This document shows, piece by piece, positions 1 to 64,000 of a stretch of 64,000 nucleotides of DNA. The DNA is taken from contig JAHZGA010000002.1 in NCBI GenBank assembly GCA_019421005.1, positions 10,204 to 74,203 of the forward strand. Reading direction: 5' to 3'. The translations under genes and the position numbers were made by a program. Within the stretch, counting starts at the first letter, position 1. Every line of letters starts with the position of its first letter. Source of the stretch: a bacterium (lineage in GTDB: Bacteria > Bacillota_I > Bacilli_A > RF39 > UBA660). Below the pieces are notes generated by a model. That model was not told the origin of the DNA. It saw only the letters and a list, made by a program, of their open reading frames with translations, and did not search any database.

Positions 1-420
1 TGAATCAATAATTCTAGTTAATCCAGATGGATTAAAAGATAATTGCGGTCCATTATAAATAATATTATTATATTCAACTAAAACGTTTTTATAATTATTG
101 TTTTCAGAAACACTTATAACTCCATAGTAATTATATCCAACAACATCTAAATTACAAACTTTAACATTTAAAATTGTTGGATAACTTATTGAAATTGTAT
201 CAGAACTAGCAAGACTTTTTTTATCAGTAAAAGTATATCTAACTCCTTCATAAGTACCATCTATAGTAACAACTTCTTTACTATTAGCTATTTTAATACC
301 ACTTTCTAAAGTGATATTATCACCAAAATAAATATAAGAATATTCATTTACACCTTCTAAAACATTTTTAAGTTCACTACTGGAAAAAACTACCACTGTA
401 TGATTATTAATAACCTTCAT
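1..420 (-). CDS. hypothetical protein, 5' portion only (gene continues past the left window edge)
   Basis: Not in the ORF track. Manual translation from ATG 420-418 (AAGGAG upstream) gives MKVINNHTVVVFSSSELKNVLEGVNEYSYIYFGDNITLESGIKIANSKEVVTIDGTYEG..., with 140 codons open down to position 1. No motif I can name. Confidence 0.5.
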   Translation of the reverse strand, partial: MKVINNHTVVVFSSSELKNVLEGVNEYSYIYFGDNITLESGIKIANSKEVVTIDGTYEGVRYTFTDKKSLASSDTISISYPTILNVKVCNLDVVGYNYYGVISVSENNNYKNVLVEYNNIIYNGPQLSFNPSGLTRIIDS

Positions 421-487
421 AAATTCTCCTTAATAAATAATATGTATAAACTTAAAAACTATCAACTAGTTAAGATAAATTTTTTTC

Positions 488-520
488 AAAATAAAAATTA
501 GTTATATTTCAAACTAATTT
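488..520 (-). terminator. rho-independent terminator after the PrsW-like gene
   Basis: Minus strand reads AATTAGTT-TGAAATAT-AACTAATT followed by TTTTATTTT. The hairpin starts at the stop codon. Confidence 0.6.
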
Positions 521-1685
521 ATCTACCTTTTTTATTTTCTAATGCTTTAGCTTCATCAATTTGTTTTAAACCTAAATTTATAAAATATACAATTACAATC
601 CAAGCAAGTACTGTCATTGTAATTTGAACTAAATAATATGGTGCTTGAATAGGCATATCCCAAATACCATGTAGTACAACTGGAATTAAACAAATTAATA
701 AAAATCTTTTATCATTTAAATGTTTTTTTTCTAACTTATCAAAACCTTTAACATACATTAATGCTGCTCCTTCTATAGCTGCCCAAGCAACATGTCCTCC
801 AGGTGCAAGAAAACCACGCAATTTAATAATATCTAACATAGCTTGTAATCCATTACCAAGGCCAAATCTTAAAATATATCCTGCTGTTTCAAAAGCTGCA
901 AAACCTGCTCCTACAGCTGCGCCTATTAACAATCCATCTAAAATATAATTACTTCTTTTACTTTTGAATAAGAAAAGTGCAACTACAACAGCTTTAGCAA
1001 CTTCTTCAATTAAACCAATCAGTAAAGCTCCTTCATAAGTTTGAACTGTGGCGCTAGCTTGAAAATATGGTAGTGAGAAATATAAGATAGCTAAAATTAA
1101 CGATAGGGCTCCACCTAAAATAAAGTATTTTATTACCTTATAGAATGGTATATTTCTAAACAAATTAATCTCAAAGAAAAATATCAAAACTGTTACTGGT
1201 ACAGCAAATGCTGCTAACATAATCATAATAGGTAAAAAGTTTTCATTTCCATAATCTATAAAGCCTATCCTAGTTGGAATATACGCTATTACGAAAAATA
1301 TTAAAATTTTAAAATATACCCAAGCACTGGCATCTTTAGGATTAATATCACTAATTTTAGGAGTAGTATTTTTAGTACCACAAACAAATACTTCATCTAA
1401 TTCTTCATCAGTATGTTTTTTAAAAGTATTTTTAAATAAGTCTTTAAAAGTAACATAACTTTTATACTCTGCTCCAGTTATTTTATCTAAATTTTCAGTT
1501 ATTATATTAGATGCGTTTTTTTTATTAATTGGATAACCACAATCTAGACAATTAGTTTCATCACCTTTCAATTTTTTTCCACATTCTGGACAAGTTTGTA
1601 ACTTTATTTTAATTCCACAATGAGGACATACTTTCGCACTTGATGATATTTCCTTACCACATTCATCACATTTAATAAGTGCCAT
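519..1685 (-). CDS. PrsW-family intramembrane protease with N-terminal double zinc ribbon
   Basis: 388-aa ORF. N-terminal ribbons CDECG...CPHCG and CPECG...CLDCG are followed by multiple TM helices. PrsW-type motifs present: IEEVAKA (EExxK), GFAAFETAGY, GGHVAWAAIEG, HGIWD (HxxxD). AAGGAGG lies upstream of the ATG. Confidence 0.8.
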   Translation of the reverse strand: MALIKCDECGKEISSSAKVCPHCGIKIKLQTCPECGKKLKGDETNCLDCGYPINKKNASNIITENLDKITGAEYKSYVTFKDLFKNTFKKHTDEELDEVFVCGTKNTTPKISDINPKDASAWVYFKILIFFVIAYIPTRIGFIDYGNENFLPIMIMLAAFAVPVTVLIFFFEINLFRNIPFYKVIKYFILGGALSLILAILYFSLPYFQASATVQTYEGALLIGLIEEVAKAVVVALFLFKSKRSNYILDGLLIGAAVGAGFAAFETAGYILRFGLGNGLQAMLDIIKLRGFLAPGGHVAWAAIEGAALMYVKGFDKLEKKHLNDKRFLLICLIPVVLHGIWDMPIQAPYYLVQITMTVLAWIVIVYFINLGLKQIDEAKALENKKGR

Positions 1686-1686
1686 C

Positions 1687-2367
1687 TTATTTACCTCCTT
1701 CTGTTAAACTTGATAAAATATGTTCAGCTACACTATTTATTTCATCTGTATTAGTATTTTCTTCTTTAGTTGCAACCATATATACTTTATTATTTATAAC
1801 AGTTGCATATCTATTATCAATTACCACATGATTATCTGAATTATAACTATAGGCAACTCCATAAACAGTTTTATTTCCAATTGTTCCTGAAACTAAATCA
1901 ATTATAATTTTAAGGTCATTATATTGTTCTCTCATATAATCTGTAAAACTATTTAAAAATTGTACCTCATTATTAAATTGATCATATCTACCAACAATTA
2001 AATAAGGAATTAATACTCCCTCGTTATCTACATTTTGACCAACATAAATAAATCCATCCTTATCAGTTATTACCTTATAACTACTAGGTATTTCAAAAGA
2101 TATACCTAAATTAGAATCACTATAAACTGAATATCCACTATTTGATGATGGTGTTGTCTTTTGTTCATTATTATCAGTTGGTTTTCCAAAAATTAAATAA
2201 CCTCCTACAATTATAACTAAACCTATTATTAAATATTTTAAGTTTCCTTTAGATACTTTTTTTACTTTTTCAGTATTAGTTTTTTTAAGTTCATAACCAC
2301 ATTTAGGACAACTATCAGCTTGATCACTTACCTTATTATTACACTCTGGACATTTTATTAATGCCAT
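1687..2367 (-). CDS. zinc-ribbon single-pass membrane protein (anti-sigma-like topology)
   Basis: 226-aa [27 protein letters not shown] ribbon, one TM helix ([16 protein letters not shown]), then an outside domain of about 160 aa. The stop is 1 nt from the PrsW start. GGAAGGTGA lies upstream. Confidence 0.7.
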
Positions 2368-2540
2368 AACATCACCTTCCTATTATATTATGGTAAATTT
2401 TTGTCATTTTATTTACCTTACAATATAAAGTATAATATAATCAGCACTTAAATTAAAGTAATTTTACTAAATAGTCAATGACTTTTTGGCAATTGAAAAT
2501 TTTATTTTATTTTGGTATACTAATGAAATGGAGGTATTTT

Positions 2541-4211
2541 ATGAAGTTCAATGAAATTTTAAATAAATATATTAACCTTATAAACTGTAGTTCTAAAGAT
2601 TTAGCAACCGTTTCAAAATTATCGTCATCAATAATAAGTAGATATAAATCTGGTGGTAGAATACCTAACAATGATAATTTAAAAGTAATAAGTAAAGCAC
2701 TTGAAACTTTATCAAATAATAAATATAGTTATAATGATATTTTAAATGATTTTTATAAATCAATTGATGCTTATTGTTTTGACTTTAAAATAATTAGAAA
2801 TAATTTAAATACATTAATTAATTACTTTAATATAAATGTTAGTGAATTGGCTAAATTTTTAAATTTTGATGCCTCTTATCTTTCTAGAATAAGAAGTGGG
2901 AATAGAATTCCTCACAATAAACAAGAATTTGTTAATTCTTTATCAAAATATATTTTAAAAAAATATAATAATACTGATTTATGTTCCCTAATTAATTGTA
3001 ATATTAATGAATTAAGTTTAAGTAAATTTAAAGATTGGCTTATAAAAGATAATAGTAATTCAAATGAAATTGATAGTTTCTTACAAAAATTAGATGATTT
3101 TAATTTAGGAGATTTTATAGCTTCTATCAATTTTGATAAATTAAAAATTCCTAATATTCCTTTTTATAAAGTTAAAAACAAACATTATTATGGTATTGAA
3201 GAAATGAAACAAGGAGAACTAGACTTTTTTAAAGGTTCTATTTTAAAAAAATCTAGTGATGAGATTTTTATGTGCAGTGATATGCCAATGGAAGATATGG
3301 CTAAAGATTTAGAGTTTTCAAAAAAATGGATGTTTGCAATTGCAATGAGTTTAAAAAAAGGTATGCATTTAAATATCATTCATAATATTGATAGACCTTT
3401 TAAAGAAATGATGTTAGGATTAGAAAGTTGGATACCTATATATATGACTGGACAAATATCCCCTTTCTATTTAAAAGAGGTTAAAAATAGTGTTTATCAT
3501 CATTTAAATTACGTATCTAATTCTGTTGCTTTAACTGGTGAATGTTTAAAAGGACATCATTCTGATGGAATGTATTATTTAACTAATAATAAAACTGAAG
3601 TAGATTATTATAAGAAAAAATCTGATTTATTATTAAAAAGTTCTAATTCATTAATGAATATTTATAAAGAAAACAATTTAGAATTTAAAAACTTTTTAAT
3701 TAAAGATAAAACTATTAAAAAAGATAGAATAAGGTTTTTAGCATCTCTACCTTTATTTACAATTGATGATGCTACACTTTTAAATATTTTAAAAAGAAAT
3801 AATATAAATCAACAAGATATTGATAAAATAATAAGTTTTAAAAATGAAGAAGTTAAACATACTAAAGATATTTTAAAAGAAAATAGTATAAATGATAATA
3901 TCTATTTAAATAAGAATTTTGATGAAGAGATTTGTTTATCTATTGATAATATGTTTTATAATAAAAAAATCTATTATAATTACAAAGATTATAAAAAACA
4001 TTTTAATTTAACAAAAGAATATGCTAAAAAAAATAGCAACTATAAAGTTACTATTAATGAAAACAGAACATTTAAAAATATTACCATTACAATTTTAAAA
4101 GATAATTATGTTACTATTTCTAAAAATTTAAATCCTACCATTCATTTTGTTATTAAACATCCTAAATTAAGACATGCAATTGAAAATTTTAAATCAGCTA
4201 TAAAAGAATAA
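2541..4211 (+). CDS. transcriptional regulator with two HTH modules and a large uncharacterised C-terminal region
   Basis: The ORF track gives 2478..4211. I prefer ATG 2541, which has GGAGGT 7 nt upstream. Two HTH-like modules: DLATVSKLSSSIISRYKSGGRIP and ELAKFLNFDASYLSRIRSGNRIP. The remaining ~400 aa have no motif I recognise. Confidence 0.65.
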   Translation: MKFNEILNKYINLINCSSKDLATVSKLSSSIISRYKSGGRIPNNDNLKVISKALETLSNNKYSYNDILNDFYKSIDAYCFDFKIIRNNLNTLINYFNINVSELAKFLNFDASYLSRIRSGNRIPHNKQEFVNSLSKYILKKYNNTDLCSLINCNINELSLSKFKDWLIKDNSNSNEIDSFLQKLDDFNLGDFIASINFDKLKIPNIPFYKVKNKHYYGIEEMKQGELDFFKGSILKKSSDEIFMCSDMPMEDMAKDLEFSKKWMFAIAMSLKKGMHLNIIHNIDRPFKEMMLGLESWIPIYMTGQISPFYLKEVKNSVYHHLNYVSNSVALTGECLKGHHSDGMYYLTNNKTEVDYYKKKSDLLLKSSNSLMNIYKENNLEFKNFLIKDKTIKKDRIRFLASLPLFTIDDATLLNILKRNNINQQDIDKIISFKNEEVKHTKDILKENSINDNIYLNKNFDEEICLSIDNMFYNKKIYYNYKDYKKHFNLTKEYAKKNSNYKVTINENRTFKNITITILKDNYVTISKNLNPTIHFVIKHPKLRHAIENFKSAIKE

Positions 4212-4212
4212 A

Positions 4213-5280
4213 TTAACTTATTCTTTTTTCATGCATAAAACATTCTAAATCATGAGAGTTTATAATTCCTATTGCTTGTAAATATGAATATATAATAATT
4301 GAACCAACAAATTTCATTCCTCTTTTTTGTAAATCATGAGAAATTGTATCTGATAAAGTAGATGTTGTTAAATGATTTTCATAAATAATTAAATCATTAG
4401 TAAATTGTTTTAAATAATTATAAAATGAACCATACTCATTAACTATATTTTTAAATATTTTAGCATTATTAATACTTGCCGTTATTTTTAATTTATTTCT
4501 AATAATATTTTTATTATTCATTAATTCAGTTATTTTTTTATCATCATAATTTATTATTTTATCTATATTAAAATTATCATAACATTTTCTAAAGTATTCT
4601 CTTTTATTTAATATACATTCAAAAGAAAGTCCAGCTTGAAAAGATTCCAATATTAACATTTCAAGTAAATAGTTATCATCTAAATTAAGTTTACCCCATT
4701 CACTATCATGATATTTTATATATTTAGGATTATTTAAATTACACCATTTACACCTTTTTAGTTTTTTAGGATACTTAAATTTACTTATATCATTTTTTTC
4801 TAGTTCTAATAATTTTAATTTATTTTTAATTCCTCCACCATATCCAGTTAAGTTTCCTTTAGATCCGATAACTCTATGACATGGAACAATTAAACAGATA
4901 GGATTTCTTCCAACAGCATTACCAACAGCTTGAGCAGACATTTTTTTTATATTTTTTATTTTAGCTATTTCTAAAGCAATATCATTATAACTTATTGTTT
5001 TTCCATAAGGAATTTTACTAACTATATCTAATACTAATAAAGAAAATGGTTGAGTATTATCTATTTTATATTTAGGAGTAAAATCTGGATCTTTTCCACT
5101 AAAATAGATATCTAACCATTTAATAGTTTCATCAAATATTTTTAAATCTTTTTTTTGATATTCTTTATTATGTTTTAAATTATCTTTTGAATTTTCAAAC
5201 CATAAACCAGTTAAATAATCACCATTACTAGTTAAACAAATACGTCCTAAAGGTGATTTGTATTCTTTCTTATAATCCAT
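4213..5280 (-). CDS. fusion of methylated-DNA-protein-cysteine methyltransferase (Ogt/MGMT) and DNA-3-methyladenine glycosylase I (Tag)
   Basis: The N-terminal half has the MGMT active site IVPCHRVIG. The C-terminal half has the Tag signature RCKWCNLNNPKYIKYHDSEWG plus a late H..C. It overlaps the upstream gene by 11 nt. Confidence 0.85.
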   Translation of the reverse strand: MDYKKEYKSPLGRICLTSNGDYLTGLWFENSKDNLKHNKEYQKKDLKIFDETIKWLDIYFSGKDPDFTPKYKIDNTQPFSLLVLDIVSKIPYGKTISYNDIALEIAKIKNIKKMSAQAVGNAVGRNPICLIVPCHRVIGSKGNLTGYGGGIKNKLKLLELEKNDISKFKYPKKLKRCKWCNLNNPKYIKYHDSEWGKLNLDDNYLLEMLILESFQAGLSFECILNKREYFRKCYDNFNIDKIINYDDKKITELMNNKNIIRNKLKITASINNAKIFKNIVNEYGSFYNYLKQFTNDLIIYENHLTTSTLSDTISHDLQKRGMKFVGSIIIYSYLQAIGIINSHDLECFMHEKRIS

Positions 5281-6592
5281 TTTTAAAACTCTTAATATAT
5301 TTTTTTCTCATATCATTCATTAATCGTTCAGCAACTTCAACAGATACTAAAGACATATCCATTGATGATGTATCTATTAATACAAAATCAGCAACGCTTT
5401 TTGAAAATAAGTCTTTTAATTTAGTTAAACTATCATTATATTCATCAATGTTATTTTTATTTAAAAATCTTCTTTCTTCAAGTGCTAAACTAGAATTATA
5501 ATCTCTTTTTAATGAAACTATAGCATCTGCATAAGTAACAACTAATACATCAATTAATTCTTTAGATAATTGACTATATTTTTTTCTAGAATTAAGATAA
5601 TTTTCTTCTGATATATCACCTTTTACATATCTACGATAATTCCAAATTTGTCGATCATTTATAGATCTATCAATTAATATAATTTCATTATTATTTAAAT
5701 TATCTAATAATTGTTTATAAACTAAATCAGCAATAGCAAGATTATTATCTTCTAAACTTAATTTATCTAATTCTTTTTTTAAGTGTTCTTTATAATATTT
5801 TGAAGTTGTAAATTCTTCAATTATTGATACATTAAATCCACCTTTTTTAAAAAAGTCATATAGATTATTTATTGTTGTTGTTTTACCAGTTCTTGGTGTT
5901 CCACTAAATTCAACAACAAATGGTTTTAACAAAGTACAGATTTTTTTTAATTTTTTCAATTCTAATTTTTGAGCATGTAATCTTTTTAAATTTTGATAAT
6001 ATTCTTTATTATCATCAAATATTACGTTATTTAAATATTCATCTTCTTTATAGTTAAAAACATTATCTAATATAGTTTTTAATTCATCAAACATAGGATG
6101 ATTTTGATTATCAGAAGTTAAACTTTTATAAATTTCACTATAATACCATTTTTGTTTTTCTTCTCCTCTTTTAAATTTAGAAAAATCTCTAGTACCTGTT
6201 TTTTGAAATTTAATCATTAAATCTTCTAAATTATCTATTTTATCTGCACATATAACTAATTTACTATTTAATGACATTTTTCTTATTTTATCAATTGTTT
6301 CTTTTTTTCTTTCTTCCCATGATAAAGTTTTGTTTTCCGAAACATCATTTACAATATTTGCAACTTCTAAACCAAATTTATTTTGAATATCATTTATTTT
6401 ATAATTGGTATCTTCTACAACATCGTGTAAATAACCAGCCATAACGGTTATATCATCACATCCGTATTCTTCTAATTTAGCACCTACACTTAAAGGATGA
6501 AATTGATATGGTTTATCTGGTTCATTTTTTCTAACTTGATTTGCATGAGCTTTTATAGCAAATTCTTTAGCAATTTGTTTTATATTTTCCAT
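5270..6592 (-). CDS. SpoT/RelA-type HD hydrolase domain fused to a P-loop nucleoside/nucleotide-kinase-like domain
   Basis: N-terminus: HANQVRK...PYQFHPLSVG...AGYLHDVVEDT (alarmone-hydrolase HD_4-like). C-terminus: Walker A GTPRTGKTT and LIDRSINDR (dNK-like ERS/DR region). GGAGGTG lies upstream of the ATG. Confidence 0.7.
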   Translation of the reverse strand: MENIKQIAKEFAIKAHANQVRKNEPDKPYQFHPLSVGAKLEEYGCDDITVMAGYLHDVVEDTNYKINDIQNKFGLEVANIVNDVSENKTLSWEERKKETIDKIRKMSLNSKLVICADKIDNLEDLMIKFQKTGTRDFSKFKRGEEKQKWYYSEIYKSLTSDNQNHPMFDELKTILDNVFNYKEDEYLNNVIFDDNKEYYQNLKRLHAQKLELKKLKKICTLLKPFVVEFSGTPRTGKTTTINNLYDFFKKGGFNVSIIEEFTTSKYYKEHLKKELDKLSLEDNNLAIADLVYKQLLDNLNNNEIILIDRSINDRQIWNYRRYVKGDISEENYLNSRKKYSQLSKELIDVLVVTYADAIVSLKRDYNSSLALEERRFLNKNNIDEYNDSLTKLKDLFSKSVADFVLIDTSSMDMSLVSVEVAERLMNDMRKKYIKSFKNGL

Positions 6593-6677
6593 AAAGCACC
6601 TCCAAATGTATTATATAATATTTTTAAATTTTCTTCAACAATTTTAAAAAATCATAAATATTTTTAAATATTTACGA

Positions 6678-7906
6678 TTATTTTGTTATTGTTATAACTG
6701 GACGAATACCATAATTTGTACTTGTAATACCATATTCATATAGTTTACCATCACAATCAATTCGCCATGCAAAACTAGAGTTTCCAACAAGTGTTGAGGA
6801 AGTCCAATATCCAAAAGTTCCATTATCTAGTTCTTCACATCCGTAATTAGTACAAATAGCTGCATAATTAAATAGCCATTTATATTTACTTGTACCTACT
6901 CCTGTCTTTTGACCACCTTCAAAGTAAAAACCACTTGTTGATGTTAATGAGCTCCAATTAGATACTCCATTTGTTGATGATGTTATATTATTATTTCATC
7001 AGCTGTTATCATTCTGGCTGTGTTTTTTGCTTCACTAGTCCAACTAGATACATCACTTTTTAATTTTTCATTAGCTGTTACTGCACCGGCACTGTTATTT
7101 TCACTTGAGTTCCAAGCTACATTATAGGTTGTATTATGATCTAATATTAAATTTAATGTTTCATCATTATTTGCTATTACATACCATTTCATGCAACCTG
7201 TTTTATTTTCATTTAAACTATTACTTTTAGTATAATTAGAACAATCTTTTTCTCCTGTTTCTGGATTATAATATACCATGTCCCCTATTTTATATGTTTT
7301 TATTATTTCATCTGTTATATCTGTATCTCCTACCTTGTATTGCTCATATATTATTTGACCAAATATATTACTTATTGAAATATTATTAGTAGGAACATTA
7401 TCCATATTTTCTGATAAACTTATTTTTATATAAGCTTTTTTAGTTTCTTTAACTTTTAGTTCATCGCCTATTTTTATGCTTGTATTATCTTGATATTTCA
7501 TTTCAGTTATTAAATTATTTTCTATTAATTCTTCATCAGTTGTTTTAGTACTCCCACTTCCTGTATATGTAAATTTATCTTTTTTAGGATATACTACATT
7601 TGTTATTTTGGCATCTATTTTTCCTTCATTTACGATATCAAAGTTACATATTATATAATCATTAGGAAGTTTTAATTTAATATTACTTAGTTCTAGTGTT
7701 GTGTTATTTTTTATTTCAATATTTCCTACTTCAGCATAGTTATATGCTGTACATTTCGCATTTTTAAAATTTATATTCCAATTAGTTGCTGTTGCTCCTA
7801 ATCTAACAGATCCAGTTATATTTAAATTACTACTTAAGGCTGCATATCCTATTGATAAACAAAATACTAGAACAATTAACAATATTATTATTGCTTTTTT
7901 ATTCAT
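6678..7906 (-). pseudogene. secreted/surface protein interrupted by a frameshift (or sequencing indel) near 6983-6997
   Basis: ORF 6983..7906 has an N-terminal signal/anchor (MNKKAIIILLIVLVFCLSIGYAALSS) and ends ...ARMITADEIII*. The -1 frame then stays open for about 100 more codons (NNNITSSTNGVSNWSS...GYWTSSTLVGNSSFAWRIDCDGKLYEYGITSTNYGIRPVITITK*) down to TAA at 6678-6680. That stretch has no Met, which explains its absence from the ORF track. Confidence 0.7.
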
Positions 7907-7995
7907 TCTAGTTACCTCCTATTTATCTTAAATTAATTATATAATCTTTTATTATAAAAGTGAATACTGTTTAATATTTTTGTTTATTAAATCCT

Positions 7996-8022
7996 ATTAA
8001 AAAAAGTCAAAATTTGACTTTC
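7996..8022 (-). terminator. rho-independent terminator downstream of the Nudix gene
   Basis: Minus strand reads AAAGTCAAA-TTT-TGACTTT followed by TTTTT. Confidence 0.6.
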
Positions 8023-8068
8023 AATAATTACATTAAAACAATATTACTTAACATAGAACCTTATGTTA

Positions 8069-8560
8069 TTATACTTCTTTGATATAATCTAAAATAGATA
8101 AAAAGGTCTGTCCGTGTCCTTTATGAAAATCACCAGCATTAATCATTCGTTTTATCTCATTTACTGTTGCCAATTTAATATCACTTACTTCTTCTTTTTG
8201 ATATGCAATTTTATTTATATCTATATTCATTTTTACATGATATAAATCACATATAGCACCATGACCAACTTTAGTTTTAAGTAATTTTATATTTTCATTT
8301 GCTAAATCTAATCCAAGTTCCTCTCTTACTTCTGTCAATAATCCTGTCATACTATCTTCGCCAGATTTTGGATGTCCACCTGTTGTAGCCCACTTACCAC
8401 CTTTATCCTTACTTCTTTTCTGAATTAAAAATCTACCATCATTATTTTCCATAAAAATCATTACCATTAAGCAATAGTAACCATCGGGAACTATTTTCCC
8501 TTTATAAATAGTATTACCAGTAAAAACTCTGTTTTCATCATATAAATCTCTTTTTTCCAT
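8069..8560 (-). CDS. NUDIX hydrolase
   Basis: Nudix box GGHPKSGEDSMTGLLTEVREELGL. The ORF track start is 8590. ATG 8560 (MEKRDLY...) has a better SD (AGGGTGA), so the start is uncertain. Confidence 0.85.
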   Translation of the reverse strand: MEKRDLYDENRVFTGNTIYKGKIVPDGYYCLMVMIFMENNDGRFLIQKRSKDKGGKWATTGGHPKSGEDSMTGLLTEVREELGLDLANENIKLLKTKVGHGAICDLYHVKMNIDINKIAYQKEEVSDIKLATVNEIKRMINAGDFHKGHGQTFLSILDYIKEV

Positions 8561-8573
8561 AAAACTTTTCACC

Positions 8574-10592
8574 CTACCTTTTAATGCCATATTCTTTTTC
8601 TTTTTGTTGCCTAAAAAACTTTGAACGACTTTCTTTTTTCTTCTTCATCAAAGTTTTATCTAAAGGTTCCATACTTGCTTTCATATCGTTTATAATAAAA
8701 GTCGTTTCATTTCTTGGGTCTGCACCAATATATTCAATTTGTGCGTCTTGATTTTTGCTAATGTCATATTTTGAAATATACGAAGTATATGTACCTCTGC
8801 CACTAGTTGCCATAGACAATTCTAAAGGAAAATTCATCATATTAGATGCTGGAACCTCACCTTCTAAAGTTATCACATGATCAAAATGATTAGTAATCTC
8901 ATATAAACCATTTTTTGAAGATAATAATTTAATGACAGAACTCAAATCTTTTTCTGGTAAAGTTATAATGTATTTTAATATTGGTTCTAATAATTTCATT
9001 TTAGCTTGTTTTAAGCATCTAAATAGCGCAAGTGGTGTAATTATATTAAAGTGCATTGGATCACTTCCCATTGAATCAAATTGCCCGTCAATTAATGCTA
9101 CTTCCATATCTGTTAATTCCCAACCATTTAAACCTTGTTTAGAATAATAGTTAATTAATCTTTCAACTTGTCTCTGATATTTTAAATGTAAAAAGTCAGT
9201 AGAAACTTTAGAAACATATTTAAAGCCACTTCCTCTTTCTAAAGGAGTAACTTCTAATTCGATACCAGAAACCGTTGTGTAGGTTGCTTTTGCTCGAGAT
9301 GTAGTAGTTGGAAATTCTTTATGAATAACAACTGGATTTTCAATATTAACTTTTAACCCAAATCTTTCATCTAATAAAGTTTTAACAATTTGTGCTTGAA
9401 CTTCGCCCATTAAACTACAAAAAATCTAATTTGTTCGTTCATTATATCTTACATTTAAATAAGGATCTTCCTCATTTAATATTTTCAATGCCTTCATAAG
9501 TTCTATTGTATCCTCTTTTTTTTCTGGATTTATTTCCATTGTAAGTAGCGGTTTAACAAAACTTATATATTTATCAAATCCTTGTTTATTACCAATAATT
9601 TGTCCACATTTTACATCAAGACCATTAATAATAGCAATATCTCCACTATAAACTTTATCTACAGAAAGCATTTTAGTACCACTGGCAATAGTTAAATTTT
9701 TAATTTTTTCTATTTTTTCGTCAGTGGTTTTAACTGTATCACGATTTTCTAACTTTCCATTTAAAACTTTAACATATGCATTTTTTCCATTATCGCCAAC
9801 TCTAATCATAAAAACATAAGCAGATAATTCACTATCTAATTTTTTGATTGTTGTTGGTATATATCTGGAAATTGCTTCTACCAAGTCATCAACACCAACA
9901 TCTATTAATGCACTCCCACCAATTACTGGAAATAATTTACAACTATGAGTTAAATTATAAATTTTTTCTGTTAACCAATCACAATCAATATCAAAACCAT
10001 TAGTATATTTCTCTAAAACTTCATCATCTATCATTGATAGTTCTTCAATAATATCTTCAATTTTTGATTCATCAATAGTTAAAGAACCATCTTCATTTTT
10101 TCTTACATGCTTTAAGGTTAAGATAGGTACTTTCAAATTATTTTGCAATTCTGCAACAACTCTATCATAATCTGCACCGTGTCTATCCATTTTATTAATA
10201 AAAATTATTACTGGAACATTTTTTTCTTGTAGTGCTCTCCAAATAGTATAGGTTTGTGCTTCTAATCCTTCAACACCAGAAATAACCAAAATTGCTCCGT
10301 CTAAAACATTTATAGCCCTTTCAACCTCTGCTGAAAAATCAACATGACCCGGAGTGTCAATTAGTTGAATAGTTTTTCCGTCTAAATCAAACGAAACAAT
10401 AGAATCTCTAACAGTTATCCCCCGTTCTTTTTCAACTTTCATATTATCTGTAACTGTATTACCAGTATCAACCCTTCCAATACTATCTATAACTTTAGTA
10501 TGATATAACAAATGTTCTGTTATGGTTGTTTTACCTGCATTTGCATGCGCAAAAATACCTAAAGTTAAAACTCTTTTATCTTTTCTATCCAA
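8574..10592 (-). pseudogene. Tet(M)/Tet(O)-like translational GTPase (ribosomal-protection/EF-G family) interrupted by one in-frame TAG
   Basis: G-domain motifs AHANAGKTT, DTPGH, NKMD, and a TetM-like N-terminus. ORFs 9426..10601 and 8574..9410 are in the same frame and are separated only by TAG at 9426-9428 (..YNERTN*IFCSLMGEVQAQIV..). The likely start is TTG 10592, after AGGTGA. Confidence 0.75.
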
Positions 10593-10668
10593 GTTAATCA
10601 CCTACTAATTGTAATATACAAAAACATCAAAAATTAATTTATGTCTAGTTTTTTTAATTTTACAGTAT

Positions 10669-10998
10669 TTAAAATATTTTACTACCATTTTCAACTTTTC
10701 TTTCTGGATTAAGAATTACACATCCTTCTTTAGTGTCTGCACCTAATATTCTAACTTCACTTTTTACATCTGCTATCCGCATTGGTTCAAAGTTTGTAAC
10801 AACTATTACTTGCTTTCCTATTAGTTCATCCATTGAATATAAATCAGTTATTTGGGCTGATGAATTTTTAATTCCTATATTCTCTCCAACATCTATTTTT
10901 ATTTTATAAGCAGGTTTTCTTGCTCTTTTATTTACTCCAACATCAACAATAGTCCCCACACTCATATCTACTTTATTAAAATCTTCAATACTTAACAT
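10669..10998 (-). CDS. csaA: tRNA-binding domain protein (CsaA-like)
   Basis: 109 aa: FNKVDMSVGTIVDV...KPAYKIKIDVGE...IGKQVIVVTNFEPMRIADVKSEVRILGA, typical of the CsaA/EMAP tRNA-binding fold. Confidence 0.8.
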   Translation of the reverse strand: MLSIEDFNKVDMSVGTIVDVGVNKRARKPAYKIKIDVGENIGIKNSSAQITDLYSMDELIGKQVIVVTNFEPMRIADVKSEVRILGADTKEGCVILNPERKVENGSKIF

Positions 10999-11114
10999 TT
11001 TTCCTCCAATTCTAGTACCAAATTACTAATAATTTCATCATTTTCATTTCTTTTCACTGCTAAAAGTAAATGATTATCTTTTAAAATACCAGTAAGTACA
11101 ATTCTTGTTTTCAT
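10992..11114 (-). CDS. small ORF (40 aa), possibly a remnant of a Nudix-like N-terminus
   Basis: Not in the ORF track. AGGAGAG plus 7 nt precedes ATG 11114. Product is MKTRIVLTGILKDNHLLLAVKRNENDEIISNLVLELEEKC. Its stop overlaps the csaA start (ATGTTAA). Weak evidence. Confidence 0.25.
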   Translation of the reverse strand: MKTRIVLTGILKDNHLLLAVKRNENDEIISNLVLELEEKC

Positions 11115-11184
11115 ATTTTAACTCTCCTATCTTGGTTATATTATACCATAAATTTTTAGCAAATCATTTATAATTATTATTTTA

Positions 11185-11226
11185 GTAAAAAAAATAATGA
11201 CCACGATTAATTGGTATCATTATTTC
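11185..11226 (-). terminator. rho-independent terminator after the SEDS gene
   Basis: Minus strand reads AATAATGATACCA-ATTAATCG-TGGTCATTATT followed by T8. Confidence 0.7.
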
Positions 11227-11276
11227 TTATTAATAATTCTTTTCTATATACTATACTAATTTATAGTGTAATTCAT

Positions 11277-12371
11277 TTAAAACTTTTTATTATATCTACT
11301 TATATTTAAAATTATTCCTATAGATGATAAAGTAATTAACAAACTAGAACCACCATAACTTAAAAATGGAAGTGTTACACCTGTTACTGGTATAAGACCA
11401 ACTACTACCATTAAATTTAAGGTTGTTTGAAAAGCAATTTGAAAAGTTAACCCAAATGCTAGAAACTTGGCAAATAAATCTTTAGAATTATAAGCAATTT
11501 TAAAACCTGTTATAATTATAGTTAAAAACAATGTTGTTATAATGATTATACCTAAAACACCAAATTCTTCGCTGATAATGGCAAAAATAAAATCAGTTTG
11601 AGGTTCAGGCAAATAAAAATGTTTTTGAATAGAATTTCCAAATCCTAATCCAAATAATCCACCTGGACCTATTGCATATAATGACTGAATAATTTGAAAA
11701 CCACTACCTAATGGATCACTCCAAGGATTTAAAAATGATAGTATTCTTTTTAAACGATAAGGTGCGATTAAGATTAACACAACTACTAAAGCAATTCCTA
11801 ATAATCCCATCTTTAAAAAGAATTTGAAATTTACACCACCTACAAACAATAGACCAACAATACTCATAACAATAATAACACCTGTTCCAAAGTCTGGTTG
11901 TAACATAATTAATCCAAATACTAATAAAGTTAGACCTAAAATAGGTAAAACACCCTTTTTTATATCCTTTATTTGCTTTTGATTTTTAGTCAAATATTTA
12001 GAAGTAAAAATAATAAGTCCTAATTTAGCAGCTTCACTAGGTTGTAATCCAAATGAACCTATTCCAAACCAACTCCTACTTCCATTTCTAACACTTCCTA
12101 TTCCTGGAATTAAAACTAATACCAATAAAATTAAACAAATAACTATAATTATATTAGCTTTATTATAAAAATGATTATAATTAAATTTACTAACTAAATA
12201 CATTATTATTAAGCCTAATATTAGAAAAATACTTTGATTAATAACATATTTATATGGATTTTCAAACTTATATTCTGACCATATAGCTGATGCAGAATAT
12301 ATCATAATTACACCAAAAACACTTATTAAAATTACACTAAAAAATAATAAAAGATTAATTTTTTTAGGCAT
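11277..12371 (-). CDS. ftsW: SEDS-family peptidoglycan glycosyltransferase (FtsW/RodA/SpoVE)
   Basis: About 10 TM helices and a C-terminus GLIPVTGVTLPFLSYGGSSLL typical of the family. Start chosen at ATG 12371 after GGAGGT; the ORF-track start at 12425 overlaps mraY. Confidence 0.9.
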   Translation of the reverse strand: MPKKINLLLFFSVILISVFGVIMIYSASAIWSEYKFENPYKYVINQSIFLILGLIIMYLVSKFNYNHFYNKANIIIVICLILLVLVLIPGIGSVRNGSRSWFGIGSFGLQPSEAAKLGLIIFTSKYLTKNQKQIKDIKKGVLPILGLTLLVFGLIMLQPDFGTGVIIVMSIVGLLFVGGVNFKFFLKMGLLGIALVVVLILIAPYRLKRILSFLNPWSDPLGSGFQIIQSLYAIGPGGLFGLGFGNSIQKHFYLPEPQTDFIFAIISEEFGVLGIIIITTLFLTIIITGFKIAYNSKDLFAKFLAFGLTFQIAFQTTLNLMVVVGLIPVTGVTLPFLSYGGSSLLITLSSIGIILNISRYNKKF

Positions 12372-12384
12372 TTGTTTACCTCCT

Positions 12385-13377
12385 TTAAATCCAAACTCCA
12401 AAAGCAATAGAAGCCATAGAAGCAATTAAACCAATTATCCAGAATAATTTTACAATATCTCTTTCATTCCATCCTATTTTTTCAAAAGTATGATGAATTG
12501 GTGTCATAGGGAACAATCTTTTTTTAGTTAATTTATAATAAGATATTTGAATTATACAAGATAATGTTTCTATAACAAAAACAATTCCAATTAGCACTAA
12601 TAATAACTCATGTCTTGTTAAGATTGAAATTGCACCTATTGTTGCTCCTAAACATAAAGAACCAGTATCTCCCATAAAAACTTTAGCAGGGCTTACATTA
12701 AATACCAAAAATCCTAATAAAGCTCCAAGTAAAGCAAAACAAAATATTGCAATTTCTTCATAACCATCTAGCCATCCTGTATTCCAAGTAATAAGTCCAA
12801 GTGTTAAAAAGGCGATTGCTGATAGTCCTCCAGCTAATCCATCTAGTCCATCAGTTAAATTAACCGCATTACTACTTGATAATAAAATAAATAAAATGAA
12901 TAATCCATAAAACCAACCAATGTTGATTTTAATTTTTAAGGTATGTATCCAAAATAAAGGTTCATTTCCACCTTTCATAAAAAAGTAAAAGAAAGTTATA
13001 GCAATTAACAATTGTAAAAGTAATTTACTTTTTTCTGTTAATCCTTTATTATTATGTCTTTTAATTATTAAATAATCATCTATAAACCCTATTATAGCGT
13101 ATCCTATAAAAGTAAAAACAACAATAAATAAACTATAACTTAAATCTATTTTATCTAATAAATATAAAATAGTTAAAGTAATCAAAGTAGGAACAATAAA
13201 TATAATTCCTCCCATAGTTGGAGTATGAGCTTTAGATTTATGACGATCTTTTAAATATACATTTAATTCTTGATTAACTTTAAATTTTTTTAAAAAAGGA
13301 ATTAATAATAACCCCACTACTACTGCTAGTAAAAAACAAGTCATCATAACTAAAACTGATTTAGTTAAAATTAACAT
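12385..13377 (-). CDS. mraY: phospho-N-acetylmuramoyl-pentapeptide transferase
   Basis: 330-aa polytopic protein with NAVNLTDGLDGLA and MGDTGSL motifs. GGAGGGG lies upstream. Confidence 0.95.
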   Translation of the reverse strand: MLILTKSVLVMMTCFLLAVVVGLLLIPFLKKFKVNQELNVYLKDRHKSKAHTPTMGGIIFIVPTLITLTILYLLDKIDLSYSLFIVVFTFIGYAIIGFIDDYLIIKRHNNKGLTEKSKLLLQLLIAITFFYFFMKGGNEPLFWIHTLKIKINIGWFYGLFILFILLSSSNAVNLTDGLDGLAGGLSAIAFLTLGLITWNTGWLDGYEEIAIFCFALLGALLGFLVFNVSPAKVFMGDTGSLCLGATIGAISILTRHELLLVLIGIVFVIETLSCIIQISYYKLTKKRLFPMTPIHHTFEKIGWNERDIVKLFWIIGLIASMASIAFGVWI

Positions 13378-13389
13378 TATTTTCCCCTC

Positions 13390-15297
13390 CTAATCACTTA
13401 ATAATAATCTAACTGTTTCACCCTCATAAATTCTAGTTTTACCTTTTGGTGATTGATATATAATTTTTTCCCCACTTCCAGAAAATTCAATTTTAAAATC
13501 TCCCAATAATTTAGTAGCTTCACTAGGAGTTAAACCTATGACATTTGGTACTTCTTTATAAACTTTATCCATATAATTATATTTTTTTTCACTTCCACCT
13601 TTAGGTTTTTTTATATCTAATATTCCAATAATATCATTTAAAACTGTACGTGCTATAGGGGCAGCTATAGTTCCACCATATTGAGTTACACCTTTAGCAT
13701 TATCAACAGCAATATATACAACAACTTCAGGGTCATTAGCAGGCATAAATCCAATAAAAGATGTTATATAATTTCCTACCATATATTTTCCATCTTGAAC
13801 TTTTTGAGCTGTTCCTGTTTTTCCACCAACACGATAACCATCTATATAAGCTGGACGTCCAGTTCCGAATGACACAACATTCTCTAAAGTGTTTCTAACT
13901 TTTTCACTTGTTTCATTGCTAATAACTTTTCTTACAAGTTTTTTCTTATTCTGTTTTATAACAGCATTAGTTTCTGGTTCATTTAAACTTTTAACTATAT
14001 AAGGTCTATACAAGTAACCGCCATTAATAGCAGCGCTTACAGCAGTTATTTGTTGTATAGGAGTAACTGAAACTCCTTGACCAAAGGATGTTGTAGCTAA
14101 TTCAACTGGTCCTACATTATCTAAATTAAACAAAATTCCTGATCCTTCTCCATTTAAATCTATTCCTGTTTTTTTCCCGAAACCAAAATTTTTAATATAT
14201 TCAAATAATTTTTCCTTTCCTATTTTTTGACCCATTACAACAAAACCTGGGTTACAAGAATTTTGCACTACTTCCATAAACGTTTGGGCTCCATGTCCTC
14301 CGTGTTTCCAACATTTGATTCGCGCATTTTCAACCGTAATACTCCCCCCGTCATAATACGTATCTTTGTTTAAATCAATAAGTTTTTCTTCTAAAGCTGT
14401 TGCTAAAGTAATTATTTTGAAAGTTGATCCAGGTTCATAAGTTGACCATATAGGTAAATTACGATTTATTTCTTCCGTTTTATAATTTTTATACTTACTT
14501 GGTGAAAAACTAGGCCTTGAAGCAATAGCTAAAATTTCACCAGTATTAGGGTTCATCACAATACCTAAAGCTTGATCTGGATTATACTTTGAAACAGCAT
14601 TATTTAATTCTCGTTCTAAAACTGCTTGAATTTCATAATTAACAGTCAAAGAAATATTAACACCATTTTGAGGTTGTTCATATACTTCACTTAATTTTAG
14701 TTTTTTCCCTTTAGCATCACTAAAATATTTAATTGAACCATAACTTCCCGTTAAATAATCATTATACATAAGTTCAATACCACTTAAACCTTGGTTGTCT
14801 ATTCCAACAAATCCTAAAGTATGTGATAACATTTGATCATATGGATAATTTCTTTTAGATTCTTTTACTAAATATACTCCAGGTAATTTTAAATTATTTA
14901 TTTTATCAGCAATTTCATATGACAATCTTCTTCCTTCAGGATGAACTCTTTCAATCGATGATTTTTTAGTAACATGTTTATAAATTTCTTTATAACTAAC
15001 ATTTAAAATTTTACTTATTTTTTTTGCTGTTAATTCCTTATTTTTTATTTGATTAGGTATAAATACTAATGAAGTAGTTGTTATATTGTTTGCTAAAACA
15101 ACTCCAGTAGTATCATAAATTATTCCTCTATCAGCTTCAATTGGCAAATTTCTACTCCATAAACCTGTTGCATATTTATTTAATTTCTTATAATCAAATA
15201 CTTGAATATAAATAACTTTAGAAATTATTAGAAAAAATAATATTAATATAACAATCAAAACTACCTTAATTCTAACATGTATTTTTTTAAAGAACAT
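13390..15297 (-). CDS. class B penicillin-binding protein (PBP2B/SpoVD-like) with C-terminal PASTA domain
   Basis: N-terminal anchor and dimerisation domain. Transpeptidase motifs STFK, SCN, KTGT. C-terminal PASTA-like VPNVIGLTPSEATKLL. Confidence 0.92.
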   Translation of the reverse strand: MFFKKIHVRIKVVLIVILILFFLIISKVIYIQVFDYKKLNKYATGLWSRNLPIEADRGIIYDTTGVVLANNITTTSLVFIPNQIKNKELTAKKISKILNVSYKEIYKHVTKKSSIERVHPEGRRLSYEIADKINNLKLPGVYLVKESKRNYPYDQMLSHTLGFVGIDNQGLSGIELMYNDYLTGSYGSIKYFSDAKGKKLKLSEVYEQPQNGVNISLTVNYEIQAVLERELNNAVSKYNPDQALGIVMNPNTGEILAIASRPSFSPSKYKNYKTEEINRNLPIWSTYEPGSTFKIITLATALEEKLIDLNKDTYYDGGSITVENARIKCWKHGGHGAQTFMEVVQNSCNPGFVVMGQKIGKEKLFEYIKNFGFGKKTGIDLNGEGSGILFNLDNVGPVELATTSFGQGVSVTPIQQITAVSAAINGGYLYRPYIVKSLNEPETNAVIKQNKKKLVRKVISNETSEKVRNTLENVVSFGTGRPAYIDGYRVGGKTGTAQKVQDGKYMVGNYITSFIGFMPANDPEVVVYIAVDNAKGVTQYGGTIAAPIARTVLNDIIGILDIKKPKGGSEKKYNYMDKVYKEVPNVIGLTPSEATKLLGDFKIEFSGSGEKIIYQSPKGKTRIYEGETVRLLLSD

Positions 15298-15310
15298 TAA
15301 GGTTCACCCC

Positions 15311-15341
15311 TTAAAAAAATATATGTCCAAGCATATATTTT
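15311..15341 (-). terminator. hairpin plus U-run between the upstream pseudogene and the PBP gene
   Basis: Minus strand reads AAATATATG-CTTGGA-CATATATTT followed by TTTTT, then directly the PBP RBS AAGGGGTGA. Confidence 0.55.
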
Positions 15342-15403
15342 TATGTATAATGGTTTATAAAAAAAGTATGTATAAATACACACTCTAAATTTTTTTATTT
15401 AAT

Positions 15404-15896
15404 TTATAACTTTCTATCCAATATATTTTCTACATTATATGAATTACTTATTTCTTTTATAATAGTAGACCCAATTTGTTTTAATCGATTTTCATCTTTT
15501 ATTATTTCAATGAATTTTTTATTTCCAATTTTTTCATACAAATCTCTCTTTTTCTTTACCATAAACATAATATTTATATAAATGATGAGTAATTTCATGC
15601 ATTAATCCTTTAAACATATATTCCTTTGATTTATCTCCATTTAAATCAATATAAGCATAAGCTCCTGTATCAGTAAAAAATCCAGAAAAAGAAGATTTTT
15701 CATAAACAAAATTTGTTTCTTCAGTTTTATCTGTTAATGCAACTATTATTTCTATATTACCATTAATGTTGAAAAACTTTTTAATTCTTTCTATGTTTTC
15801 ATAATAATACAGTTTAAATTCATCTGCAAATTTCTCCAAATTATTGGAACAATATATTATCAAATTTTTATCTGTTATTTTTACATCAAAATCCAT
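15404..15896 (-). pseudogene. HExxH zinc-metallopeptidase-like protein, frameshifted in an A-run near 15543-15557
   Basis: ORF 15534..15914 (start probably ATG 15896 after GAGGGTGGTG) ends ..LMHEITHHLYKYYVYGKEKERFV*. The +1 frame continues as RDLYEKIGNKKFIEIIKDENRLKQIGSTIIKEISNSYNVENILDRKL* (ORF 15404..15598). Confidence 0.6.
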
Positions 15897-15931
15897 TACA
15901 TACACCACCCTCATATAAAATAATCATTAAT

Positions 15932-17227
15932 TTATTTATTAATACAAAAAACTGCATAAAGTGGTACTGATTTTATATTGTTTTCAAGTCCAAAGTTTTT
16001 TGAAGATACTCGAATACTTACTTCAGGATTATATTTTTTTATATATTCATTCAAACTTTTACTATTAGTTCTTCTACCACTTTTAACTTCTATCGGAATT
16101 ATATTTCCATCAAGTTTTATTAAAAAATCTATTTCATATTTATCAAAATTATAGTAGTATAATTCTTTTGATTTAGGATATAATTCACAAGCTATATAAT
16201 TTTCAGTAAGTACACCTTTAAACATTTCATTTTTATCCATTAATATTTCTCTATAATCTAAATTAGATAATGATCTTAATAATCCAACATCACTTAAATA
16301 TAATTTAAATTTATCCGAATTAATAAAAGCTTTTAATGGCGATTCATTTTTTTCAGTTAAATCACACTTAAGTACCATATTACTTGCAAGTAACCAATCA
16401 AGACTACTTTCATATCTAATTTTTCTAGCATCCTTATCAACAATACTATATTTAAATGTATTATTTACTCTAGCAAGCTCTTTGGGAATAGAGTTATAAA
16501 TTTGATTATTCTTAATTCCTTCACTATTTTCTGTATATTTATTCATATCTGCTAAATAAGAGGTAATAATTTGTTCTTGAAGTTCAAAATTAACATGAGA
16601 TATATTACATTCATTATCTAAAAAATTATTAATAATAGCTGGCATTCCACCTAATACTAAATACTTTTTATATAATTCTAGTGCTTTCTCATGAATAGGT
16701 TTCATTAATGATTCATTAGAATTATAATGTGTTATAATTTCATTAATTAATTTTTTTTCTCCTAAAGCAATTAAATATTCTTCAAAATTCATCGGATATA
16801 AATATTTGATTGTCACCTTACCTACTGGAAAAGATGATTTAAATCTATTAATCTTAACTCCTAATAGAGAACCCGCACAAACTATTTTATATGGTTTTTT
16901 ACTTTCACAAAAATATTTTAAAGAAGTTATAGCCCTTTCACTTACTTGAATTTCATCTAAAAATATTATTGTTTTTTCAGGATCAATAATTATATTTTTA
17001 ATAATTTCAATTTTTTCTATTATTATATCTGGATCAATAGTATTATCAAATATTTCAGCTATATTTTCCTCTTTATCCAGGTTTATATAAACATAATTAT
17101 CAAAATTAGCCTTACAAAACTTTTCCAATATATATGTTTTTCCAGTTTGTCTAGCACCAACTAACATAAGTGGCATTTTATAATCTTTCTTCCATTTTTT
17201 TAATTCTTCTTCTATTTTCCTATACAT
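15932..17227 (-). CDS. AAA+ ATPase of the DUF4143-containing family
   Basis: Walker A GARQTGKT, Walker B IIFLDEIQ, and a C-terminal part typical of the widespread 'ATP-binding protein, DUF4143' family (recognised from memory). Start chosen at ATG 17227 after GAGGTGA. Confidence 0.8.
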   Translation of the reverse strand: MYRKIEEELKKWKKDYKMPLMLVGARQTGKTYILEKFCKANFDNYVYINLDKEENIAEIFDNTIDPDIIIEKIEIIKNIIIDPEKTIIFLDEIQVSERAITSLKYFCESKKPYKIVCAGSLLGVKINRFKSSFPVGKVTIKYLYPMNFEEYLIALGEKKLINEIITHYNSNESLMKPIHEKALELYKKYLVLGGMPAIINNFLDNECNISHVNFELQEQIITSYLADMNKYTENSEGIKNNQIYNSIPKELARVNNTFKYSIVDKDARKIRYESSLDWLLASNMVLKCDLTEKNESPLKAFINSDKFKLYLSDVGLLRSLSNLDYREILMDKNEMFKGVLTENYIACELYPKSKELYYYNFDKYEIDFLIKLDGNIIPIEVKSGRRTNSKSLNEYIKKYNPEVSIRVSSKNFGLENNIKSVPLYAVFCINK

Positions 17228-17408
17228 GAAAATCACCTCTATATATATTTTAACACATTTCGTACAAAACACACATATTTTTATTGACTTTTTCGTACAT
17301 TTTGCACGAAAACCATGTTTTTGTGTAAAATATTTAAATATTATACAAAAATTATCAATTGAATATTCAAATAATTTATAAATTCCAGTTTTATATTAAC
17401 ATACTAAT

Positions 17409-17951
17409 TTATAATTTTATACTATCAAATATATTTTCTTCTATATCATAAATTGTAAATTTCTTGCTTTCATATATCATATATGTAGGTTTATTATTTT
17501 CTTTAGGTATAGATATTGAACCAACATTAATGTATACCATATCTTCATTCTTTTTTATGTAAGGTATATGTTCATGACCATATATCAATATACCTTTTCT
17601 ATTATATTTTTTATGTTTCTCAAAACTATATTCATTTCCATGAGTTAAATACATATCTAAACCGTCCACACATATTAAAGCCAAATTATTACATATTGGA
17701 AAATCACTTGCCTTAATATCGACATCAGAATCACAATTGCCTTTCAAACAAATAATTTTATCGGAGTATTTAGTTAATATATCTTTAACACTCACACTGT
17801 TAATTTTATATTTTTGATTATATGTAGGTCCAGAATAATATAAATCCCCAAGGACTACCAATTTATCTATTTTTTCTTTCTTAATAATATCTTCTATTTT
17901 TTTTAAATTAACATCAATACCATGTATATCTGATATAAATAATATCTTCAT
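17409..17951 (-). CDS. YfcE/MJ0936-family metallophosphoesterase
   Basis: MKILFISDIHG, LGDLYY, GNCD, GHEH motifs. AAGGAGAG lies upstream. Confidence 0.85.
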   Translation of the reverse strand: MKILFISDIHGIDVNLKKIEDIIKKEKIDKLVVLGDLYYSGPTYNQKYKINSVSVKDILTKYSDKIICLKGNCDSDVDIKASDFPICNNLALICVDGLDMYLTHGNEYSFEKHKKYNRKGILIYGHEHIPYIKKNEDMVYINVGSISIPKENNKPTYMIYESKKFTIYDIEENIFDSIKL

Positions 17952-18003
17952 ATCTAACTCTCCTTATAAAATCTTTTCAATTTTATATTAACTATACTAA
18001 TAA

Positions 18004-18993
18004 TTAATCTATCTCTTTTTCATAATAATTAACAATAACTTTTTCCCCATTTGGATAACATTCATAACCAGTTTTAATATATTTGGTAAAACCCATATTA
18101 AAATATATTTGCATATTTCGTACTTCACATGGTTCTACACCCAATGTTAATGATGTAAAACCTCTTTCTTTTAAATCTTTTTCCATAAATTTGTAAATCA
18201 TAGAAAAATATCCTTTATTCTCAAAATCCTTATTTGTTCTAAAAGCACTCAAATAAGCTTTTTTACTATCAATTAAACCATCTTTATTTTGCATATCTAA
18301 ATCATTTTTAGAAATAATTGCTGTACATTCAGTAATTATTTCTTCATTTAATAATCCCATATAGACAATTCTTGTATCTAAATTTCTCAAAGAAATATTT
18401 TTAAATTGTTTCCACATTAAAGAATTATTATTTCTAGCTATCTCTTCATCCCATTTTTTTATAATCATGTCTTTATTAGCTATAACACATTTATAATTTG
18501 TATCACTATCTTTTATTTTTTTTATATCTATTAATCCTCTAGTATGATAACCTTGTTTTTTATAAAACTCAATAGCAGTCTTATTATAAGCAAACACATC
18601 AATATAAATATATTCACATCCAACACTTTTAAAATAATATTCCATTTTATTCATTAGTTTTTGCCCTATACCTTTACTTCTAGTTTTTTTAGATACTATA
18701 AGTTCTGATATTTCACCACTTTTAGGGCATTTATAATCTAAATAATCATACTCATCATAAGTTCTAATATATCCCATAATTAAACCTATTATTTTATCAT
18801 TTTCTTTTGCTAAATAACATTTTCCTTTATTATTATTTACTTCTTCTAAATCTAAAATAGCCATTTTATCTCTATATTCTGAATGCAATTGATCTAAATT
18901 ATCTCTATCAATTGATAAAATATATTCCTCTAATTCAACTAATAAATCTTTTACATCCTCTAAATATTTATCTTCGTATTCTAATATTTTCAT
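18004..18993 (-). CDS. GNAT-family N-acetyltransferase (two tandem GNAT-like halves)
   Basis: The first half has RSKGIGQKLMNKME (Q/RxxGxG/A acetyl-CoA loop). The second half has ENKGYFSMIYKFME. Confidence 0.75.
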   Translation of the reverse strand: MKILEYEDKYLEDVKDLLVELEEYILSIDRDNLDQLHSEYRDKMAILDLEEVNNNKGKCYLAKENDKIIGLIMGYIRTYDEYDYLDYKCPKSGEISELIVSKKTRSKGIGQKLMNKMEYYFKSVGCEYIYIDVFAYNKTAIEFYKKQGYHTRGLIDIKKIKDSDTNYKCVIANKDMIIKKWDEEIARNNNSLMWKQFKNISLRNLDTRIVYMGLLNEEIITECTAIISKNDLDMQNKDGLIDSKKAYLSAFRTNKDFENKGYFSMIYKFMEKDLKERGFTSLTLGVEPCEVRNMQIYFNMGFTKYIKTGYECYPNGEKVIVNYYEKEID

Positions 18994-19591
18994 TTTTCAA
19001 ATAATAATCCTTTATTAATTCATATTTGGAAAAAGTTAATATTCCATCATAAAAGGTATAAGGTGATTCTTTTGTTACTTCACCAGTTTTACTAAAACCT
19101 AATTTTTCAAATATTTTACACGATGCTGTATTATCTTTTACTGCACTGGAAGAAATACCATTTATTCCTACTTCATTAAAAAGATAAGTTATCATTGCTT
19201 CAATAGCTTCTGTTGCATAACCTTTCCTTTGATAAATTGGATCAATATACCACCCTACATCACGAATAGTAATATCTTCGCCACTTTCTTGAGCAGTAAC
19301 TTGTCCTATAACTTCTTCTTTACCGCTATTGGTATATTCATTCTTTAAAAATACACTCCATCCAAATACATCACTACTATTAGCATTATCTACTTTAGAT
19401 TTATAAAATTTTTCTTGTGTTTTCCATGACCAATAGTCTTTATCATTCGCATGTTTTTTAGAACTTACTAAATACCATTTATTTACCTCTGGTATCATTA
19501 ATATTTCCCATAATCTTTTTTGTTCTTCCATTTGGGAACTTCTTAAATATAACCTTTCAGTTTCTATTGTTTTACTACCAAGCATTTTCAC
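18968..19591 (-). CDS. GNAT-family N-acetyltransferase (RimJ/RimL-like)
   Basis: TERLYLR N-terminal signature and YQRKGYATEAIEAMI acetyl-CoA loop. GTG start follows AGAGGTGA. Confidence 0.8.
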   Translation of the reverse strand: MKMLGSKTIETERLYLRSSQMEEQKRLWEILMIPEVNKWYLVSSKKHANDKDYWSWKTQEKFYKSKVDNANSSDVFGWSVFLKNEYTNSGKEEVIGQVTAQESGEDITIRDVGWYIDPIYQRKGYATEAIEAMITYLFNEVGINGISSSAVKDNTASCKIFEKLGFSKTGEVTKESPYTFYDGILTFSKYELIKDYYLKNENIRIRR

Positions 19592-19685
19592 TATAAATCA
19601 CCTCTTTATCTTAATTATTAATATCTTATTCAAATTTTTTATCTTTCATAAAGTTGGATCAAATATCTAAATTTTATCAACCTTA

Positions 19686-20225
19686 TTATAAAGGTAATAC
19701 TTTATCTGTTTTAATTCTAACAATAACCCCTTTAACATTCTTATCAAATTTTCTCCAAGTGGTTTCTTCAAATATTTCAAAGCCTACATCTAAAAATGTT
19801 TTTAAAGTATTTTCTCTATCAATTTCAAAACTATCATATAAATATTCTATTCCATTATTATAAGCAACTTTTATTAATAACTTTAAAGCATCCTTGGAAT
19901 AACCTTTATTTCTATATTTAGCCTCAATTACTATACCACAATCATAATAATCACTATCTTTATCATATTGATAATTTACATATCCAACATACTCATTAAT
20001 ATCACAATCTTTTATATATGCAAAATATCTATTTTCATTTATTCTTCTATCATAAACCTCTTGCCATCTTTCTTTAGGAAAATCAATACATCCTGTATCA
20101 TAATGATATCCAAAATAAGTTACATCATATCCAGCATTATAACTCATTGTAGTTGGATCACTTTCTAATTTTTGTTCATAAGAGTATTCTTTTATTTGTG
20201 GAACTACTAATTTTATATTTTTCAT
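19686..20225 (-). CDS. GNAT-family N-acetyltransferase
   Basis: YRNKGYSKDALKLLI acetyl-CoA loop. The start directly abuts the stop of the upstream ASCH-deaminase gene. Confidence 0.8.
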   Translation of the reverse strand: MKNIKLVVPQIKEYSYEQKLESDPTTMSYNAGYDVTYFGYHYDTGCIDFPKERWQEVYDRRINENRYFAYIKDCDINEYVGYVNYQYDKDSDYYDCGIVIEAKYRNKGYSKDALKLLIKVAYNNGIEYLYDSFEIDRENTLKTFLDVGFEIFEETTWRKFDKNVKGVIVRIKTDKVLPL

Positions 20226-20975
20226 TTATACTCTTTCTTTTCCCCACCAACTAGGAATTAAAGTTTCTAACTTAATTGTCTCTTTATTTTTTAATTCCTT
20301 TAATATTTCAATATTCTTACTATTCTTATCTAACTGCATTAAATATTCCCTACAAACTCCACATGGATAAATAACATTTCCTTTTGAATCAATACACACC
20401 AATTTTATAATTTCATTTTCTCCATTAGTTATCATATTTGCAATAGCATTTCTTTCTGCACACATTCCTAAACTTGAAGCAGTATCTATACAAACTCCAG
20501 TATAAATATTATGATTTTTAGTTAATATTGCTGCACTAACTTGACCAGCATAAATCATACCTGATACTTTTCTAGAATTTCTAACCATTTTAGCTTTTTT
20601 ATATAACTCTTTCCAAACAGTATTTTCACTATACAAGTATTCCACCTCAATAGCGTATACGCCATTTTTCTTAATAGCCTCTTCATATCCATTAATTTTG
20701 TTTACATTTTTAATTGATTTTTCTTTATTATTTGTTGAAGATGTTGTATATTTTGTACCTTCTAAAGTAAATAACTCATCTAGCGTATTATAATAATTTA
20801 CACGTTCTACTCTTACATAAAATATACCTAATTTGTTACTAGTAAATTCAATAACATCGTTTTTTCTTAATTTGCCATAATCATACTTTCCAGTATTTGC
20901 CCTTATTTCTATTTTTTTAGAACCTTTTTTAATACTTTCACTGGCTCTATCATTAATTTCTAATTTAAATACCAT
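20226..20975 (-). CDS. ASCH (PUA-like) domain fused to a cytidine/blasticidin-S-deaminase-family zinc deaminase
   Basis: N-terminus: IKKGSKKIEIRANTG...NDVIEFTS...GVYAIEVEYL (ASCH-like). C-terminus: CAERNAI ... PCGVCREYL (CDA-fold zinc ligands). Confidence 0.75.
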   Translation of the reverse strand: MVFKLEINDRASESIKKGSKKIEIRANTGKYDYGKLRKNDVIEFTSNKLGIFYVRVERVNYYNTLDELFTLEGTKYTTSSTNNKEKSIKNVNKINGYEEAIKKNGVYAIEVEYLYSENTVWKELYKKAKMVRNSRKVSGMIYAGQVSAAILTKNHNIYTGVCIDTASSLGMCAERNAIANMITNGENEIIKLVCIDSKGNVIYPCGVCREYLMQLDKNSKNIEILKELKNKETIKLETLIPSWWGKERV

Positions 20976-20989
20976 TTTCTTTCTCCTTT

Positions 20990-21015
20990 AAAAAAATTCT
21001 GCATAATGCAGAATT
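20990..21015 (-). terminator. intrinsic terminator of the leader (attenuator) upstream of the ASCH-deaminase gene
   Basis: Minus strand reads AATTCTGCA-TTA-TGCAGAATT followed by a U7 run. The RBS AAAGGAG and ATG 20975 follow immediately. Confidence 0.7.
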
Positions 21016-21036
21016 AATTAAAGTAAAATGATACAT

Positions 21037-21093
21037 CTAGTATATTAAAAGTGCGATTAATTCTGCATTATTTATAATTCGTAAATTTTTCAT
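21037..21093 (-). CDS. 18-codon leader peptide ORF (MKNLRIINNAELIALLIY)
   Basis: Not in the ORF track. AAAGGAGTG lies 8 nt upstream of ATG 21093, and the ORF ends at TAG 21037-21039. Codons 8-13 constitute antiterminator segment A. Confidence 0.45.
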   Translation of the reverse strand: MKNLRIINNAELIALLIY

Positions 21094-21123
21094 AATTAAT
21101 CACACTCCTTTCTTTAAAACAAT

Positions 21124-21152
21124 TTACACATTCATTATAAAATATTTATTCT
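21124..21152 (-). promoter_or_regulatory. consensus sigma-A-type promoter for the leader/ASCH-deaminase operon
   Basis: Minus strand reads TTGACA, a 17-nt spacer, then TATAAT (21152-21147 and 21129-21124). The predicted TSS is about 21117, just upstream of the leader SD. Confidence 0.65.
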
Positions 21153-21217
21153 ACTTTGTCAAATCATTTGTAAATATATTTTTTTTATGTTAAAATAACT
21201 TGAACGGAGGAATACGT

Positions 21218-21916
21218 ATGAAAAAATTTATTTTACCTATAGTCATTATATTCATAATTCTTGTTTTTAGTTTTAATATTCCTAAAGATAATAAAACTGA
21301 AAAAATAAAAAAAGTTGATGAAATTAAAGAACAAGAAAATATAAAAGAACAAAATAACTTTGATAATTTGATGAAAAACTATGATAACAAAAACATTCTT
21401 GCTTTTGTAGAAATTCCTAATGTTCTTTTAGAACCAATCGTTCAAGCTGATGATAATGAATACTATTTAAACTATAACATCAACAATGAAAAAGATATCA
21501 ACGGAGCGACATTTTTAGATTATAGAATTAATATAAATAATTCTAATAAAATATTAATTTATGGCCACAGTGATAAGTCCAAAACATTACCCTTTACTAA
21601 ATTATCAAATTATAAAGATAAAGATTTCTTTATAAAAAATCCATATATATATTTATATACTAAAGATAATAATTATAAATTTAAAATCTTTTCTACCTAT
21701 ATCGAAACTAGTGATTTTGATTACTTAAATATTGAAAGTTTTAATGGACTAACTTGGTTAGAACATTTAAAAAAGCTTAAAAATAAATCATTTTATGAAA
21801 CAAATGTTGAAGTAGAAGATAATAAAAAAATCATTATTTTACAAACTTGTAGTTTTGATAATGAGTATAAAAATTATAGTCAAAAATATCATTTAGTAAT
21901 AGGAATATCTACATAA
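21218..21916 (+). CDS. srtB: class B sortase
   Basis: N-terminal anchor, LIYGHS (catalytic His region), IIILQTCS (TLxTC-type Cys). ATG 21218 follows GGAGGAA. Confidence 0.8.
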   Translation: MKKFILPIVIIFIILVFSFNIPKDNKTEKIKKVDEIKEQENIKEQNNFDNLMKNYDNKNILAFVEIPNVLLEPIVQADDNEYYLNYNINNEKDINGATFLDYRININNSNKILIYGHSDKSKTLPFTKLSNYKDKDFFIKNPYIYLYTKDNNYKFKIFSTYIETSDFDYLNIESFNGLTWLEHLKKLKNKSFYETNVEVEDNKKIIILQTCSFDNEYKNYSQKYHLVIGIST

Positions 21917-21980
21917 CATTGACACATAGAAATTGATTTTATAAAACTTATAAGCTATAATTAAATTAGGATGTGATTTT

Positions 21981-22916
21981 ATGGATATTAATGAACTAGA
22001 AAAATTAAGAAAAAAAATTGTTTTAAACAAAGTAACTATTTATCTTATCTACCTTGCCCTTTACCCAGTATTTATTATTTTATGTAACCAATACCTTAAA
22101 ACTTATATTGAAAATGGTGCTGGAATAGCTGTTTATGTAGTCGGAATAGTATTTTTTATAGTCTTTACTACTATAACAGATAATATTGTTAATAAAAAAA
22201 ATCTAAATTTTTTCATTAGAAAATATAAAGAAAAATTTGTTGAAAATACTTTTAAACAAGTATTCGATAATTTTACTTATGAACCTAATCAAGGTTTAAG
22301 TAAAGAAAGATTTAGGAAAACTAATATTTTAAAATATGATGATATATATTCCTCAAATGATTATATGCAAGGTACATATCATAATACTAGTTTTGAAATA
22401 GCTGATGTAGAAATTAAAGAAGAACATACCTCTACCGATAGTGATGGTCATAGAAATACTTATTACTTAACAGTCTTTTTAGGAAAATGGTTTATTTTTA
22501 ATTTTAATAAAAACTTTAAAAATAATCTTCAAATTGTTGAAAAAGATTTTAAAACATTTAATGAAAGAAATTGGGGAAATGAAAAATTACATAAACTAGA
22601 ATTAGAAAGCGTATCATTTAATAAGGATTTTAAAGTATATTGCCATGATGATCATGAAGCTTTTTATATCTTGACACCTAACTTTATGAATAATATTGAA
22701 AATCTATGTAAAAAAACTAAAGGTTATATAGTATTAGGATTTATGAATAATCAATTACATATTGGTTTAAATACTCTTAAAGATTCTTTTGAACCAAATA
22801 TATTTAAAAAAATTGATGAAAATATAATTTCTAATGAAGTTAATAATAATATCAAAGAAATAATAACTTTTATTGATGAATTAGGTTTAGATAACAACTT
22901 ATTTAAGGAGAATTAA
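21981..22916 (+). CDS. DUF3137-like membrane protein
   Basis: Two N-terminal TM helices followed by a cytoplasmic domain (..YMQGTYHNTSFEIADVEIKEEH..TVFLGKWFIFNFNKNF..) that I recognise from memory as DUF3137. This family is the usual partner of LemA. Confidence 0.55.
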   Translation: MDINELEKLRKKIVLNKVTIYLIYLALYPVFIILCNQYLKTYIENGAGIAVYVVGIVFFIVFTTITDNIVNKKNLNFFIRKYKEKFVENTFKQVFDNFTYEPNQGLSKERFRKTNILKYDDIYSSNDYMQGTYHNTSFEIADVEIKEEHTSTDSDGHRNTYYLTVFLGKWFIFNFNKNFKNNLQIVEKDFKTFNERNWGNEKLHKLELESVSFNKDFKVYCHDDHEAFYILTPNFMNNIENLCKKTKGYIVLGFMNNQLHIGLNTLKDSFEPNIFKKIDENIISNEVNNNIKEIITFIDELGLDNNLFKEN

Positions 22917-22917
22917 T

Positions 22918-23445
22918 ATGTGGATAATATTAGGAATTGTTTTAATAATTTTAATATGGTATATATCAACCTATAATAAATTTAAAAAATTAATTATAAA
23001 AGTAGATGAAGCTGATTCAGGTATAGATGTTGCACTTACAAAAAGATATGATTTAATTACTAAAATGGTTGATGTTGTTAAAGGTTATACTAAACATGAA
23101 AAAGAAACTATTTTAGAAGTAATTAAATTAAGAAAACATATGAGTATTAATGAAAAAAATGAAGTTTTAAATAAAATGAATAATTCAATAAATAAAATTG
23201 AAATTATAGCTGAAAATTATCCTGATTTAAAGGCTAGTGAAAATTTTAAAATATTACAAAAATCTTTATTAAATGTTGAAGAACATTTAGCAGCATCTAG
23301 AAGAATGTATAATTCTAATGTATCAATTTATAATCAATATTTAGAATCTTTTCCATCAATGATTATAGGATCAATTTTAAAACTCACTAAAAAAGAATAT
23401 TTTGAAGCAGATGATGAAAAAACTGTTAATATATCATTAAAGTAG
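22918..23445 (+). CDS. lemA: LemA family protein
   Basis: N-terminal TM helix, YNKFKKLIIKVDEADSGIDVALTKRYDLI..., and NYPDLKASENFKILQKSLLNVEEHLAASRRMYN, typical of LemA. Translationally coupled to the upstream gene (TAATATG). Confidence 0.85.
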   Translation: MWIILGIVLIILIWYISTYNKFKKLIIKVDEADSGIDVALTKRYDLITKMVDVVKGYTKHEKETILEVIKLRKHMSINEKNEVLNKMNNSINKIEIIAENYPDLKASENFKILQKSLLNVEEHLAASRRMYNSNVSIYNQYLESFPSMIIGSILKLTKKEYFEADDEKTVNISLK

Positions 23446-23468
23446 TAAACACTTGTTTACTACTTTTA
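23439..23468. terminator. bidirectional terminator between lemA (+) and the ASCH-dCMP deaminase gene (-)
   Basis: AGTAGTAAAC-ACTT-GTTTACTACT hairpin with T-runs/A-runs on both sides. It overlaps both stop codons. Confidence 0.65.
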
Positions 23469-24293
23469 ATATCCTCTTACACCTTCTAGGCTTTCATCAT
23501 TTTCAATTAATTCTTGAGTTAATATAGTTCGGTAACTTGTTTTACTATCACGAATAATTATTTTTTTTATTCCACTATTAATAATTACTCTTTTACACAT
23601 TGAACAAGGCATTGATTTATCAACATATTCTTGAGTTTTTGAGTCTATTCCTACCATATAAAGAGTACCATCAAGCATATCTTTTCTTGAAGCTGATATA
23701 ATTGCATTTTGTTCAGCATGAACACTACGACACATTTCATATCTTTCCCCTCTAGGAATATTAAGGCTTTCTCTAATACAATATCCTAAATCATCACAAT
23801 TTTTTCTTTTTCTAGGGGCACCATTATAACCAGTTGAAATTATTTCATCATTTTTAACTATAATTGCTCCCCATTTTTTTCTTAAACATGTTGATCTCTC
23901 TAAAGCAGTTTCAGCTATGTTTAAATAATAATTATTTTTATCAATTCTATTGACATTATTTATAAGTTTAATTTCTATACCAACAACACCATATTTTTTT
24001 ATATCATCTTCACTGTAATATTGTTCCATATCATTGGGATCACTTTTTTCATCTTTATTATATCCTAAACTTATTTTATCAAATTTTTCATATAATTTTT
24101 TAAAACTATCAAATAAATGTAATTTTAAAACTTCAACAGTAATTACTTCACTATTAGATAAATTAGTAAACTCAATTAAATCACCTGGTTGAATTTTTTT
24201 TCTTTTTTCATCAAATAATCTTAATTCAATTGTTTTAGTTTGATTTTTTATTTTTTGAAATGGATTATCTTGTAATTTCATTCTATATATCAT
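23466..24293 (-). CDS. ASCH (PUA-like) domain fused to a dCMP/ComEB-type deoxycytidylate deaminase
   Basis: N-terminus: FQKIKNQTKTIELRLFDEKRKKIQPGDLIEFTN...KYGVVGIEIKLI (ASCH-like). C-terminus: HAEQNAI ... PCSMCKRVIINSGI. Start chosen at ATG 24293 after AGAGGTG. Confidence 0.8.
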   Translation of the reverse strand: MIYRMKLQDNPFQKIKNQTKTIELRLFDEKRKKIQPGDLIEFTNLSNSEVITVEVLKLHLFDSFKKLYEKFDKISLGYNKDEKSDPNDMEQYYSEDDIKKYGVVGIEIKLINNVNRIDKNNYYLNIAETALERSTCLRKKWGAIIVKNDEIISTGYNGAPRKRKNCDDLGYCIRESLNIPRGERYEMCRSVHAEQNAIISASRKDMLDGTLYMVGIDSKTQEYVDKSMPCSMCKRVIINSGIKKIIIRDSKTSYRTILTQELIENDESLEGVRGY

Positions 24294-24376
24294 TTTATAC
24301 ACCTCTAAATTAATAATAACATATTAAAAAGTTATATTCAATATTTAAAAAAAAATATATTAAATTTAACATATTT

Positions 24377-25093
24377 TTATAAATTAAATATAAAGACAAA
24401 CCTATCTCTATTTTGTAAATCTTTTTCAATCTTAATAATACTTTGGGGAAAATACTTTAAAGCTATATTTTTTACCATCTCACCTTGAAGAGCACCTATT
24501 TCAAAGGCTAATAAATTTTTTTTATTTAAATAATTTACACAACCACTTAATATTTTTTCATAAAATTCTAAACCATTATTTGAAGCATATAAAGCTATAT
24601 TAGGTTCGTTATTTTTAACGATATCTTCTATTTCTTCATCTTCACTTATATAAGGAGGATTACTAATTAAAATATCTTGTTTTTCATAAATAGGTTCTAA
24701 TAAATTACCTAATAAAAATTCAATTTCAACATTATTTTCTAATGCATTATTTCTAGCAACATCTAAAGCTTTATCAGAAATATCTACTGCAACCACTTTA
24801 GAATCTGGTAATTTTTTTTTCAAAGTTATAGCTATACAACCACTACCTGTTCCTATATCAGCTATTTTTATGTCTTTTGAAAAATATTTCAAAATATATT
24901 TATACGTTCTACTAACTAATTCTTCTGTTTCAAATCTAGGAATTAAAACATTTTCATTAACATTAATTTTCAAACCATAAAAATTAACATTTCCAACAAT
25001 ATATTGAACTGGAATATTATTTTTTAATTTTAAAATAGCTTCATCCAATTTATTTGGTTCTATATATTTTTTTAAATATTCTAAATCACTCAC
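24377..25093 (-). CDS. prmC: release-factor glutamine N5-methyltransferase
   Basis: [13 protein letters not shown] motif and ISNPPYIS (NPPY). Overlaps the prfA stop. Confidence 0.92.
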
Positions 25094-26144
25094 CTTGTAA
25101 TTTCCTTTTTTGATCTTCAGTAATTAAGGCATTTATAATTTCACTTAAATCCCCTTCCATAACTCTATCTAGTTGTTTTAAAGTAAAACCAATTCGATGA
25201 TCAGTTACTCTATTTTGAGGATAATTGTAAGTTCTTATTTTTTCTGAACGATCACCAGTACCTATTTTATTTCTTCTTTCTTTTCCTAATTCCTCTTCTT
25301 GTTTTCTTATTTTTTCTTCATAAAGTCTTGTTTTTAACATTTTCATACAATGTTCTTTATTTTGAATTTGACTTCTTTCATTTTGACAAGTTACAACAAT
25401 TCCAGTTGGAATATGAGTTATTCTAACCGCACTGTCGGTTGTATTTACTCCTTGCCCACCTTTTCCACTACTACGATAAACATCTATTCTAAGGTCATTA
25501 GGATTAATGTCTATTTCAACATTATCATCAGCTTCAGGCATAACTAATACTGTTGCAGTTGAGGTATGAACTCTACCTTGAGTTTCAGTTACAGGTACTC
25601 TTTGCACTCTATGAGCACCACTTTCATATTTTAATTTTGAATATACATTATTTCCTTTAATTAAAAATTCAATTTGAGAAAATCCTCCTGCTTCAGAAAC
25701 TTCTTCATTCATTACTTCAACTTTATAGCCTTCTTTTTCACAATATTTTGTATACATTCTAAATAAATCACCAGCAAATATATTAGCTTCATCTCCACCA
25801 GCTGCACCTCTAATTTCCATAACAACATTTTTATCATCATTAGGATCTTTAGGTAATAAAACTATTTCTAGTTTTTCTTCTAAAGAAGTTTTTAATTTTT
25901 CTAATCTTTCTAACTCTTCTTTAGAAAATTCAATAAATTCTGGATCACTTCCCATCTCTTTAGCGTCTTTTATATCATTTATTACTTGTTTATACTCTTG
26001 ATATAATTGATATGCTTCTTCCAATCCAGATTTTTCTTTAGATAAAACCATCATTCTTTTTATATCATTAACAATTTCCTGATTCATCATTTCATCATTA
26101 ATCTCTAAATATCTTTTTTCAATATTATTTAAACGTTCTAACAT
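25086..26144 (-). CDS. prfA: peptide chain release factor 1
   Basis: [14 protein letters not shown] (PxT region) and [16 protein letters not shown] (GGQ). Confidence 0.97.
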
Positions 26145-26159
26145 AAGACCTCCTAAAGC

Positions 26160-26588
26160 TCATTCATCAACATCTATTTCTTCATCTTTAATTATTGCTA
26201 AATCATCTAATTCTTCATCTATATCTAATTCTTCATCAATGTTATCAATGTCATCAATATCATTGATTACTTCCTCTTCAATTACCTCTTCTTCTTCAGT
26301 TTCTATATCATCTTCATCATCTATATCCATTACTTCAATAGAGTGATGATCTCTTAAATCCCATTTACCATCATCAAGTAAAACAAAGCGTTTATCAATA
26401 GTTAATGAAGTATAATAATCTCCAATCTTATTTTGATAATCATTTTCAGTATAACCAAGCAAATCACAAATACTTCTAAAAATATCTGGAGTTGTCATTG
26501 ATTTTTTATTTTCCTTTAATAATTCATAAGTTAAATCTGTATAAGACATTTGTTCAATTTCTTCTTTTGGTATATTTTTTAATTTCAT
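26160..26588 (-). CDS. rpoE: DNA-directed RNA polymerase subunit delta
   Basis: N-terminal HARE-HTH-like MSYTDLTYELLKENKKSMTTPDIF...GKWDLRDHH, followed by a long Asp/Glu-rich tail. ATG 26588 follows GAGGA. Confidence 0.88.
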   Translation of the reverse strand: MKLKNIPKEEIEQMSYTDLTYELLKENKKSMTTPDIFRSICDLLGYTENDYQNKIGDYYTSLTIDKRFVLLDDGKWDLRDHHSIEVMDIDDEDDIETEEEEVIEEEVINDIDDIDNIDEELDIDEELDDLAIIKDEEIDVDE

Positions 26589-26604
26589 TTTTTTCCTCAA
26601 CTTT

Positions 26605-28179
26605 CTACATTTTTTCAGGTGCTTCTACACCAATTAATTTAAGTGCTTTTTTTATTACACAAGCAACTGCTTTAATTAAATTTAATCTTTCTTCTGTATA
26701 AACCTCATCTTCCGTTAAAACATATTCATTAGCATAAAAACTATGAAATAAAGTTGCTAATTCATATAAGTAATTTGTTATAAGATGTGGTTCTAAATTA
26801 TTCGCACTTTTTATAATAACATCTTCAAATTGGTATAACTTGAATAATAAATCAAGTACATAACTAGAATTTAATGTTTGATAGTTTTCAATATGATTAA
26901 TTTTTCTATCTTTTAATATTGAGCAAATTCTTGCATGAGCATAACTAACATAATAAACTGGATTATCATTTGATTTTTTAACAGCTAAATCTAAATCAAA
27001 ATCCATTTGAGTATCTAATGATCTCATAGCAAAGAAATATCTTGTAGCATCAACTCCAACTTCATTTACTAAATCTTTCATTGTTAAAGTTTTACCAGTT
27101 CTTTTACTCATTTTTATTTCTTCATTATTTTTAATTAATCTAACCATTTGAAGAATTTTAACATCTAATTTATTAGGATCTTCATTCATCATTTTAATAC
27201 TAGATTTCAAACGTTGAATATATCCATGATGATCAGCTCCTAATACATCAATTAATTTATCATATCCTCTTTGATACTTATCCATATGATATGCAATATC
27301 AGGAAGTAAATACGTATTATTTTGATCACTTTTTACTAAAACTCTATCTTTAGTATCAAAAAATTCACTTGTTTTTAAATATAGAGCATCATCCTTAATG
27401 TAAGTATAATTATTTTCTTTTAAATAGTTTAAAGTTTTTTCTACTAAACCATTATTATATAAAGATTTTTCACTTGACCAAACATCAAATTCTACCCTAA
27501 AATTAGTTAAGTCATTTTTAATTTCTTTTAATAAATATTCCAAGCCATAACTTCTTATAACTTCATCATCAACATTTGTTCCATATTTTTGATATATCCT
27601 TTCAGCAATTTCAATTATTTCCTTACCATGATAACCATCACTTGGCATTTCATAATCATTGCCACATAAATTTTCATATCTTGCTTTAATAGATTTTTCT
27701 AAATTATTTATTTGATTTCCACCATCATTAATATAGTATTCTCTTGTTACATCATAACCACAATATTTTAAAATTCTAGCCATAGAATCCCCGTAACTAG
27801 CGCCTCTTGCATGACCTATATGTAAAGTTCCTGTAGGATTCGCACTTACATATTCTAAATTTATTTTTTTCCCTTGACCAAAACTATTTTTTCCATAATC
27901 AGGATTTTCTAAAATACTATTCAAATTTTGATAAAGAACATCATTTTTTATATAAAAGTTCAAAAAACCTGATTTAACTAAAATTTTATCAACACCATCA
28001 ATATGTAATTTATCTTTTATTTCAAGTGCTATATCATTCGGACTTTTTTTTAATTTACTAGCCATTTTTAAGCATATATTACTTGAATAATCACCATTTT
28101 CTCTTTTTTTAGGTAAATCTACTTCTACATCATCAATTTCTAATACTTCCATCAAAGCTTGTTTAATTTTTTCCTTCAT
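26605..28179 (-). CDS. argS: arginine--tRNA ligase
   Basis: SANPTGTLHIGHARGA (HIGH) and MSKRTGK (KMSK). Confidence 0.96.
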   Translation of the reverse strand: MKEKIKQALMEVLEIDDVEVDLPKKRENGDYSSNICLKMASKLKKSPNDIALEIKDKLHIDGVDKILVKSGFLNFYIKNDVLYQNLNSILENPDYGKNSFGQGKKINLEYVSANPTGTLHIGHARGASYGDSMARILKYCGYDVTREYYINDGGNQINNLEKSIKARYENLCGNDYEMPSDGYHGKEIIEIAERIYQKYGTNVDDEVIRSYGLEYLLKEIKNDLTNFRVEFDVWSSEKSLYNNGLVEKTLNYLKENNYTYIKDDALYLKTSEFFDTKDRVLVKSDQNNTYLLPDIAYHMDKYQRGYDKLIDVLGADHHGYIQRLKSSIKMMNEDPNKLDVKILQMVRLIKNNEEIKMSKRTGKTLTMKDLVNEVGVDATRYFFAMRSLDTQMDFDLDLAVKKSNDNPVYYVSYAHARICSILKDRKINHIENYQTLNSSYVLDLLFKLYQFEDVIIKSANNLEPHLITNYLYELATLFHSFYANEYVLTEDEVYTEERLNLIKAVACVIKKALKLIGVEAPEKM

Positions 28180-28541
28180 TCTATCACCTCATAAGATAAT
28201 TTAAAATTAAATACCTCATCTTGTAAATCTAATTCATATGAAATTTTAATTTGATTATTTAAAATAGTTAGTTCTTTAGTTTTTATTTTAAATTCTAAAT
28301 TTTGATTTATATCTTTTAAATAATATTTTCCTATTGTTTCATTATCTAAATCAAACATAAAAATTATTTCTTGATCTTGATTAGTTCTAGTTAATGTAAT
28401 TATATCATTTAAATTTAACTTTACCAAGGTTTTTCCATCATAATATTTTATAATATTATCATTCATTATTCCTTGACATTCTAATAAATCTTCTTCAATT
28501 AATTCATTATTTAATATACTTGTTTTAATTAAAACCTTCAA
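28176..28541 (-). CDS. DUF1934 (YwiB-like) protein
   Basis: A small beta-rich protein overlapping the argS start, as in the conserved ywiB-argS pair of Bacilli. Start probably TTG 28541 after AAAGGTGA; the ORF track extends to 28592. Confidence 0.65.
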   Translation of the reverse strand: MKVLIKTSILNNELIEEDLLECQGIMNDNIIKYYDGKTLVKLNLNDIITLTRTNQDQEIIFMFDLDNETIGKYYLKDINQNLEFKIKTKELTILNNQIKISYELDLQDEVFNFKLSYEVIE

Positions 28542-28674
28542 ATAAATCACCTTTACTTGGACAATTATAACACATGTTATTATAAATTGCATTAAATTTT
28601 ATTAATTTTTTGTATTTTTTTTACTAATATTTTTTAATTTTTCTCCAATAATAAATATAGACGAGGATGATACT

Positions 28675-30645
28675 ATGAGAATATTAAAAACATCTTTAAA
28701 AATATTTTTAATTTTAACTATTTTTTTACTTATTATTTATAGTTCAGTTTTTTTAATTGCCAAGGCTTTACCTAAATTAGAAATTAAAGAAGCTAATAAT
28801 TTTTATTTATATGATAGTAATAAAAAATTATATACTTCTTCAAATGAAGATTGGATTAAACTTAAGGATATTTCCCCTAATTTAATAAATGCAACTATAT
28901 CGATTGAAGATAAACATTTCTATAAACATCAAGGCTTTGATTTCTTAAGAATTATAAAAGCCCTTTATATTAATATTACTAATCATAAAACTCTTCAAGG
29001 AGCTTCGACAATTTCTCAACAATATACTAAAAATTTATTTTTAGATTTTGATAAAAAGTGGAATAGAAAATTAGAAGAAGCTTGGTTAACTATTAAATTA
29101 GAGGCTCATTATAGTAAAGATGAAATATTAGAAGGATATTTAAATACTATTAATTATGGAGGAATATATGGCATTAAAAACGCTTCTAAATATTATTTTA
29201 ATAAGTCAGCAGATAATTTAACTTTAGCTGAAGCTAGTATGTTAGCAGGTATACCTAAATGGCCTAGTAAATATTCCCCTTTAATTAATGAAAAAGCTGC
29301 GAAAGAAAGACAAAAAACTATTTTAAAATCAATGGTTCTAAATAATTATATAAGTGAAAAAGAATATAATAATGCTTTAAATGAAAAATTAGTTTATTAT
29401 GGAAAAAAAGATGAAAATGGTTCTAAAACTATTATGTATTATCAAGATGCCGTTTTTGAAGAATTAAGTTCTATTAAAACTATACCTAAATCATATTTAG
29501 AAACTAAAGGATTAAAAATATATACTAATTTAGATCAAGATGCCCAGAGGATAATGGAAAAAAGTATTGATGAATATATTGATGATGATAATTTAGAAGT
29601 TGCTAGTATTATGGTTAAACCTAATACCGGAAAAATTATAGCTTTAACAGGTGGTAAAGACTATGCTAAAAGTCAATATAATCGTGCGACTAAAGCTAAA
29701 AGACAAGTTGGTTCAACTTTAAAACCATTTTTGTATTATTCAGCATTAGAAAATGGATTTACTCCTTCAACTACTTTTACAAGTGAAAAAACAACGTTTG
29801 CATTTGCTGAAAATAAAACTTATAGTCCACATAATTATGATGAAAAATATGCCAACGGTCCTATAAGTATGGCAACAGCGCTTGCTTATTCTGATAATAT
29901 ATATGCTGTTAAAACTCACTTATTTTTAGGTGAAGATAATTTAGTTGATATCTCTAAAAGAGTTGGAATTAAAACTAAATTAAATCCTATCCCTTCTTTA
30001 GCGTTAGGGACAAATGAAATTAGTTTAATGGAAATGGTTAATGCTTATAATACTTTAGCTAATGAAGGAGTTAAAATTAAACCATATTTAATTAGTAAAG
30101 TTACTGATATGGATGGGAATGTTTTATATGAACATAAAAAAAAGAAAGAAACTGTTTTAAATAAAAGTTTAGTGTATATTTTAAATGAACTTTTAACTAA
30201 TTCTTATTCTAGAGAATTTATCGATTATAATTATCCAACTTGTATGGAAATTGCAGCTAAATTAACCAAAAAATATGCGATTAAAACTGGTACTACTGAT
30301 ACTGATAGTTTGATATTCGGTTATAATAAAGATTTATTAGTAGGAATGTGGACAGGATATGATAATAATCAAGCTTTATCTGTTAAAAGTGGTAGTAAAA
30401 ATAAAAAAGCATGGGCTGATATGATGGAAAATGTTTTAAAAGATAATAAAGAAAGTTGGTATAAAACTCCAGATAATGTAGTTGGTGTTTTAGTTGAACC
30501 TAAAACAGGTTTATTAGCTACTAATGAAAGTGAACATAAACAATTAATTTACTATTTAAAAGGAACTGAACCATCAATAACAAATCCTAATTTAGATACA
30601 TTAATTCCTACAATTAAAGAAAATGAAAACCAAGTTAACACTTGA
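28675..30645 (+). CDS. class A penicillin-binding protein (glycosyltransferase plus transpeptidase)
   Basis: GT51 motifs SIEDKHFYKHQGFD and GASTISQQ. Transpeptidase motifs STLKP (SxxK), SDN and KTGTT. Confidence 0.93.
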   Translation: MRILKTSLKIFLILTIFLLIIYSSVFLIAKALPKLEIKEANNFYLYDSNKKLYTSSNEDWIKLKDISPNLINATISIEDKHFYKHQGFDFLRIIKALYINITNHKTLQGASTISQQYTKNLFLDFDKKWNRKLEEAWLTIKLEAHYSKDEILEGYLNTINYGGIYGIKNASKYYFNKSADNLTLAEASMLAGIPKWPSKYSPLINEKAAKERQKTILKSMVLNNYISEKEYNNALNEKLVYYGKKDENGSKTIMYYQDAVFEELSSIKTIPKSYLETKGLKIYTNLDQDAQRIMEKSIDEYIDDDNLEVASIMVKPNTGKIIALTGGKDYAKSQYNRATKAKRQVGSTLKPFLYYSALENGFTPSTTFTSEKTTFAFAENKTYSPHNYDEKYANGPISMATALAYSDNIYAVKTHLFLGEDNLVDISKRVGIKTKLNPIPSLALGTNEISLMEMVNAYNTLANEGVKIKPYLISKVTDMDGNVLYEHKKKKETVLNKSLVYILNELLTNSYSREFIDYNYPTCMEIAAKLTKKYAIKTGTTDTDSLIFGYNKDLLVGMWTGYDNNQALSVKSGSKNKKAWADMMENVLKDNKESWYKTPDNVVGVLVEPKTGLLATNESEHKQLIYYLKGTEPSITNPNLDTLIPTIKENENQVNT

Positions 30646-30649
30646 TTTT

Positions 30650-31627
30650 CTAATTTTTTAATAATTCAACATTACCTAACATAATTTTATCATTACTATA
30701 ACTTAAAGTTATAGTATTTGTTTTATCTGTACCAACTACATTTTCAACACCAGTTGGTAAAGTACAAGTTAGTTTTCCTTCTTGATCAATACAACCAGTT
30801 GAAATATTTAAAGTTAATTGTTCATTTAAAATACTATATTGACCAGTTATATAATGATTTCCTTGTTCATCATTTAAAACTAAAATAAAGTTTTTTAAAT
30901 TATTTACTTCTTTTACTAAAGTTAAAGTATATTTTTTATCAGCACTTATAAAGTATTCATTTTTATCAGCAATTATTGAAGTTTGTTCTTTTTCTTCCGT
31001 AGTAGTATCTTTAGTTTCTTTAGTAGTATCCTTTTCTACTTCTTTAGGATTAATATACTTATAAAGATATTTATCATAAGCAATATAACCACCTAATCCT
31101 AGTATAATCAAAATTAAAAATACAATTAAACCTTTATGTGACTTTTTTTTAGGTTTTGGTTCATCATATTCAATGTTTTCAACCTTATGTCTTGAAGTAT
31201 TTTCTCTTCTTACTTCTTGTTCAAGAGGTTTTACTGGACTTACTTGAACATCGATTGGACTATTAGGAGTTAAATCAACTTTTTGATTAGTTCCTAATTC
31301 ACTTATATTGTTGTTAACTTGATTATATGCCATAGTATTTTGACCATATAATTGATTATTATTTGGATTATATGGTTCACTTTGATTTAAGTTAACACCT
31401 GGATTATATGGTTCACTTTGATTTAAGTTAACACCTGGATTATATGATTCACTTTGATTTAAGTTAACATTCGGATTATATGGTTCATTTGGATTTAAGT
31501 TAACATTCGGATTATATGGTTCATTTTGATTTAAATTAACATTTGGATTATATGGTTCATTTGGATTTAAATTAACACCTGTTGTATTACCTTTATTAGG
31601 TTGCTGATTAAAATTATTTTCATTCAT
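30650..31627 (-). CDS. membrane-anchored protein with N-terminal Asn/Pro-rich 12-aa tandem repeats
   Basis: Six copies of NLN(P/Q)(N/S)E(P/S)YNP(N/G)V, a single TM helix (GLIVFLILIILGLGGYIAYDKY), and a C-terminal ~130-aa domain. Start probably ATG 31627 (MNENNF). Confidence 0.75.
   Translation of the reverse strand: MNENNFNQQPNKGNTTGVNLNPNEPYNPNVNLNQNEPYNPNVNLNPNEPYNPNVNLNQSESYNPGVNLNQSEPYNPGVNLNQSEPYNPNNNQLYGQNTMAYNQVNNNISELGTNQKVDLTPNSPIDVQVSPVKPLEQEVRRENTSRHKVENIEYDEPKPKKKSHKGLIVFLILIILGLGGYIAYDKYLYKYINPKEVEKDTTKETKDTTTEEKEQTSIIADKNEYFISADKKYTLTLVKEVNNLKNFILVLNDEQGNHYITGQYSILNEQLTLNISTGCIDQEGKLTCTLPTGVENVVGTDKTNTITLSYSNDKIMLGNVELLKN
31358..31573 (-). repeat. 6 x 36-bp in-frame tandem repeat inside the CDS
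   Basis: Near-identical 36-nt units (e.g. GTTAACATTCGGATTATATGGTTCATTTGGATTTAA on the plus strand) encode the NLNxNEPYNPNV units. Confidence 0.9.
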
Positions 31628-31687
31628 TCTTATCATCCTTTCTATTCTTATATAAGAATAACACATTTATTTAAACAAGTAAATATG

Positions 31688-32254
31688 TTATTTTAATATT
31701 TCAACTAAATCACCATTTTTTAATACATTTGCATTTCCATCATCAGTATCTAAATGACATTCTAATACAAAATTATCACTTTCTTTTAAATAAACATTAT
31801 CTAAAATTCCACCTTTTTCATTATCTATTTTTATTTTTACTTTCTCTATTCCTACTAAATCTAAATTAATTCTATCTGTTTTAGTTAAATGAATATGCCT
31901 ATTAGCAAGAATAACACCTTCTTTTAATTCAACACTACCTTTTGGTCCAACTATCTTAATAGAAGAACTATTTTTTAAATCACCAGAATTTCTAATAGGA
32001 GGATTAACTCCTAATACATAACTATCTGTTTTAGATATTTCAACTTGAGTATAATTCCTAATTGGTCCTAAAACTCTAACATTGTCAATGCTACCCTTTG
32101 GTCCAATTAATTTAACCGTACTAAAACTTGCAAATTCTCCTTTTTGAATTAAATTATTTCTAATTTCTAATTCAAAGTCTTTACCAAATAAAATTTCTAA
32201 ATTTTTTTTATCTAAATGAACATGATGATTAGATATTCCTACTTTTACTTTCAT
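31688..32254 (-). CDS. pduL: phosphate propanoyltransferase/phosphotransacylase (PduL family)
   Basis: MKVKVGISNHHVHLDKKNLEILFG and a second ANRHIHL repeat half, typical of PduL. Confidence 0.85.
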   Translation of the reverse strand: MKVKVGISNHHVHLDKKNLEILFGKDFELEIRNNLIQKGEFASFSTVKLIGPKGSIDNVRVLGPIRNYTQVEISKTDSYVLGVNPPIRNSGDLKNSSSIKIVGPKGSVELKEGVILANRHIHLTKTDRINLDLVGIEKVKIKIDNEKGGILDNVYLKESDNFVLECHLDTDDGNANVLKNGDLVEILK

Positions 32255-32331
32255 AACTTACCCTCCTTTTATATTTTATCAAAATGTTTTTTTAAAGTAA
32301 AGAAAAAAGAGTATATAATTATACTCCAAAA

Positions 32332-32832
32332 TCATTTAAAACTTCTATATTTTTTTAATATTTTAGCATCAGTAAAATTAGTTTTACCATCATATTTAAC
32401 ACAATCTAAATCAATTAAAGCATTTTTACTTCCAGTAAAATCAACACCACTTATATCACACCCAGTAAATTCTCCTAATACATTCGCTCCACGTAATTTC
32501 AAATCAACTAAATCACGTTCAAAAATACAATTAGGATAAAGAGGAATATTGTATTTTATTAAAAGAGGAACATCTTTTTTATGAAGAACACGATATTTTA
32601 AATGACCAAAATCAATTTTTTCCATTCCTTTAAAAATTCTCAATCTTTCAGCATAATCATTAAAACTATCATCAAAAGAACAATTATAATCTTCATATAT
32701 TTTTTCATATGTTATGAAAATATCATATAAATCATAACCAGATAAATCAAATTCATCATTTAATCTTAAATATTCTTCAAATTTTTTCTTACCTTCTTCA
32801 GTTTTTAGAAATTCCTTTAATTTAAAATTCAT
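32332..32832 (-). CDS. hypothetical protein with a short C-terminal pentapeptide-repeat-like region
   Basis: 166 aa. LRGANVLGEFTGCDISGVDFTGSKNALIDLD resembles A(D/N)LxX pentapeptide repeats. Otherwise unrecognised. Confidence 0.45.
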   Translation of the reverse strand: MNFKLKEFLKTEEGKKKFEEYLRLNDEFDLSGYDLYDIFITYEKIYEDYNCSFDDSFNDYAERLRIFKGMEKIDFGHLKYRVLHKKDVPLLIKYNIPLYPNCIFERDLVDLKLRGANVLGEFTGCDISGVDFTGSKNALIDLDCVKYDGKTNFTDAKILKKYRSFK

Positions 32833-32839
32833 TATTACC

Positions 32840-35218
32840 CTAACTATTTCTTAATTTTACGTTTAATTTATTTTGAACTTCATCAATTATTTTATTAAAT
32901 AAAATACTTACCTCTTCTCCATTTAATGTTTTATTACTATCACTGAATGTTAATGAATACGCTAATGACTTTTCATCACTTTTAATTTTATCACCTGTAT
33001 AAACATCAAATACTTCTATATTAGTTAAAAGTCTTCCACCAGATACTTTAATAGCATGCATTACTTCTTCATTAGAAATATCTTTATTTAAAACAAATGC
33101 TAAATCTTTTTTAATAACTGGATATTTAGATATTTCCTTAAATTTAATTGGTTTTACTTTTTTATCAATTAATTTACTTAAACTTATTTCACTTACATAA
33201 ATATCTTCTTTTGTTAAATTAGGATGAATTTTACCTATAAATCCTACTTCTTCATTATCAATTAAAATAGATGCACTTATACCAGGATGAATATTTTTTA
33301 TTTCTTTTTTGACAAATTTATAACGATTTTTTAATCCTAAATATTCAAATAAACTTTCAATTATTCCTTTTACTAAATAAAAATCTACTTTAATTGTTTC
33401 TTTATTCCATGAATTATTAATATAATTTCCTTTTAAAGTTAAAGCTATTTTTGTTTCTTCTACATCTTCATCATAATATACATTAGCAATTTCATATAAA
33501 CAAATATCTTTTACTTGATGATTTATATTATAATCAACTACTTTTAATAAAGATGGAATTAAAGTTTGTCTAATTATTTTTTTATCAGAACTCATAGGTC
33601 TTAATAATTCTATATTTTTATGATTATAATCAAACATTTCACTTTCTTCTTTACTTATTAAAGTATATGTTTTAGCTTCATTTAGTCCTAAACTTCTTAA
33701 ATATCTACTAATTATTTTACGATATTTTACGTTTCCAATATATTTACCAGCTTTAATTGGTAATGTAGGTAATTTAGATTCAATATAATCATATCCATGT
33801 AATCTACCTACTTCTTCAATGATATCTGCTTTATTTTCTTCAACATCTAAACGACGATTAGGAATAGTAACTAAAAATTCTTCGTTATCTAATTCATATT
33901 CAAAATCTAATCTATCTAAACTTTTTTTAACATCATCTATTGTTAATTCCATTCCTAATAAATTATTAATTTCTTTTAAATTAACATTAACTTCTCTTTT
34001 TCTTTTATCCATATTATCAATTGTTACAATTCCATCTAATACTTTAGCAGATGCATATTTTTCTAATAAATGACAAGCTCTTTTTAATGCTAGAAAAGAA
34101 TATTCATAATTAAGTAGTTTTTCATATCTTTTACTAGCTTCACTTCTTAAGTCTAATCCAATTGAAGTATATCTAACATTATAGGGATTAAATATCGCAC
34201 TTTCAATTAAAATTGTTTTAGTGTTATTATCAATTTCAGTATTTTCTCCACCCATAACACCTGCTATACAAACTGGTTTTTCTGAATCAGTTATTACAAT
34301 ATCATCATTAGATAAAATTCTTTTTTGTTTATCTAAAGTTATAATCTCTTCATTTTCATAAGCCATTCTAACAGTTATTTTGTTACCTAATTTATCATAG
34401 TCAAAGAAATGTAGAGGTTGTCCATATTCAAGCATAACATAATTAGAAATATCAACTACATTATTAATTGAGCGCATACCAGCATGTTCTAATCTATTTT
34501 TTATAAATTGAGGAGATTCTCCTACTTTAACATCTGTTACCATTTTAGCATTATATAAATAGCAATTATCAGTTAAAACTTCTAATTTAAATAAATCATT
34601 AATATTTTTATCTATTACTTGATAATCATCAGATGGTAGTTTTACTTTTTTTTGTAATACACTAGCAACTTCATAAGCGAATGCTAAATGGTTATTACAA
34701 TCACTTCTATTAGGATTTAAATCTAAAGTATAAATAGTATCATCTAATCCTAAATATTCAATTGGATTTTCTCCTATTTTAGCATCATCACCTAATTCAG
34801 TAATTCCGGCATCATATGTTTCTTTGGTTTTTTCTTCTAAACCTAGTTCAAATAAGGCACATATCATTCCATTAGATTCTTGATTTCTAATTTTACCTTT
34901 TTTTATTATTATTTCTCCATCATTGTTACATAATTTAGCGCCTACTTTAGCAACAATTACTTTTAAATTTTCTCTTACATTAGAAGCTCCACAAACAATT
35001 TGTAAAATCTCATCTTTAATATCAACTTGACAGATTTTTAAATGATCACTATCAGGATGAGGAATACATTTTATAACTTTTCCAATAACCAAGTTATCAA
35101 TATTAGTTGTTTCTACCTTTTCAACATTTATTCCAGCTTTAGTTACTTTTAATGCTAGTTCATTTAAATCAACATCTTTTAAATCAACATAATCATTAAT
35201 CCATTTTAAACTAATCAT
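32840..35218 (-). CDS. pheT: phenylalanine--tRNA ligase beta subunit
   Basis: 792 aa with an N-terminal tRNA-binding domain (VIGKVIKCIPHPDSDHLKICQVD) and B3/4, B5 and FDX-ACB regions. Overlaps the pheS stop. Confidence 0.96.
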   Translation of the reverse strand: MISLKWINDYVDLKDVDLNELALKVTKAGINVEKVETTNIDNLVIGKVIKCIPHPDSDHLKICQVDIKDEILQIVCGASNVRENLKVIVAKVGAKLCNNDGEIIIKKGKIRNQESNGMICALFELGLEEKTKETYDAGITELGDDAKIGENPIEYLGLDDTIYTLDLNPNRSDCNNHLAFAYEVASVLQKKVKLPSDDYQVIDKNINDLFKLEVLTDNCYLYNAKMVTDVKVGESPQFIKNRLEHAGMRSINNVVDISNYVMLEYGQPLHFFDYDKLGNKITVRMAYENEEIITLDKQKRILSNDDIVITDSEKPVCIAGVMGGENTEIDNNTKTILIESAIFNPYNVRYTSIGLDLRSEASKRYEKLLNYEYSFLALKRACHLLEKYASAKVLDGIVTIDNMDKRKREVNVNLKEINNLLGMELTIDDVKKSLDRLDFEYELDNEEFLVTIPNRRLDVEENKADIIEEVGRLHGYDYIESKLPTLPIKAGKYIGNVKYRKIISRYLRSLGLNEAKTYTLISKEESEMFDYNHKNIELLRPMSSDKKIIRQTLIPSLLKVVDYNINHQVKDICLYEIANVYYDEDVEETKIALTLKGNYINNSWNKETIKVDFYLVKGIIESLFEYLGLKNRYKFVKKEIKNIHPGISASILIDNEEVGFIGKIHPNLTKEDIYVSEISLSKLIDKKVKPIKFKEISKYPVIKKDLAFVLNKDISNEEVMHAIKVSGGRLLTNIEVFDVYTGDKIKSDEKSLAYSLTFSDSNKTLNGEEVSILFNKIIDEVQNKLNVKLRNS

Positions 35219-36300
35219 TCTTCCACATCCAATCTATTAAAAGTATCATTATTTCTTAAATCATTTAAGTAAAATGTTCTTATATCATTAATTCCATATT
35301 TTAACATTGCTAATCGTTCTAGACCAAATCCAAATGCAAATCCTGTTACTTTATCAGGGTCATATCCACAGTTTTTTAATACATTAGGATGAACCATACC
35401 AGCTCCTCCAACTGTTATATAACCTGTTCCTTTACAAATATTACATCCTTTAGAGTTACAGTTAAAACAACTTATATCAAGTTCAACTGATGGTTCAGTA
35501 AATGGATAAAATGATGGTCTAAATCTTGTTTCACGCTCTCCAAAGATGTTTTTTATTGCTTCATCAAAAGTACCTTTTAAATCTGCCAAAGAGATATTTT
35601 CATCAATTAACAATCCTTCAACTTGAGTAAATTGATGTGAATGAGTTGCATCATCATCATCTCTTCTATATGTTTTTCCTGGACAAATAATTCTAATAGG
35701 TGTTTTTTCTTTATTTGCTAACATAGTTCTTATTTGAACTGGAGATGTTTGACTTCTTAATAAAAGAGTATCATCTTTTATATAAAAAGTATCTTGAGCA
35801 TCTCTAGCAGGATGTCCTTTTGGTAAATTTAATAATTCAAAATTATATAAATCTTGTTCTACTTCTGGACCTTCTACCACATCATATCCCATTGACATAA
35901 ATAATTCTTCAAATTGTTCAATCATTTTTTCTAATATATTAGGACAACCTGTTTTTATTTTAGTACTTGGTAAACTAATATCAATAGTTTCTTCTTCTAG
36001 TTTTTTTGAAATAGCTTGTTTTTTTAAATAATTAAGCATTTGTTCTAAATAAGCATTAATGCTGTTTTTTAAATTATTTAAATCAGCTCCAAAATGTTTT
36101 TTTTCTTCATCTTTTAAAGAACCCATTTCTTTATAAAGCATTGTTATTAAACCTTTTTTACCTAGAAACATTATTTTTATTTCATTTAATATTTTTTCAT
36201 CAGTTATTTCTTTGATTTTATCTAAGAAATCATTTTTAATTTTATTAATTTTTTCATTATTAATTTTCATTTCTTCTAATTCTTGTTTTAAGTCTTTCAC
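35215..36300 (-). CDS. pheS: phenylalanine--tRNA ligase alpha subunit
   Basis: Class II motifs HPARD, FRPSFYPFTEPS, GFAFGFGLERLAML. Start probably GTG 36300 after GAAAGGGTG. Confidence 0.96.
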   Translation of the reverse strand: MKDLKQELEEMKINNEKINKIKNDFLDKIKEITDEKILNEIKIMFLGKKGLITMLYKEMGSLKDEEKKHFGADLNNLKNSINAYLEQMLNYLKKQAISKKLEEETIDISLPSTKIKTGCPNILEKMIEQFEELFMSMGYDVVEGPEVEQDLYNFELLNLPKGHPARDAQDTFYIKDDTLLLRSQTSPVQIRTMLANKEKTPIRIICPGKTYRRDDDDATHSHQFTQVEGLLIDENISLADLKGTFDEAIKNIFGERETRFRPSFYPFTEPSVELDISCFNCNSKGCNICKGTGYITVGGAGMVHPNVLKNCGYDPDKVTGFAFGFGLERLAMLKYGINDIRTFYLNDLRNNDTFNRLDVEE

Positions 36301-36317
36301 TAATATCACCCTTTCTA

Positions 36318-36527
36318 AAATTAAAAAAACGCCCTTAATTTAAGGACGAATTAATCGCGGTACCACCTTAATTCTAACGAATTAGCACTTTAAAGATTTA
36401 ACGCATACTTTACGATTTAGCTCCTATATTGAAATTCATTTATTTGTTTATCTTAGAAAATCTTTCAGCCATTGATTTTCCTCTCTTTAAGAGTTCAAAT
36501 AAACTACTAGATATATTCACAGCCATT
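36318..36527 (-). promoter_or_regulatory. T-box riboswitch leader of pheST
   Basis: Minus strand carries AGAGAG, GCUGAAAGAUUUUCUAAG (specifier-loop-like, containing UUU/UUC), the T-box core GGTGGTACCGCG (36367-36356), and the terminator CGTCCTTAA-ATT-TTAAGGGCG plus T7 (36348-36323). Confidence 0.88.
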
Positions 36528-36533
36528 AAAGTT

Positions 36534-36562
36534 ATAATAACATTTTAAATTACACTTGTCAA
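36534..36562 (-). promoter_or_regulatory. sigma-A-type promoter of the pheST T-box leader
   Basis: Minus strand reads TTGACA (36562-36557), 17 nt, then TATTAT (36539-36534). Confidence 0.55.
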
Positions 36563-36700
36563 CATTTTTTAATTTTGTTTTTATGATTATTTTTATATAC
36601 ATTAATATTGATATCTTTACATTATTAGACATTTATAAAACTAGTTATCATTGCTATTAATAAATTACTGTGTTAAAATTTAATTATAGGAGGAGTTTAG

Positions 36701-37288
36701 ATGGAAAAAGGAAAAACTATTTTAATTATTTTTTTAATTATTATTATTTTAGGTTTAGTTGGATTTATTGTTTATGATAAATTCATTAAAGTTGATGAGG
36801 TTACTACAAAAGATGAAGTTACAAAGGAAAATAAAGAAAAGGAAGAAGAAGAAAATAAAGATGAGATATTATGTTCTAAAAACTATACTTATAAAGATAT
36901 AGCTGGATTTTATATATATAGAAGTGATAATATGGGATTAACTTTACAATTAGAGGAAAAAGGTACATTTTATTATACTATAGCAAGACAAACTGCAAGT
37001 CGTGCGGCAGGTAACTATACAATTGTTGATAATATAATTTACTTAAATTATATGTTTGAAATGGGTAATGATGCAGATGGAATGCATGATTCAGATAAAA
37101 CCAATACCATGATAATCAATGAAGATAATACTTTAACAGATAACTTTGATTATCAAATTTCTACTAAACCTATTTTAACAAAAACTAATGAAAAGCTTGA
37201 AGTTGGAGAGCAAGCTTCATTCGATTATATTTTACATAACTATATTTTAGCTAATAAGGCTTATTATAAAGAACACTATAATAATTAG
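36701..37288 (+). CDS. membrane-anchored hypothetical protein (paralog of the C-terminal part of 30650..31627)
   Basis: The TM/juxtamembrane segment IIILGLVGFIVYDKF matches LIILGLGGYIAYDKY. Both have a Glu/Lys-rich linker and share DKTNT(M/I). GGAGGAG lies upstream. Confidence 0.7.
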   Translation: MEKGKTILIIFLIIIILGLVGFIVYDKFIKVDEVTTKDEVTKENKEKEEEENKDEILCSKNYTYKDIAGFYIYRSDNMGLTLQLEEKGTFYYTIARQTASRAAGNYTIVDNIIYLNYMFEMGNDADGMHDSDKTNTMIINEDNTLTDNFDYQISTKPILTKTNEKLEVGEQASFDYILHNYILANKAYYKEHYNN

Positions 37289-37377
37289 GGTTCTTTTTTT
37301 ATTTAAATTATTAACTTTAATTATATTACTCTAAACAAAGTATAAAATTTATCATAAAATAATTAAGAGGTGGTTGT

Positions 37378-38187
37378 ATGCAATTTGAAAATAAAATTAA
37401 TAAAATCATTGCAAATCAAAAGATAAGAAAAAAATTATTTGATGCAGGTATTTACCCAATGGTTGGTCCAACTGGACCTAAAGGCAAAGATTTACAAATA
37501 TCTGGTTCTTATGGAAGTCTTGAAGAATTAGAAAGAAATCATCCAACTGGTAAAATCGGTGAATGTTATTTAATTAATGGTATTCTTTATGTTTGGAACA
37601 ATGATTTAAATAAATGGGAAGAAGCTGGTAATATTCAAGGACCTAAAGGTGAGATAGGTCCAACAGGTCCTAAAGGAGATAAGGGAGATATTGGTCCAAG
37701 AGGATTACAAGGTGAAGCTGGTCCACCTGGTCCAGCAGGAACATCTATCAATACTTCAACTAGTTATGATGGTATCCTTTTTGTCAGTTTTGCTCAAGCT
37801 AATTATTCTAAAATTATGACATTTCAAGAAACAGTAGAAATTCCTGAAAACAGCGAATATTTTAAATTAATTGATAAAGAAAATATTGCTTTAACTAATC
37901 CTGGTATTTATGAAATTACTCTTTGTGGTCAAATATCTGGTGTTGACCAATCTCATGGAGCAATTTTCTATTTATCTGATACTAATGGAGCTGTAATCCA
38001 AGACCTTTCATTTGAAGTAAAAGCTGGTTCTACTACTAGAATGGATTGTTCCGAAACTATTATTACCAAATTAAATAACCCTACTACTTTATATGTACGT
38101 TGTGGTATTATTGGTGATAGTAGTACGGCTAATATAGATTTTACTAATGTTAATTTAGTCATAAAAAAATATCATGCTGATATATAA
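37378..38187 (+). CDS. collagen-like triple-helix repeat protein (BclA-like exosporium/spore-surface candidate)
   Basis: GXY run [34 protein letters not shown] and a C-terminal ~150-aa beta-rich domain. AAGAGGTGG lies upstream. Confidence 0.8.
37690..37715 (+). repeat. 26-nt arm of an inverted repeat shared by the two collagen-like genes
   Basis: ATTGGTCCAAGAGGATTACAAGGTGA is identical to the reverse complement of 38774-38799 and is read in the same frame (IGPRGLQGE) in both genes. Confidence 0.9.
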
Positions 38188-38218
38188 AAACAGAAACATT
38201 ATTTCGTTTCTGTTTTTA
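38186..38218. terminator. bidirectional terminator between the convergent collagen-like genes
   Basis: AAAACAGAAAC-ATTATTTC-GTTTCTGTTTT. Confidence 0.7.
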
Positions 38219-38223
38219 ATTAT

Positions 38224-38910
38224 TTATTTTTCTTCACCTAAATATTCTATAAGGATAGTTATTAGTGAATTGCTAAAAAATGAATGAGAAGCAATATTAG
38301 CAATATCTGGTGTTGATAAATAAATTGTTGATTTACTTAAATTAGCTAATTCATAGGTTTTGTTAGTGTCAGCAACTGCTAGTATTCCTTGAGCATATAA
38401 CTCAATTGCTTCACCATTATAAACCCATTGACCTACTCCAACATATACGTTATCAGTACCTGTTTCTCTAAAACCTAATGAAACAATATCGGTTGTTGGA
38501 TCAAAATCAACACTATTTACAAATGGATAAGCTGATACAGTAAATGTTATTTTATAATATCCATGAATATTAAATTTAATTAAATTATTAGTTGTATCTA
38601 AAGTTATTAGATTATCAACATCAAGTTCTATTCTTTCAATTGGTAAATTACGATTAGATTCAACTGGAACTCCATCAGGAAATTTTGAATTATTAAAGGT
38701 TACTAAATAAGTTGAACGTTGAACCCCAGTTGCTGGGTCTCCTTTATCACCTTTAGGACCAGTTGGACCTATCTCACCTTGTAATCCTCTTGGACCAATT
38801 TCACCTTGTTCACCCTTATCTCCTTTAGGTCCAATAGTTCCAACCACACAACATGGTTTACATTTTTGATCATTTTCTATTTTTTTTAAAATCTTTTTAT
38901 AATCTATCAT
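38224..38910 (-). CDS. collagen-like triple-helix repeat protein (BclA-like exosporium/spore-surface candidate)
   Basis: GXY run [39 protein letters not shown], a Cys-rich N-terminus (KCKPCCV) and a C-terminal beta-rich domain. AGGAGG lies upstream. Confidence 0.8.
   Translation of the reverse strand: MIDYKKILKKIENDQKCKPCCVVGTIGPKGDKGEQGEIGPRGLQGEIGPTGPKGDKGDPATGVQRSTYLVTFNNSKFPDGVPVESNRNLPIERIELDVDNLITLDTTNNLIKFNIHGYYKITFTVSAYPFVNSVDFDPTTDIVSLGFRETGTDNVYVGVGQWVYNGEAIELYAQGILAVADTNKTYELANLSKSTIYLSTPDIANIASHSFFSNSLITILIEYLGEEK
38774..38799 (-). repeat. second arm of the 26-nt inverted repeat
   Basis: The reverse complement equals 37690-37715. Flanking GXY-coding DNA is also about 90% identical, but in permuted block order. 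Confidence 0.9.
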
Positions 38911-38986
38911 ACAATGCCTCCTAATATAAATTATGTTAAATATTTATTTTCATAAATTATTTTTATCCAGAAAATAAAAAAAAGGC

Positions 38987-39304
38987 TTAAGCCTCCATAT
39001 CATTTAATTCTGTATTTAAAGTTTGATGTTTAGATTTAATTTCTTCTTTAGAAGCACTTTTTAATACATACCAACCTTTCCTAAACATCATTTCAAATAC
39101 TTCTCTTTGTAATTCACTATACATTTCAAGCATTTCTTTATATCTTTTATATAAAAATTCATTACTTGCTTCTGTTATAGCTACTATATAATTTTTATTC
39201 ATTTCTTTAAGAGTATTTAATAAATAATTTAAACAATCTTTGTCATTCAATCCTATTCCATTAGGTACTTCTACTTTATTATTTTTAATTTCCATTAATT
39301 TCAC
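38987..39304 (-). CDS. spore coat protein, CotF (Coat_F) family
   Basis: LNDKDCLNYLLNTLKEMNKNYIVAITEASNEFLYKRYKEMLEMYSELQREVFEMMFRKGWY matches the Coat_F pattern. Confidence 0.75.
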   Translation of the reverse strand: MKLMEIKNNKVEVPNGIGLNDKDCLNYLLNTLKEMNKNYIVAITEASNEFLYKRYKEMLEMYSELQREVFEMMFRKGWYVLKSASKEEIKSKHQTLNTELNDMEA

Positions 39305-39500
39305 CTTCTAAAATATTTAAAATTTCTCTCATATTGTTTAAAAATATTTCACTTGCCTTATTAAAAACACTCTTAATTTCTTCATCCATTACCTCAAGAT
39401 TAACAATCATTTTATATGCTCCATAATTCCAATTAAACATATCACTTAAATAATCTAAATCTTTACAACTTATCATATTAGGTACAAATTTATATTCCAT
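39285..39500 (-). CDS. small CotF-associated spore coat-like protein
   Basis: 71 aa (ISCKDLDYLSDMFNWNYGAYKMI...). It overlaps the CotF-like gene by 20 nt. Assignment is by context and weak similarity to the Coat_F N-terminus. Confidence 0.45.
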   Translation of the reverse strand: MEYKFVPNMISCKDLDYLSDMFNWNYGAYKMIVNLEVMDEEIKSVFNKASEIFLNNMREILNILEGEINGN

Positions 39501-39606
39501 TATATCCCTCCAAATATATTATTATCAATATTTAAATTTTAATACTTATTTTTGAGGACAAAATAAATTTTGTAAATTTAAACATATTGTTAAATAGGAG
39601 GAGTTT

Positions 39607-40305
39607 ATGTTAGATTTTTTTAAAAATATTTTTAACGATTTATATTTTTTAACAACATCATATTCAAACAACTTATTCCCAGAACCTTTAAAAAAAGAAG
39701 AAGAAGAAAAATATGTTAATGAAATGCTTTTAGGAAATAAAGAAGCACGCGCGAAAATAATTGAACATAATTTAAGATTAGTTGCCCATATAGTTAAAAA
39801 ATATGAACATAGAAAAGAAGATGAAGATGATTTAATAAGCATTGGTACAATTGGTTTAATTAAAGGAGTAGATAGTTTTTCCCACAAACATGGTACTAAA
39901 ATAACCACCTACTGTGCAAGATGTATTGAAAATGAAATTCTAATGCATTACCGCAGTGATAAAAAAAACAGTAAAAATATCAGCATTAATGAATCAGTTG
40001 GATTTGATAAAGATGGCAATGAAATAACATTTTTGGATATTTTAAAAACACCAAAACCTGATTTTGATGAAGATATCCATACCAAAAATAATATTGCTTT
40101 ATTAAAAAAATACTTAAATATTTTAACTGACCGTGAAAGGGAAATCATAATTAAAAGATATGGTCTTAATGATAATGATGAAATAACTCAAAAAGAAATT
40201 GCTAAAGAATTAGGAATATCACGTAGTTATGTTTCTAGGATTGAAAAAAGAGCTTTAACAAAAATGTTAAGAGAATTTATTAAAAACAAAAATCATACAT
40301 TCTAG
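39607..40305 (+). CDS. sigK: sporulation sigma factor SigK (pro-sigma-K, uninterrupted)
   Basis: The pro-sequence and YSNNLFPEPLKKEEEEKY resemble B. subtilis YVKNNAFPQPLSSSEEKKY. Also IEHNLRLVAHIVKKY, DLISIGTIGLIKGVDSF, ARCIENEILMHYR and ELGISRSYVSRIEKRAL. GGAGGAG lies upstream. Confidence 0.9.
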   Translation: MLDFFKNIFNDLYFLTTSYSNNLFPEPLKKEEEEKYVNEMLLGNKEARAKIIEHNLRLVAHIVKKYEHRKEDEDDLISIGTIGLIKGVDSFSHKHGTKITTYCARCIENEILMHYRSDKKNSKNISINESVGFDKDGNEITFLDILKTPKPDFDEDIHTKNNIALLKKYLNILTDREREIIIKRYGLNDNDEITQKEIAKELGISRSYVSRIEKRALTKMLREFIKNKNHTF

Positions 40306-40835
40306 TATGATTTTTCAAATTCTAAATTAACTTCCAATTTATTATATAATAAATATTTTATAATAGTTATTACTTGTAAAACTAAAGTAGCTATAATTAA
40401 AATATTTACAAATAAATTAATATTTTCATATATGTTAGTTAAAAATGCTAAAATCAAAGTAATAAATAAAAATGTTGTTTTTACTTTACCAATAAATAAT
40501 GATTTTACATTATTATATTTAATATAATAAAATAAATTTATCACACTTATAAGTATTTCTAAAATAAAAACTGGTATTAATAATGAATTTTTTTTCATTA
40601 AGCAAATAACTAAACTGATAGCAAAAAATTTATCAGCTACAGTATCTAATTTAGCTCCAAAAGTAGATATAACATTCCATTTTCTAGCTAAAAACCCATC
40701 TAACATATCAGTTAAAGAAGCTATAATGGTTAAAATTATTACAACTTTTAAATTATTATTTAACCCAAAAACAATAATAATTGGTGTTAAAGCTATTCGT
40801 AACCCAGTTAAAATATTAGGTATATTTTTTTTCAT
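40302..40835 (-). CDS. pgsA: CDP-diacylglycerol--glycerol-3-phosphate 3-phosphatidyltransferase (CDP-alcohol phosphatidyltransferase family)
   Basis: DGFLARKWNVISTFGAKLDTVADK matches D-G-x2-A-R-x8-G-x3-D-x3-D. Confidence 0.85.
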   Translation of the reverse strand: MKKNIPNILTGLRIALTPIIIVFGLNNNLKVVIILTIIASLTDMLDGFLARKWNVISTFGAKLDTVADKFFAISLVICLMKKNSLLIPVFILEILISVINLFYYIKYNNVKSLFIGKVKTTFLFITLILAFLTNIYENINLFVNILIIATLVLQVITIIKYLLYNKLEVNLEFEKSY

Positions 40836-40845
40836 ATATTCCCCC

Positions 40846-41352
40846 TTAATTTATAACATTATCAACTACTTCTTTTGTTTTATTAATTATTTCTCCTTTT
40901 TTAGAAATAATATATTGATATTTCATTTGATCAAAAGAAAATTCCACTTTATAAACTAATTTTCCATTATCTTCTAATTCTTTAATAATAACATCTTCTA
41001 GATTACTTGGTACTCTAGCATCTGTTAAAGCAATATTTTTTATTTTATCATAAATAGATACATCATTAGAATTAATTTTCTTATTTTTTTGATTCTGATT
41101 AATTATTTCATCAGTAAATAAATTAACTTGATAATTATAATTTACCTTTTTATAAGTAAAATCCATTTCATAAATAAATCTAAAATTTTTAAATTTAATT
41201 TTACTTACATTTATATTAATATCATTATAAAGAACATTAGCGTCTGATAAAATTATATTTTCAGCTATTTTCTTTTTATCTTGAAGATAAATATGTGTTA
41301 TAAAAACCATAAATATAATTATAATTAAAATAATTACTCCTCTAATTTTCAT
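40846..41352 (-). CDS. membrane-anchored protein with PepSY-like repeats
   Basis: N-terminal TM helix and two ~60-aa modules ending in ..YEMDF.. and ..VYKVEFSFDQMKYQYIISKKGEIIN, reminiscent of PepSY domains. Confidence 0.45.
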   Translation of the reverse strand: MKIRGVIILIIIIFMVFITHIYLQDKKKIAENIILSDANVLYNDININVSKIKFKNFRFIYEMDFTYKKVNYNYQVNLFTDEIINQNQKNKKINSNDVSIYDKIKNIALTDARVPSNLEDVIIKELEDNGKLVYKVEFSFDQMKYQYIISKKGEIINKTKEVVDNVIN

Positions 41353-41353
41353 T

Positions 41354-41929
41354 TTAATTATCCTTTCTACTCACACTTATCCCATCACCAATATCAACAA
41401 ATTTTGTTTTATATTCTTTATTCTCTTTTAAAAATTGAATATATTTCTCAATTTTAGAAACTAATCCTCTTACATTTCTACTTAAGTTTTCTTTATTAGA
41501 ATTAACTAACCCATGAAATTTTAAGTTATCAGTAATTATAGTTCCACCATCATTTAAATTATTCTTAAATTTTTCAAAAAACTTAATATTTTGAGCTTTA
41601 GCTGCATCAATAAAAATCAAATCAAATTTATCAGTTATTTCAACATCAAAAATATCACTATTGATTGGTTTTATTTGTTCTTCTAATTTAAATTTAGCAA
41701 TATTTTTTAAAGCTTCATTATATCTAATACTATCTCTTTCAATAGTAGTTATTTTAATATTTTTATCAACTAAAGCCATCGAAATAGCTGAATACCCTAT
41801 TGCTGTTCCTAATTCTAAAATAGTTTTAACATTATTATCTTTTATATATTTAGTTAAATATGTAATTCCCTCTTTAGACATAATCGGAATATTATTTTTT
41901 ATAGCATATTCTTCTAATACTCGTACCAT
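41354..41929 (-). CDS. class I SAM-dependent O-methyltransferase (YrrM/TrmR-like)
   Basis: ILELGTAIGYSA SAM motif and FIDAAK. Its position after mltG matches B. subtilis yrrL-yrrM. Confidence 0.8.
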   Translation of the reverse strand: MVRVLEEYAIKNNIPIMSKEGITYLTKYIKDNNVKTILELGTAIGYSAISMALVDKNIKITTIERDSIRYNEALKNIAKFKLEEQIKPINSDIFDVEITDKFDLIFIDAAKAQNIKFFEKFKNNLNDGGTIITDNLKFHGLVNSNKENLSRNVRGLVSKIEKYIQFLKENKEYKTKFVDIGDGISVSRKDN

Positions 41930-43047
41930 AAATTTTGTTCCTTAAGAGTTGTTATTGTTTGATTATGTTCCTCATATGTTTTAGAAAAATAAGTTTTTTT
42001 ATTTTTATCAGCTACAAAATATAAATATTCATGATTAGTTGGATTTATGCTGGCAACAATAGATCCAGTTGATGGGGAATCTATTGGTCCAATTGGCAAA
42101 CCAATTAAACAGCTATTATTTGAACTAGTATTATATTTACTACATGTTTGTAAATCACTCATTGTTAATTCTTCACCGAAACTTTTATCAACAGCATAAT
42201 AAGTTGTTACATCACTACCTAAAGATGAACCATTGTTTAAACGATTATAAAATACTCCTGCTACTCCTGCTCTATCGTTTTCACTAGATCCCTCTAATTC
42301 AATAATTGAAGCAAGGGTTAAGATTTGATGAACAGTATATGGACTAGCATCAATAGATGATTTATACTCTGTTAAAACATTATCCATTTGATCAAGCATT
42401 TTATAAGCAATTTCTTGAGGTGTTACATCTTTATTTTTAAAATAATATGTATCAGCAAATAAATATCCTTCTAAAGCATATTTAATTTCAGGATTTTTAA
42501 CTTCATCAGTAACAAACCAATATTTATTAATAACCTCATTAATAAATTCTTCATTTTGCCAACTATTAATTACATCATCAACACTATTGTTAGTACTATC
42601 AGCTATTTTTGATGCAATTTGTTTTAAACGGACACCTTCTGGAATAGTAAGTACAACTGCATTTTCTTGGTATTTAGTGCCTTTTTTTAAAGTATTAACA
42701 ATTCTTTTAACATTCCAACTAGGATTTAATGAATAAATACCAACTTCTAATTTTTGGGGATTATGTAATTTAACATAAATTTTATAAGCTAGAGTTGATT
42801 TAATTAAATTGTTTTCTTTTAATACTGGAGCTATACTATTATAAGTATCACCAGGTTCAATTGTAAAAGACATATTATCTGCATATTTTAAAACTGGTTG
42901 TAAGTTCTTTTGATAAATAATTAAAGAAACACTAAATAATACTATTAAAGTAATACTAAATAATATTAAATTATTTCTTAATTTATGTTTCTTATAAATA
43001 ACTTTTAAATTATGTCTAAAAATCCTCCATTTACTCTTTTTATTCAT
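41914..43047 (-). CDS. mltG: endolytic murein transglycosylase MltG (YceG-like)
   Basis: N-terminal TM helix, LEGYLFADTY and ASIIELE motifs. Confidence 0.9.
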   Translation of the reverse strand: MNKKSKWRIFRHNLKVIYKKHKLRNNLILFSITLIVLFSVSLIIYQKNLQPVLKYADNMSFTIEPGDTYNSIAPVLKENNLIKSTLAYKIYVKLHNPQKLEVGIYSLNPSWNVKRIVNTLKKGTKYQENAVVLTIPEGVRLKQIASKIADSTNNSVDDVINSWQNEEFINEVINKYWFVTDEVKNPEIKYALEGYLFADTYYFKNKDVTPQEIAYKMLDQMDNVLTEYKSSIDASPYTVHQILTLASIIELEGSSENDRAGVAGVFYNRLNNGSSLGSDVTTYYAVDKSFGEELTMSDLQTCSKYNTSSNNSCLIGLPIGPIDSPSTGSIVASINPTNHEYLYFVADKNKKTYFSKTYEEHNQTITTLKEQNLWYEY

Positions 43048-43061
43048 AAAAATTTTAACGA

Positions 43062-43349
43062 TTACTCGTTATTTTCTCCTTCTAACATTTCACTTTGGAT
43101 TTGTTCTAAAATTGTTTCAATAATTTTCCATTCTTTTTCTGTTTCAATAGGTTGTAAAATAGGGTCTTCATCTTTTGGATCATATATTGAAGCATATACT
43201 TTAGTATTTCCTTTATCATCTTTAGTATAATCTGTATATACCATATAATTTTTATTAGTTTCTTCAGATTCAAAAGTAAACAAAACCTCACATTCAACTA
43301 TTTTTCCTTCCTCATCTTTAACTTTAAATGTTACTCTTTCATCACTCAT
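43062..43349 (-). CDS. DUF1292 (YrzB-like) protein
   Basis: EEGKIVECEVLFTFESEETNKNYMVYTD...VYASIYDP is typical of DUF1292. Overlaps the ruvX stop. Confidence 0.8.
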   Translation of the reverse strand: MSDERVTFKVKDEEGKIVECEVLFTFESEETNKNYMVYTDYTKDDKGNTKVYASIYDPKDEDPILQPIETEKEWKIIETILEQIQSEMLEGENNE

Positions 43350-43768
43350 TTTTTACCTTCCTTCCTATCTAAATATGTTTGCAAAATTATCATCGCTGCT
43401 AAACTATCAATTTTTTTCTTTCTTTTTTTTCTTGAAACATTAGCTTCTAACATATAATTAGTTGCTTCTTTAGAAGTTAATCTTTCATCAATTAAGTTAA
43501 CTTCTAAACCAAATTTTTTTTCTAATTTTCCTTTAAATTCTAAAGTTTCTTTTCCTCTAAAACCAATTGAGTTATTCATATTTTTAGGTAGTCCTAATAC
43601 TAATGAAGTAATTTCATTTTCTTCAATTATTTGTTTTAATTCAGTCAATAATTTATCTTCATTATCATAAAAAATTGTTTTATAACTAGTTGCAATTAAT
43701 CCAGTTTTATCACTTATAGCAAGTCCTAAAGTTTTACTTCCTAAATCAAGACCTAAATATCTCACCAA
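43346..43768 (-). CDS. ruvX: Holliday junction resolvase-like RNase RuvX (YqgF)
   Basis: LGLDLGSKTLGLAISD, VLGLPKNMNNS, DERLTS, AAMIILQTYLD. Confidence 0.93.
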   Translation of the reverse strand: MVRYLGLDLGSKTLGLAISDKTGLIATSYKTIFYDNEDKLLTELKQIIEENEITSLVLGLPKNMNNSIGFRGKETLEFKGKLEKKFGLEVNLIDERLTSKEATNYMLEANVSRKKRKKKIDSLAAMIILQTYLDRKEGKK

Positions 43769-43799
43769 ATCACCTCAATATGAATACAATAATATTCTA

Positions 43800-44927
43800 T
43801 CATTTATTACAAACTTTATCAATGTTTTTGTCAATTAATTGGCACTGCTTGACAAAATATTCATCAGTCATTCCAGCAATATAATCAATTACTTTTCTTT
43901 TTAAGCTAGTATTTTTTAAGTATTCATCATTCATTTCACTTAAAAATGTTTTTTTAATATTAGTTTTATTTTGATTTAATTCTAAATCATTTAAACAAGC
44001 ATTAAATAATTTTCTAAACATATTTTCATAATTTTTTAAATTTTTTTTTGTATTAGCTTTACTATAGATAAATTCATAGTTGAATTTTTTTAATTTTGTA
44101 ATAGCTTCAAATATTTTTGGAGATATTTGAATATAAGGTTTATCTAAACTATTATTTATAATATCTAATATAATTGTATTTATTATCTTACTATTATTGT
44201 TTCCTAAAACTTTTACAACATCTTCTGGGATATCACATCTTTTAATAACTCCCAATGTAATAGCATCTTCAACATCTTTTCCTAAATAACTAATGATATC
44301 ACTTATTTTAACAACACAACCTTCTAAAGTCATTGGTTTTAAGTTTTTATTTTCTACTTTAAAACAATCATTATAATCTTTAAAAAAGTCTTCAATAGTT
44401 TTAGAAACTGGATAATATTTTATTTGTTCTAATTCGCCATTATGGCATAAAATTCCATCTAAAACTTGAATTGTTAAGTTTTCACCAAGGCCATGATTAT
44501 CAACATACATTAATGTTCTTACACTCTGGGCATTATGCATAAATGTTCCTTCATTATTTTCTAAACTTATTTTATTTAAAATTCTTTCTCCTGTATGGGC
44601 AAAAGGAACATGTCCTAAATCATGACCTAATGCAATTGCTTCAATTAAATCTTCGTTTAAATTTAAAGCTCTTCCTATTGTTCTAGCAATTTTACTAACC
44701 ATTTGAACATGGATTATTCTTTTACTAATATGATCATTACCAACTCTACTAAATACTTGAGTTTTATCAATATATCTAGCGTATGATAATGAATAAATAA
44801 TTCTATCAATATCTCTAAAATAATTAGGTCTTATATCTTCAACAATAGGTTTCAATCTAATAGCCATTTTATCATAACAAGCATATTTACTTAAGTTAAC
44901 TTCATTTTTTAACATATTTTCTTTCAT
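43800..44927 (-). CDS. HD-domain dNTP triphosphohydrolase-like protein (dGTPase family)
   Basis: TRIIHVQMVSKIAR...ALGHDLGHVPFAHTGE HD motif, HNAQS, a later ISD, and a C-terminal DYIAGMTDEY typical of the Dgt family. Confidence 0.8.
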   Translation of the reverse strand: MKENMLKNEVNLSKYACYDKMAIRLKPIVEDIRPNYFRDIDRIIYSLSYARYIDKTQVFSRVGNDHISKRIIHVQMVSKIARTIGRALNLNEDLIEAIALGHDLGHVPFAHTGERILNKISLENNEGTFMHNAQSVRTLMYVDNHGLGENLTIQVLDGILCHNGELEQIKYYPVSKTIEDFFKDYNDCFKVENKNLKPMTLEGCVVKISDIISYLGKDVEDAITLGVIKRCDIPEDVVKVLGNNNSKIINTIILDIINNSLDKPYIQISPKIFEAITKLKKFNYEFIYSKANTKKNLKNYENMFRKLFNACLNDLELNQNKTNIKKTFLSEMNDEYLKNTSLKRKVIDYIAGMTDEYFVKQCQLIDKNIDKVCNK

Positions 44928-44940
44928 TTTTAACCTCTTT

Positions 44941-44970
44941 TCAAAAAATAGTAGAATTACCTACTATTTT
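44941..44970 (-). terminator. rho-independent terminator overlapping the alaS stop
   Basis: Minus strand reads AAATAGTAG-GTAATT-CTACTATTT followed by TTT. The TAG stop lies inside the 5' arm. Confidence 0.65.
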
Positions 44971-46712
44971 AAAATTGCTTTAATTCTTCTAACACCAGCT
45001 TGTGAAGATTCTTCCTTTTTAATTATAAATTCACCTAATTCTGAAGTGTTTTTAACATGTGGGCCACCACATAATTCTTTAGAAATATCACCTATTGAAT
45101 AAACTGTTACTTCATCAGGATATCTTTCAATAAACATACATTCAGCACCTGATTTTAAAGCTTTATCTTTAGGCATAATTTCATAACTAACATCTAATTT
45201 ATCATTAATCCATTTATTAACTAAATCTTGAGTTTTTTGTATTTGTTCTTTAGTTAATTTACTATCATGAGAAAAATCAAATCTTAAACGTTCAGGGGTA
45301 ATATTACTTCCCATTTGATGAACATGACTTCCTAAAACAACTTTCAAAGCTGCATTTAATAAATGAGTTGCTGTATGATATTTTATATCCATATCACTAT
45401 TACTTGATAAACCACCTTTAAATTTATTATTCATTCCTTTTCTTGATTTTTCTTGATGTTCCTTAAATTTTTGTTTAAATCCATCAACATCTACTTCCAA
45501 ATTATGTTCAAATGCTAGTTCAACAGTTAGTTCAATTGGAAATCCATAAGTATCATAAAGTTTAAACGCTAATGAAGCATCAATTTTTTTATCAATATTT
45601 TTTATGCTTTTTTCAAATTCTTTTAAACCTTTTTCTAATGTTTTAGAAAATTTATTTTTTTCATTTTTTAAAACATTCATAACTTGCTCTTCATTTTTTT
45701 CTAATTCACTATAATATTTTTTATATTGTTCAATAATTATTTTAGCTAATTGTAATTCAAAATCACTGTTAATATCAATATTTATTTTTTTAGCATATCT
45801 TAACATTCTTCTTATTAATCTTCTTAAGATATAACCTTGATCAGTGTTTGATGGAATTATTTTTGCTTCATCCGCACTTATAAAGACAATTGATCTAATA
45901 TGATCAGCAATTATTCTCATTTCTTTAGTTTTATCAGAGTATTTTTCACCAGATATTTCTTCTATCTTATTTATAACATTTTTCCAAATAGAAGTTTGAT
46001 AATTATCATGTTTACCTTCTAAAACAGCTGTAATTCTTTCTACGCCCATTCCGGTATCAACATTTTTATTAACTAATTTTTCATATTCACCATTTTCTAA
46101 ATGATTATATTCCATAAAAACATTATTCCAAATTTCAACCCAATTATCATCATTAGGATCAAATTCTAAAGGTGGTTCTATAGAACTTGACCAATAAAAT
46201 ATTTCTGTATCTGGACCACATGGACCGGTATCTCCTGGAGCCCACCAGTTATCACTTTCTCCTAAAAAAGCAATTCTTTCTTTGGGAATACCTTGTTTTT
46301 GCCATAATTCATAAGATTCATTATCAGGATTAACTAAATCATTTCCTTTAAAAACCGTTACAGCTAATTTATTAACTGGGATATTTAAATGTTCAGTTAG
46401 AAATTCAAATGACCATTTTATTGATTCTTCTTTAAAATAATCACCTAAAGACCAGTTACCCAACATTTCAAAAAATGTATGATGAGTTCTATCACCTATT
46501 TCATCTAAATCATTTGTTCTCATACATTTTTGATAATCACACAATCTTTTTCCATATGGATGAGGTTGTCCCATTAAATAAGGTACAAGTGGTTGCATAC
46601 CAGCAGTATTAAATAATACTGAAGGATCATTTTCTGGTACTATAGGAGCACTTGGAATTTGTTTATGCCCTTTTGATACAAAAAAATCTATAAATAAATC
46701 TTTAATGTTCAT
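44964..46712 (-). CDS. alaS: alanine--tRNA ligase, short form (582 aa, no C-Ala domain)
   Basis: FNTAGMQP, WAPGDTGPCGPDTEIFY and DTGMGVERI (catalytic core). Editing-site HTATHLLNAALKVVLG and LCGGPHV. The protein ends at GVRRIKAILK*. Confidence 0.92.
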   Translation of the reverse strand: MNIKDLFIDFFVSKGHKQIPSAPIVPENDPSVLFNTAGMQPLVPYLMGQPHPYGKRLCDYQKCMRTNDLDEIGDRTHHTFFEMLGNWSLGDYFKEESIKWSFEFLTEHLNIPVNKLAVTVFKGNDLVNPDNESYELWQKQGIPKERIAFLGESDNWWAPGDTGPCGPDTEIFYWSSSIEPPLEFDPNDDNWVEIWNNVFMEYNHLENGEYEKLVNKNVDTGMGVERITAVLEGKHDNYQTSIWKNVINKIEEISGEKYSDKTKEMRIIADHIRSIVFISADEAKIIPSNTDQGYILRRLIRRMLRYAKKINIDINSDFELQLAKIIIEQYKKYYSELEKNEEQVMNVLKNEKNKFSKTLEKGLKEFEKSIKNIDKKIDASLAFKLYDTYGFPIELTVELAFEHNLEVDVDGFKQKFKEHQEKSRKGMNNKFKGGLSSNSDMDIKYHTATHLLNAALKVVLGSHVHQMGSNITPERLRFDFSHDSKLTKEQIQKTQDLVNKWINDKLDVSYEIMPKDKALKSGAECMFIERYPDEVTVYSIGDISKELCGGPHVKNTSELGEFIIKKEESSQAGVRRIKAILK

Positions 46713-47259
46713 TTTTTACCTCCTTTAAAATATCATTTACTTTTTTTTCTAATTCGTTTAAATCACTATCATTATTAATAATATAATCATAATCATTATA
46801 GTTATCTAAATCACATTCTGTTTTATGATTTTGTTCAGTTTCAGTTAATGGTGTTTCAAAATTTGGTCTAACAACTTTTATTTTAACAACATTATCAAAT
46901 AAAGCTTCAGGAATTTCCATTTCATTTTTCATTCTAACATCACTTATTATAAGAGCATCGAAAAAATATGAATAAACCTTTATATCTTCACAAATACGAT
47001 TAACAAATAATAGTTCATCTATTTTATTGCGAATAAGATCAGTTCCTAATTGTTGTAATAATTCTCTTGGTTTAGTTTCTTCATTACCATCCCAATTTGA
47101 AATGTTTTTGGCATACATTTTTATATAACTTCCATATGCTAATTTCAATATTTTTAAACCGCTATTTTGATAATTCTTAATAATTAAATCAGCAACTGTA
47201 TCTTTACCATTTCTTGCTTTACCTGATATTAAAAATATTTTAGGATTTTTACTCTCCAT
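46702..47259 (-). CDS. P-loop kinase-like protein (resembles phage T4 gp1-type dNMP kinases)
   Basis: Walker A ISGKARNGKDT at the N-terminus and ISDVR. 185 aa. Overlaps the alaS start by 11 nt. Family assignment is from memory and is moderate. Confidence 0.5.
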   Translation of the reverse strand: MESKNPKIFLISGKARNGKDTVADLIIKNYQNSGLKILKLAYGSYIKMYAKNISNWDGNEETKPRELLQQLGTDLIRNKIDELLFVNRICEDIKVYSYFFDALIISDVRMKNEMEIPEALFDNVVKIKVVRPNFETPLTETEQNHKTECDLDNYNDYDYIINNDSDLNELEKKVNDILKEVKNEH

Positions 47260-48406
47260 ACTGCACCTCTTTACTATTTAAAAAGTTATATTTTTCATCA
47301 AAAAATTTAATAATAGCTTTAGCTGATGCTATTAAAGGGGTTGATACAATCATTCCTAATACACCCCAGAAATGCCCAAAAATAAGTAAGCCAATAATAA
47401 CTGTTACTGGATGTAGTTTAACTGTTTTACTCATAATTACTGGTTGTAAGAAGTTTCCTTCTAAAAATTGGATAACGCATATTACAACTAAAGTTAAAAT
47501 TCCTATTATTGGACTTTGTGAAAATCCAACAATAACAGCAGGCGCGCCTCCTATATAAGGTCCCGCATATGGAATAACATTAGTAAGTCCACAGAATAGT
47601 CCAAATAATAATGGGGCTTTTAAACCAACTAATACAAAGCCAGCTGATGTAACAACAAAAACTAAAAATGAATCTATTAAAGCTCCTATTATAAATCTTC
47701 TTAATGATGTATTAACTTCATTAGCTAAATTTCTAGCATCCTTATGCATTTTTTTAGGTAATATTGTTATTATTGAGTCTGTTGCATTATCAAAACTTAC
47801 CAATAAATAAAATCCTATTATTAAGCCAATTGCAATTGTTATAATTGATGAGAAAAATGATGTTACATATTTTACAATCATAGCTGGAATTGAAATAGTC
47901 AAATTATGAACAATATTTTCTATTTGATTAAAGAAGTTTTGTTGTAATGCCATAGCATCAAAGTTTTTAATTTGATTTAATTTAACAAAAAAATCAGTTG
48001 CCCATTCTTTTATACTACTAAATACACTTGGAATTAATCTAATAAAATCATTTATTTGTTCCGATAAAACTGGAACAATTGAATAACATACTAAAAATAA
48101 AATTCCTAAAAAAACAACATATACTAAAGAAGCACCTAATCCTCTTCTCATACCTTTATGGCTTAACCATTTTACAGCTGGATCAAATAGCCATGCAACA
48201 AATATTCCAATGAATAAAGGCGCTAATAACTTAAGAACAATAAGTAAAAAGTTTACTATTTTTAATTCTTTTAATAATATAATAATTCCATATATTCCAA
48301 AAAGAATTACTAAAAAATAAGCTATTTTTAATAAATTTTTTGATAAAGAAAGTACTTCATTTAAATTACGATAATTAATTTTATCAAAATTTTTTCTATT
48401 TAACAT
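47249..48406 (-). CDS. AI-2E family transporter (PerM/YrrI-like)
   Basis: About 8 TM helices and NVIPYAGPYIGGAPAVIVG, typical of the family. Confidence 0.85.
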   Translation of the reverse strand: MLNRKNFDKINYRNLNEVLSLSKNLLKIAYFLVILFGIYGIIILLKELKIVNFLLIVLKLLAPLFIGIFVAWLFDPAVKWLSHKGMRRGLGASLVYVVFLGILFLVCYSIVPVLSEQINDFIRLIPSVFSSIKEWATDFFVKLNQIKNFDAMALQQNFFNQIENIVHNLTISIPAMIVKYVTSFFSSIITIAIGLIIGFYLLVSFDNATDSIITILPKKMHKDARNLANEVNTSLRRFIIGALIDSFLVFVVTSAGFVLVGLKAPLLFGLFCGLTNVIPYAGPYIGGAPAVIVGFSQSPIIGILTLVVICVIQFLEGNFLQPVIMSKTVKLHPVTVIIGLLIFGHFWGVLGMIVSTPLIASAKAIIKFFDEKYNFLNSKEVQYGE

Positions 48407-48545
48407 AATATCAGCCCTTCTATAGTTAATTATATCATTTATTATTATATGTTGTAAACTTTTAATTGTTAAAATTTACTAAAAAACATATATATTTTTT
48501 AAGTAAAATTAATTTTTAGCCATTATAAAATGACACCATTTGATG

Positions 48546-49799
48546 TCATTTTATTATAAAACTTACGCCTTTTTTTTCATTTTTAACGGTTATTTCATAT
48601 CCTAATAGCATAGTCGTTTTTTTAACAATTGATAAACCTAATCCAAATTGACCTTTGATACCTTTTTTGTAGGGAATGAAAATATCATTTAAAACTTTTT
48701 CGTCAATGTTAGGTCCATCATTATAAAATGTTATTTTATTATTTTTTACGGTTATTTTTATTTCTTTTTCAGCATATCTAATAAAATTATTTAATATATT
48801 ATCAATTACAGCTTCCCACATATCATCTGTTCCATTAAATATGCTTTTATTTTTATCAATATTCAAAATCCATTTAATATCACTGCGTTGAATTTTAAAT
48901 TTTGAAACAGAAGAGGTTATAATTGGGGTAACATCTACTAATTTATTCAAGTCGCAATTAGAATCTTTTATATAATTTATTTTATTTAAATATAGTAAGG
49001 AGTGTACTTTCATTTCTAATTTATCAACTTGTTCTTCGATTATTTTTAAACCTTCTTCTTTAGTTTGAATCCCATCTTTTATGGCTTCAATATATGATTT
49101 TATTACTGTTAAGGGAGTTTTAAAGTCGTGCGAAATATTTTGATACATCTGATTTTTATATTCTTCTTGTTCTTTTAAAGTTTCTTTCATGTTATCAATT
49201 GCATCTGATAACAATTTTAATTCATCATCAGCTTGATAATAATAATTATCAACATATTGATCATTATCTAGATTATCGATTTTTTCTTTTAGACGTTGAA
49301 TTTTTAATACCAAATTATGTGTCCACCACCCTATAAGGGCCAATATAATTAAAAATGTGGCTATCATAATTGGAAATATAGCTGTTAAAACGTCATATTT
49401 TACTTGTTTAGTAAATGTATCGTTAGTAATAATTATTTTAGTTATATAAGAATTACTAACTTGAACATAATAATATGTTTTTGATTTTATTGTGAATTTT
49501 CCATGATCAGAATTAATTTTATCTAATATTAGTTTTGGAGAAAATGAAACTACATCCTGATAATTTTGTGATGTAACTATCTCTTTTTTTGTAACGTAAA
49601 CATAAGCTATCAATTCATTAAAGCCCTCATCAGTCGTAACATCACTCATAGGCTGATTTAAATTTTGATAAACGTTTTTTTCATAAATCGGTAGTAACAC
49701 TTTAGGTAAGAATAATCTTAAAGAAACAAATATTAATACTAATATTAAAATTGTGATTGAGATTAATTGTTTAAGTAAATTATGTTTTAAATCACTCAT
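48546..49799 (-). CDS. sensor histidine kinase
   Basis: Two TM helices, HisKA ISHDFKTPLT and HATPase (NNFIRYA..., GLGLSIV). Overlaps the response-regulator stop. Confidence 0.9.
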   Translation of the reverse strand: MSDLKHNLLKQLISITILILVLIFVSLRLFLPKVLLPIYEKNVYQNLNQPMSDVTTDEGFNELIAYVYVTKKEIVTSQNYQDVVSFSPKLILDKINSDHGKFTIKSKTYYYVQVSNSYITKIIITNDTFTKQVKYDVLTAIFPIMIATFLIILALIGWWTHNLVLKIQRLKEKIDNLDNDQYVDNYYYQADDELKLLSDAIDNMKETLKEQEEYKNQMYQNISHDFKTPLTVIKSYIEAIKDGIQTKEEGLKIIEEQVDKLEMKVHSLLYLNKINYIKDSNCDLNKLVDVTPIITSSVSKFKIQRSDIKWILNIDKNKSIFNGTDDMWEAVIDNILNNFIRYAEKEIKITVKNNKITFYNDGPNIDEKVLNDIFIPYKKGIKGQFGLGLSIVKKTTMLLGYEITVKNEKKGVSFIIK

Positions 49800-50455
49800 G
49801 ATAAACGGTAACCAAATCCATAAATTGTATTTATACGCAATTTAGGCATTTTTTTTCTTAATCTTCTTACCAAGTCATCAACAACACGATCGCTACCAAA
49901 ATAATCATTTCCCCAGACATTAACTAAAATATCATCTCTACTAAATGATTTATTTTTATTATCAGTTAATAAAATTAATAATTCAAATTCTAAAGTTGTT
50001 AAATTAATTTCTTTTTCATTTTCTAAAACAATTCTTTTATTTAAATCAATTTTATAATTTGCATATGTAATTATGTTGTCAGTACTCTTATAAACACGTT
50101 TAATTATGTTATTAACTCTTAAAACCAATTCTTTAGATGAATATGGTTTAGTTATATAATCATCACTTCCTAATTCTAAACCAATTATTTTATCCAAGTC
50201 TTGATCACGAGCTGATGTAAATATTACTGGAACGTTTTGATCTACTTCTCTAATTTTTTTTATTAAATCATATCCACTAATACTATCATTAAGCATTATA
50301 TCTAAAATCCATAAATGGACCTTTTCTTTGCCTATATAATCAAAAGCGTCTTCACCATTATAGTAATTAACAACTTCATAATCAGCCCGTTCTAAATAAG
50401 ATTTAACTAAATTGTTAAGATTAACTTCATCTTCAACTAAACAAATTCGATACAT
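49796..50455 (-). CDS. OmpR-family response regulator
   Basis: Receiver domain (LVEDE, LWILDIML, SARD) plus a winged-helix C-terminus (IYGFGYRL). Confidence 0.92.
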   Translation of the reverse strand: MYRICLVEDEVNLNNLVKSYLERADYEVVNYYNGEDAFDYIGKEKVHLWILDIMLNDSISGYDLIKKIREVDQNVPVIFTSARDQDLDKIIGLELGSDDYITKPYSSKELVLRVNNIIKRVYKSTDNIITYANYKIDLNKRIVLENEKEINLTTLEFELLILLTDNKNKSFSRDDILVNVWGNDYFGSDRVVDDLVRRLRKKMPKLRINTIYGFGYRLS

Positions 50456-50672
50456 CTAAACACCTCTTATAAAAAGTATAACATTATTTAATTATTTTTT
50501 CTACATTTATCAACTTCTTTCTATTAACTAGGAGTGTATTTTTTTAATTAATTTAACTTTTTAATTTATGTTTTTCTCATATATCACCTCCGTATGAATT
50601 AATTGTATAATAAAATTGTGGTAATAATATAATAAAATTATGGGAAAATATGGTTAAAAAAAATATTTAGAT

Positions 50673-51200
50673 TTAAATATTTCTTAAATAGTAATTATTT
50701 TGTTTTTCAATTCCTAGTACTGTACTATTACCATGACCAGGTAATAATTCTATATCATCATTATAATTTTTTATTCTTTTTAAACTTTCCTGCATTTTTT
50801 TAAAGTCGCCTGTTTCTAAATCAGTTCTTCCAATAGAGTTTTTAAATATAAAATCGCCAACAAACATTAATTTATTTTCTTTAAAATAGAATGTAACTGC
50901 ATCATCTTTATGTCCAGGTGTGTAAATTATTTCAAATTTAAAATTGTTAATTTTATATTTATTTTCTTTCATTTTATAATCATATATTGAAACATCATAA
51001 TCCTGTTTTAATTTTTCTAGTGCTCCAATATGATCAAAATGATAATGAGTTATTAAAATAGCTAATACATTTAAAGAACCAATTTCATTTTTTATTATTT
51101 CATAATCATCTCCAGGATCAACTATTAAACAATCGCTGTTATCAATTAATATATAACAATTTGTTGCAAGTGGTCCAACTATAAGTTTTTTAACTTTCAT
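50673..51200 (-). CDS. MBL-fold metallo-hydrolase
   Basis: [12 protein letters not shown] (HxHxDH), TPGH, GDFIF. 175 aa, which is short for the family. Confidence 0.8.
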
Positions 51201-51811
51201 AAATCACCTTCTATTATTTTTTTTACGGGTCCATATGTTTTTCTATACCCATCTATCAAGCCATATTTGTTAATAGCTTCCAAATGTTTTTTAGTAGGAT
51301 ATCCTTTGTGATTTTTAAATCCATATAATGGATATTTTTCATCTAAATCATACATCATTTTATCTCTTGTAACTTTAGCTACTACACTTGCTGCAGCAAT
51401 ACTGATGCTTTTAGAATCACCTTTAATTATTGAAGTAGTTTCAATATCAAGTTCAAGTGGCATTGCATCAATTAAAACATGTTCTAAATTACATTGGGCT
51501 CTAACATTTTCTATAGCTAATAACATAGCTTTTTTACTAGCTTGATATATATTAATTTCATCTATTTCTTCTGGTGATACTATTCCAATTCCATAAATAG
51601 AATGAGTTGTTATATATTCATAAAATAAATTTCGTTTTTTTTCACTTAATTTTTTTGAATCCGTTAAACCATCTAAAACAAAGTCTTTAGGTAATACACA
51701 GCAACATGCAACAACAGGTCCTATTAATGGTCCCCTTCCTACTTCATCTACTCCCCCTATATATTTTATTCCTTTTTCATAAAGTTCATTTTCATATTTA
51801 TATAAATCCAT
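51197..51811 (-). CDS. rnhB: ribonuclease HII
   Basis: [35 protein letters not shown]. Confidence 0.95.
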
Positions 51812-51843
51812 TATATCAACCTCTATAATGATTATACAAAATT

Positions 51844-51864
51844 AAAAAAAACAAGTCAAACTTG
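51844..51864 (-). terminator. short hairpin plus U-run (copy 1 of a duplicated 19-mer)
   Basis: Minus strand reads CAAGT-TTG-ACTTG followed by T8. Confidence 0.4.
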
Positions 51865-51888
51865 AAAATTTAATTATAATTATATTTT

Positions 51889-52437
51889 TTATTCATTATA
51901 GTTTAACCTCAAATATTCTTTAACTTCTATAGGAATAAAAAGTGAAATGTATTCTGGAAGTTCTATATCATTATTTGTATTTATCATATATCTTTTTATC
52001 TCATCAATGCTAATAATTTTATTAATCTCTATTTCAATAAAATCTTTTATAGGAATTTCAAATAAAAAAGGTAAATCATTTGGAAATATAGTTTTGTTAT
52101 CTTTAATATTAATCAAATAAAATTTTGCTTTCATTTTTAAGTTAGATGTTTTTTCAAATGGATTTAAATCCTTCATTAAAATTTCTTTTTCAAATATTTT
52201 TTTTGGAGATATTATTATATCGCTTAAAGAAATATTTTTAATTTCTTCCATCGTTTCTCTTATTAATGCGTTTTTTAAACTTCCATTATCTTCTTTTTCA
52301 ATTTGTCCTCCTATTGTCTTTACTACAGCACCTCTTTGACCATTTGACATATTATACCAACGTTTTTCTTTTTGCATTCCCAATACAATATTTTTATTAT
52401 GTAAAATTATTCCTTCGCCACCTATTATATCAATCAT
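51889..52437 (-). CDS. NUDIX-family hydrolase (divergent)
   Basis: GGQIEKEDNGSLKNALIRETMEEI approximates the Nudix box GX5EX7REUXEE. Confidence 0.6.
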   Translation of the reverse strand: MIDIIGGEGIILHNKNIVLGMQKEKRWYNMSNGQRGAVVKTIGGQIEKEDNGSLKNALIRETMEEIKNISLSDIIISPKKIFEKEILMKDLNPFEKTSNLKMKAKFYLINIKDNKTIFPNDLPFLFEIPIKDFIEIEINKIISIDEIKRYMINTNNDIELPEYISLFIPIEVKEYLRLNYNE

Positions 52438-52487
52438 TAAACAAATTCCTTTCTTTTAAAATAGTTTATATCAACTTTACAATTATT

Positions 52488-52506
52488 AAAAAACAAGTCA
52501 AACTTG
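52488..52506 (-). terminator. short hairpin plus U-run (copy 2 of the duplicated 19-mer), overlapping the stop codon
   Basis: Minus strand reads CAAGT-TTG-ACTTG followed by T6. The TGA stop of 52498..53343 lies in the loop. Confidence 0.4.
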
Positions 52507-53343
52507 TATTTCACTTCTCATTTTACCATTATATTCTTTTGAATTAATCATAATGCCATCAATATCAAGGCCTTTATCACCATCAAGTAAATTTTCATAG
52601 ACAAATATATTATTATTAACTGTTAAAAAATCTTTTAATTCATTTCTTGTTAACCATAAAGTACTTTGTTTTTCTTTTTCTTCATCACTTATTTCTTGAC
52701 GTTCATTATCAATTAATTCTCCAAAAACAACATAAAGATGAGCATATCTATTTACACCTTTATATTCAGCATAAAAATGATTATGAAGAACAAATAAACT
52801 TGTATAAGTTACTCTAATATTAGAATATCCAGTTTCTTCTAAAACTTCTCTTAACATAGCTTCTTCTAAAGTTTCATTTTCTTCAATTCCACCCATAACA
52901 AATGACTGACATAATCTCTTTTTAGCACGTACACATAAATATTTATCATTATCTTTTACAACAGCAATTATACTTCTTCTAAATTGTGTTTCAACATCTT
53001 GTCTTATTGCTTCATTATCCTTACCTAAAAAATATGGTGCGACTACTTGTTTAAATTTTAAATTATATTTTTTTGCTAAATCAAAATGTAATTGAATATG
53101 AGCAGGAACCATCATTACAGCATTATTTTCTAATTCTTTATTATTAACAGCAATAATATCTAATTTTTCATTTGTTAAAGGATGTATTACATATTCATTT
53201 TCTATAAGTCCTTCTTTATAACATTCATAATATGATGTTTTTAACCCAATCATTATTGCTGTAACACCATATATTAATTCTTTATTTTGTAATACTGCTA
53301 CTATATCATTACCTAAATTTGTTTTTAAATTAAATTTTTCCAT
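52498..53343 (-). CDS. LeuRS-CP1-like N-terminal domain fused to a NUDIX hydrolase
   Basis: N-terminal HPLTNEKLDIIAVNNKELENNAVMMVPAHIQLHFDLAKKYNLKFKQVV aligns with LeuRS (same window) [51 protein letters not shown]. The C-terminal Nudix box is GGIEENETLEEAMLREVLEETGY. Confidence 0.75.
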   Translation of the reverse strand: MEKFNLKTNLGNDIVAVLQNKELIYGVTAIMIGLKTSYYECYKEGLIENEYVIHPLTNEKLDIIAVNNKELENNAVMMVPAHIQLHFDLAKKYNLKFKQVVAPYFLGKDNEAIRQDVETQFRRSIIAVVKDNDKYLCVRAKKRLCQSFVMGGIEENETLEEAMLREVLEETGYSNIRVTYTSLFVLHNHFYAEYKGVNRYAHLYVVFGELIDNERQEISDEEKEKQSTLWLTRNELKDFLTVNNNIFVYENLLDGDKGLDIDGIMINSKEYNGKMRSEIQV

Positions 53344-53405
53344 TAATGTTCACTCCTATACCAATTATATATTCTTTATGTTTAAAAGTAAATACTTGAA
53401 GAACA

Positions 53406-53436
53406 TTAAAAAAGCAAAGATTTTTATTCTTTACTC
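53406..53436 (-). terminator. rho-independent terminator after leuS
   Basis: Minus strand reads GTAAAGA-ATAAAAA-TCTTTGC followed by T6, immediately after the TAA stop. Confidence 0.6.
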
Positions 53437-55836
53437 TTATTTAACAACTATATTAACAAGTTTTTTAGGAATAGTAATTACTTTTACAATATTTTTATCT
53501 TTAATATGATTTTGAACATTATCAATCTTATAAGCAAGTTGTTCCATTTCTTCATTAGTTGTATCAGTTGAAACAATTATTTTTCCTCTTACTTTACCAT
53601 TAACTTGAACAACCATTTCAAATGTTTCATCAATTATTTTATCTTCATCATAATCTTGTAAAATTGATTTAGATAATTCTTCACCCAAATCATATTTTTC
53701 ATTCAACTCTTCAGTTATATGAGGTGAGAATGGATTTAATAATTGTAAAAATATTCTATATTCTTTTCTAGTAATTTTTTTATTATTGTTAATTTCATTA
53801 AGCATTGTCATTAATGTAGATACTGCTGTATTATATTTTACATTTTCAATATCTTCACATACCTTTTTTATTCCTTTATTTATTATTTTTTCATTTTCTT
53901 TAGAAATAACATCTTCATCAGTTAAAATGTTTCCTAACTTACAAACTCTATCTAAAAACTTATAACATCCATTAAGTGAATCTTCATTCCATGCTGCATC
54001 TTTAGAATAATCTCCAATAAACATTTCATAAAGTCTTAAAGCATCCGCACCATATTTTTCAATCATTTCAGTTGGATCAACAGTATTTCCTTTAGATTTA
54101 CTCATTTTGCTACCATCACTAGCTAAAATCATTCCATGGGCAATTCGTTTATAAAATGGTTCACTATAAGGTACTAGACCTTGTTCGTGCAAAAAAATGT
54201 TCCAAAATCTTGCATACAATAAATGACGAGTTGTATGTTCCATTCCACCATCATATAAATCTACTTGACCCCAATATTTCATTTTATCCATTGAAGCAAA
54301 TTCTTTATCGTTTTTAGGGTCCATATATCTTAAGAAATACCAACAAGAACCTGCCCAGTTAGGCATTGTATCAGTTTCTCTTTTAGCCATTTTTCCACAT
54401 TTAGGACAAGGTGTATTAACAAATTCTTCCAATAAAGAAAGTGGACTTTCTCCATCATCAGTAGGTTCATAAGATTCAACATTAGGTAAAACAACTGGTA
54501 AATCTTCTTCCTTAACTGGTACCCAGCCACAATCATCACAATGAACCATTGGAATTGGCTCACCCCAAAATCTTTGACGACTAAATATCCAATCTTGTAA
54601 TTTATAATTAGTAAATTTCTTACCTATTTTATTTTCTTCTAAATAATCATACATTTTATTTAAAGCTTCATCTTTATTTAATCCATTTATAAAATCAGAA
54701 TTAATGTGAATCCCATCTAAAGTATAAGCTTCTTTAGAAATATCTCCACCTTCTAAAACTGGAATAATATCAATGTTAAACTTTTTAGCAAATTCATAAT
54801 CACGAGTATCATGAGCAGGAACAGCCATAATAGCGCCTGTACCATAAGACATTAATACATAATCACTTATATAAATAGGAATTTCTTTATTATTAACTGG
54901 GTTAATTGCTGTAAGTCCATCTATTTTAACACCAGTTTTTTCTTTAGTCATATCAGTTCTTTCAATTTCTGATTTTAATCTAGCTTCATTTTGATATTTT
55001 TTTATTTCTTCAATATTTTTTATATCTTTTTCATATTTATTTAAAATAGGATGTTCAGGTGAGATAACCATAAAAGTTACTCCAAATAAAGTATCACATC
55101 TAGTTGTAAATACTTCTAATTTTTCTTTAATTTCTTTTATTTTAAAAGATACATTCGCACCTATTGATTTACCTATCCAATTCACTTGGGCTGTTTTAGC
55201 TTTATCAAGTATTTCAGTATCATCTAAACCTTTTATTAATTTTTCGGAATAATCTTTCATCTTAAGCATCCATTGATTTTTTAATTTTTTCTCAACTAGT
55301 GTATCACATCTAACACATCTACCACCTTGAGAATCTTCATTAGATAATCCTATTTTACATTTGGGACACCAATTAATTTCTTTTTCATCTTTATAAGCCA
55401 TTTTAGCTTCAAAAAACTTTATAAATTGCCATTGTGTCCATTTATAATATTCTGGTTCACAAGTACTTACCTCTCTTGACCAATCAACTGAAAGTCCTAA
55501 ACTTTTTGCTTGAGCTCTAAAAACATCAATACATTTATGAGTCATAATAGATGGATGTTCATGATTTTTAATTGCATATTGTTCAGCTGGATTTCCAAAT
55601 GAATCAAATCCAAAAGGGAAAAGTACATTTAATCCTTTGGCTCTTCTATACCTAGCATGAACATCAGAAGCTGTAAAACAACGGGCATGACCAACGTGAA
55701 GACCCGCGCCTGATGGATATGGAAATTCAACAAGCATATAAAATTTCTTTTTATTTTTATCTTCTGTTACTTTAAAAGTTTCTTCTTCTTCCCATTTTTT
55801 TTGCCATTTTTTTTCTATTTCTTTAAAATTTTTCAT
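53437..55836 (-). CDS. leuS: leucine--tRNA ligase
   Basis: HVGHARCF (HIGH), the CP1 editing region TTRCDTLFG, and KMSKSKGN. Start chosen at ATG 55836 ([15 protein letters not shown]), 1 nt after the stop of the upstream small ORF. Confidence 0.96.
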   Translation of the reverse strand: [799 protein letters not shown]

Positions 55837-55837
55837 T

Positions 55838-56188
55838 CTATTCCTTCTTTCCATATTTTTTTTGTAAATTTGTTCCAATAATATGATATACCAATAAAAT
55901 TGTTGGAAATAAAACTATAAATCCGACCATTAGTTTTAACATTAATTCATTAACAAATCCTATTACAAAAACAGTAATTGAAATTATAAACGCATTAGAA
56001 AGTGCGGATATATTATATAAAACAGTTAAATTAACTTTATTTATATCAATATTATATTTAGTAGTTAAATATTTTATTTCCGTACTATTTTTATATTTAT
56101 TCTTTTTTTTCTTTCTAATAATAATTAAAAATAAATAAATTAAATAAACTATTACAAAAGTTATTAAAGACATAATTAAATTTTCCAT
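55838..56188 (-). CDS. small membrane protein (116 aa, 3 predicted TM helices) between the T-box leader and leuS
   Basis: GGAAAGAGG lies upstream of ATG 56188. Hydrophobic helices: SLITFVIVYLIYLFLIII, AFIISITVFVIGFV, MVGFIVLFPTILLVYHII. No family recognised. Confidence 0.55.
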   Translation of the reverse strand: MENLIMSLITFVIVYLIYLFLIIIRKKKKNKYKNSTEIKYLTTKYNIDINKVNLTVLYNISALSNAFIISITVFVIGFVNELMLKLMVGFIVLFPTILLVYHIIGTNLQKKYGKKE

Positions 56189-56204
56189 ATCAAACCTCTT
56201 TCCA

Positions 56205-56412
56205 CAAAAAAAGCTATTATAATCTAAAGACGAATTGATCGCGGTACCACTTTAGTTCATAATAACTCTATTATGCTCTTTTAATTCTAACGGTTTTTAC
56301 CGGACTTAAAAGTCAACTCCAAAGCAAGTTCATAATCTCTATATTATTAGTTTTCACCTAACACTAACTCTCTTTTAAATATTTCAATTACTACTACTCT
56401 TTTTCACAGTTT
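56205..56412 (-). promoter_or_regulatory. T-box riboswitch leader (Leu specifier candidate CUA)
   Basis: Minus strand carries AGAGAG, GGUGAAAA-CUA-A (specifier-loop-like), the T-box core AGTGGTACCGCG (56252-56241), the distal helix CUAAAG...CUUUAG and a U7 run at 56212-56206. Confidence 0.85.
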
Positions 56413-56418
56413 TTATGT

Positions 56419-56447
56419 ATTATACTATATTTCTCTTAAATATTCAA
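56419..56447 (-). promoter_or_regulatory. sigma-A-type promoter of the leuS T-box leader
   Basis: Minus strand reads TTGAAT (56447-56442), 17 nt, then TATAAT (56424-56419). It overlaps the 3' end of the GH31 gene. Confidence 0.6.
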
Positions 56448-58818
56448 GCAGTTTTAAAAATAAATCAACAAATTTTCGTTCTAAACCTTTTGTTGTTAAT
56501 TTTCTAATTTGAATCCTTTTTTTAGCAATTGGATCATCACCAAATAAAATAGCATCGATTTTTTCTTTTAATTCAGTTGGTATTTGTAAATCACTTATTA
56601 TTCCAACAAAATCATCACTTATTAATCTTACAGCTTCTAATTCAACATTTTGACCCTTACAATTTATTAAAACACTAGAACTAGTATCAACATCATTTAT
56701 TTCAACAACAAAATCTTTATCATCTTCATAACTTTTGAAATTATAACTAACTTGATTAACAAAAACTTGAACTTCATTAATTCTAGTAGTATTACGAAAT
56801 CTTATTTTATAATCTCTTTTCTTTACAATATATTCATTGGCTTTAATGGGTTTTATCAATAATGAATAATCATCTTTTTTATATTGATATTGTATTCTAG
56901 TTATTAAGTATTTTCCTAAACGATAATCCTCTGTTATTCCATCATCTTCATATAAATCATAACTATTACTTTTCCCAGGAAAAACTTGAATTTCTAATTT
57001 TTTAGGAGGATTAGTATCATTAGAATTTTCTAAATTTAAAGGTATAATCGCACCTGCTATAACAAATACTGGATAATCTTGATCTTTATAAAAAGATACA
57101 TATCTTTTATTACCAACAAATTTTTTTCCCGTTATAAAATCATACCAAATTCCTTCAGGAACAAAAAATTTGTGAATAACCCTATCCATAACATAATCTT
57201 TTTTAGTCATAATAGGAGCTATAAAGATTTGACTACCAAAATAATATTCATATTTAAATAACATATCATCATAAAATCTTGGATATTTATAATATAGTGG
57301 TTGTAATAAAGGTATACCATATCTACTGAATTTATAGGCTTCTGTATATAAATATGGAATCATTTTATGACGTAGTTGTAAATAATCTTTAACTATTTCA
57401 CATGTTTTGACGCTCCAGCGCCATGGCTCTCTTTTATAATATTTTCCTTCATCACATCCAAATTTCATTATTGGACTAAAAACACCTAATTGAACAAACC
57501 TTGTATATAATTCATTATCTTCTACACCGAAATGATATCCACCTATATCATGGCTACAAAAACTAACTCCATTGTTAGTAGCAAGACAATTATATAGAGG
57601 AATTTGTCTTAAAGTTTCCCAACTAACAATTGTTTTACCTGAATACATAACTGGATAACGATGTGGGGCAATAGTAGAATTAAGTGATAAAATTAAAGGT
57701 CTTATATTTAAACGTTTCATATCAAAATATTGATAATGTTGTAACATAAATAAATTCTTATAATCACCATTATAATCAATCCAGAAGAAATCAACTCCCA
57801 TATTTTCAAGTGGATGTAAATAAAATTTTAAATAGATATCAACAAAACGAGGATTTAACATATTAAATGGAATTATACCATTACTATCAGGAGTTAAATA
57901 TTTAATTGCTTCTTGATAAATTGGATCTATAGGATAGAGACCTTCTTTAGGATCAACACTAAGACCTAGTTTTATATTTTTACCTTTTATGTAACTTATT
58001 AAGTTTTTAGGATTTTCTAAATAATTGCTGTTAAAACTAAAACCAGTCCTTAATAATTTTTGGTTATATTTTCTAATATGCCAATCTTTATCTAAAACTA
58101 ATATTGATAAAGGAATTTCATTTTTAGCAAAGTTATCAACTAAATTAATAATTTCATTTTGATAATATGGATTATTTCTCATCCACCAATTTCCTAAAGC
58201 ATATCTTGGAATTAATGGAGGATAACCAGTTATTGTATAATAATCAGTTAAACAATAGGCAAAATCTCTTAAATAGGCAAATAAATATATATCAATTTCA
58301 TTATTTTCTCTTGGAACAATTACTCCTGATTCATCTATCATATTATTTTTAGAATCATCTATACTTACAAAGCCATCTAAAGAATATAATCCCTTTTCTT
58401 TTAACATTTTACCTTTTTTATCTTGTAAAGTTAAACCTGGTGAATTAAAGTTTCTCACCTCTGGATGGCCATAATACCAAATACGATTAGTATTTAAAAG
58501 TTCAACTTTTAAATTAGAAGAAGGATTGATTTTAGAACCCTTATAAGGTTTTTCTTTAGAATATGTAATTCTTACATATTTTGTTTCTATTTGTAAAAGA
58601 TGAGAATTTTCACTTTTTTTAAAGTTAACTGGGGCTGTATTTCTAAACCAAACTAATTCTGTTGGTTTATCTAGAAAAATGCCATTTTCATTATACTCAA
58701 ATCTTATTAAACGTTCAGTTAAAACAGTAATTCTATATTTAGAACCCTTAATAATGTTTTTAGGATTACTTATTGCTTTAGTAAAATCTAATTTAAATTG
58801 TTCGCCTAATTGATACAT
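56425..58818 (-). CDS. glycoside hydrolase family 31 (alpha-glucosidase/alpha-xylosidase-like)
   Basis: 797 aa. N-terminal YRITVLTERLIRFEY, GVDFFWIDYNG (nucleophile region) and SHDIGGYHFG (acid/base region), typical of GH31. Confidence 0.8.
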   Translation of the reverse strand: MYQLGEQFKLDFTKAISNPKNIIKGSKYRITVLTERLIRFEYNENGIFLDKPTELVWFRNTAPVNFKKSENSHLLQIETKYVRITYSKEKPYKGSKINPSSNLKVELLNTNRIWYYGHPEVRNFNSPGLTLQDKKGKMLKEKGLYSLDGFVSIDDSKNNMIDESGVIVPRENNEIDIYLFAYLRDFAYCLTDYYTITGYPPLIPRYALGNWWMRNNPYYQNEIINLVDNFAKNEIPLSILVLDKDWHIRKYNQKLLRTGFSFNSNYLENPKNLISYIKGKNIKLGLSVDPKEGLYPIDPIYQEAIKYLTPDSNGIIPFNMLNPRFVDIYLKFYLHPLENMGVDFFWIDYNGDYKNLFMLQHYQYFDMKRLNIRPLILSLNSTIAPHRYPVMYSGKTIVSWETLRQIPLYNCLATNNGVSFCSHDIGGYHFGVEDNELYTRFVQLGVFSPIMKFGCDEGKYYKREPWRWSVKTCEIVKDYLQLRHKMIPYLYTEAYKFSRYGIPLLQPLYYKYPRFYDDMLFKYEYYFGSQIFIAPIMTKKDYVMDRVIHKFFVPEGIWYDFITGKKFVGNKRYVSFYKDQDYPVFVIAGAIIPLNLENSNDTNPPKKLEIQVFPGKSNSYDLYEDDGITEDYRLGKYLITRIQYQYKKDDYSLLIKPIKANEYIVKKRDYKIRFRNTTRINEVQVFVNQVSYNFKSYEDDKDFVVEINDVDTSSSVLINCKGQNVELEAVRLISDDFVGIISDLQIPTELKEKIDAILFGDDPIAKKRIQIRKLTTKGLERKFVDLFLKLLEYLREI

Positions 58819-58850
58819 TTTTCTAATCCCCTTTCTATATTCTCTCTTAT

Positions 58851-58859
58851 ATTATACCA
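58851..58859 (-). promoter_or_regulatory. extended -10 element (TGGTATAAT) upstream of the GH31 gene
   Basis: Minus strand reads TGgTATAAT, 32 nt upstream of the ATG. The RBS GAAAGGGGA lies in between. Confidence 0.4.
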
Positions 58860-58975
58860 ATTTTTCTTTTTTTTAAAAAGATATTATTATATTTTTAATT
58901 AAAAGTTTATTATTATTTTTAAATTTTTTTAATAATTTTACATTATAATGTAAAGTAGTTAAAAAAAAAAGATAT

Positions 58976-59371
58976 TTAATCTTTTTTTACAGTTTTACTT
59001 TTAGATGTTTTTTTTGAATTTGTTTTTTTAACTTCTTTTTTTACACCTTTTTTAGAAGTTACTTTCTTTTCAACTTTAGTTTCTTCTACAATTTCTTTTT
59101 TACTTTCTATTTTCATATCTTTAATTTGCATATAAAATATTAATAGTAAAATTCCTGAAATAGTTGATAACAATAAAAATGTGATAGCCCAGATAAAGAT
59201 AATATCTTTTTTTTCAATAATTTCTTTATCTGTTTTTAAATTATAATCAAGCATTTTTATTGAACCAATAATACAAGGTATACCAATAATTAATCCTATT
59301 ATTGTAGTAGAATATAAAATTCCTAAAATAAGTCCTATTATCCCAGAGATACGTAATAATTCTTTATTCAT
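58976..59371 (-). CDS. small membrane protein with Lys-rich C-terminal tail
   Basis: Two or three TM helices followed by [30 protein letters not shown]. Start ambiguous (59371/59377/59380). Overlaps the pnp 3' end. Confidence 0.55.
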
Positions 59372-61511
59372 TTTCATCACCCTTTTTTAATGCTTTTTTG
59401 CGTGATAAATTTAACCTACCACGTTTATCAAATCCTAATGATTTTACTAAAATTTCATCGCCAACTTTAACGACATCACTTGGTTTTTCAACTCTTTTAC
59501 TGTCTAATTGTGAAACATGTACTAAACCTTCACAACCCGGCCATAATTCAACAAAGCATCCAAAATCTTCAACTTTTACAACTTTTCCAGTATAAATAAC
59601 ATCATCTTCAACTTCTCTTACAATTGCTTTAATCATATCAGCAGTTTTATCAATTACTTCTTGATTGCTATGATAAATTATAACTCTACCATCATCCTCT
59701 AAATCAACCTTAACAGCATTAATGTCGTTAACGGCTTTAACATTACTAGCTTCTAAAATAATTTTAGTAATCACTTCTCCACCACGTCCAATAACATCTT
59801 TTATTTTATTTGGATCAATATTAAATGTTAATGTTTTTGGAGCATATTTACTAACTTCCTTACGTGGTTCTTTAATTTCACTAGTAATTACATCTAAAAT
59901 TTGTAAACGAGCTTTTTTAGCTTGTTCTAAAGCTTCTTTTAAGATGTCTTTATTAATTCCTTTTATTTTAATATCCATTTGTAAAGCACATATACCATCT
60001 TTAGTACCTGCTACTTTAAAGTCCATATCGCCTAAATGATCTTCCATTCCTTGAATATCAGTTAAAACAGTATAATCATCTCCATCAGTAATTAACCCCA
60101 TAGCAATTCCAGCAACTGGAGCTTTTATAGGAACACCAGCTGTCATTAAGGCCATACATCCTGCACAGATACTTGCTTGTGAAGATGAACCGTTACTTTC
60201 TAAAATTTCTGATACAACTCTTATTGTATATGGGAAAACTTCTTCACTTGGAATAACTTGTAATAAGGCTTTTTCCCCTAAAGCACCATGACCAATTTCT
60301 CTTCTACCAGGTGATCCATATCTTCCTGTTTCACCAACAGAAAATTGTGGAAAATTATAATGTAACATAAATCTTTTGCCATCTTCTAAACCAAGTCCAT
60401 CTAAAACTTGATGTTCCCCTAAAGCACCTAAAGTTACAACTGATAAACTTTGAGTTTGTCCTCTTGTAAAAAGGGCTGATCCATGAGTTCGTGGTAAAAT
60501 ATCAATAGCTGTTGATAATGGTCTAATTTCATCCATTTTTCTTCCATCAGCTCTAGTTTTTTCTTTAACAACAATCTTTCTAAATATTTCATATTCAATT
60601 TGTTCTAATACTAATTTAACTTTAGTAATTAATTCTTTTAATTCAATTTCTTTTAAGTTTTCATTCTCTACTTCATATTTATTAACAACTTCTTCTTTTA
60701 TTTTTTCAATTGCTTCATATTTTTCAAGTTTATCTTTAATTCTTAAAGCTTCATTTAATTTATCACTTGCCAAAGTTTTTATTTCTTCTTTTAATTCATC
60801 AGTTATTTCTAATACTTCATAACTCATTTTTTCTTCGCCTATTTCAGCAATTATTTTTTCTTCAAAGGCAATTAATTCTTTAATAGCTTCATGTCCAAAT
60901 AATAAAGCTTCTAACATATCATTTTCATTTACTTCGCTGGCGGATGCTTCTACCATATTAATTGCTTCTTTAGTACCAGCAACAGTTAGATCAATATCAC
61001 TAATTTCAGCTTCTTTAACAGTTGGATTAATTATAAATTCACCATTAACTCTTCCTACCTTTACTCCAGCAATTGGACCATTAAATGGTATTTTACTAAT
61101 TGATGTTGCTAATGAAGAACCAAACATTGCTGTTATTTCTGGAGAATTATCTTGATCAACTGATAGAATAGTATTAACTATTTGAACTTCATTTTTAAAT
61201 CCACTTGGGAATAATGGGCGCATAGGTCTATCAATCATTCTTGCCCCTAAAGTTGCATTCTCTGTAGGTCTACCTTCTCTTTTTATAAACCCACCTGGAA
61301 TTTTACCAACTGAATATAATTTTTCCTCATATAAAACTTGTAATGGGAAAAAGTCAGATAATAAATTTGCTGTTTTATTAACTACTGCAACTGATAATAC
61401 AACTGTATCTCCATATCTTACTAAAACTGATCCATGTGCTTGTTTAGCTAGCTGGCCTGTTTCAACAACTAATTTTCTTCCTCTAAAATCTAATTCGTAT
61501 ACTTTTTTCAT
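59364..61511 (-). CDS. pnp: polyribonucleotide nucleotidyltransferase (PNPase)
   Basis: Two RNase PH domains ([15 protein letters not shown]), plus KH and S1 ([15 protein letters not shown]) domains. ATG 61511 follows AAGAGGAGG. Confidence 0.97.
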
Positions 61512-61533
61512 AACTACCTCCTCTTTATAGAAA

Positions 61534-61552
61534 AACACTCAAAAAAGAGTGT
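61534..61552 (-). terminator. rpsO-pnp intergenic hairpin (attenuating terminator or processing site)
   Basis: Minus strand reads ACACTC-TTTTTT-GAGTGT followed by TTTT, immediately after the rpsO stop and before the pnp RBS. Confidence 0.45.
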
Positions 61553-61822
61553 CTACTTTCTTAATCCTAATTCTTTAATAAGTTTACGATATCTAGTTAC
61601 ATCAGTTTTTAGTAAATAATTTAACATATTACGTCTTTGACCAACTTTTTTTAGTAAACCTCTTCTAGAATGAAAATCATGTTTATGTTCTTTTAAATGT
61701 TCTGTTAAAACTTTAATTTCTTCTGTTAAAATTGCTATTTGAACTTCAGCTGAACCTGTATCTTTTTCATTTTGGGCAAATTTTTTAACAATATTAGCTT
61801 TAACTTCTTTACTTAATGCCAT
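61553..61822 (-). CDS. rpsO: 30S ribosomal protein S15
   Basis: 89 aa: [50 protein letters not shown]. Confidence 0.97.
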
Positions 61823-61932
61823 TTTTTTCTCCTTTCACAATTATTCGCTTATACCAAGAATACGTTAGGAGAAACGTAATCCAAGAATAAGTACATTCTT
61901 ATAATACACTAAATCATTAATAAAATCAAGTG

Positions 61933-62790
61933 TTAAATAAACATTTTCCACGGTTTAATTTTATTATCTTTATAATCCTTATAAATTGCAATTACTTCAT
62001 TTTGATAAGTAAATGTAATTGGAGTATCATAATCACTATTTAATATTTGACCATTTTTAATTTTATTAAATAATTCTTCAGATACTTCAACTTGATTATA
62101 ATTTAAACAATGTTTTATTGGAATAATATTTTTAATAGTTACATCTTCTATCTTTAGAGCATCTTCTATTTTAAATTCACCTTGTTTAGTTCTTCTTAAA
62201 GACTTCATAGTACCTACTGTATTTAATTTAAGTGCGATATCATTTACTAGACTTCTGATATAAGTACCCTTACTTACTAAACACTTGATTTTAAATATAG
62301 TTTGATTATCTTGATATTTGATATCACTAATTAATTCTAATTTTTTTATATTTACAACCCTAGTAGGTAATTTTACTTCTTCATTGTTTCTAGCATATTC
62401 ATATAATTTTTTTCCATTTATTTTAACAGCAGAATAAATAGGTACTTCTTGTTCATAAGAAGAAGGCATTTCATTTAAAACTTTTATTATTTGTTCTTTA
62501 GTAAATATAGCTTCCTTTTTTTCAATAGTTTTTCCTGTAATATCTAAAGTATCAGTTTTTATTCCTAAAACAATTTCAGCAATATATTCTTTATCATAAC
62601 TAGTTAACAGTTCTCCTATTTTAGTTGCCTTATTAATAGTCAAAACTAAAACACCTGTTGCATGTGGGTCTAAAGTTCCTGTATGACCTACTTTTTTTGT
62701 TTTTAATTTTTGAGATATTTTATTAACAACTTCTCTACTAGTTATTCCACTTGGTTTATCAATTATAATTATTCCATCCATTTTATTCAT
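61933..62790 (-). CDS. truB: tRNA pseudouridine(55) synthase
   Basis: GIIIIDKPSGITS and VGHTGTLDPHATGVLVL (catalytic Asp). Confidence 0.95.
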   Translation of the reverse strand: MNKMDGIIIIDKPSGITSREVVNKISQKLKTKKVGHTGTLDPHATGVLVLTINKATKIGELLTSYDKEYIAEIVLGIKTDTLDITGKTIEKKEAIFTKEQIIKVLNEMPSSYEQEVPIYSAVKINGKKLYEYARNNEEVKLPTRVVNIKKLELISDIKYQDNQTIFKIKCLVSKGTYIRSLVNDIALKLNTVGTMKSLRRTKQGEFKIEDALKIEDVTIKNIIPIKHCLNYNQVEVSEELFNKIKNGQILNSDYDTPITFTYQNEVIAIYKDYKDNKIKPWKMFI

Positions 62791-63478
62791 CTCTAAGCAT
62801 TAATACTAGTCTTAAAAGATTTATAATTGAAGATATAACTCCTGCTACATAAGTCATAGCAGCGGCACCTAACATTTTTTTTACATTTTCACTTTCACTT
62901 GAATTTATAAGCTTTAATGATTCCAATTGTTCTTTAGCTCTTTTAGAAGCATCAAATTCAACTGGTAAAGTTATAAGTTGAAATATTAAAGAAATTAAAA
63001 TCATTAGTATACCAACTTTTATATAACCTGTTACACCTGCAAGTAAAGATATTAAGGCAACAAAATAACCAGCGTATGTAATAAAGCTAACGATTGGAGC
63101 TATAAAAGAGCGAATTTGCATAAAAGTATATTTTTCTTTATCTTGAATAGCATGACCTACCTCGTGGGCTGCTACAGAAATAGCTGCTATACTATTACCA
63201 TGAAAAACCTCATGAGATAATCTAATTACTTTTCTAGATGGGTCATAATGATCAGTTAACTGACCTCTTACTTCAACAATGTGAATATTTTTAAGGCCAT
63301 TATTATCTAATATTTTTCTAGCTACCTCAACACCTGATAAATCACGTTTACATTTTACTGTTCTAAAATTATTATATGAACCTGTTACCTTTATTTGGGC
63401 TCCTATAGTTATTATTAATCCAATTACAAAAAGTGCGATTGTAATTGGTGTTTCATATCCTATTAACATTAAATCCAT
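62783..63478 (-). CDS. membrane zinc metallopeptidase (YugP/Zn_peptidase_2-like)
   Basis: AAHEVGHAIQ (HExxH), flanking TM helices and DASKRA near the C-terminus. Confidence 0.8.
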   Translation of the reverse strand: MDLMLIGYETPITIALFVIGLIITIGAQIKVTGSYNNFRTVKCKRDLSGVEVARKILDNNGLKNIHIVEVRGQLTDHYDPSRKVIRLSHEVFHGNSIAAISVAAHEVGHAIQDKEKYTFMQIRSFIAPIVSFITYAGYFVALISLLAGVTGYIKVGILMILISLIFQLITLPVEFDASKRAKEQLESLKLINSSESENVKKMLGAAAMTYVAGVISSIINLLRLVLMLRDE

Positions 63479-63495
63479 TTAATCACTCTTTCAAT

Positions 63496-64000
63496 CTAAT
63501 TGATTGATTCCTTTCTAATTATTTCAAAAATTGTTCCATCTTTAGTATCTCTTAAAACAATGTTTTGTTCTAATAACTCATTACGAATATCATCAGCTAA
63601 TTTATAGTTTTTTTCTTTTTTAGCTAAATTTCTTTCATTTATTTTTTTATTAATATATTCTTCTAATTCTTGATCATAGTTTTTAGAAACTGGTTTTAAT
63701 AAATCTAATGATAAAACTTGATCAAATTTTTCAATTAAATATAATTTAGTATCATCATTAGTATTTTCTTTTAATAAATCATATAAAATTGTTAAAGCAT
63801 AAGAAGTATTTAAATCATCTTCTAAAGCATTAGAAAATTTATCTAAATAGATTTTAATTATATCTAAATCTAATTCTTGATTTTCTTTAGTAAGAGTTCT
63901 TATTTTATTTAACAATTTTTGATATTGATTATCAGCATTATTTAAAATATCATATGAAAAAACCAATTGTTTACGATAATGAGATTGTAAGCATAATAAT
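63496..64000 (-). CDS. cysS: cysteine--tRNA ligase, C-terminal part (gene continues past the right window edge)
   Basis: The reading frame is open to position 64000 (..LLCLQSHYRKQLVFSYDIL.. resembles the CysRS HYR..L.FS region). The C-terminus AKKEKNYKLADDIRNELLEQNIVLRDTKDGTIFEI is typical of CysRS. Confidence 0.85.
   Translation of the reverse strand, partial: LLCLQSHYRKQLVFSYDILNNADNQYQKLLNKIRTLTKENQELDLDIIKIYLDKFSNALEDDLNTSYALTILYDLLKENTNDDTKLYLIEKFDQVLSLDLLKPVSKNYDQELEEYINKKINERNLAKKEKNYKLADDIRNELLEQNIVLRDTKDGTIFEIIRKESIN

Follow-up and report, generated by a model that had tools for sequence, protein, structure and literature searches.

PrsW-family proteases are widespread, yet RsiW of B. 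subtilis and RsiT of C. difficile, both anti-sigma factors, are to our knowledge the only cases in which a substrate and its pathway have been established, PrsW-RsiT representing a further PrsW site-1 system. The prsW gene of B. subtilis lies apart from sigW-rsiW. A different arrangement is represented by BlaR1-BlaI and MecR1-MecI, in which the repressor, a non-sigma HTH protein, shares its locus with the membrane sensor-protease that controls it. The M56 zinc metalloprotease BlaR1 senses through a penicillin-binding domain, and the small winged-helix repressor BlaI is itself cleaved in the course of its inactivation. A preliminary description of the locus reported here put forward a similar concept, namely regulated intramembrane proteolysis of the PrsW/RsiW type rewired to an HTH regulator. 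The proteins of the Bla and Mec systems are nevertheless unrelated to those of the present locus and, unlike for BlaI, we saw no sign in the present analysis that the regulator, HTH-A, is cleaved. New features of this locus are an invariant protease-partner pair, a partner ectodomain that is PsbP/DcrB-like, two regulator clades with operators of their own, a putative tandem PLD-like C-terminus in the regulator, and pairs that lack the regulator.

The locus spans positions 519-4211 of the window, a 64,000-nucleotide stretch of DNA, and consists of three genes, encoding a 388-aa PrsW protease (ZnR2-PrsW), its 226-aa partner (ZnRTM) and a divergent 556-aa double-XRE protein (HTH-A). ORF listing and domain searches recovered in place every feature that the preliminary description had claimed. 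The three genes form a self-contained unit found in uncultured gut Bacilli whose genomes measure ~1 Mb, and the two-gene membrane module within it, a PrsW-type protease plus a single-pass partner, is uncharacterised. The host genome (0.99 Mb, 88% complete) encodes 7 sigma-70-family proteins (SigA, SigG, SigE, SigK, SigF-like, SigH-like and a second RpoD-like), none of the ECF type, in agreement with the earlier remark that an ECF sigma is missing and in contrast to the PrsW-RsiW-sigma-W system. As in that system, M50 proteases are encoded, namely a RasP-like protein of 337 aa (207.7 bits) and a SpoIVFB-like protein of 251 aa. The former, an S2P-type protease, provides a candidate enzyme for a second cut. 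Synteny with a same-genus genome, used to seek the limits of an island, matched a single neighbouring gene (60% identity).

ZnR2-PrsW (519..1685, minus strand) is a PrsW-family glutamic-type intramembrane protease (Pfam PF13367, MEROPS M82; E=2.4e-29, 102.7 bits versus a cut-off of 23.5). The matching catalytic membrane domain (residues 181-366; 588..1145, minus strand) carries EExxK, FxxxE, GHxxW and HxxWD motifs. The EExxK, FxxxE and HxxxD motifs noted earlier, which are shared with B. subtilis PrsW, are intact, and E227, E228, K231, F262, E266, H298 and H339 (together with D343) are invariant in an alignment of 25 homologues that includes distant ones. A hydropathy scan predicted seven TM helices between residues 125 and 373. 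The protein scored 55.3 bits against the NCBIfam PrsW equivalog NF033739, far under the cut-off of 225, indicating that it is a member of the PrsW family rather than an orthologue of B. subtilis PrsW. It also differs from the latter by ~124 extra N-terminal residues. This cytoplasmic extension begins with two tandem zinc ribbons (CxxC...CxxC, residues 1-55; 1521..1685, minus strand), recognized by Pfam DZR (residues 6-50; residues 4-50 for DZR/Zn_ribbon_3) and in alignments, after which comes a conserved juxtamembrane linker, FKDLFKNTFKKH...DEVFVCG. In other Bacilli families, PrsW homologues carry an XRE HTH in place of the ribbons, and one genus elsewhere has a co-directional trio of an XRE regulator, a bitopic protein and an HTH-PrsW. 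In the literature on PrsW with a zinc ribbon or helix-turn-helix, we did not find the present architecture described.

ZnRTM (1687..2367, minus strand; ORF, Pfam, AF2 mean pLDDT 83.4) is encoded immediately upstream of the protease. Its stop codon (1687-1689) and the protease start at 1685 are separated by 1 nt, and, unlike PrsW and RsiW, the two proteins are co-translated. ZnRTM comprises, in order, a cytoplasmic zinc ribbon, a single TM helix, a variable, low-complexity stalk rich in Asn, Gln and Thr, and an ectodomain of ~150 aa. The TM helix (residues 43-61; 2185..2241, minus strand) was identified by hydropathy scan and corresponds to helix 42-58 of the AF2 model, and its Lys-rich N-side predicts an N-in orientation by the positive-inside rule. 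ZnRTM resembles RsiW as a candidate bitopic N-in partner whose cytoplasmic head binds metal and whose other domain is extracytoplasmic. Its ribbon (residues 1-28, MALIKCPEC...CPKCGYELK; 2284..2367, minus strand; Pfam Zn_ribbon_3 at residues 4-27) has the form CxxC-x10-CxxC, with C6, C9, C20 and C23 invariant in the alignment and beta strands at residues 2-4 and 11-13 of the AF2 model. The RsiW zinc site is instead CHCC (H-x3-C-x2-C) within a helical ZAS domain (PMC5358783). Since the head of ZnRTM is a beta ribbon of the CxxC...CxxC type and not a CHCC helical bundle, we ruled out the possibility that it is a ZAS anti-sigma domain; likewise, the Pfam search found no zf-HC2 or anti-sigma match in ZnRTM.

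The ectodomain (residues 78-226; 1690..2136, minus strand; pLDDT >92) also sets ZnRTM apart from RsiW, as its modelled structure has a PsbP/Mog1/DcrB-like fold. Foldseek matched it to PsbP, CyanoP, DcrB, LpqN and Tsi3 with probability 1.0 and E values of 1e-6 to 1e-4 (best 1.4e-6; target-normalised TM 0.55-0.66). Pfam PsbP (PF01789) scored 17.7 bits (E=0.0039), below its cut-off of 23.5, and the resemblance is thus one of fold only. ZnRTM and the DcrB/LpqN/PsbP-fold envelope proteins share this fold, which in both lies on the outer side of the cytoplasmic membrane, but the latter, either lipoproteins or soluble proteins of the periplasm or lumen, have no zinc ribbon and no linked protease, and they are only 12-17% identical to ZnRTM in sequence. 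Staphylococcus aureus TcaA is likewise built of a zinc ribbon at the N-terminus, one TM helix and an extracellular domain, and its NCBIfam model gave a weak match, far below cut-off, that was confined to ~35 residues of the ribbon (E=3e-4). TcaA has a different ectodomain and is without a paired PrsW. Searching PDB sequences with a ZnRTM profile returned generic ribbon matches only (E>0.008).

As the preliminary description had pointed out, ZnRTM and the protease both begin with MALIKCxEC...CPxCG, and it raised the possibility that the ribbons bring protease and substrate, or substrate and regulator, into contact. The shared N-terminus is real. However, the MALIKC ribbon is generic as an N-terminal module: it also matches N-termini in several unrelated PHROG families and in other proteins of relatives, and its presence in both proteins consequently says less about a special tie than had been implied. 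For the same reason we rejected it as the mark of a special paralogous relationship.

HTH-A (2541..4211, plus strand; domain searches, AF2 mean pLDDT 83, Foldseek) is a 556-aa soluble regulator. Its reading frame offers starts at 2478 and 2541, and the true start is the ATG at 2541, with GGAGG 7 nt upstream. The claim that it contains two HTH modules held up: XRE-type modules occupy residues 1-60 and 80-142, Pfam HTH_3 scored 31.6 bits (cut-off 23), and the second module was recovered as an internal repeat (E=1e-7) and by PADLOC/PHROG HTH matches at residues 91-141. For the C-terminal region (residues ~210-550) Foldseek suggested a tandem PLD-like structure, with matches to PPK1 C-domains, vaccinia F13, TrmB/TrmBL2, NucT and FAM83 (E 1.5e-7 to 1e-3; TM 0.4-0.6 for single-domain targets, with a whole-chain TM of only ~0.2). 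At the sequence level, neither Pfam nor a PDB sequence search matched this region to PLD or TrmB, and the PDB search with the HTH-A profile gave generic HTH matches only (E>0.008). HTH-A resembles the archaeal sugar-responsive regulators TrmB/TrmBL2 in its one-component logic and in combining a DNA-binding N-terminus with a candidate PLD-fold, effector-type domain that lacks a full HKD motif. It differs from them in having two XRE HTH modules rather than one winged helix, two putative PLD-like domains in tandem, and no sequence-level similarity. Full HxK(x)4D (HKD) motifs are absent from HTH-A, in which domain 2 retains a conserved H540-P-K542 and domain 1 has H276-L-N278. The lack of two such motifs favors a binding role over a catalytic one, and the tandem PLD/TrmB-like domain may be HTH-A's own ligand sensor. 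With clusters drawn at 50% identity, the HTH-A family has 449 representatives at E<=1e-30 (~1,400 at E<=1e-10), and nearly all of the best 150 of the 449 match over their full length (~560-590 aa). It is a sizeable, unannotated family whose members combine a pair of XRE HTH modules with a probable tandem PLD-like domain and have predicted operators of four half-sites.

The start codons of ZnRTM and HTH-A are separated by a divergent control region of 173 bp (2368..2540), which contains a conserved AAGTATAATATAAT block (2428-2441) and a candidate operator, TTTTACTAAATA-GTCAATGAC-TTTTTGGCAA (2463..2492). In the latter, outer half-sites flank an inner palindrome, GTCAaTGAC, giving four half-sites in total, as would fit a dimer with two HTH modules per subunit. 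In each of two clades of the regulator, a four-half-site palindrome particular to that clade lies at a constant distance, 48-78 nt, from the start of the regulator gene, the clade-A motif occurring at this distance upstream in at least 21 clade-A loci. In the 0.99-Mb genome the extended clade-A motif occurs once, at 2463-2492. A promoter-like site for the HTH-A gene (TTGAAA-17-TGgTATACT; 2493..2521, plus strand; consensus match only) abuts the operator. On the minus strand, a consensus scan of this region revealed no convincing sigma-70 promoter from which the pair's operon might be transcribed, and operator control of the pair is thus suggested by position only.

We found the protease directly downstream of the partner gene in all 25 genomes that carry the pair and in 25 of 28 further loci, the remaining 3 being cut by contig ends. 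The protease and ZnRTM therefore constitute an invariant pair, and because co-translation always joins the protease to one specific bitopic partner, this compact module makes a second PrsW substrate or partner directly testable by heterologous co-expression. Co-occurrence of the trio in other genomes had been named beforehand as a test, and the result was positive, with the regulator divergently adjoining the pair in 15 of the 25 pair-bearing genomes of the family. Where it is missing, in the other 10 and in at least 5 independent lineages, housekeeping genes lie upstream of the pair, the ribbons are intact, and no regulator takes the place of HTH-A. Clade A of the regulator adjoins the pair in 27 of 30 loci, and does so despite different outer flanks. 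Clade B adjoins a protease-less operon encoding c3 and c5, two other anchored proteins with only ~10-15 cytoplasmic residues, in 35 of 36 informative loci. None of 500 shuffles matched the clustering of these neighbour labels on the tree. Sortase and sortase-substrate or adhesin genes surround the loci, and the HTH-A family appears to govern operons for anchored surface proteins in uncultured Bacilli that are abundant in the human gut. Most pair loci are without c3/c5, although mixed ZnRTM-PrsW-c3(-c5) operons exist (L095, L096, L102, L114 and L158). We rejected homology of the ZnRTM ectodomain to c3 or c5, as profile-profile probabilities of 16.6% and 1%, respectively, were not credible. In PADLOC, the protease, ZnRTM, c3 and c5 had no match to known anti-phage defence systems, and PADLOC together with PHROGs assigned no defence-system or phage-protein identity beyond generic ribbons and HTH.

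We lean towards a reading in which HTH-A, as a local one-component regulator, controls the protease/partner pair rather than being the output of proteolysis; most likely it senses a ligand and acts locally as controller of a pair that resembles a protease and its substrate. HTH-A, presumably a dimer, would place its four HTH modules on the four-half-site palindrome, and from this position, abutting its own -35 box, it would regulate both itself and the pair's operon. Its PLD/TrmB-like domain would sense a ligand, and the regulator would set expression of the pair without being released by proteolysis. By analogy with PrsW-RsiW, ZnRTM would most likely be the protease's cognate substrate or gate-keeper, binding an envelope ligand outside and being cleaved at or close to the membrane or stalk. 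For a local one-component regulator, an operator conserved in the control region that it shares with the pair is to be expected, whereas the clade-specific co-inheritance is equally compatible with a signalling partnership. The latter is the core of the preliminary description. Spelled out for the present proteins, the ribbon(s) of ZnRTM and/or PrsW would hold HTH-A at the membrane, the PsbP-like domain would sense an envelope signal, PrsW would make the site-1 cut and the M50 protease the second, and the freed HTH-A would bind its operator. We regard this as rather unlikely. Co-occurrence of the trio, the RasP-like M50 protease and the absence of an ECF sigma all agree with it, as do the XRE HTH fused to PrsW in other Bacilli and the XRE/bitopic/HTH-PrsW trio. 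In addition, K22 of the ZnRTM ribbon is kept in 32 of 33 pairs with a regulator and is replaced by His in 6 of 11 pairs without one, in 3-4 independent events, a pattern that hints at a ribbon-regulator constraint. Nevertheless, only 4 of ~614 alignment columns track regulator presence, 2 of them in ribbons; this is not significant and too few for a claim of co-evolution, and we treat it as no more than a lead. Rewiring to HTH-A is further opposed by clade B, which has the same architecture and serves a protease-less operon whose products have short cytoplasmic segments; by the pair and its ribbons having outlived the regulator at least 5 times; by HTH-A having a candidate sensor and operator of its own; and by the ribbon being a generic module rather than a ZAS domain. 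A sigma-independent pathway of this kind, in which ligand binding to the PsbP-like ectodomain leads to PrsW cutting and to release or activation of HTH-A by the ribbons, with K22 as a candidate contact and the HTH-PrsW fusions as a single-polypeptide version, is in our estimation unlikely; if true, it would be a case in which PrsW-dependent signalling reaches a transcription factor other than a sigma factor.

Preference for HTH-A as local controller also has to be weighed against a role for the pair in envelope-protein processing or quality control instead of signalling, in which PrsW would mature or clear c3, c5 or adhesins, ZnRTM would act as adaptor, and the regulator would tune expression. 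The mixed operons, the surrounding sortase and adhesin genes and the occurrence of the pair alone beside housekeeping genes are consistent with such a role, and PrsW-fused toxin-export architectures have been proposed elsewhere, as a proposal only (PMC3239186). The absence of c3/c5 from most pair loci argues against it, and the strict 1:1 pairing and shared ribbons point to a specific partner rather than a broad substrate range; we consider this role distinctly unlikely. That the regulator adjoins the pair by historical accident, with no functional tie, would accommodate the 10 of 25 genomes in which it is missing, but is highly improbable given the clade-A adjacency across different outer flanks, the conservation of the operator in the shared intergenic region, and label clustering that no shuffle of the tree reached.

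ORF calling placed the gene for a 388-aa PrsW-family protease (ZnR2-PrsW; 519-1685, minus strand), that of a 226-aa partner with one N-terminal zinc ribbon (ZnRTM; 1687-2367, minus strand) and that of a 556-aa regulator (HTH-A; 2541-4211, plus strand) exactly where the preliminary description had put them. The partner stop codon and the protease start are 1 nt apart. A GGAGG precedes the regulator ATG (2541) by 7 nt, which makes a longer 577-aa ORF an unlikely product. The window has a G+C content of ~22-28%, and its source genome comprises ~0.99 Mb in 38 contigs and is 88% complete.

The preliminary description had made its reading depend on the co-occurrence of the three genes in other genomes, and such co-occurrence was found: the three genes are indeed inherited together as a unit. 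Of 301 species genomes from the family of the source organism, 25 encode the 226-aa partner, and the ribbon-PrsW gene lay directly 3' of it in all 25 (one split by a contig end). The protease/partner pair is the invariant unit of the locus, while its outer flanks vary from genome to genome; a distant metagenomic pair (46% and 72% identity) follows pgk-tpi-gpmI with no regulator nearby. In 13 of the 25 pair-bearing genomes the regulator immediately adjoins the pair in divergent orientation; a c3 gene (described below) separates the two in 2, and the regulator is located elsewhere in the genome in 4 and absent from 6. All three genes were absent from same-genus genomes, and the module is therefore accessory and patchy. 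We found no description in the literature of ribbon-PrsW/partner operons or of this regulator family. The locus can be summed up as a PrsW-family module whose PsbP-fold partner is obligate and whose dedicated regulator belongs to an undescribed family.

The PrsW-protease domain of the 388-aa protein scored 102.7 bits against a cut-off of 23.5, and a double zinc ribbon occupies residues 4-50, bearing out the earlier account of a PrsW protease with a duplicated ribbon. Residues E227, E228, K231, F262, E266, H298 and H339 were invariant in an alignment of 25 protease homologues, very distant ones included, so the protease is probably active. Although it belongs to the same family as B. subtilis PrsW, its score of 55 bits falls far short of the 225 required for an equivalog and is indicative of a family member, not of an orthologue. 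In other families, single-ribbon PrsW proteins also occur without an upstream ZnRTM partner, at loci L082 (6239-7381; genome G372) and L083 (5735-6844; genome G441); the next gene 3' of the latter is that of a 131-aa protein with two TM segments and, at its C-terminus, CxxC ribbons.

In an alignment of ZnRTM, the ribbon was invariant and followed by a TM helix, the Asn/Gln/Thr/Gly stalk varied greatly in length and the ~150-aa ectodomain was conserved, in agreement with the architecture originally proposed. The ectodomain was modelled by AlphaFold2 with a pLDDT >92, and Foldseek matched it to PsbP, CyanoP, DcrB, LpqN, Apa and Tsi3 (E down to 1.4e-6). Whereas the ZnRTM ribbon was modelled as short beta strands, the zinc site of RsiW is a CHCC motif within a three-helix bundle (PMC5358783). 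ZnRTM thus shares the topology of an anti-sigma factor but not homology with one, and its identification as a ZAS anti-sigma factor was ruled out. Several unrelated PHROG families, and other proteins in relatives, have N-termini that match the MALIKC ribbon as well; the source genome encodes only five ribbon-plus-TM proteins. Beyond generic ribbons and HTH domains, PADLOC and PHROGs yielded no defence-system or phage family match.

The regulator carries an XRE HTH_3 domain and a second HTH, detected both as an internal repeat (E=1e-7) and by HTH profile matches on residues 91-141, which substantiates the two HTH modules noted previously. Its AlphaFold2 model (mean pLDDT 83) places two alpha/beta domains after these modules. 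This C-terminal region of ~350 aa (residues ~210-550; window 3168-4190), covered by no Pfam family, was aligned by Foldseek to the PLD-fold proteins PPK1 (C-terminal domains), vaccinia F13, NucT, FAM83 and Zucchini, as well as to the effector domains of TrmB and TrmBL2, with E-values of 1.5e-7 to 1e-3. A full HKD pair is absent from the regulator, its sole conserved HxK being H540-P-K542; at the level of the fold, this makes binding a likelier role than catalysis, and the predicted tandem PLD-like region appears sensor-like.

The regulator family is much larger than that of the pair, with >7,000 close matches and, at E<=1e-30, 449 representatives of 50%-identity clusters. Of the best 150 representatives listed, almost all are full length (~560-590 aa). 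Among the best 80 species loci, the divergent upstream operon was ZnRTM(-PrsW) in 28 and c3 (~360 aa), usually with c5 (~310 aa), in 38, with contig edges or other neighbours in the remaining 14; five loci (L095, L096, L102, L114 and L158) combine both gene sets in one operon. Loci with a regulator divergent from the conserved c3/c5 operon include L039 (3783-5841), L103 and L125-L170. Neither c3 nor c5 matches a Pfam family; each is anchored at its N-terminus and has a large ectodomain. The C-terminal SQKQSDATLGYERVYDTETNEIYKAYNGF motif of c3 is invariant, and the operon often has sortase-like genes and those of NPQTG-anchored surface proteins nearby. A maximum-likelihood tree resolved the regulators into two fully supported clades. 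In clade A, 27 of 30 rows adjoin the pair, and the other 3, nested among mixed loci, look like secondary losses. The paralogous clade B (~575 aa) has 50 rows, of which 35 adjoin c3/c5, 14 lie at contig edges and 1 is mixed.

Each clade has its own intergenic motif. That of clade A, TTTAC-n-GTCAaTGAC-n-TTGnCAA, is centred 48-78 nt 5' of the regulator start codon, and that of clade B is a different, near-perfect 31-bp palindrome, CTTaCCAnnAAAAACAtTGTTTTTnnTGGtAAG, at 67-78 nt. Both consist of inner and outer half-sites, four in all, an arrangement that would suit a dimeric protein bearing two HTH modules on each subunit. The candidate operator of the window (2463-2492), with GTCAaTGAC as its core and TTTAC and TTGgCAA as outer half-sites, abuts a promoter-like TTGAAA-17-TGgTATACT, and the extended clade-A motif occurs only once in the whole genome. 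Of the three clade-A loci where c3/c5 alone now faces the regulator, two (L103 and L110) retain the motif. All ZnRTM-type control regions contain a conserved AAGTATAATATAAT block (window 2428-2441) at a distance of ~35-45 nt from the operator. The block has -10 hexamer matches on each strand and may be the promoter of the pair or a second plus-strand promoter.

The preliminary description had interpreted the locus as a PrsW/RsiW-type proteolysis switch rewired to the non-sigma regulator HTH-A. Co-inheritance of the trio agrees with that model, but a local one-component regulator in charge of the protease/partner operon accounts better for the flow of information. In the sister clade the same task is done with no protease, next to anchored proteins that nearly lack a cytoplasmic part, and the regulator has a sensor-like domain of its own. 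Moreover, the pair has repeatedly been kept without the regulator: the protease tree implies at least 5 independent losses of the adjacent regulator, and only housekeeping genes and no other regulator lie upstream of such pairs. Their ribbons remain conserved, with an identity to consensus of 0.77-0.82 as compared to 0.85-0.86 in pairs with a regulator.

Three observations keep the proteolytic switch alive. Of 33 pairs with a regulator, 32 retain K22 in the ZnRTM ribbon (CPKCG), whereas His has taken its place in 6 of the 11 pairs without one, in 3-4 separate lineages; only 4 of ~614 alignment columns discriminated for regulator presence, and the K22 pattern counts here as a lead, not as evidence. 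In addition, an N-terminal XRE-like HTH replaces the ribbons in PrsW homologues (370-403 aa) of other Bacilli families (L085:5400-6611, L087:5041-6198, L084:5775-6977, L086:5067-6179 and L088:5453-6646), followed by the same amphipathic juxtamembrane linker as in the window protease; the L085 protein combines HTH_3 (E=1e-4) with PrsW, while the HTH_26 match at L088 is weak. Finally, in one genus (L085, L087) the HTH-PrsW gene is the last of a trio in the same orientation, preceded by the genes of a soluble XRE protein of 436-442 aa and a bitopic protein of 221 aa.

The lack of an ECF sigma, initially noted near the locus, extends to the whole 88%-complete genome, whose seven sigma genes encode SigA, SigG, SigE, SigK, a SigF-like, a SigH-like and a second RpoD-like factor. 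A 337-aa M50 site-2-type protease is also encoded. The trio locus is surrounded by surface-protein genes; the gene directly 3' of that of the protease encodes a 618-aa protein whose adhesive domain is pectate-lyase-like (PF20585; window 1-420 and upstream, 8767-10623 of contig C12, which holds the window). The related loci stem from MAGs of the human gut, which carry the labels uncultured Bacilli, Tenericutes or Mollicutes, Mycoplasma sp. CAG:877 and Clostridium sp. CAG:302, names that presumably belong to RF39-type Bacilli in GTDB. The ~1 Mb source genome encodes the sporulation factors SigE, SigF-like, SigG, SigK and SigH-like together with a SpoIVFB-like M50 protease (contigs C5, C12 [window 39607-40305], C20, C33 and C34), a full sporulation sigma set that is unexpected in bacteria often labelled Tenericutes or Mollicutes.

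Follow-up and report, generated by a model that had tools for sequence, protein, structure and literature searches.

Why should a single bacterial genome encode two proteins in which an ASCH domain is joined to a cytosine deaminase, and what might such proteins do? The two genes, here called P1 and P2, lie on the minus strand of the window, i.e., the whole stretch of 64,000 nucleotides that was analyzed (Table 1). The ORFs and the domains assigned to them in the original prediction are real, as Pfam, NCBIfam, PDB, and AF2/Foldseek agree, and all of the motifs noted there are present (CAERNAI and PCGVCREYL in P1; those of P2 are listed in the table). The description of the two fusions as paralogous did not hold up. 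The ASCH domains fall into different subfamilies and share just 28% identity, the deaminase families differ (the deaminase halves cannot be aligned), and the P1 and P2 fusions arose separately; their ages and distributions differ as well. No published description or characterization of either fusion was found in the literature.

Table 1. Features of the P1 operon and of the P2 gene in the window
Feature	Positions	Strand	Description	Basis or motif
P1, ASCH1-CDA1 fusion gene	20226..20975	-	249 aa, operon's first gene	ORF, domains, AF2, Foldseek
ASCH1 domain of P1	20628..20975	-	residues 1-116	octapeptide G18-S-K20-K-I-E23-I-R25
CDA1 domain of P1	20229..20627	-	residues 117-249	
GNAT acetyltransferase	19686..20225	-	179 aa	Pfam Acetyltransf_1
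RimJ/RimL-like GNAT	18968..19591	-	207 aa	Pfam Acetyltransf_3, 79 bits
Double GNAT	18004..18993	-	329 aa	Pfam Acetyltransf_1, 2 matched stretches
YfcE-type metallophosphoesterase	17409..17951	-		NCBIfam PRK09453, 157 bits
Regulatory leader of P1 operon	20988..21162	-		
Sigma-70 promoter of P1 operon	21134-21162	-	perfect	
Leader ORF	21037-21093	-	18 codons	MKNLRIINNAELIALLIY*
Antiterminator segment	21056-21070	-	within leader ORF	
Terminator hairpin	20995-21015	-	followed by U-run	
P2, ASCH2-dCMP deaminase fusion gene	23466..24293	-	275 aa	
ASCH2 domain of P2	23958..24293	-	residues 1-112	octapeptide Q18-T-K20-T-I-E23-L-R25
Fusion joint of P2	23946..23957	-	N113-N-V-N116	
dCMP deaminase domain of P2	23469..23945	-	residues 117-275	HAEQNAI, PCSMCKRVI

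We give roughly even odds (probability about 0.5) to the reading that P1 and P2 are independently formed bifunctional enzymes for sequential N4-deacylation and deamination. The ASCH domain would remove the N4-acyl group from a cytosine compound by hydrolysis, and the fused deaminase would then turn the freed cytosine ring into uracil. What the analysis shows directly are gene structures, folds, motif retention, distribution, synteny, and the leader, whereas every catalytic activity, the link between the two steps, and the substrates of both proteins are inferred. That ASCH was fused independently to two cytosine deaminase families within one genome speaks for this proposal, and the two fusions suggest, without proving it, a two-step recycling or disarming of N4-modified cytosine compounds. 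Human CDA does not deaminate ac4C (bioRxiv 10.64898/2026.08.01.741249), and deacetylation is therefore needed first. Some prokaryotic tetrameric CDAs alone turn N4-acyl-cytidines into uridine (PMC9897663), so that an ASCH step is not strictly required; a CDA and a YqfB-like enzyme acting in concert have already been the subject of speculation (PMC9897663).

Both N-terminal domains are ASCH domains by sequence and by predicted fold. For P1, the Pfam ASCH match (residues 7 to 113) scores 18.8 bits, slightly under the cut-off of 21.2, and a PDB phmmer search finds the ASCH proteins PF0455 (2.6e-5) and PH0355 (8.4e-5); P2 scores above the cut-off (31.0 bits) and matches PH0355 at 5e-12. Foldseek searches with the AF2 models (pLDDT 90.5 and pTM 0.86 for P1; pLDDT 82.4 and pTM 0.54 for P2) recover PH0355, with TM-scores of 0.89 (rmsd, 2.1 Å) for ASCH1 and 0.87 for ASCH2, together with CDA and blasticidin-S deaminase (BSD) structures for P1 and the Streptococcus mutans dCMP deaminase for P2. 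Because of its pTM of 0.86, P1 is predicted to consist of two domains forming a fixed, rigidly packed body.

Both ASCH domains retain K-x-x-E-x-R, the motif found in active N4-acetylcytidine amidohydrolases. As to the catalytic residues of Escherichia coli YqfB, on which the original prediction had drawn, Lys and Arg are kept in both proteins, whereas the nucleophile Thr24 is Glu in both, which places P1 and P2 in another clade. They share with YqfB (GKTR type) the ASCH fold, the active-site Lys and Arg, and the proposed chemistry; YqfB tolerates bases, nucleosides, and nucleotides and acts on N4-acyl (including benzoyl) derivatives of cytosine, cytidine, dC, and dCTP (PMC6972931), but it is a stand-alone monomer. 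GKER-type amidohydrolases (Thermus TthASCH/TTHA0113, human EOLA1, the TRIP4 ASCH domain, and Pyrococcus PH0355 and PF0455) resemble P1 and P2 in the β-barrel fold, the Lys-x-x-Glu-x-Arg motif, and a length of about 110 aa, but P1 and P2 are covalently fused to a cytosine deaminase, and here the amidohydrolase activity is a prediction. ASCH1 is a divergent ASCH subtype with no close stand-alone relatives found (only 18 short or fragmentary matches), and it has Ser/Ala where P2 has the aromatic Phe12; in ASCH2, the first Gly of the octapeptide is Gln. By residue count rather than structural alignment, we take Phe12 to be the counterpart of Tyr14, which positions the substrate in the Thermus enzyme. 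For ASCH1, the Ser/Ala at this place and the Pfam score under the cut-off count against the two-step reading.

It is also conceivable, if quite unlikely, that the ASCH domains are noncatalytic binding or regulatory modules, which might recognize modified bases or nucleotides, anchor the deaminase on RNA or at the degradosome, or influence oligomerization; the deaminases would then work on plain cytidine or dCMP. ASCH does count among the PUA-like folds that serve as readers, its fusion partners include many unrelated enzymes, ASCH1 has the divergent features just described, and stand-alone enzymes about 80% identical to the deaminase half of P2 function with no ASCH domain. However, 44 full-length P1 homologues (about 70% overall identity) all have K20, E23, and R25, these residues are nearly invariant in the ASCH2 family, and a role purely as a reader leaves this retention of the hydrolysis residues unexplained. 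Moreover, the GKER subgroup (catalytic Lys/Glu/Arg) hydrolyzes ac4C, and all 19 ASCH proteins assayed to date, including GKER-type proteins and Pyrococcus paralogues, removed ac4C, with Lys and Glu being essential (bioRxiv 10.64898/2026.02.27.708502).

The deaminase of P1 is of the nucleoside type and that of P2 of the dCMP type, as originally predicted. In P1, residues 140 to 216 match Pfam dCMP_cyt_deam_1 (31.8 bits; cut-off, 25), the NCBIfam PRK05578 “cytidine deaminase” score of 77 exceeds its cut-off of 74, CDA1 scores under the TIGR01354 cut-off, and PDB phmmer finds Bacillus subtilis Cdd (1jtk, 8e-11). CDA1 belongs by family to the tetrameric-type cytidine deaminases. Its zinc ligands (C172, C205, and C208) and catalytic E174 are invariant in a subfamily that is further marked by the motif G160-V-C162-I-D164-T165 and a C-terminal LIPSWWG. 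The P1 segment GVCIDTAS-SLGMCAER aligns with GCNIENAAYSMCNCAER of 1jtk, in agreement with the Cdd segment given in the original prediction, and the suggested noncanonical pocket is borne out: where canonical CDAs bind ribose through Asn42 and Glu44, P1 has Cys162 and Asp164, which are also invariant in the subfamily. Besides these replacements, P1 differs from homotetrameric CDAs (B. subtilis Cdd 1JTK and human CDA) in its N-terminal ASCH domain and its attenuator-controlled GNAT operon, while sharing the fold, the CAE...PCxxC zinc site, the catalytic Glu, and an ELxP C-terminal segment. With BSDs (BSD and Bsr), P1 shares a small tetrameric CDA-type fold (TM-scores of 0.75 to 0.77, i.e., about 0.76, roughly as near as CDAs by Foldseek), divergence at the sugar-contact segment, and the character of an accessory, resistance-like gene; its sequence is less similar to BSDs (2e-5 to 4e-4) than to true CDAs. 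We know of no BSD with an ASCH domain. A canonical cdd is also present in the genome, within a ybeY-dgkA-cdd-era operon, and CDA1 is a non-housekeeping, CDA/blasticidin deaminase-like paralogue distinct from Cdd, with altered sugar contacts.

P2 scores 66.7 bits against dCMP_cyt_deam_1 and matches the S. mutans dCMP deaminase 2hvv at 1e-16. Like the dCMP deaminase/ComEB proteins (S. mutans 2HVV and 162-aa enzymes of gut Bacilli), it has HAE...PCxxC and a Cys/His-rich insert; unlike them, it carries an N-terminal ASCH domain joined via four residues, in this species only. Its deaminase half, the only dCMP-deaminase-type gene of the assembly, is 79 to 85% identical to 162-aa stand-alone proteins named dCMP deaminase by JGI.

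The host is a tiny-genome gut bacterium with two separately evolved ASCH-cytosine deaminase fusions. Genes for ThyA and for TmcAL, which writes ac4C, are present in its assembly (88% complete), whereas a search for PyrF found none there, and the host is probably a pyrimidine auxotroph. For P1, the most likely conversion would be from N4-acylated cytosine nucleosides to uracil nucleosides. One candidate substrate is N4-acetylcytidine set free as RNA is turned over, which the probable auxotroph would salvage; the other is a group of natural products, cytosine nucleosides that are N4-acylated or bear an odd sugar, which P1 would detoxify. The ASCH half of P2 might take the N4-acyl group off (d)C nucleotides or nucleosides, or it might contribute little, and the deaminase half would supply dUMP to ThyA.

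Whether such fusions are common has a different answer for each protein. The P1 architecture is present in more than 50 species of one gut lineage, the RF39-like gut Bacilli, but its occurrence is patchy (it is in 13 of the 201 genomes of the order), and the P1 fusion is old. Synteny was counted in 53 species loci with a P1 homologue. The 179-aa GNAT gene, which begins 0 nt past the P1 stop codon, has a homologue downstream of P1 in 22 of the 53, often as the N terminus of a 486- to 638-aa GNAT/Cys-His domain/GNAT/ASCH protein; the RimJ/RimL-like GNAT is syntenic in 17 and a 160-aa version of the double GNAT in 33, while the YfcE-type gene, which probably closes the operon, accompanies P1 in just 5. 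The leader, clearly recognizable at 32 of the 53 loci and aligned at 28, has the features of a conserved leader-peptide transcription attenuator with four segments; its RNAalifold consensus is the antiterminator structure (12 pairs), and no Rfam family was matched. Read-through should be expected only upon early stalling of a ribosome within the leader ORF. With a GNAT-rich operon behind a conserved attenuator, P1 therefore looks like an inducible accessory function.

The same chemistry could serve another physiological purpose, namely, inducible resistance to or detoxification of ribosome-targeting cytosine nucleoside antibiotics (blasticidin S/gougerotin/amicetin class), which we hold to be unlikely. 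The leader would sense ribosome stalling, ASCH1 would strip N4-acyl groups as found in amicetin-type compounds, CDA1 would deaminate cytosine like BSD, and the GNATs would add inactivating acetylations. Stalling-dependent leader read-through is the typical logic of antibiotic-inducible genes, and stand-alone CDA1 genes, in the sister species and in other Bacilli MAGs, likewise lie behind a related leader. The non-housekeeping nature of CDA1, its replaced ribose-binding residues, its structural nearness to BSDs, and the acceptance of N4-benzoyl groups by YqfB point the same way. So do the stand-alone CDA1 homologues (135 to 147 aa), whose 60 to 70% identity between distant phyla looks like horizontal spread and whose commonest neighbors are GNATs, and the P1 island of relatives, which also carries AAC(6')-like, APH-like, and PEP-utilizer (rifampicin-phosphotransferase-like) genes. 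However, the CDA1 sequence is nearer to true CDAs, the GNATs of the P1 operon have no specific match among resistance families (all far under the cut-offs), CDA1 is seldom plasmid borne (4 records), and RNA pairing constraints can account for much of the leader-peptide conservation. To our knowledge, no antibiotic of this class is made in the gut, which also counts against such a role. Plain ac4C salvage, for its part, fits poorly with the altered ribose contacts, the patchy distribution, the GNAT company, and the attenuator.

The P2 fusion is recent, a promiscuous ASCH domain loosely tethered by a 4-residue linker. Its preferred start is the ATG at 24293, 8 nt past an AGAGG Shine-Dalgarno sequence; a GTG at 24302 was rejected, as it falls within that sequence. 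The joint (pLDDT of <50 at residues 113 to 116; no domain interface is predicted) takes the place of the C-terminal tail of ASCH together with the stop codon and of the Met-Arg/Lys start of the deaminase; stand-alone ASCH proteins end in ...IKLIDLEK, and stand-alone deaminases begin with MRRIDKNNYY. Full-length P2 finds matches only at 99 to 100% identity, in this species alone. An assembly artifact is ruled out, since two independent assemblies from other samples have this 275-aa ORF with its prmC/LemA-DUF3137 context, and five population variants show missense differences only. In the same genus, the ASCH2 orthologue is a stand-alone 127-aa protein (59% identity) encoded elsewhere, adjoining genes of the NUDIX and HD-kinase kinds, and same-genus genomes have no close dCMP deaminase. 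A deaminase domain is absent from all 150 of the best ASCH2 relatives, the fusion partners of the family otherwise being NUDIX, HD, kinase, and RNA-enzyme domains.

Restriction to one species and the lack of a predicted interface count against the two-step reading of P2. For P2 only, these observations on distribution, relatives, and linker would also suit a recent neutral accident, in which a dCMP deaminase gene came in and was joined to the ASCH gene through deletion or recombination, leaving two halves that each work alone and are metabolically uncoupled; we consider this somewhat unlikely. Within the species, P2 has 4 missense and 3 silent changes in its ASCH half and 2 and 7, respectively, in its deaminase half; the numbers are too small to decide, but they hint that the ASCH half is less tightly constrained, as an accident would have it. 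Against an accident, the frame is intact in all independent assemblies seen, and the polymorphisms spare the catalytic residues. The same genome holds a second ASCH-cytosine deaminase fusion, which makes a shared logic likelier than coincidence, and in one other lineage an ASCH2-type gene lies immediately upstream of a P1 homologue.

The host assembly (~1 Mb, 24% G+C, 88% complete) contains four genes for CDA-fold proteins: TadA, a canonical 126-aa Cdd, and two fusion proteins, P1 and P2, whose ORFs are both present on the minus strand of the window, as named in the original prediction. P1 joins an ASCH-like N terminus to a CDA-fold zinc deaminase (residues ~117 to 249). It reaches 18.8 bits against the Pfam ASCH profile (PF04266), slightly below the gathering threshold of 21.2 bits; backing for the domain comes from the predicted fold and from phmmer matches in the PDB to the Pyrococcus ASCH proteins PF0455 and PH0355 (about 1e-5; best, 2.6e-5). 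The same search matches P1 to Bacillus subtilis Cdd (8e-11). P1 lies just over the cutoff of the NCBIfam “cytidine deaminase” model PRK05578 (77 bits; cutoff, 74) and under the curated cutoff of TIGR01354 for homotetrameric CDAs (70; cutoff, 113.65), to which the host's own Cdd scores 136 bits. The best start codon of P2 is the ATG at 24293, giving 275 aa. Its ASCH domain exceeds the Pfam threshold (31.0 bits) and matches PH0355 at 5e-12. The deaminase domain is of the dCMP deaminase/ComEB type: it matches the Streptococcus mutans enzyme in the PDB (2hvv, 1e-16), its zinc-site motifs HAEQNAI and PCSMCKRVI fit the H-A-E...P-C-x-x-C pattern, and it is 79 to 85% identical to 162-aa proteins named dCMP deaminase by JGI, while P2 falls short of the TIGR02571 equivalog cutoff (53; cutoff, 219).

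The AlphaFold2 model of P1 (56 homologues; pLDDT 90.5, pTM 0.86) looks like a rigid two-domain body. In Foldseek searches of the PDB, its N-terminal half matches PH0355 best (TM 0.89, rmsd 2.1 Å), and its C-terminal half matches tetrameric CDAs and blasticidin-S deaminases (TM 0.75 to 0.83). The P2 model (pTM 0.54) comprises a confidently predicted ASCH domain and a deaminase domain, which match PH0355 (TM 0.87) and the S. mutans dCMP deaminase, respectively; with pLDDT below 50 at the joint (residues 113 to 116), it looks like two separate domains held by a very short tether. Because of the PH0355 matches, both N-terminal domains are identified as ASCH, in keeping with the fold originally expected.

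Lys20, Glu23, and Arg25 are present in both ASCH domains (GSKKIEIR in P1 and QTKTIELR in P2), which thereby share the GKER octapeptide (G-x-K-x-x-E-x-R) of Thermus ASCH, EOLA1, and TRIP4; P2 fits it except that the first Gly is replaced. The three residues are invariant in all 44 full-length P1 homologues and nearly invariant across the family of the P2 ASCH domain (ASCH2). YqfB, of the GKTR type, differs in that its nucleophile Thr24, two residues before the Arg, corresponds to Glu23 in P1 and P2 (PMC6972931), and of the YqfB catalytic residues, whose retention the original prediction had proposed to check, the nucleophilic Thr is thus kept in neither protein. A 2026 preprint reports that N4-acetylcytidine (ac4C) was removed by 19 of 19 ASCH proteins tested, GKER-type and Pyrococcus proteins included, and that Lys and Glu were essential for this catalysis (bioRxiv 10.64898/2026.02.27.708502).

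We propose, with a probability of about 50%, that P1 and P2 have a two-step chemistry in common, in which the ASCH domain would strip the N4-acyl group and the fused deaminase would then act. N4-deacylation followed by deamination would be the simplest mechanism using both halves. Such chemistry is reasonable because YqfB accepts N4-acyl bases, nucleosides, and dNTPs, benzoyl derivatives included (PMC6972931), because ac4C is not deaminated by human CDA (bioRxiv 10.64898/2026.08.01.741249), and because action of CDA in concert with a YqfB-like enzyme has already been speculated upon (PMC9897663). However, some bacterial CDAs convert N4-acyl-cytidines directly (PMC9897663), so that the ASCH step is not strictly necessary. 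Two independent ASCH fusions, one to a CDA and one to a dCMP deaminase, provide “Rosetta-stone” evidence that both activities belong to one pathway and make P1 and P2 ready-made candidate bifunctional enzymes. They bear on how ac4C and other N4-modified cytosines are disposed of or recycled in bacteria other than Enterobacteria, a process whose amidohydrolases, the ASCH proteins, were recognized only recently.

The two genes had been described as paralogous, which does not hold for the fusions: their ASCH domains are 28% identical and their deaminase halves cannot be aligned, so duplication of one fused gene is rejected as their origin; their histories, too, are different.

The P1 architecture is common in this lineage, with 3,409 database matches; the best 120 of these are 246 to 270 aa long, cover 98 to 100% of P1, and are 71 to 76% identical, except for one near-copy at 98%. 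One of these 120 is named merely “cytidine deaminase” by JGI. A P1 homologue occurs in 53 species-level genomes, a few of them frameshifted or ended by a contig edge. In an even sample of the order (201 genomes), we found 13 P1-type fusions, 5 stand-alone genes of the type of the P1 deaminase (CDA1), and about 5 stand-alone genes like its ASCH domain (ASCH1), the last at 41 to 48% identity; the database search yielded no close stand-alone relatives of ASCH1. Stand-alone CDA1 proteins (135 to 147 aa) are 60 to 70% identical and very conserved, and their record titles include Enterococcus, Lachnospiraceae, Treponema, Fibrobacter, and Parachlamydiaceae, with the caveat that certain MAG titles may not be reliable. 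With only four plasmid records, CDA1 is not a typical plasmid gene. The original prediction had counted a common and already characterized fusion against its reading; P1 is indeed common, but our full-text searches turned up no published account of an ASCH-deaminase fusion, and P2 is restricted to this species. Useful to the emerging ac4C/ASCH field, the fusions join known kinds of enzyme, and a new conserved leader lies upstream of P1.

P1 is not the housekeeping cytidine deaminase: the canonical cdd is found at a distance from the window, in a ybeY-dgkA-cdd-era operon of the classical type. The residues of the zinc site and the catalytic Glu of the P1 deaminase (C172, E174, P204, C205, and C208) are invariant in the subfamily. 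Equally invariant is the sugar-contact segment G-V-C-I-D-T, in place of the canonical G-C-N-I-E-N: Cys162 and Asp164 replace Asn42 and Glu44 of homotetrameric CDAs, which contact the 3'- and 5'-oxygens of the ribose and are described as strongly conserved in CDAs (PMC9897663). This subfamily-wide change bears out the earlier suspicion of a non-canonical substrate pocket. The resemblance of P1 to blasticidin-S deaminase is one of general similarity only (E values of 2e-5 to 4e-4; TM ~0.76).

P1 heads an operon in which its stop codon abuts a gene for a 179-aa GNAT acetyltransferase (GNAT179), followed by a RimJ/L-like GNAT, a double GNAT, and a YfcE phosphoesterase. The order P1, GNAT179, GNAT207, GNAT160 (named by aa length) is found again at most of the 53 loci. 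Many relatives have GNAT179 as the N-terminal part of a 486- to 638-aa protein encoded directly after P1, in which it is followed by a Cys/His transglutaminase-like domain, in some cases by an AAC(6')-like GNAT, and then by an ASCH domain of a third type (motif GKKTATTSLY). Pieces of this protein occur elsewhere in the host genome as a GNAT-ASCH protein and an ASCH-Cys/His-domain protein. The gene for the former is followed by one for a 160-aa GNAT paralogous to the N-terminal half of the window's double GNAT, and the Cys/His domain of the latter resembles the middle domain of the relatives' proteins; all four ASCH domains of the host genome are fused to another domain. GNATs are also the commonest neighbors of stand-alone CDA1 genes (9 of 86 neighboring proteins). 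Searches of NCBIfam and the PDB assigned the operon GNATs to no specific family, generic RimI/RimJ, spermidine, and AAC(6') matches being far below the cutoffs. The island around P1 homologues is variable in content and by appearance includes candidate small-molecule-modifying enzymes (table).

The leader upstream of P1 comprises four segments, namely, a Shine-Dalgarno region, a leader ORF, an antiterminator, and a terminator. Within the leader ORF, UAAUGCAGAAUU repeats the sequence of the terminator's 3' arm, which allows it to form an antiterminator with the 5' arm. Next to it, UUAAUCAC base-pairs with the Shine-Dalgarno region of the leader itself. This layout and the peptide MKNLQ(V/I)INNAELITTPNLLNF are clearly recognizable in 32 of the 53 loci and were aligned in 28 of them. 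The RNAalifold consensus structure is the antiterminator; covariation is nearly absent, since the sequences show so little variation. A sister species has a related leader, apparently lacking the terminator, ahead of a stand-alone CDA1 gene, with a compensatory change, GUGAUCAA:UUGAUCAC, in the Shine-Dalgarno helix. Related leaders were also seen ahead of CDA1 genes in other Bacilli MAGs; in gut Bacilli, fused and stand-alone CDA1-type genes alike have such a leader upstream. An Rfam search of the P1 and P2 leaders returned no family, its sole match (freshwater-2, E = 0.7) being noise. The leader is a new conserved cis-regulatory element, and its inducing signal would point to the true substrate class. 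Read-through of the terminator would require a ribosome to stall near the start of the leader ORF. Stall-dependent read-through is the usual logic of genes induced by translation inhibitors.

These features bear on the physiological role of P1. Being an extra paralogue with altered sugar contacts, a patchy distribution, GNAT company, and a stall-sensing leader, P1 is easier to reconcile with an inducible accessory function than with routine salvage of ac4C. For this reason, detoxification of cytosine-type nucleoside antibiotics is kept as a serious rival, although we regard it as rather improbable. If true, the widespread P1 family would represent an unrecognized antibiotic-inactivating enzyme of the gut microbiome, and P1 could also act on gemcitabine, cytarabine, and capecitabine-type N4-substituted drugs or prodrugs. 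A more specific version, which we consider distinctly unlikely, is that the P1 operon is a ribosome-stall-induced resistance module against cytosine-type nucleoside antibiotics of the peptidyl-transferase center, spread among reduced-genome gut Bacilli. Here, the ASCH amidohydrolase would take off an N4-acyl arm and the blasticidin-deaminase-like CDA paralogue would destroy the cytosine; the independent P2 fusion would follow the same order of deacylation and deamination at the nucleotide level.

Features of the window and of related loci (window positions for the window; each L-numbered locus has its own coordinates)
Feature	Location	Strand	Remarks
P1 (ASCH1-CDA1 fusion)	window 20226-20975	minus	249 aa; ASCH1, residues 1-116; CDA1, residues 117-249
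Leader of the P1 operon	window 20988-21162	minus	perfect sigma-70 promoter, 18-codon leader ORF, intrinsic terminator
Block between P1 and P2	window 21200-23445	plus	class B sortase, DUF3137 protein, LemA
P2 (ASCH2-dCMP deaminase fusion)	window 23466-24293	minus	ASCH2, residues 1-112; deaminase, residues 117-275
Related leaders	L013-L064; L104 1495-1560		in L013-L064, upstream of P1 homologues
ybeY-dgkA-cdd-era operon	L094 515-2594 (own genome, C3)		canonical cdd
Multidomain protein after P1 in relatives	L016 5732-7192; L040 5748-7664; L024 2911-4749		
AAC(6')-like GNAT-ASCH fusion	L008 940-1824 (own genome, C2)		294 aa
ASCH plus unannotated Cys/His domain	L010 967-1761 (own genome, C13)	minus	264 aa
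ASCH1-only protein, then PPDK_N/PEP-utilizer protein	L102/L103 4001-6412		149 aa; 634 aa
Protein with two aminoglycoside-phosphotransferase-like kinase motifs	L055 7442-9322		626 aa
Stand-alone ASCH2-type gene, leader, P1 homologue	L063 1104-1986		one Bacilli MAG
ASCH2, HD-hydrolase/P-loop-kinase fusion, NUDIX, PBP fragment, CDA1, GNAT, in order	L104 (G001:C35) 309-5517	minus	CDA1, 152 aa
Stand-alone dCMP deaminase, tmcAL	L097 (G019:C3) 1525-3122		same family

The P2 fusion is confined to this species: full-length P2 has only five database proteins, all 99 to 100% identical, and its other matches are stand-alone 162-aa dCMP deaminases, 72 to 85% identical over the C-terminal 58 to 62% of P2. 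It is also real, being found in two assemblies from other samples in the same prmC/LemA-DUF3137 context. The joint (...GIEIKLI-NNVN-RIDKNNYY) is minimal; stand-alone ASCH proteins end in ...IKLIDLEK and stand-alone deaminases begin with MRRIDKNNYY. A pre-existing adjacent pair of ASCH and dCMP deaminase genes was not found in relatives, no ASCH gene lying upstream of the closest stand-alone dCMP deaminase genes in the loci examined. In a genome of the same genus, the ASCH2 orthologue (59% identity) stands alone as a 127-aa gene, with HD-kinase and NUDIX genes downstream of it, and a stand-alone CDA1 gene and a GNAT gene occupy the P1 position on the same contig; by this gene order, ASCH2 and a CDA1-type deaminase are neighbors there without fusion. 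The sortase/DUF3137/LemA block between P1 and P2 is on the opposite strand and is found beside P1 homologues in 0 to 1 of the 53 loci. It is thus unrelated cargo, and the proximity of P1 and P2 (2.5 kb) is a peculiarity of this species. One Bacilli MAG carries a stand-alone ASCH2-type gene (112 aa) some 200 bp ahead of the leader and of a P1 homologue, the latter apparently frameshifted (open frame of 111 aa).

The best 150 of 2,583 ASCH2 relatives are stand-alone or fused at either end, with GNATs, NUDIX, TrmA/RlmD-type methyltransferases, HD, P-loop kinases, Tpt1, and RNase HII as partners; none of these 150 has a deaminase partner. The ASCH2 subfamily is promiscuous in its fusion partners. 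Among three P2 haplotypes, the ASCH half has four missense and three silent changes and the deaminase half two missense and seven silent ones, which hints that the ASCH half is less constrained, although within-species changes are too few for significance; none falls at K20, E23, or R25. That the P2 fusion is a neutral recent accident is a minority possibility.

Assignment to the anti-phage dCTP deaminases of the AvcD-like type (NF041025) was also considered and rejected: the deaminase core alone aligns (54.7 bits; cutoff, 400), the kinase-like N-terminal domain of these proteins is absent, and the match to the PADLOC dCTPase profile is restricted to positions 344 to 484 of 630.

Genes for ThyA and for TmcAL (tRNA-Met cytidine acetate ligase, which writes ac4C34 in Bacilli) are present in the 88%-complete assembly, in which no PyrF was found; thus, the host is probably dependent on pyrimidine salvage and makes its own ac4C. 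P2 is the only dCMP deaminase of the assembly and, judging from sequence, would feed ThyA. In a genome of the same family, a stand-alone dCMP deaminase gene (161 aa) ends on the start base of tmcAL, an adjacency that ties dCMP deaminase to ac4C metabolism and is seen at this one locus among those examined.

Follow-up and report, generated by a model that had tools for sequence, protein, structure and literature searches.

A probable ribosome-mediated transcription attenuator precedes an ASCH-cytidine deaminase/GNAT operon in an uncultured gut bacterium

The leaders of vmlR, bmrB-bmrCD, tlrB and ytbDE each combine an anti-antiterminator, an antiterminator and a terminator, and are flipped between these structures by antibiotic-stalled ribosomes (PMC9226507, PMC4191407, PMC6851288, bioRxiv 10.1101/2025.01.13.632840). 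In the case of Bacillus subtilis vmlR, a uORF encoding MIN lies in the anti-antiterminator hairpin SL-1 (PMC9226507), and in bmrB-bmrCD and tlrB (yxjB) a leader peptide is translated, whose slowed translation in the presence of ribosome-targeting drugs causes induction (PMC4191407, PMC6851288). The ermC and cat leaders control translation by alternative hairpins in which the downstream ribosome-binding site is either exposed or hidden (RBS; cf. PMC8274638, PMC5499644), and the attenuator of the trp operon is discussed in PMC4191407.

Here we describe a leader in a 64-kb window (the whole stretch of DNA that was analysed) from an uncultured gut bacterium known as a MAG. We read it as a leader-peptide attenuator of transcription that works through the ribosome, like those of B. 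subtilis vmlR, bmrB and tlrB, with translation impaired by ribosome-targeting compounds as the likely trigger, and assign this reading a probability of about 0.72. Judged by comparison of sequences, it is an undescribed, well-supported example of a known switch type that is conserved with compensatory changes in more than 60 related loci. Its elements are as follows.

21134..21162, minus strand: sigma-70-type promoter (TTGACA 21162-21157, 17-nt spacer, TATAAT 21139-21134)
21121..21127, minus strand: 5' arm of helix P0, GUAAAUU, at the predicted transcript 5' end, pairing with 21087-21081
21111-21103, minus strand: leader Shine-Dalgarno (SD) sequence AAAGGAG(TG), upstream of ATG 21093
21094..21109, minus strand: segment 1, AGGAGUGUGAUUAAUU, leader SD and spacer, 5' arm of the anti-antiterminator
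21037..21093, minus strand: leader ORF of 18 codons plus TAG, MKNLRIINNAELIALLIY (ATG 21093, TAG 21039-21037)
21081..21087, minus strand: 3' arm of P0, AAUUUAC, within leader codons 3-5
21056..21071, minus strand: segment 2a, AUAAUGCAGAAUUAAU (segment A of the preliminary description), 5' arm of the antiterminator
21047..21062, minus strand: segment 2b, AAUUAAUCGCACUUUU, 3' arm of the anti-antiterminator, with a 7-nt overlap with 2a
21003..21018, minus strand: segment 3, AUUAAUUCUGCAUUAU (segment B of the preliminary description), pairing with 2a or, via 21015-21007, with segment 4
20990..21015, minus strand: intrinsic terminator, AATTCTGCA-TTA-TGCAGAATT (stem 21015-21007/21003-20995, loop UUA, T run to 20990)
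20226..20989, minus strand: RBS (20989-20983) and gene (ATG 20975) for a 249-aa fusion of ASCH and a tetrameric-type cytidine deaminase (PF00383)

The preliminary description had put a TTGACA-17-TATAAT promoter at 21152-21124; the promoter does exist, as a 12/12 match and the sole one in 17000-24500, but those positions are about 10 nt off, the correct ones being 21162-21134. Transcription is predicted to start at ~21128-21126 (minus strand), and at orthologous loci a -35/-10 pair lies at an equal distance from GTAAAT. Directly 3' of the promoter follows a short ORF that has an SD and a start codon of its own, namely the 18-codon leader ORF that had been reported at 21093-21037 and that we find exactly there. 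P0, a 5'-terminal helix absent from the earlier account, takes in the predicted transcript 5' end, and its arms covary (GTAAC:GTTAC in leader L036, GTAATTAA:TTAATTAC in L055 and GTAATTTTA:TAAAATTAC in L119).

Segments A (21071-21056) and B (21018-21003) form the perfect 16-nt complement that had been claimed, and perfect inverted repeats of 16 nt or more within 100 nt occur once in the 64-kb window, whereas 100 dinucleotide shuffles of the window average 0.05 such repeats; four of these shuffles contained at least one. The terminator proposed to form between B and a further downstream segment is likewise present at 21015-20990; it is the sole terminator-like site in 17000-24500, and its T run (20996-20990) comprises seven T, two within the stem and five after it. 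The SD at 20989-20983 and ATG 20975 of the first gene follow directly, as had been noted. What escaped the first reading is the helix 1:2b (21109-21094 with 21062-21047), in which the leader SD is sequestered and which shares sequence with the 3' part of A; this gives the switch a total of four segments instead of three. The earlier claim that A becomes free only if the middle of the ORF is clear of ribosomes is accordingly true but incomplete, as A is also unavailable without any ribosome: the free RNA would terminate because segment 1 captures segment 2b, and not merely because A is unavailable. Segment 1, which contains GUGAUUAA, is invariant or near-invariant in 62 leaders. No other copy of the leader was found in the window, either with a pattern allowing two mismatches or with a covariance model run with filters off; the sole copy lies at 21045-21131, and the covariance-model match that supports segment 1 scores 74 bits (E 2e-10). 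A weak match at 11737-11817 sits within an FtsW/RodA-like ORF and was rejected.

The decisive evidence is conservation in other genomes. At 34 orthologous ASCH-cytidine-deaminase loci the covariance model recovers 24 full leaders and one partial leader (25/34); it also matches 76 of 80 metagenome loci, chosen by a pattern that itself fixed part of the 1:2b core (four chance matches being rejected), as well as two stand-alone cytidine deaminase (CDA) loci. The covariation set comprises 62 distinct leaders, with compensatory changes in every helix. In the OFF state 93.2% of cells are paired, compared to 34-49% with slid partners, and in the ON state (2a:3 plus P0) 91.6%, compared to 31-49%, with 0/500 shuffles reaching the covariation score. 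Taken alone, helix 2a:3, an antiterminator that overlaps the leader ORF and excludes the terminator, pairs in 91.3% of cells, both sides being changed in 6/13 pairs. The terminator helix is paired in 94% of cells and altered on both sides at four pairs, and a hairpin with T tract, called by explicit hairpin detection, stands between ORF and gene in ~60 distinct leaders. The anti-antiterminator 1:2b is paired in 89-93% of cells; its variation is mostly one-sided (G.U), with compensatory pairs in L019 (C-G), L036 and L055. Three-way changes are seen in L011 (GGAUU/AAUCC/GGAUU) and L107 (GUGGG/CUCUC/GAGAG), and three positions of 2a:3 carry G.U pairs in 17, 14 and 16 leaders; so many G.U pairs imply that the element is an RNA made from the minus strand. 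The mutually exclusive pairings A:B (2a:3) and B:C (3:4) are thus both conserved, through compensatory changes and changes to G.U pairs, and the A, B and C segments covary in homologous upstream regions, where the preliminary description had suggested looking.

Curated RNA families gave no counterpart: an Rfam scan of 20000-22000 (E up to 10) returned nothing relevant, its best match being freshwater-2 (26.8 bits vs a gathering threshold of 49.9, E 0.17), which covers the terminator part only, and no cis-regulatory model (riboswitches, T-box, PyrR site, known leaders) matched. The leader had no match in annotated plasmids, where a search with the downstream protein retrieved just stand-alone CDA homologues, on four plasmids. 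Stand-alone CDA genes of Clostridia (L037-L081) carry no leader, which argues against a general role of the element in cdd regulation.

The leader ORF is maintained, frame 0 being free of stop codons through segment 2 in 62/62 leaders, compared to 0/62 and 2/62 for the other two frames; the distances from ATG to segment 2 are multiples of three, as are the leader indels, every leader has 9-10 nt between SD and ATG, and the stop codon lies 8-32 nt past TTAATCA (62 leaders). Among 43 distinct peptides we recognised no drug-dependent arrest motif of the IFVI, RLR/+x+, RYR or MIN types. The nucleotides that encode the peptide motif [AVS][EGD]L[IV]T are those constrained at the RNA level, and L119-type leaders read them in another frame; peptide conservation was therefore dropped as evidence for an arrest peptide, the conserved residues being those encoded by paired nucleotides.

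Folding energies assign each state its thermodynamic preference. For the free RNA, the minimum free energy (MFE) fold combines 1:2b with the terminator, at -29.8 to -35 kcal/mol (fold z-score -4.3; 0/200 shuffles fold equally well), the forced 2a:3 fold reaches -24.2 kcal/mol, and the duplex energies of 1:2b, 2a:3 and 3:4 are -16.3, -17.6 and -9.9 kcal/mol. When a ribosome was walked in silico along the 62 leaders, the terminator was present in 13, 23 and 35% of them with codon 1, 2 or 3 in the P site, in 84-92% at codons 5-15 and in ~30% at the last four sense codons. Such masked-ribosome folding, a check that had been proposed with the preliminary description, predicts termination for a ribosome in mid-ORF and readthrough for one on codons 1-3 or on the end of the ORF. 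The free-RNA MFE fold is without terminator in 19/62 leaders, so that kinetic folding must be invoked. The NusG pause motif TTNTTT is found between segments 2 and 3 as TTCTTT in L003-type leaders; by eye it is absent from this interval in the window leader and in the L023 group.

In light of these data, the leader would be OFF by default: segment 1, which carries the leader's own SD, would pair with segment 2b as soon as the latter is transcribed, leaving segment 3 free to pair with segment 4 into the terminator, and transcription would stop before the ASCH-deaminase/GNAT operon. Normal translation would leave it OFF as well, with the moving ribosome covering segment 2 during synthesis of segments 3 and 4. 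A ribosome held at the start or at the first few codons would mask segment 1, and one held at the last codons would mask segment 2b; either would free segment 2a to pair with segment 3 over 16 bp, pre-empting the terminator and allowing the operon to be transcribed. Termination, readthrough and the site at which the ribosome stalls are here predictions of the folding models, and the trigger is probably translation impaired by ribosome-targeting compounds. In stand-alone deaminase relatives the same logic of segments 1, 2 and 3 would be linked to a hairpin that hides the RBS of the gene instead of to a terminator; indeed, L036, L055, L119, L129 and L142, all before stand-alone CDA genes, fold into 1:2 and a hairpin that sequesters the SD. 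The layout of ribosome-mediated attenuation that had been recognised at this locus thus has comparative data behind each of its structural claims.

Akin to vmlR, the leader combines a default anti-antiterminator hairpin with an intrinsic terminator, holds the start region of its ORF inside the anti-antiterminator, and is predicted to form the antiterminator when a ribosome held at initiation or at early codons blocks that hairpin; vmlR has an SD-sequestering hairpin too, for which the stand-alone CDA variants provide the equivalent. The vmlR uORF, however, has three codons, whereas the ORFs here range across loci from 15 to 26 codons and run through segment 2; the SD is single-stranded in vmlR and paired in the anti-antiterminator here; vmlR itself encodes an ABC-F protein, the cargo here being deaminase, GNAT, APH or ANT genes; the TTNTTT pause site is established for vmlR, unlike for the window leader; and the two leaders share no sequence similarity. 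With bmrB-bmrCD and tlrB the leader shares a translated peptide and, probably, an induction that follows when ribosome-targeting drugs slow the translation of this peptide, although the bmrB ORF has 53 codons with the terminator inside it (here the ORF ends before segment 3) and tlrB has an RYR arrest motif, none being recognisable here. The variants L036, L055, L119, L129 and L142 resemble the translational attenuators of ermC and cat in having a leader ORF with alternative hairpins by which the downstream RBS is exposed or hidden, whereas the window copy would act through an intrinsic terminator, and the peptide sequences are unrelated. The ermC leader has its stall site inside segment 1 and is a two-hairpin system without an SD-containing anti-antiterminator, and cat is a case of a drug-modifying acetyltransferase that can be controlled by a leader peptide. 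Finally, the Escherichia coli trp attenuator likewise has four segments with 1:2, 2:3 and 3:4 alternatives, in which segment 2 is freed by a ribosome on segment 1 and masked by one at the stop codon; it differs in its regulatory codon run and biosynthetic cargo, and in that segment 1 consists of internal codons there and of the SD/start region here.

The genes behind the leader are, as had been proposed, an ASCH-cytidine deaminase gene followed by GNAT genes; the remainder of the operon spans 17409..20225 (minus strand).

20225-19686, minus strand: GNAT
19591-18968, minus strand: GNAT
18993-18004, minus strand: double GNAT
17951-17409, minus strand: YfcE-type phosphodiesterase

The first protein matches NCBIfam PRK05578 (77 bits), PDB cytidine deaminases (E 1e-12) and the ASCH proteins 1s04/2z0t; 14/16 family members have the ASCH domain. 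Elsewhere the leaders precede stand-alone CDA, GNATs, APH plus ANT(9)/AadA-like genes, or (L141) ASCH plus a nucleoside phosphorylase. The cargo families are those of drug-modifying enzymes (CDA/BSD fold, GNAT, APH, ANT(9)/AadA-like); all of them, the GNAT, APH and ANT genes included, score far under the cut-offs of the NCBI (NCBIfam) resistance models, and the deaminase lies closer to housekeeping CDAs, so that any resistance role of the cargo is conjectural.

The same attenuator might report general translation capacity or transcription-translation coupling (amino-acid downshift, stringent response, slow growth in the gut) rather than antibiotics, with the operon serving nucleoside salvage, in which ASCH strips N4-acyl groups from cytidine and CDA makes uridine. 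Its architecture would be identical to that of an antibiotic-sensing attenuator, and the induction of vmlR, too, is sensitive to (p)ppGpp and to compromised protein synthesis (PMC9226507). ASCH enzymes of the YqfB type are N4-acetylcytidine hydrolases (PMC6972931), tetrameric CDAs accept N4-substituted cytidines as substrates (PMC9897663), the deaminase domain is nearer to housekeeping cytidine deaminases (E 1e-12) than to blasticidin-S deaminase (E 3e-6 or weaker), and the nucleoside phosphorylase pair behind L141 would fit as well. We nevertheless consider this explanation rather unlikely: the leader also drives the APH plus ANT-like pair and several GNAT-only sets, which are hard to fit into pyrimidine salvage, and the Rfam scan was without a PyrR-type or other nucleotide-sensing motif. 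A classical charged-tRNA attenuator, in which ribosomes short of one amino acid would stall at regulatory codons (Asn AAT AAT, or early Lys, Asn or Leu codons), would account for the trp-like layout and for the frequency of Asn in the leader peptides, where NN often stands just before segment 2a. Asn and Lys codons are the commonest in such A+T-rich DNA, and no single-codon run is conserved across the 43 distinct peptides; moreover, the AAT AAT codons lie within the 2a:3 helix, where a stalled ribosome would mask segment 2a and favour termination, and the downstream genes are not biosynthetic, making this account very improbable.

Two further explanations dispense with the translating ribosome. 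P0 and 1:2b are both conserved and together have a pseudoknotted topology, and the segment 1 region is unusually invariant, as might be expected of a metabolite- or protein-sensing RNA in which the ORF is incidental or secondary. An untranslated sensor would leave unexplained an ORF kept open and in frame despite indels in 62/62 leaders; besides, the loop between segments 1 and 2 varies from 24 to 54 nt and has no conserved unpaired nucleotides, Rfam gave no match, and no regulator gene accompanies the operon across the loci examined, leaving such a sensor only a slight chance. The 16-mers do form a perfect inverted repeat in DNA and had been suggested as possible operators of a dimeric repressor, but their arms lie ~+57 to +125 downstream of the predicted start (+1 ~21127) with variable spacing, segment 4 forms a third copy that with the T tract makes a canonical terminator, and dozens of Watson-Crick pairs are replaced by G.U, which would be mismatches in a DNA palindrome; on account of this G.U covariation we reject the operator reading, whose probability we regard as negligible.

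The leader-peptide attenuator ties poorly annotated ASCH-cytidine deaminase fusions, GNATs and APH/ANT relatives to a single translation-coupled signal, which suggests that these enzymes act on ribosome-targeting or nucleoside compounds. Literature searches found the B. subtilis analogues and the enzymology of ASCH and CDA proteins; no description of the leader element and no paper on a leader-controlled deaminase emerged, in line with the earlier remark that no attenuator had been described for an ASCH-deaminase gene. More tentatively, and with the odds against it, the leader family could be the common sensor of a small, inducible 'detoxification regulon' among uncultured gut Bacilli with small genomes, turning on ASCH-CDA together with acetyl-, phospho- and nucleotidyl-transferases in response to ribosomes that are trapped while initiating or terminating, for example by blasticidin-S-like peptidyl-nucleoside or aminoglycoside-type gut compounds, with a terminator or an RBS hairpin as output depending on the locus. 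If so, this would be the first case of a deaminase under the control of a leader-peptide attenuator, and would offer a handle on the natural inducer and on the substrates of unannotated enzymes. One sensor module appears to be reused for transcriptional and translational control, and the leader, which is not in Rfam, could serve as a search model for inducible modification genes in metagenomes and as a reporter for inducer discovery. With its promoter, leader peptide and three alternative helices, it is a rare comparatively validated prediction for gut bacteria without genetics.

The element lies on the minus strand in front of a gene that encodes an ASCH domain fused to a cytidine deaminase (CDA), and comprises the following parts:

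21162-21157 and 21139-21134, minus strand: promoter, TTGACA and TATAAT, spacer 17 nt
21127-21121 with 21087-21081, minus strand: 5'-terminal helix P0, GUAAAUU (predicted transcript 5' end) with AAUUUAC (leader codons 3-5)
21109-21094 with 21062-21047, minus strand: segment 1 (AGGAGUGUGAUUAAUU) with segment 2b (AAUUAAUCGCACUUUU), the anti-antiterminator
21093-21037, minus strand: leader ORF MKNLRIINNAELIALLIY, ATG 21093 to TAG 21037, preceded by SD AAAGGAG
21071-21056, minus strand: segment 2a (A)
21018-21003, minus strand: segment 3 (B), perfect 16-nt complement of 2a, with which it forms the antiterminator
21015-20995, minus strand: terminator hairpin AATTCTGCA-TTA-TGCAGAATT (3:4, segment 4 being C), T run to 20990
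20989-20983, minus strand: SD of the next gene, ATG 20975
20975-20226, minus strand: first gene, ASCH plus tetrameric-type cytidine deaminase fusion

The leader SD and ORF, the A:B complementarity, the B:C hairpin with its T run and the RBS and ATG behind it were all present as in the preliminary description, and its promoter motif also stands, about 10 nt away from the 21152-21124 assigned to it (correct, 21162-21134). The promoter is the sole 12/12 match within 17000-24500, the hairpin is the sole terminator-like site in 7.5 kb, perfect inverted repeats of 16 nt or longer within 100 nt number one in the window versus 0.05 on average in dinucleotide-shuffled sequence, and the fold of the leader region is 4.3 sd better than that of shuffles. 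The minimum free energy (MFE) fold contains in addition a long helix between segment 1, which is the leader's own SD plus spacer, and segment 2b, which shares nucleotides with the 3' part of A; the switch proposed from A, B and C, of which A:B and B:C hold, therefore has four segments, and P0 is a further helix that had been missed. Duplex energies are -16.3 (1:2b), -17.6 (2a:3) and -9.9 kcal/mol (3:4), and in free RNA 1:2b plus terminator (-29.8 kcal/mol, the MFE) is more stable than the antiterminator (-24.2 kcal/mol).

Genome loci, 80 in all, were fetched by protein, the leader playing no part in selection. Of the 34 full-length orthologous loci among them, 24 matched a covariance model built from the leader core and one more (L007) has a deleted remnant of the element; in the remaining nine the gene lies inside another operon or has no leader within the flank. 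A metagenome scan for segment 1 and the start of segment 2b only returned 80 loci, 76 of which the model accepted, the four rejected being ordinary genes. As this set was chosen on segment 1 and 7 nt of segment 2b, these positions are invariant in it by construction; they are equally invariant in the protein-selected set. In an alignment of 62 distinct full leaders, 93.2% of cells were in standard pairs for 1:2b plus terminator (34-49% with partners slid) and 91.6% for 2a:3 with P0 (31-49% slid). The covariation sought in homologous upstream regions was indeed found: four terminator pairs and 6/13 antiterminator pairs changed on both sides, and 0/500 shuffles reached the covariation score of 2a:3 with P0. 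Three-way compensation is visible by eye in L011 (GAAUU/AAUUC/GAAUU to GGAUU/AAUCC/GGAUU), and L107 carries GUGGG in segment 2a alongside a CUCUC/GAGAG terminator. Helix 1:2b varies mostly from G-C to G.U, with a clean compensatory pair in L019 (C-G for U-A) and others in L036 and L055 (GUGAUCAA:UUGGUCAC, GUGGUCAA:UUGAUCAC). P0, whose 3' arm occupies ORF positions +4 to +19, has five or more versions (GTAAAT:ATTTAC, GTAAGT:ATTTAC, GTAAC:GTTAC, GTAATTAA:TTAATTAC, GTAATTTTA:TAAAATTAC). The abundant G.U pairs show that it is RNA of this strand on which selection acts, and rule out a reading of the 16-mers as DNA operators bound by a protein.

The leader ORF appears to be translated. In 62/62 leaders the ATG lies 9-10 nt downstream of the SD and the frame is open through segment 2 (other frames, 0/62 and 2/62); ATG-to-segment-2 distances are 24, 30, 33, 36, 39, 51 and 54, so indels were multiples of three; and the stop falls 8-32 nt after TTAATCA, in every case before segment 3. 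Common to the 43 distinct peptides are an initial MKN(L/I) and the motif [AVS][EGD]L[IV]T encoded over segment 2. Since these residues coincide with paired nucleotides, and L119-type leaders read the same nucleotides in another frame (RFNH), a sequence-specific arrest peptide is neither supported nor excluded. L003-type leaders (e.g. L003 2410-2440) have an extra hairpin, UCCUAA...UUAGGA, from the 3' end of segment 2b (anti-SD) to the leader-stop region; it is confined to leaders with CUCCU, and the window copy lacks it.

We masked a 28-nt ribosome footprint at each codon of the 62 leaders and scored the terminator in the MFE. It formed in 13%, 23% and 35% of leaders with the P site at codons 1, 2 and 3, in 84-92% at codons 5-15, in about 30% at the last four sense codons and in 61% with the stop codon in the A site; for free leaders, 19/62 lacked it, MFE prediction being noisy for A+U-rich RNA. 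In the window sequence, a ribosome at the start or stop gave the 16-bp antiterminator and one in mid-ORF the terminator. These results led to a model in which ribosome position would decide between termination and readthrough: an empty leader, or one traversed freely by a ribosome, would lead to termination, whereas a ribosome held at the beginning would mask segment 1, and one held at the end segment 2b, either permitting readthrough. Every sequence-testable feature of a leader-peptide transcription attenuator was found; we put the probability that the element is a ribosome-mediated attenuator at roughly 0.72-0.8.

The sensor also occurs in other settings. Five stand-alone deaminase genes (L036, L055, L119, L129, L142) have the same segments 1 to 3 and leader ORF without a T tract; here segment 3 competes with a hairpin burying the deaminase gene's SD, a translational version whose MFE is 1:2 plus the SD-sequestering hairpin. 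Most stand-alone CDA genes of Clostridia lacked such a leader in the covariance-model search. Elsewhere the cargo is a GNAT orthologous to the window operon's second gene (L144), GNAT-GNAT-ASCH-nucleoside phosphorylase (L141), an unknown protein and, after it, a GNAT (L107), or an APH-family phosphotransferase of 481 aa that carries a C-terminal extension, together with a downstream ANT(9)/AadA-like nucleotidyltransferase (L146 218-2458, minus strand). The N-terminal residues of that extension resemble, by eye only, the N-terminus of a DUF553 (transglutaminase-like) protein of L019. In L019 (200-1630) this protein follows the leader, and a 310-nt A+T-rich spacer, the DUF553 gene and a GNAT fragment separate leader and terminator from the ASCH-deaminase gene, which suggests that cargo was rearranged behind a fixed sensor. 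A natural deletion between direct repeats TGCAGAATT of segments 2a and 4 in L007 (2096-2160) removed segment 2b, segment 3 and the terminator and created an in-frame fusion of the leader and ASCH-deaminase ORFs, probably yielding constitutive expression. It is a natural loss-of-terminator form, as are L138 (~5560-5730, minus strand; GC-rich insert in place of the terminator), L014 (2343-2500) and L092 (terminator weakened, no T tract) and L029 (2285-2500; decayed, without leader ORF).

The downstream ASCH-deaminase/GNAT operon was borne out by homology. The first product matches Pfam PF00383 and NCBIfam cytidine deaminase PRK05578 (77 bits, cut-off 74), and in the PDB cytidine deaminases (E ~1e-12) and blasticidin-S deaminases (3e-6 or weaker); its N-terminal half matches ASCH proteins 1s04 and 2z0t, and 14/16 members of its family carry ASCH PF04266. 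A GNAT gene directly adjoins it, followed by two more, of which one encodes a double GNAT, and by a YfcE-type phosphodiesterase. The same strand encodes, 2.5 kb upstream (23466-24302, minus strand), a paralogous fusion of ASCH with a dCMP/ComEB-type deaminase, which has no leader copy and whose N-terminal half is 28% identical to that of the regulated protein; between it and a convergent LemA-family gene, a 12-nt inverted repeat (23439-23466) is probably a bidirectional terminator. At 11737-11817 (plus strand) a weak covariance-model match (19.5 bits) that coincides with a 12-nt inverted repeat falls within an FtsW/RodA-like ORF (11277-12425, minus strand); it was rejected as a second leader copy, being a chance match. 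The contig is a gut-metagenome scaffold, the relatives being MAGs of uncultured gut 'Bacilli' (e.g. CAG:914, CAG:460, CAG:710).

Since drug-modifying enzymes belong to the same families as the cargo, ribosome-targeting compounds are the most likely inducers, a tentative assignment to which we give slightly less than an even chance. The main alternative, that the same switch reports a general slowdown of translation and the operon serves salvage of N4-acylated cytidines, is plausible in light of ASCH YqfB-type amidohydrolases (PMC6972931) and of CDAs able to convert N4-substituted cytidines (PMC9897663). Induction by ribosome-targeting compounds has precedent in B. subtilis vmlR, whose uORF is located in an anti-antiterminator and stalls at initiation under lincomycin or retapamulin (PMC9226507); bmrB-bmrCD (PMC4191407) and tlrB (PMC6851288) use the same switch logic (summarized in bioRxiv 10.1101/2025.01.13.632840). 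The window element resembles these leaders in that a held ribosome leads to readthrough, experimentally established there and predicted here from evidence that is all computational, but is unrelated to them in sequence.

The element does not qualify as an amino-acid operon leader, no Rfam family fits it, annotated plasmids searched for the leader gave no match, and literature searches turned up no report of a cytidine or blasticidin deaminase under leader control, in keeping with the preliminary description, which knew of no attenuator for an ASCH-deaminase gene. Together with its attenuator features, this makes it a well-supported candidate for a new representative of a known regulator type, distinguished by a leader SD that sits within the anti-antiterminator, by a covarying 5'-terminal helix and by a single sensor that would serve transcriptional and translational control alike.
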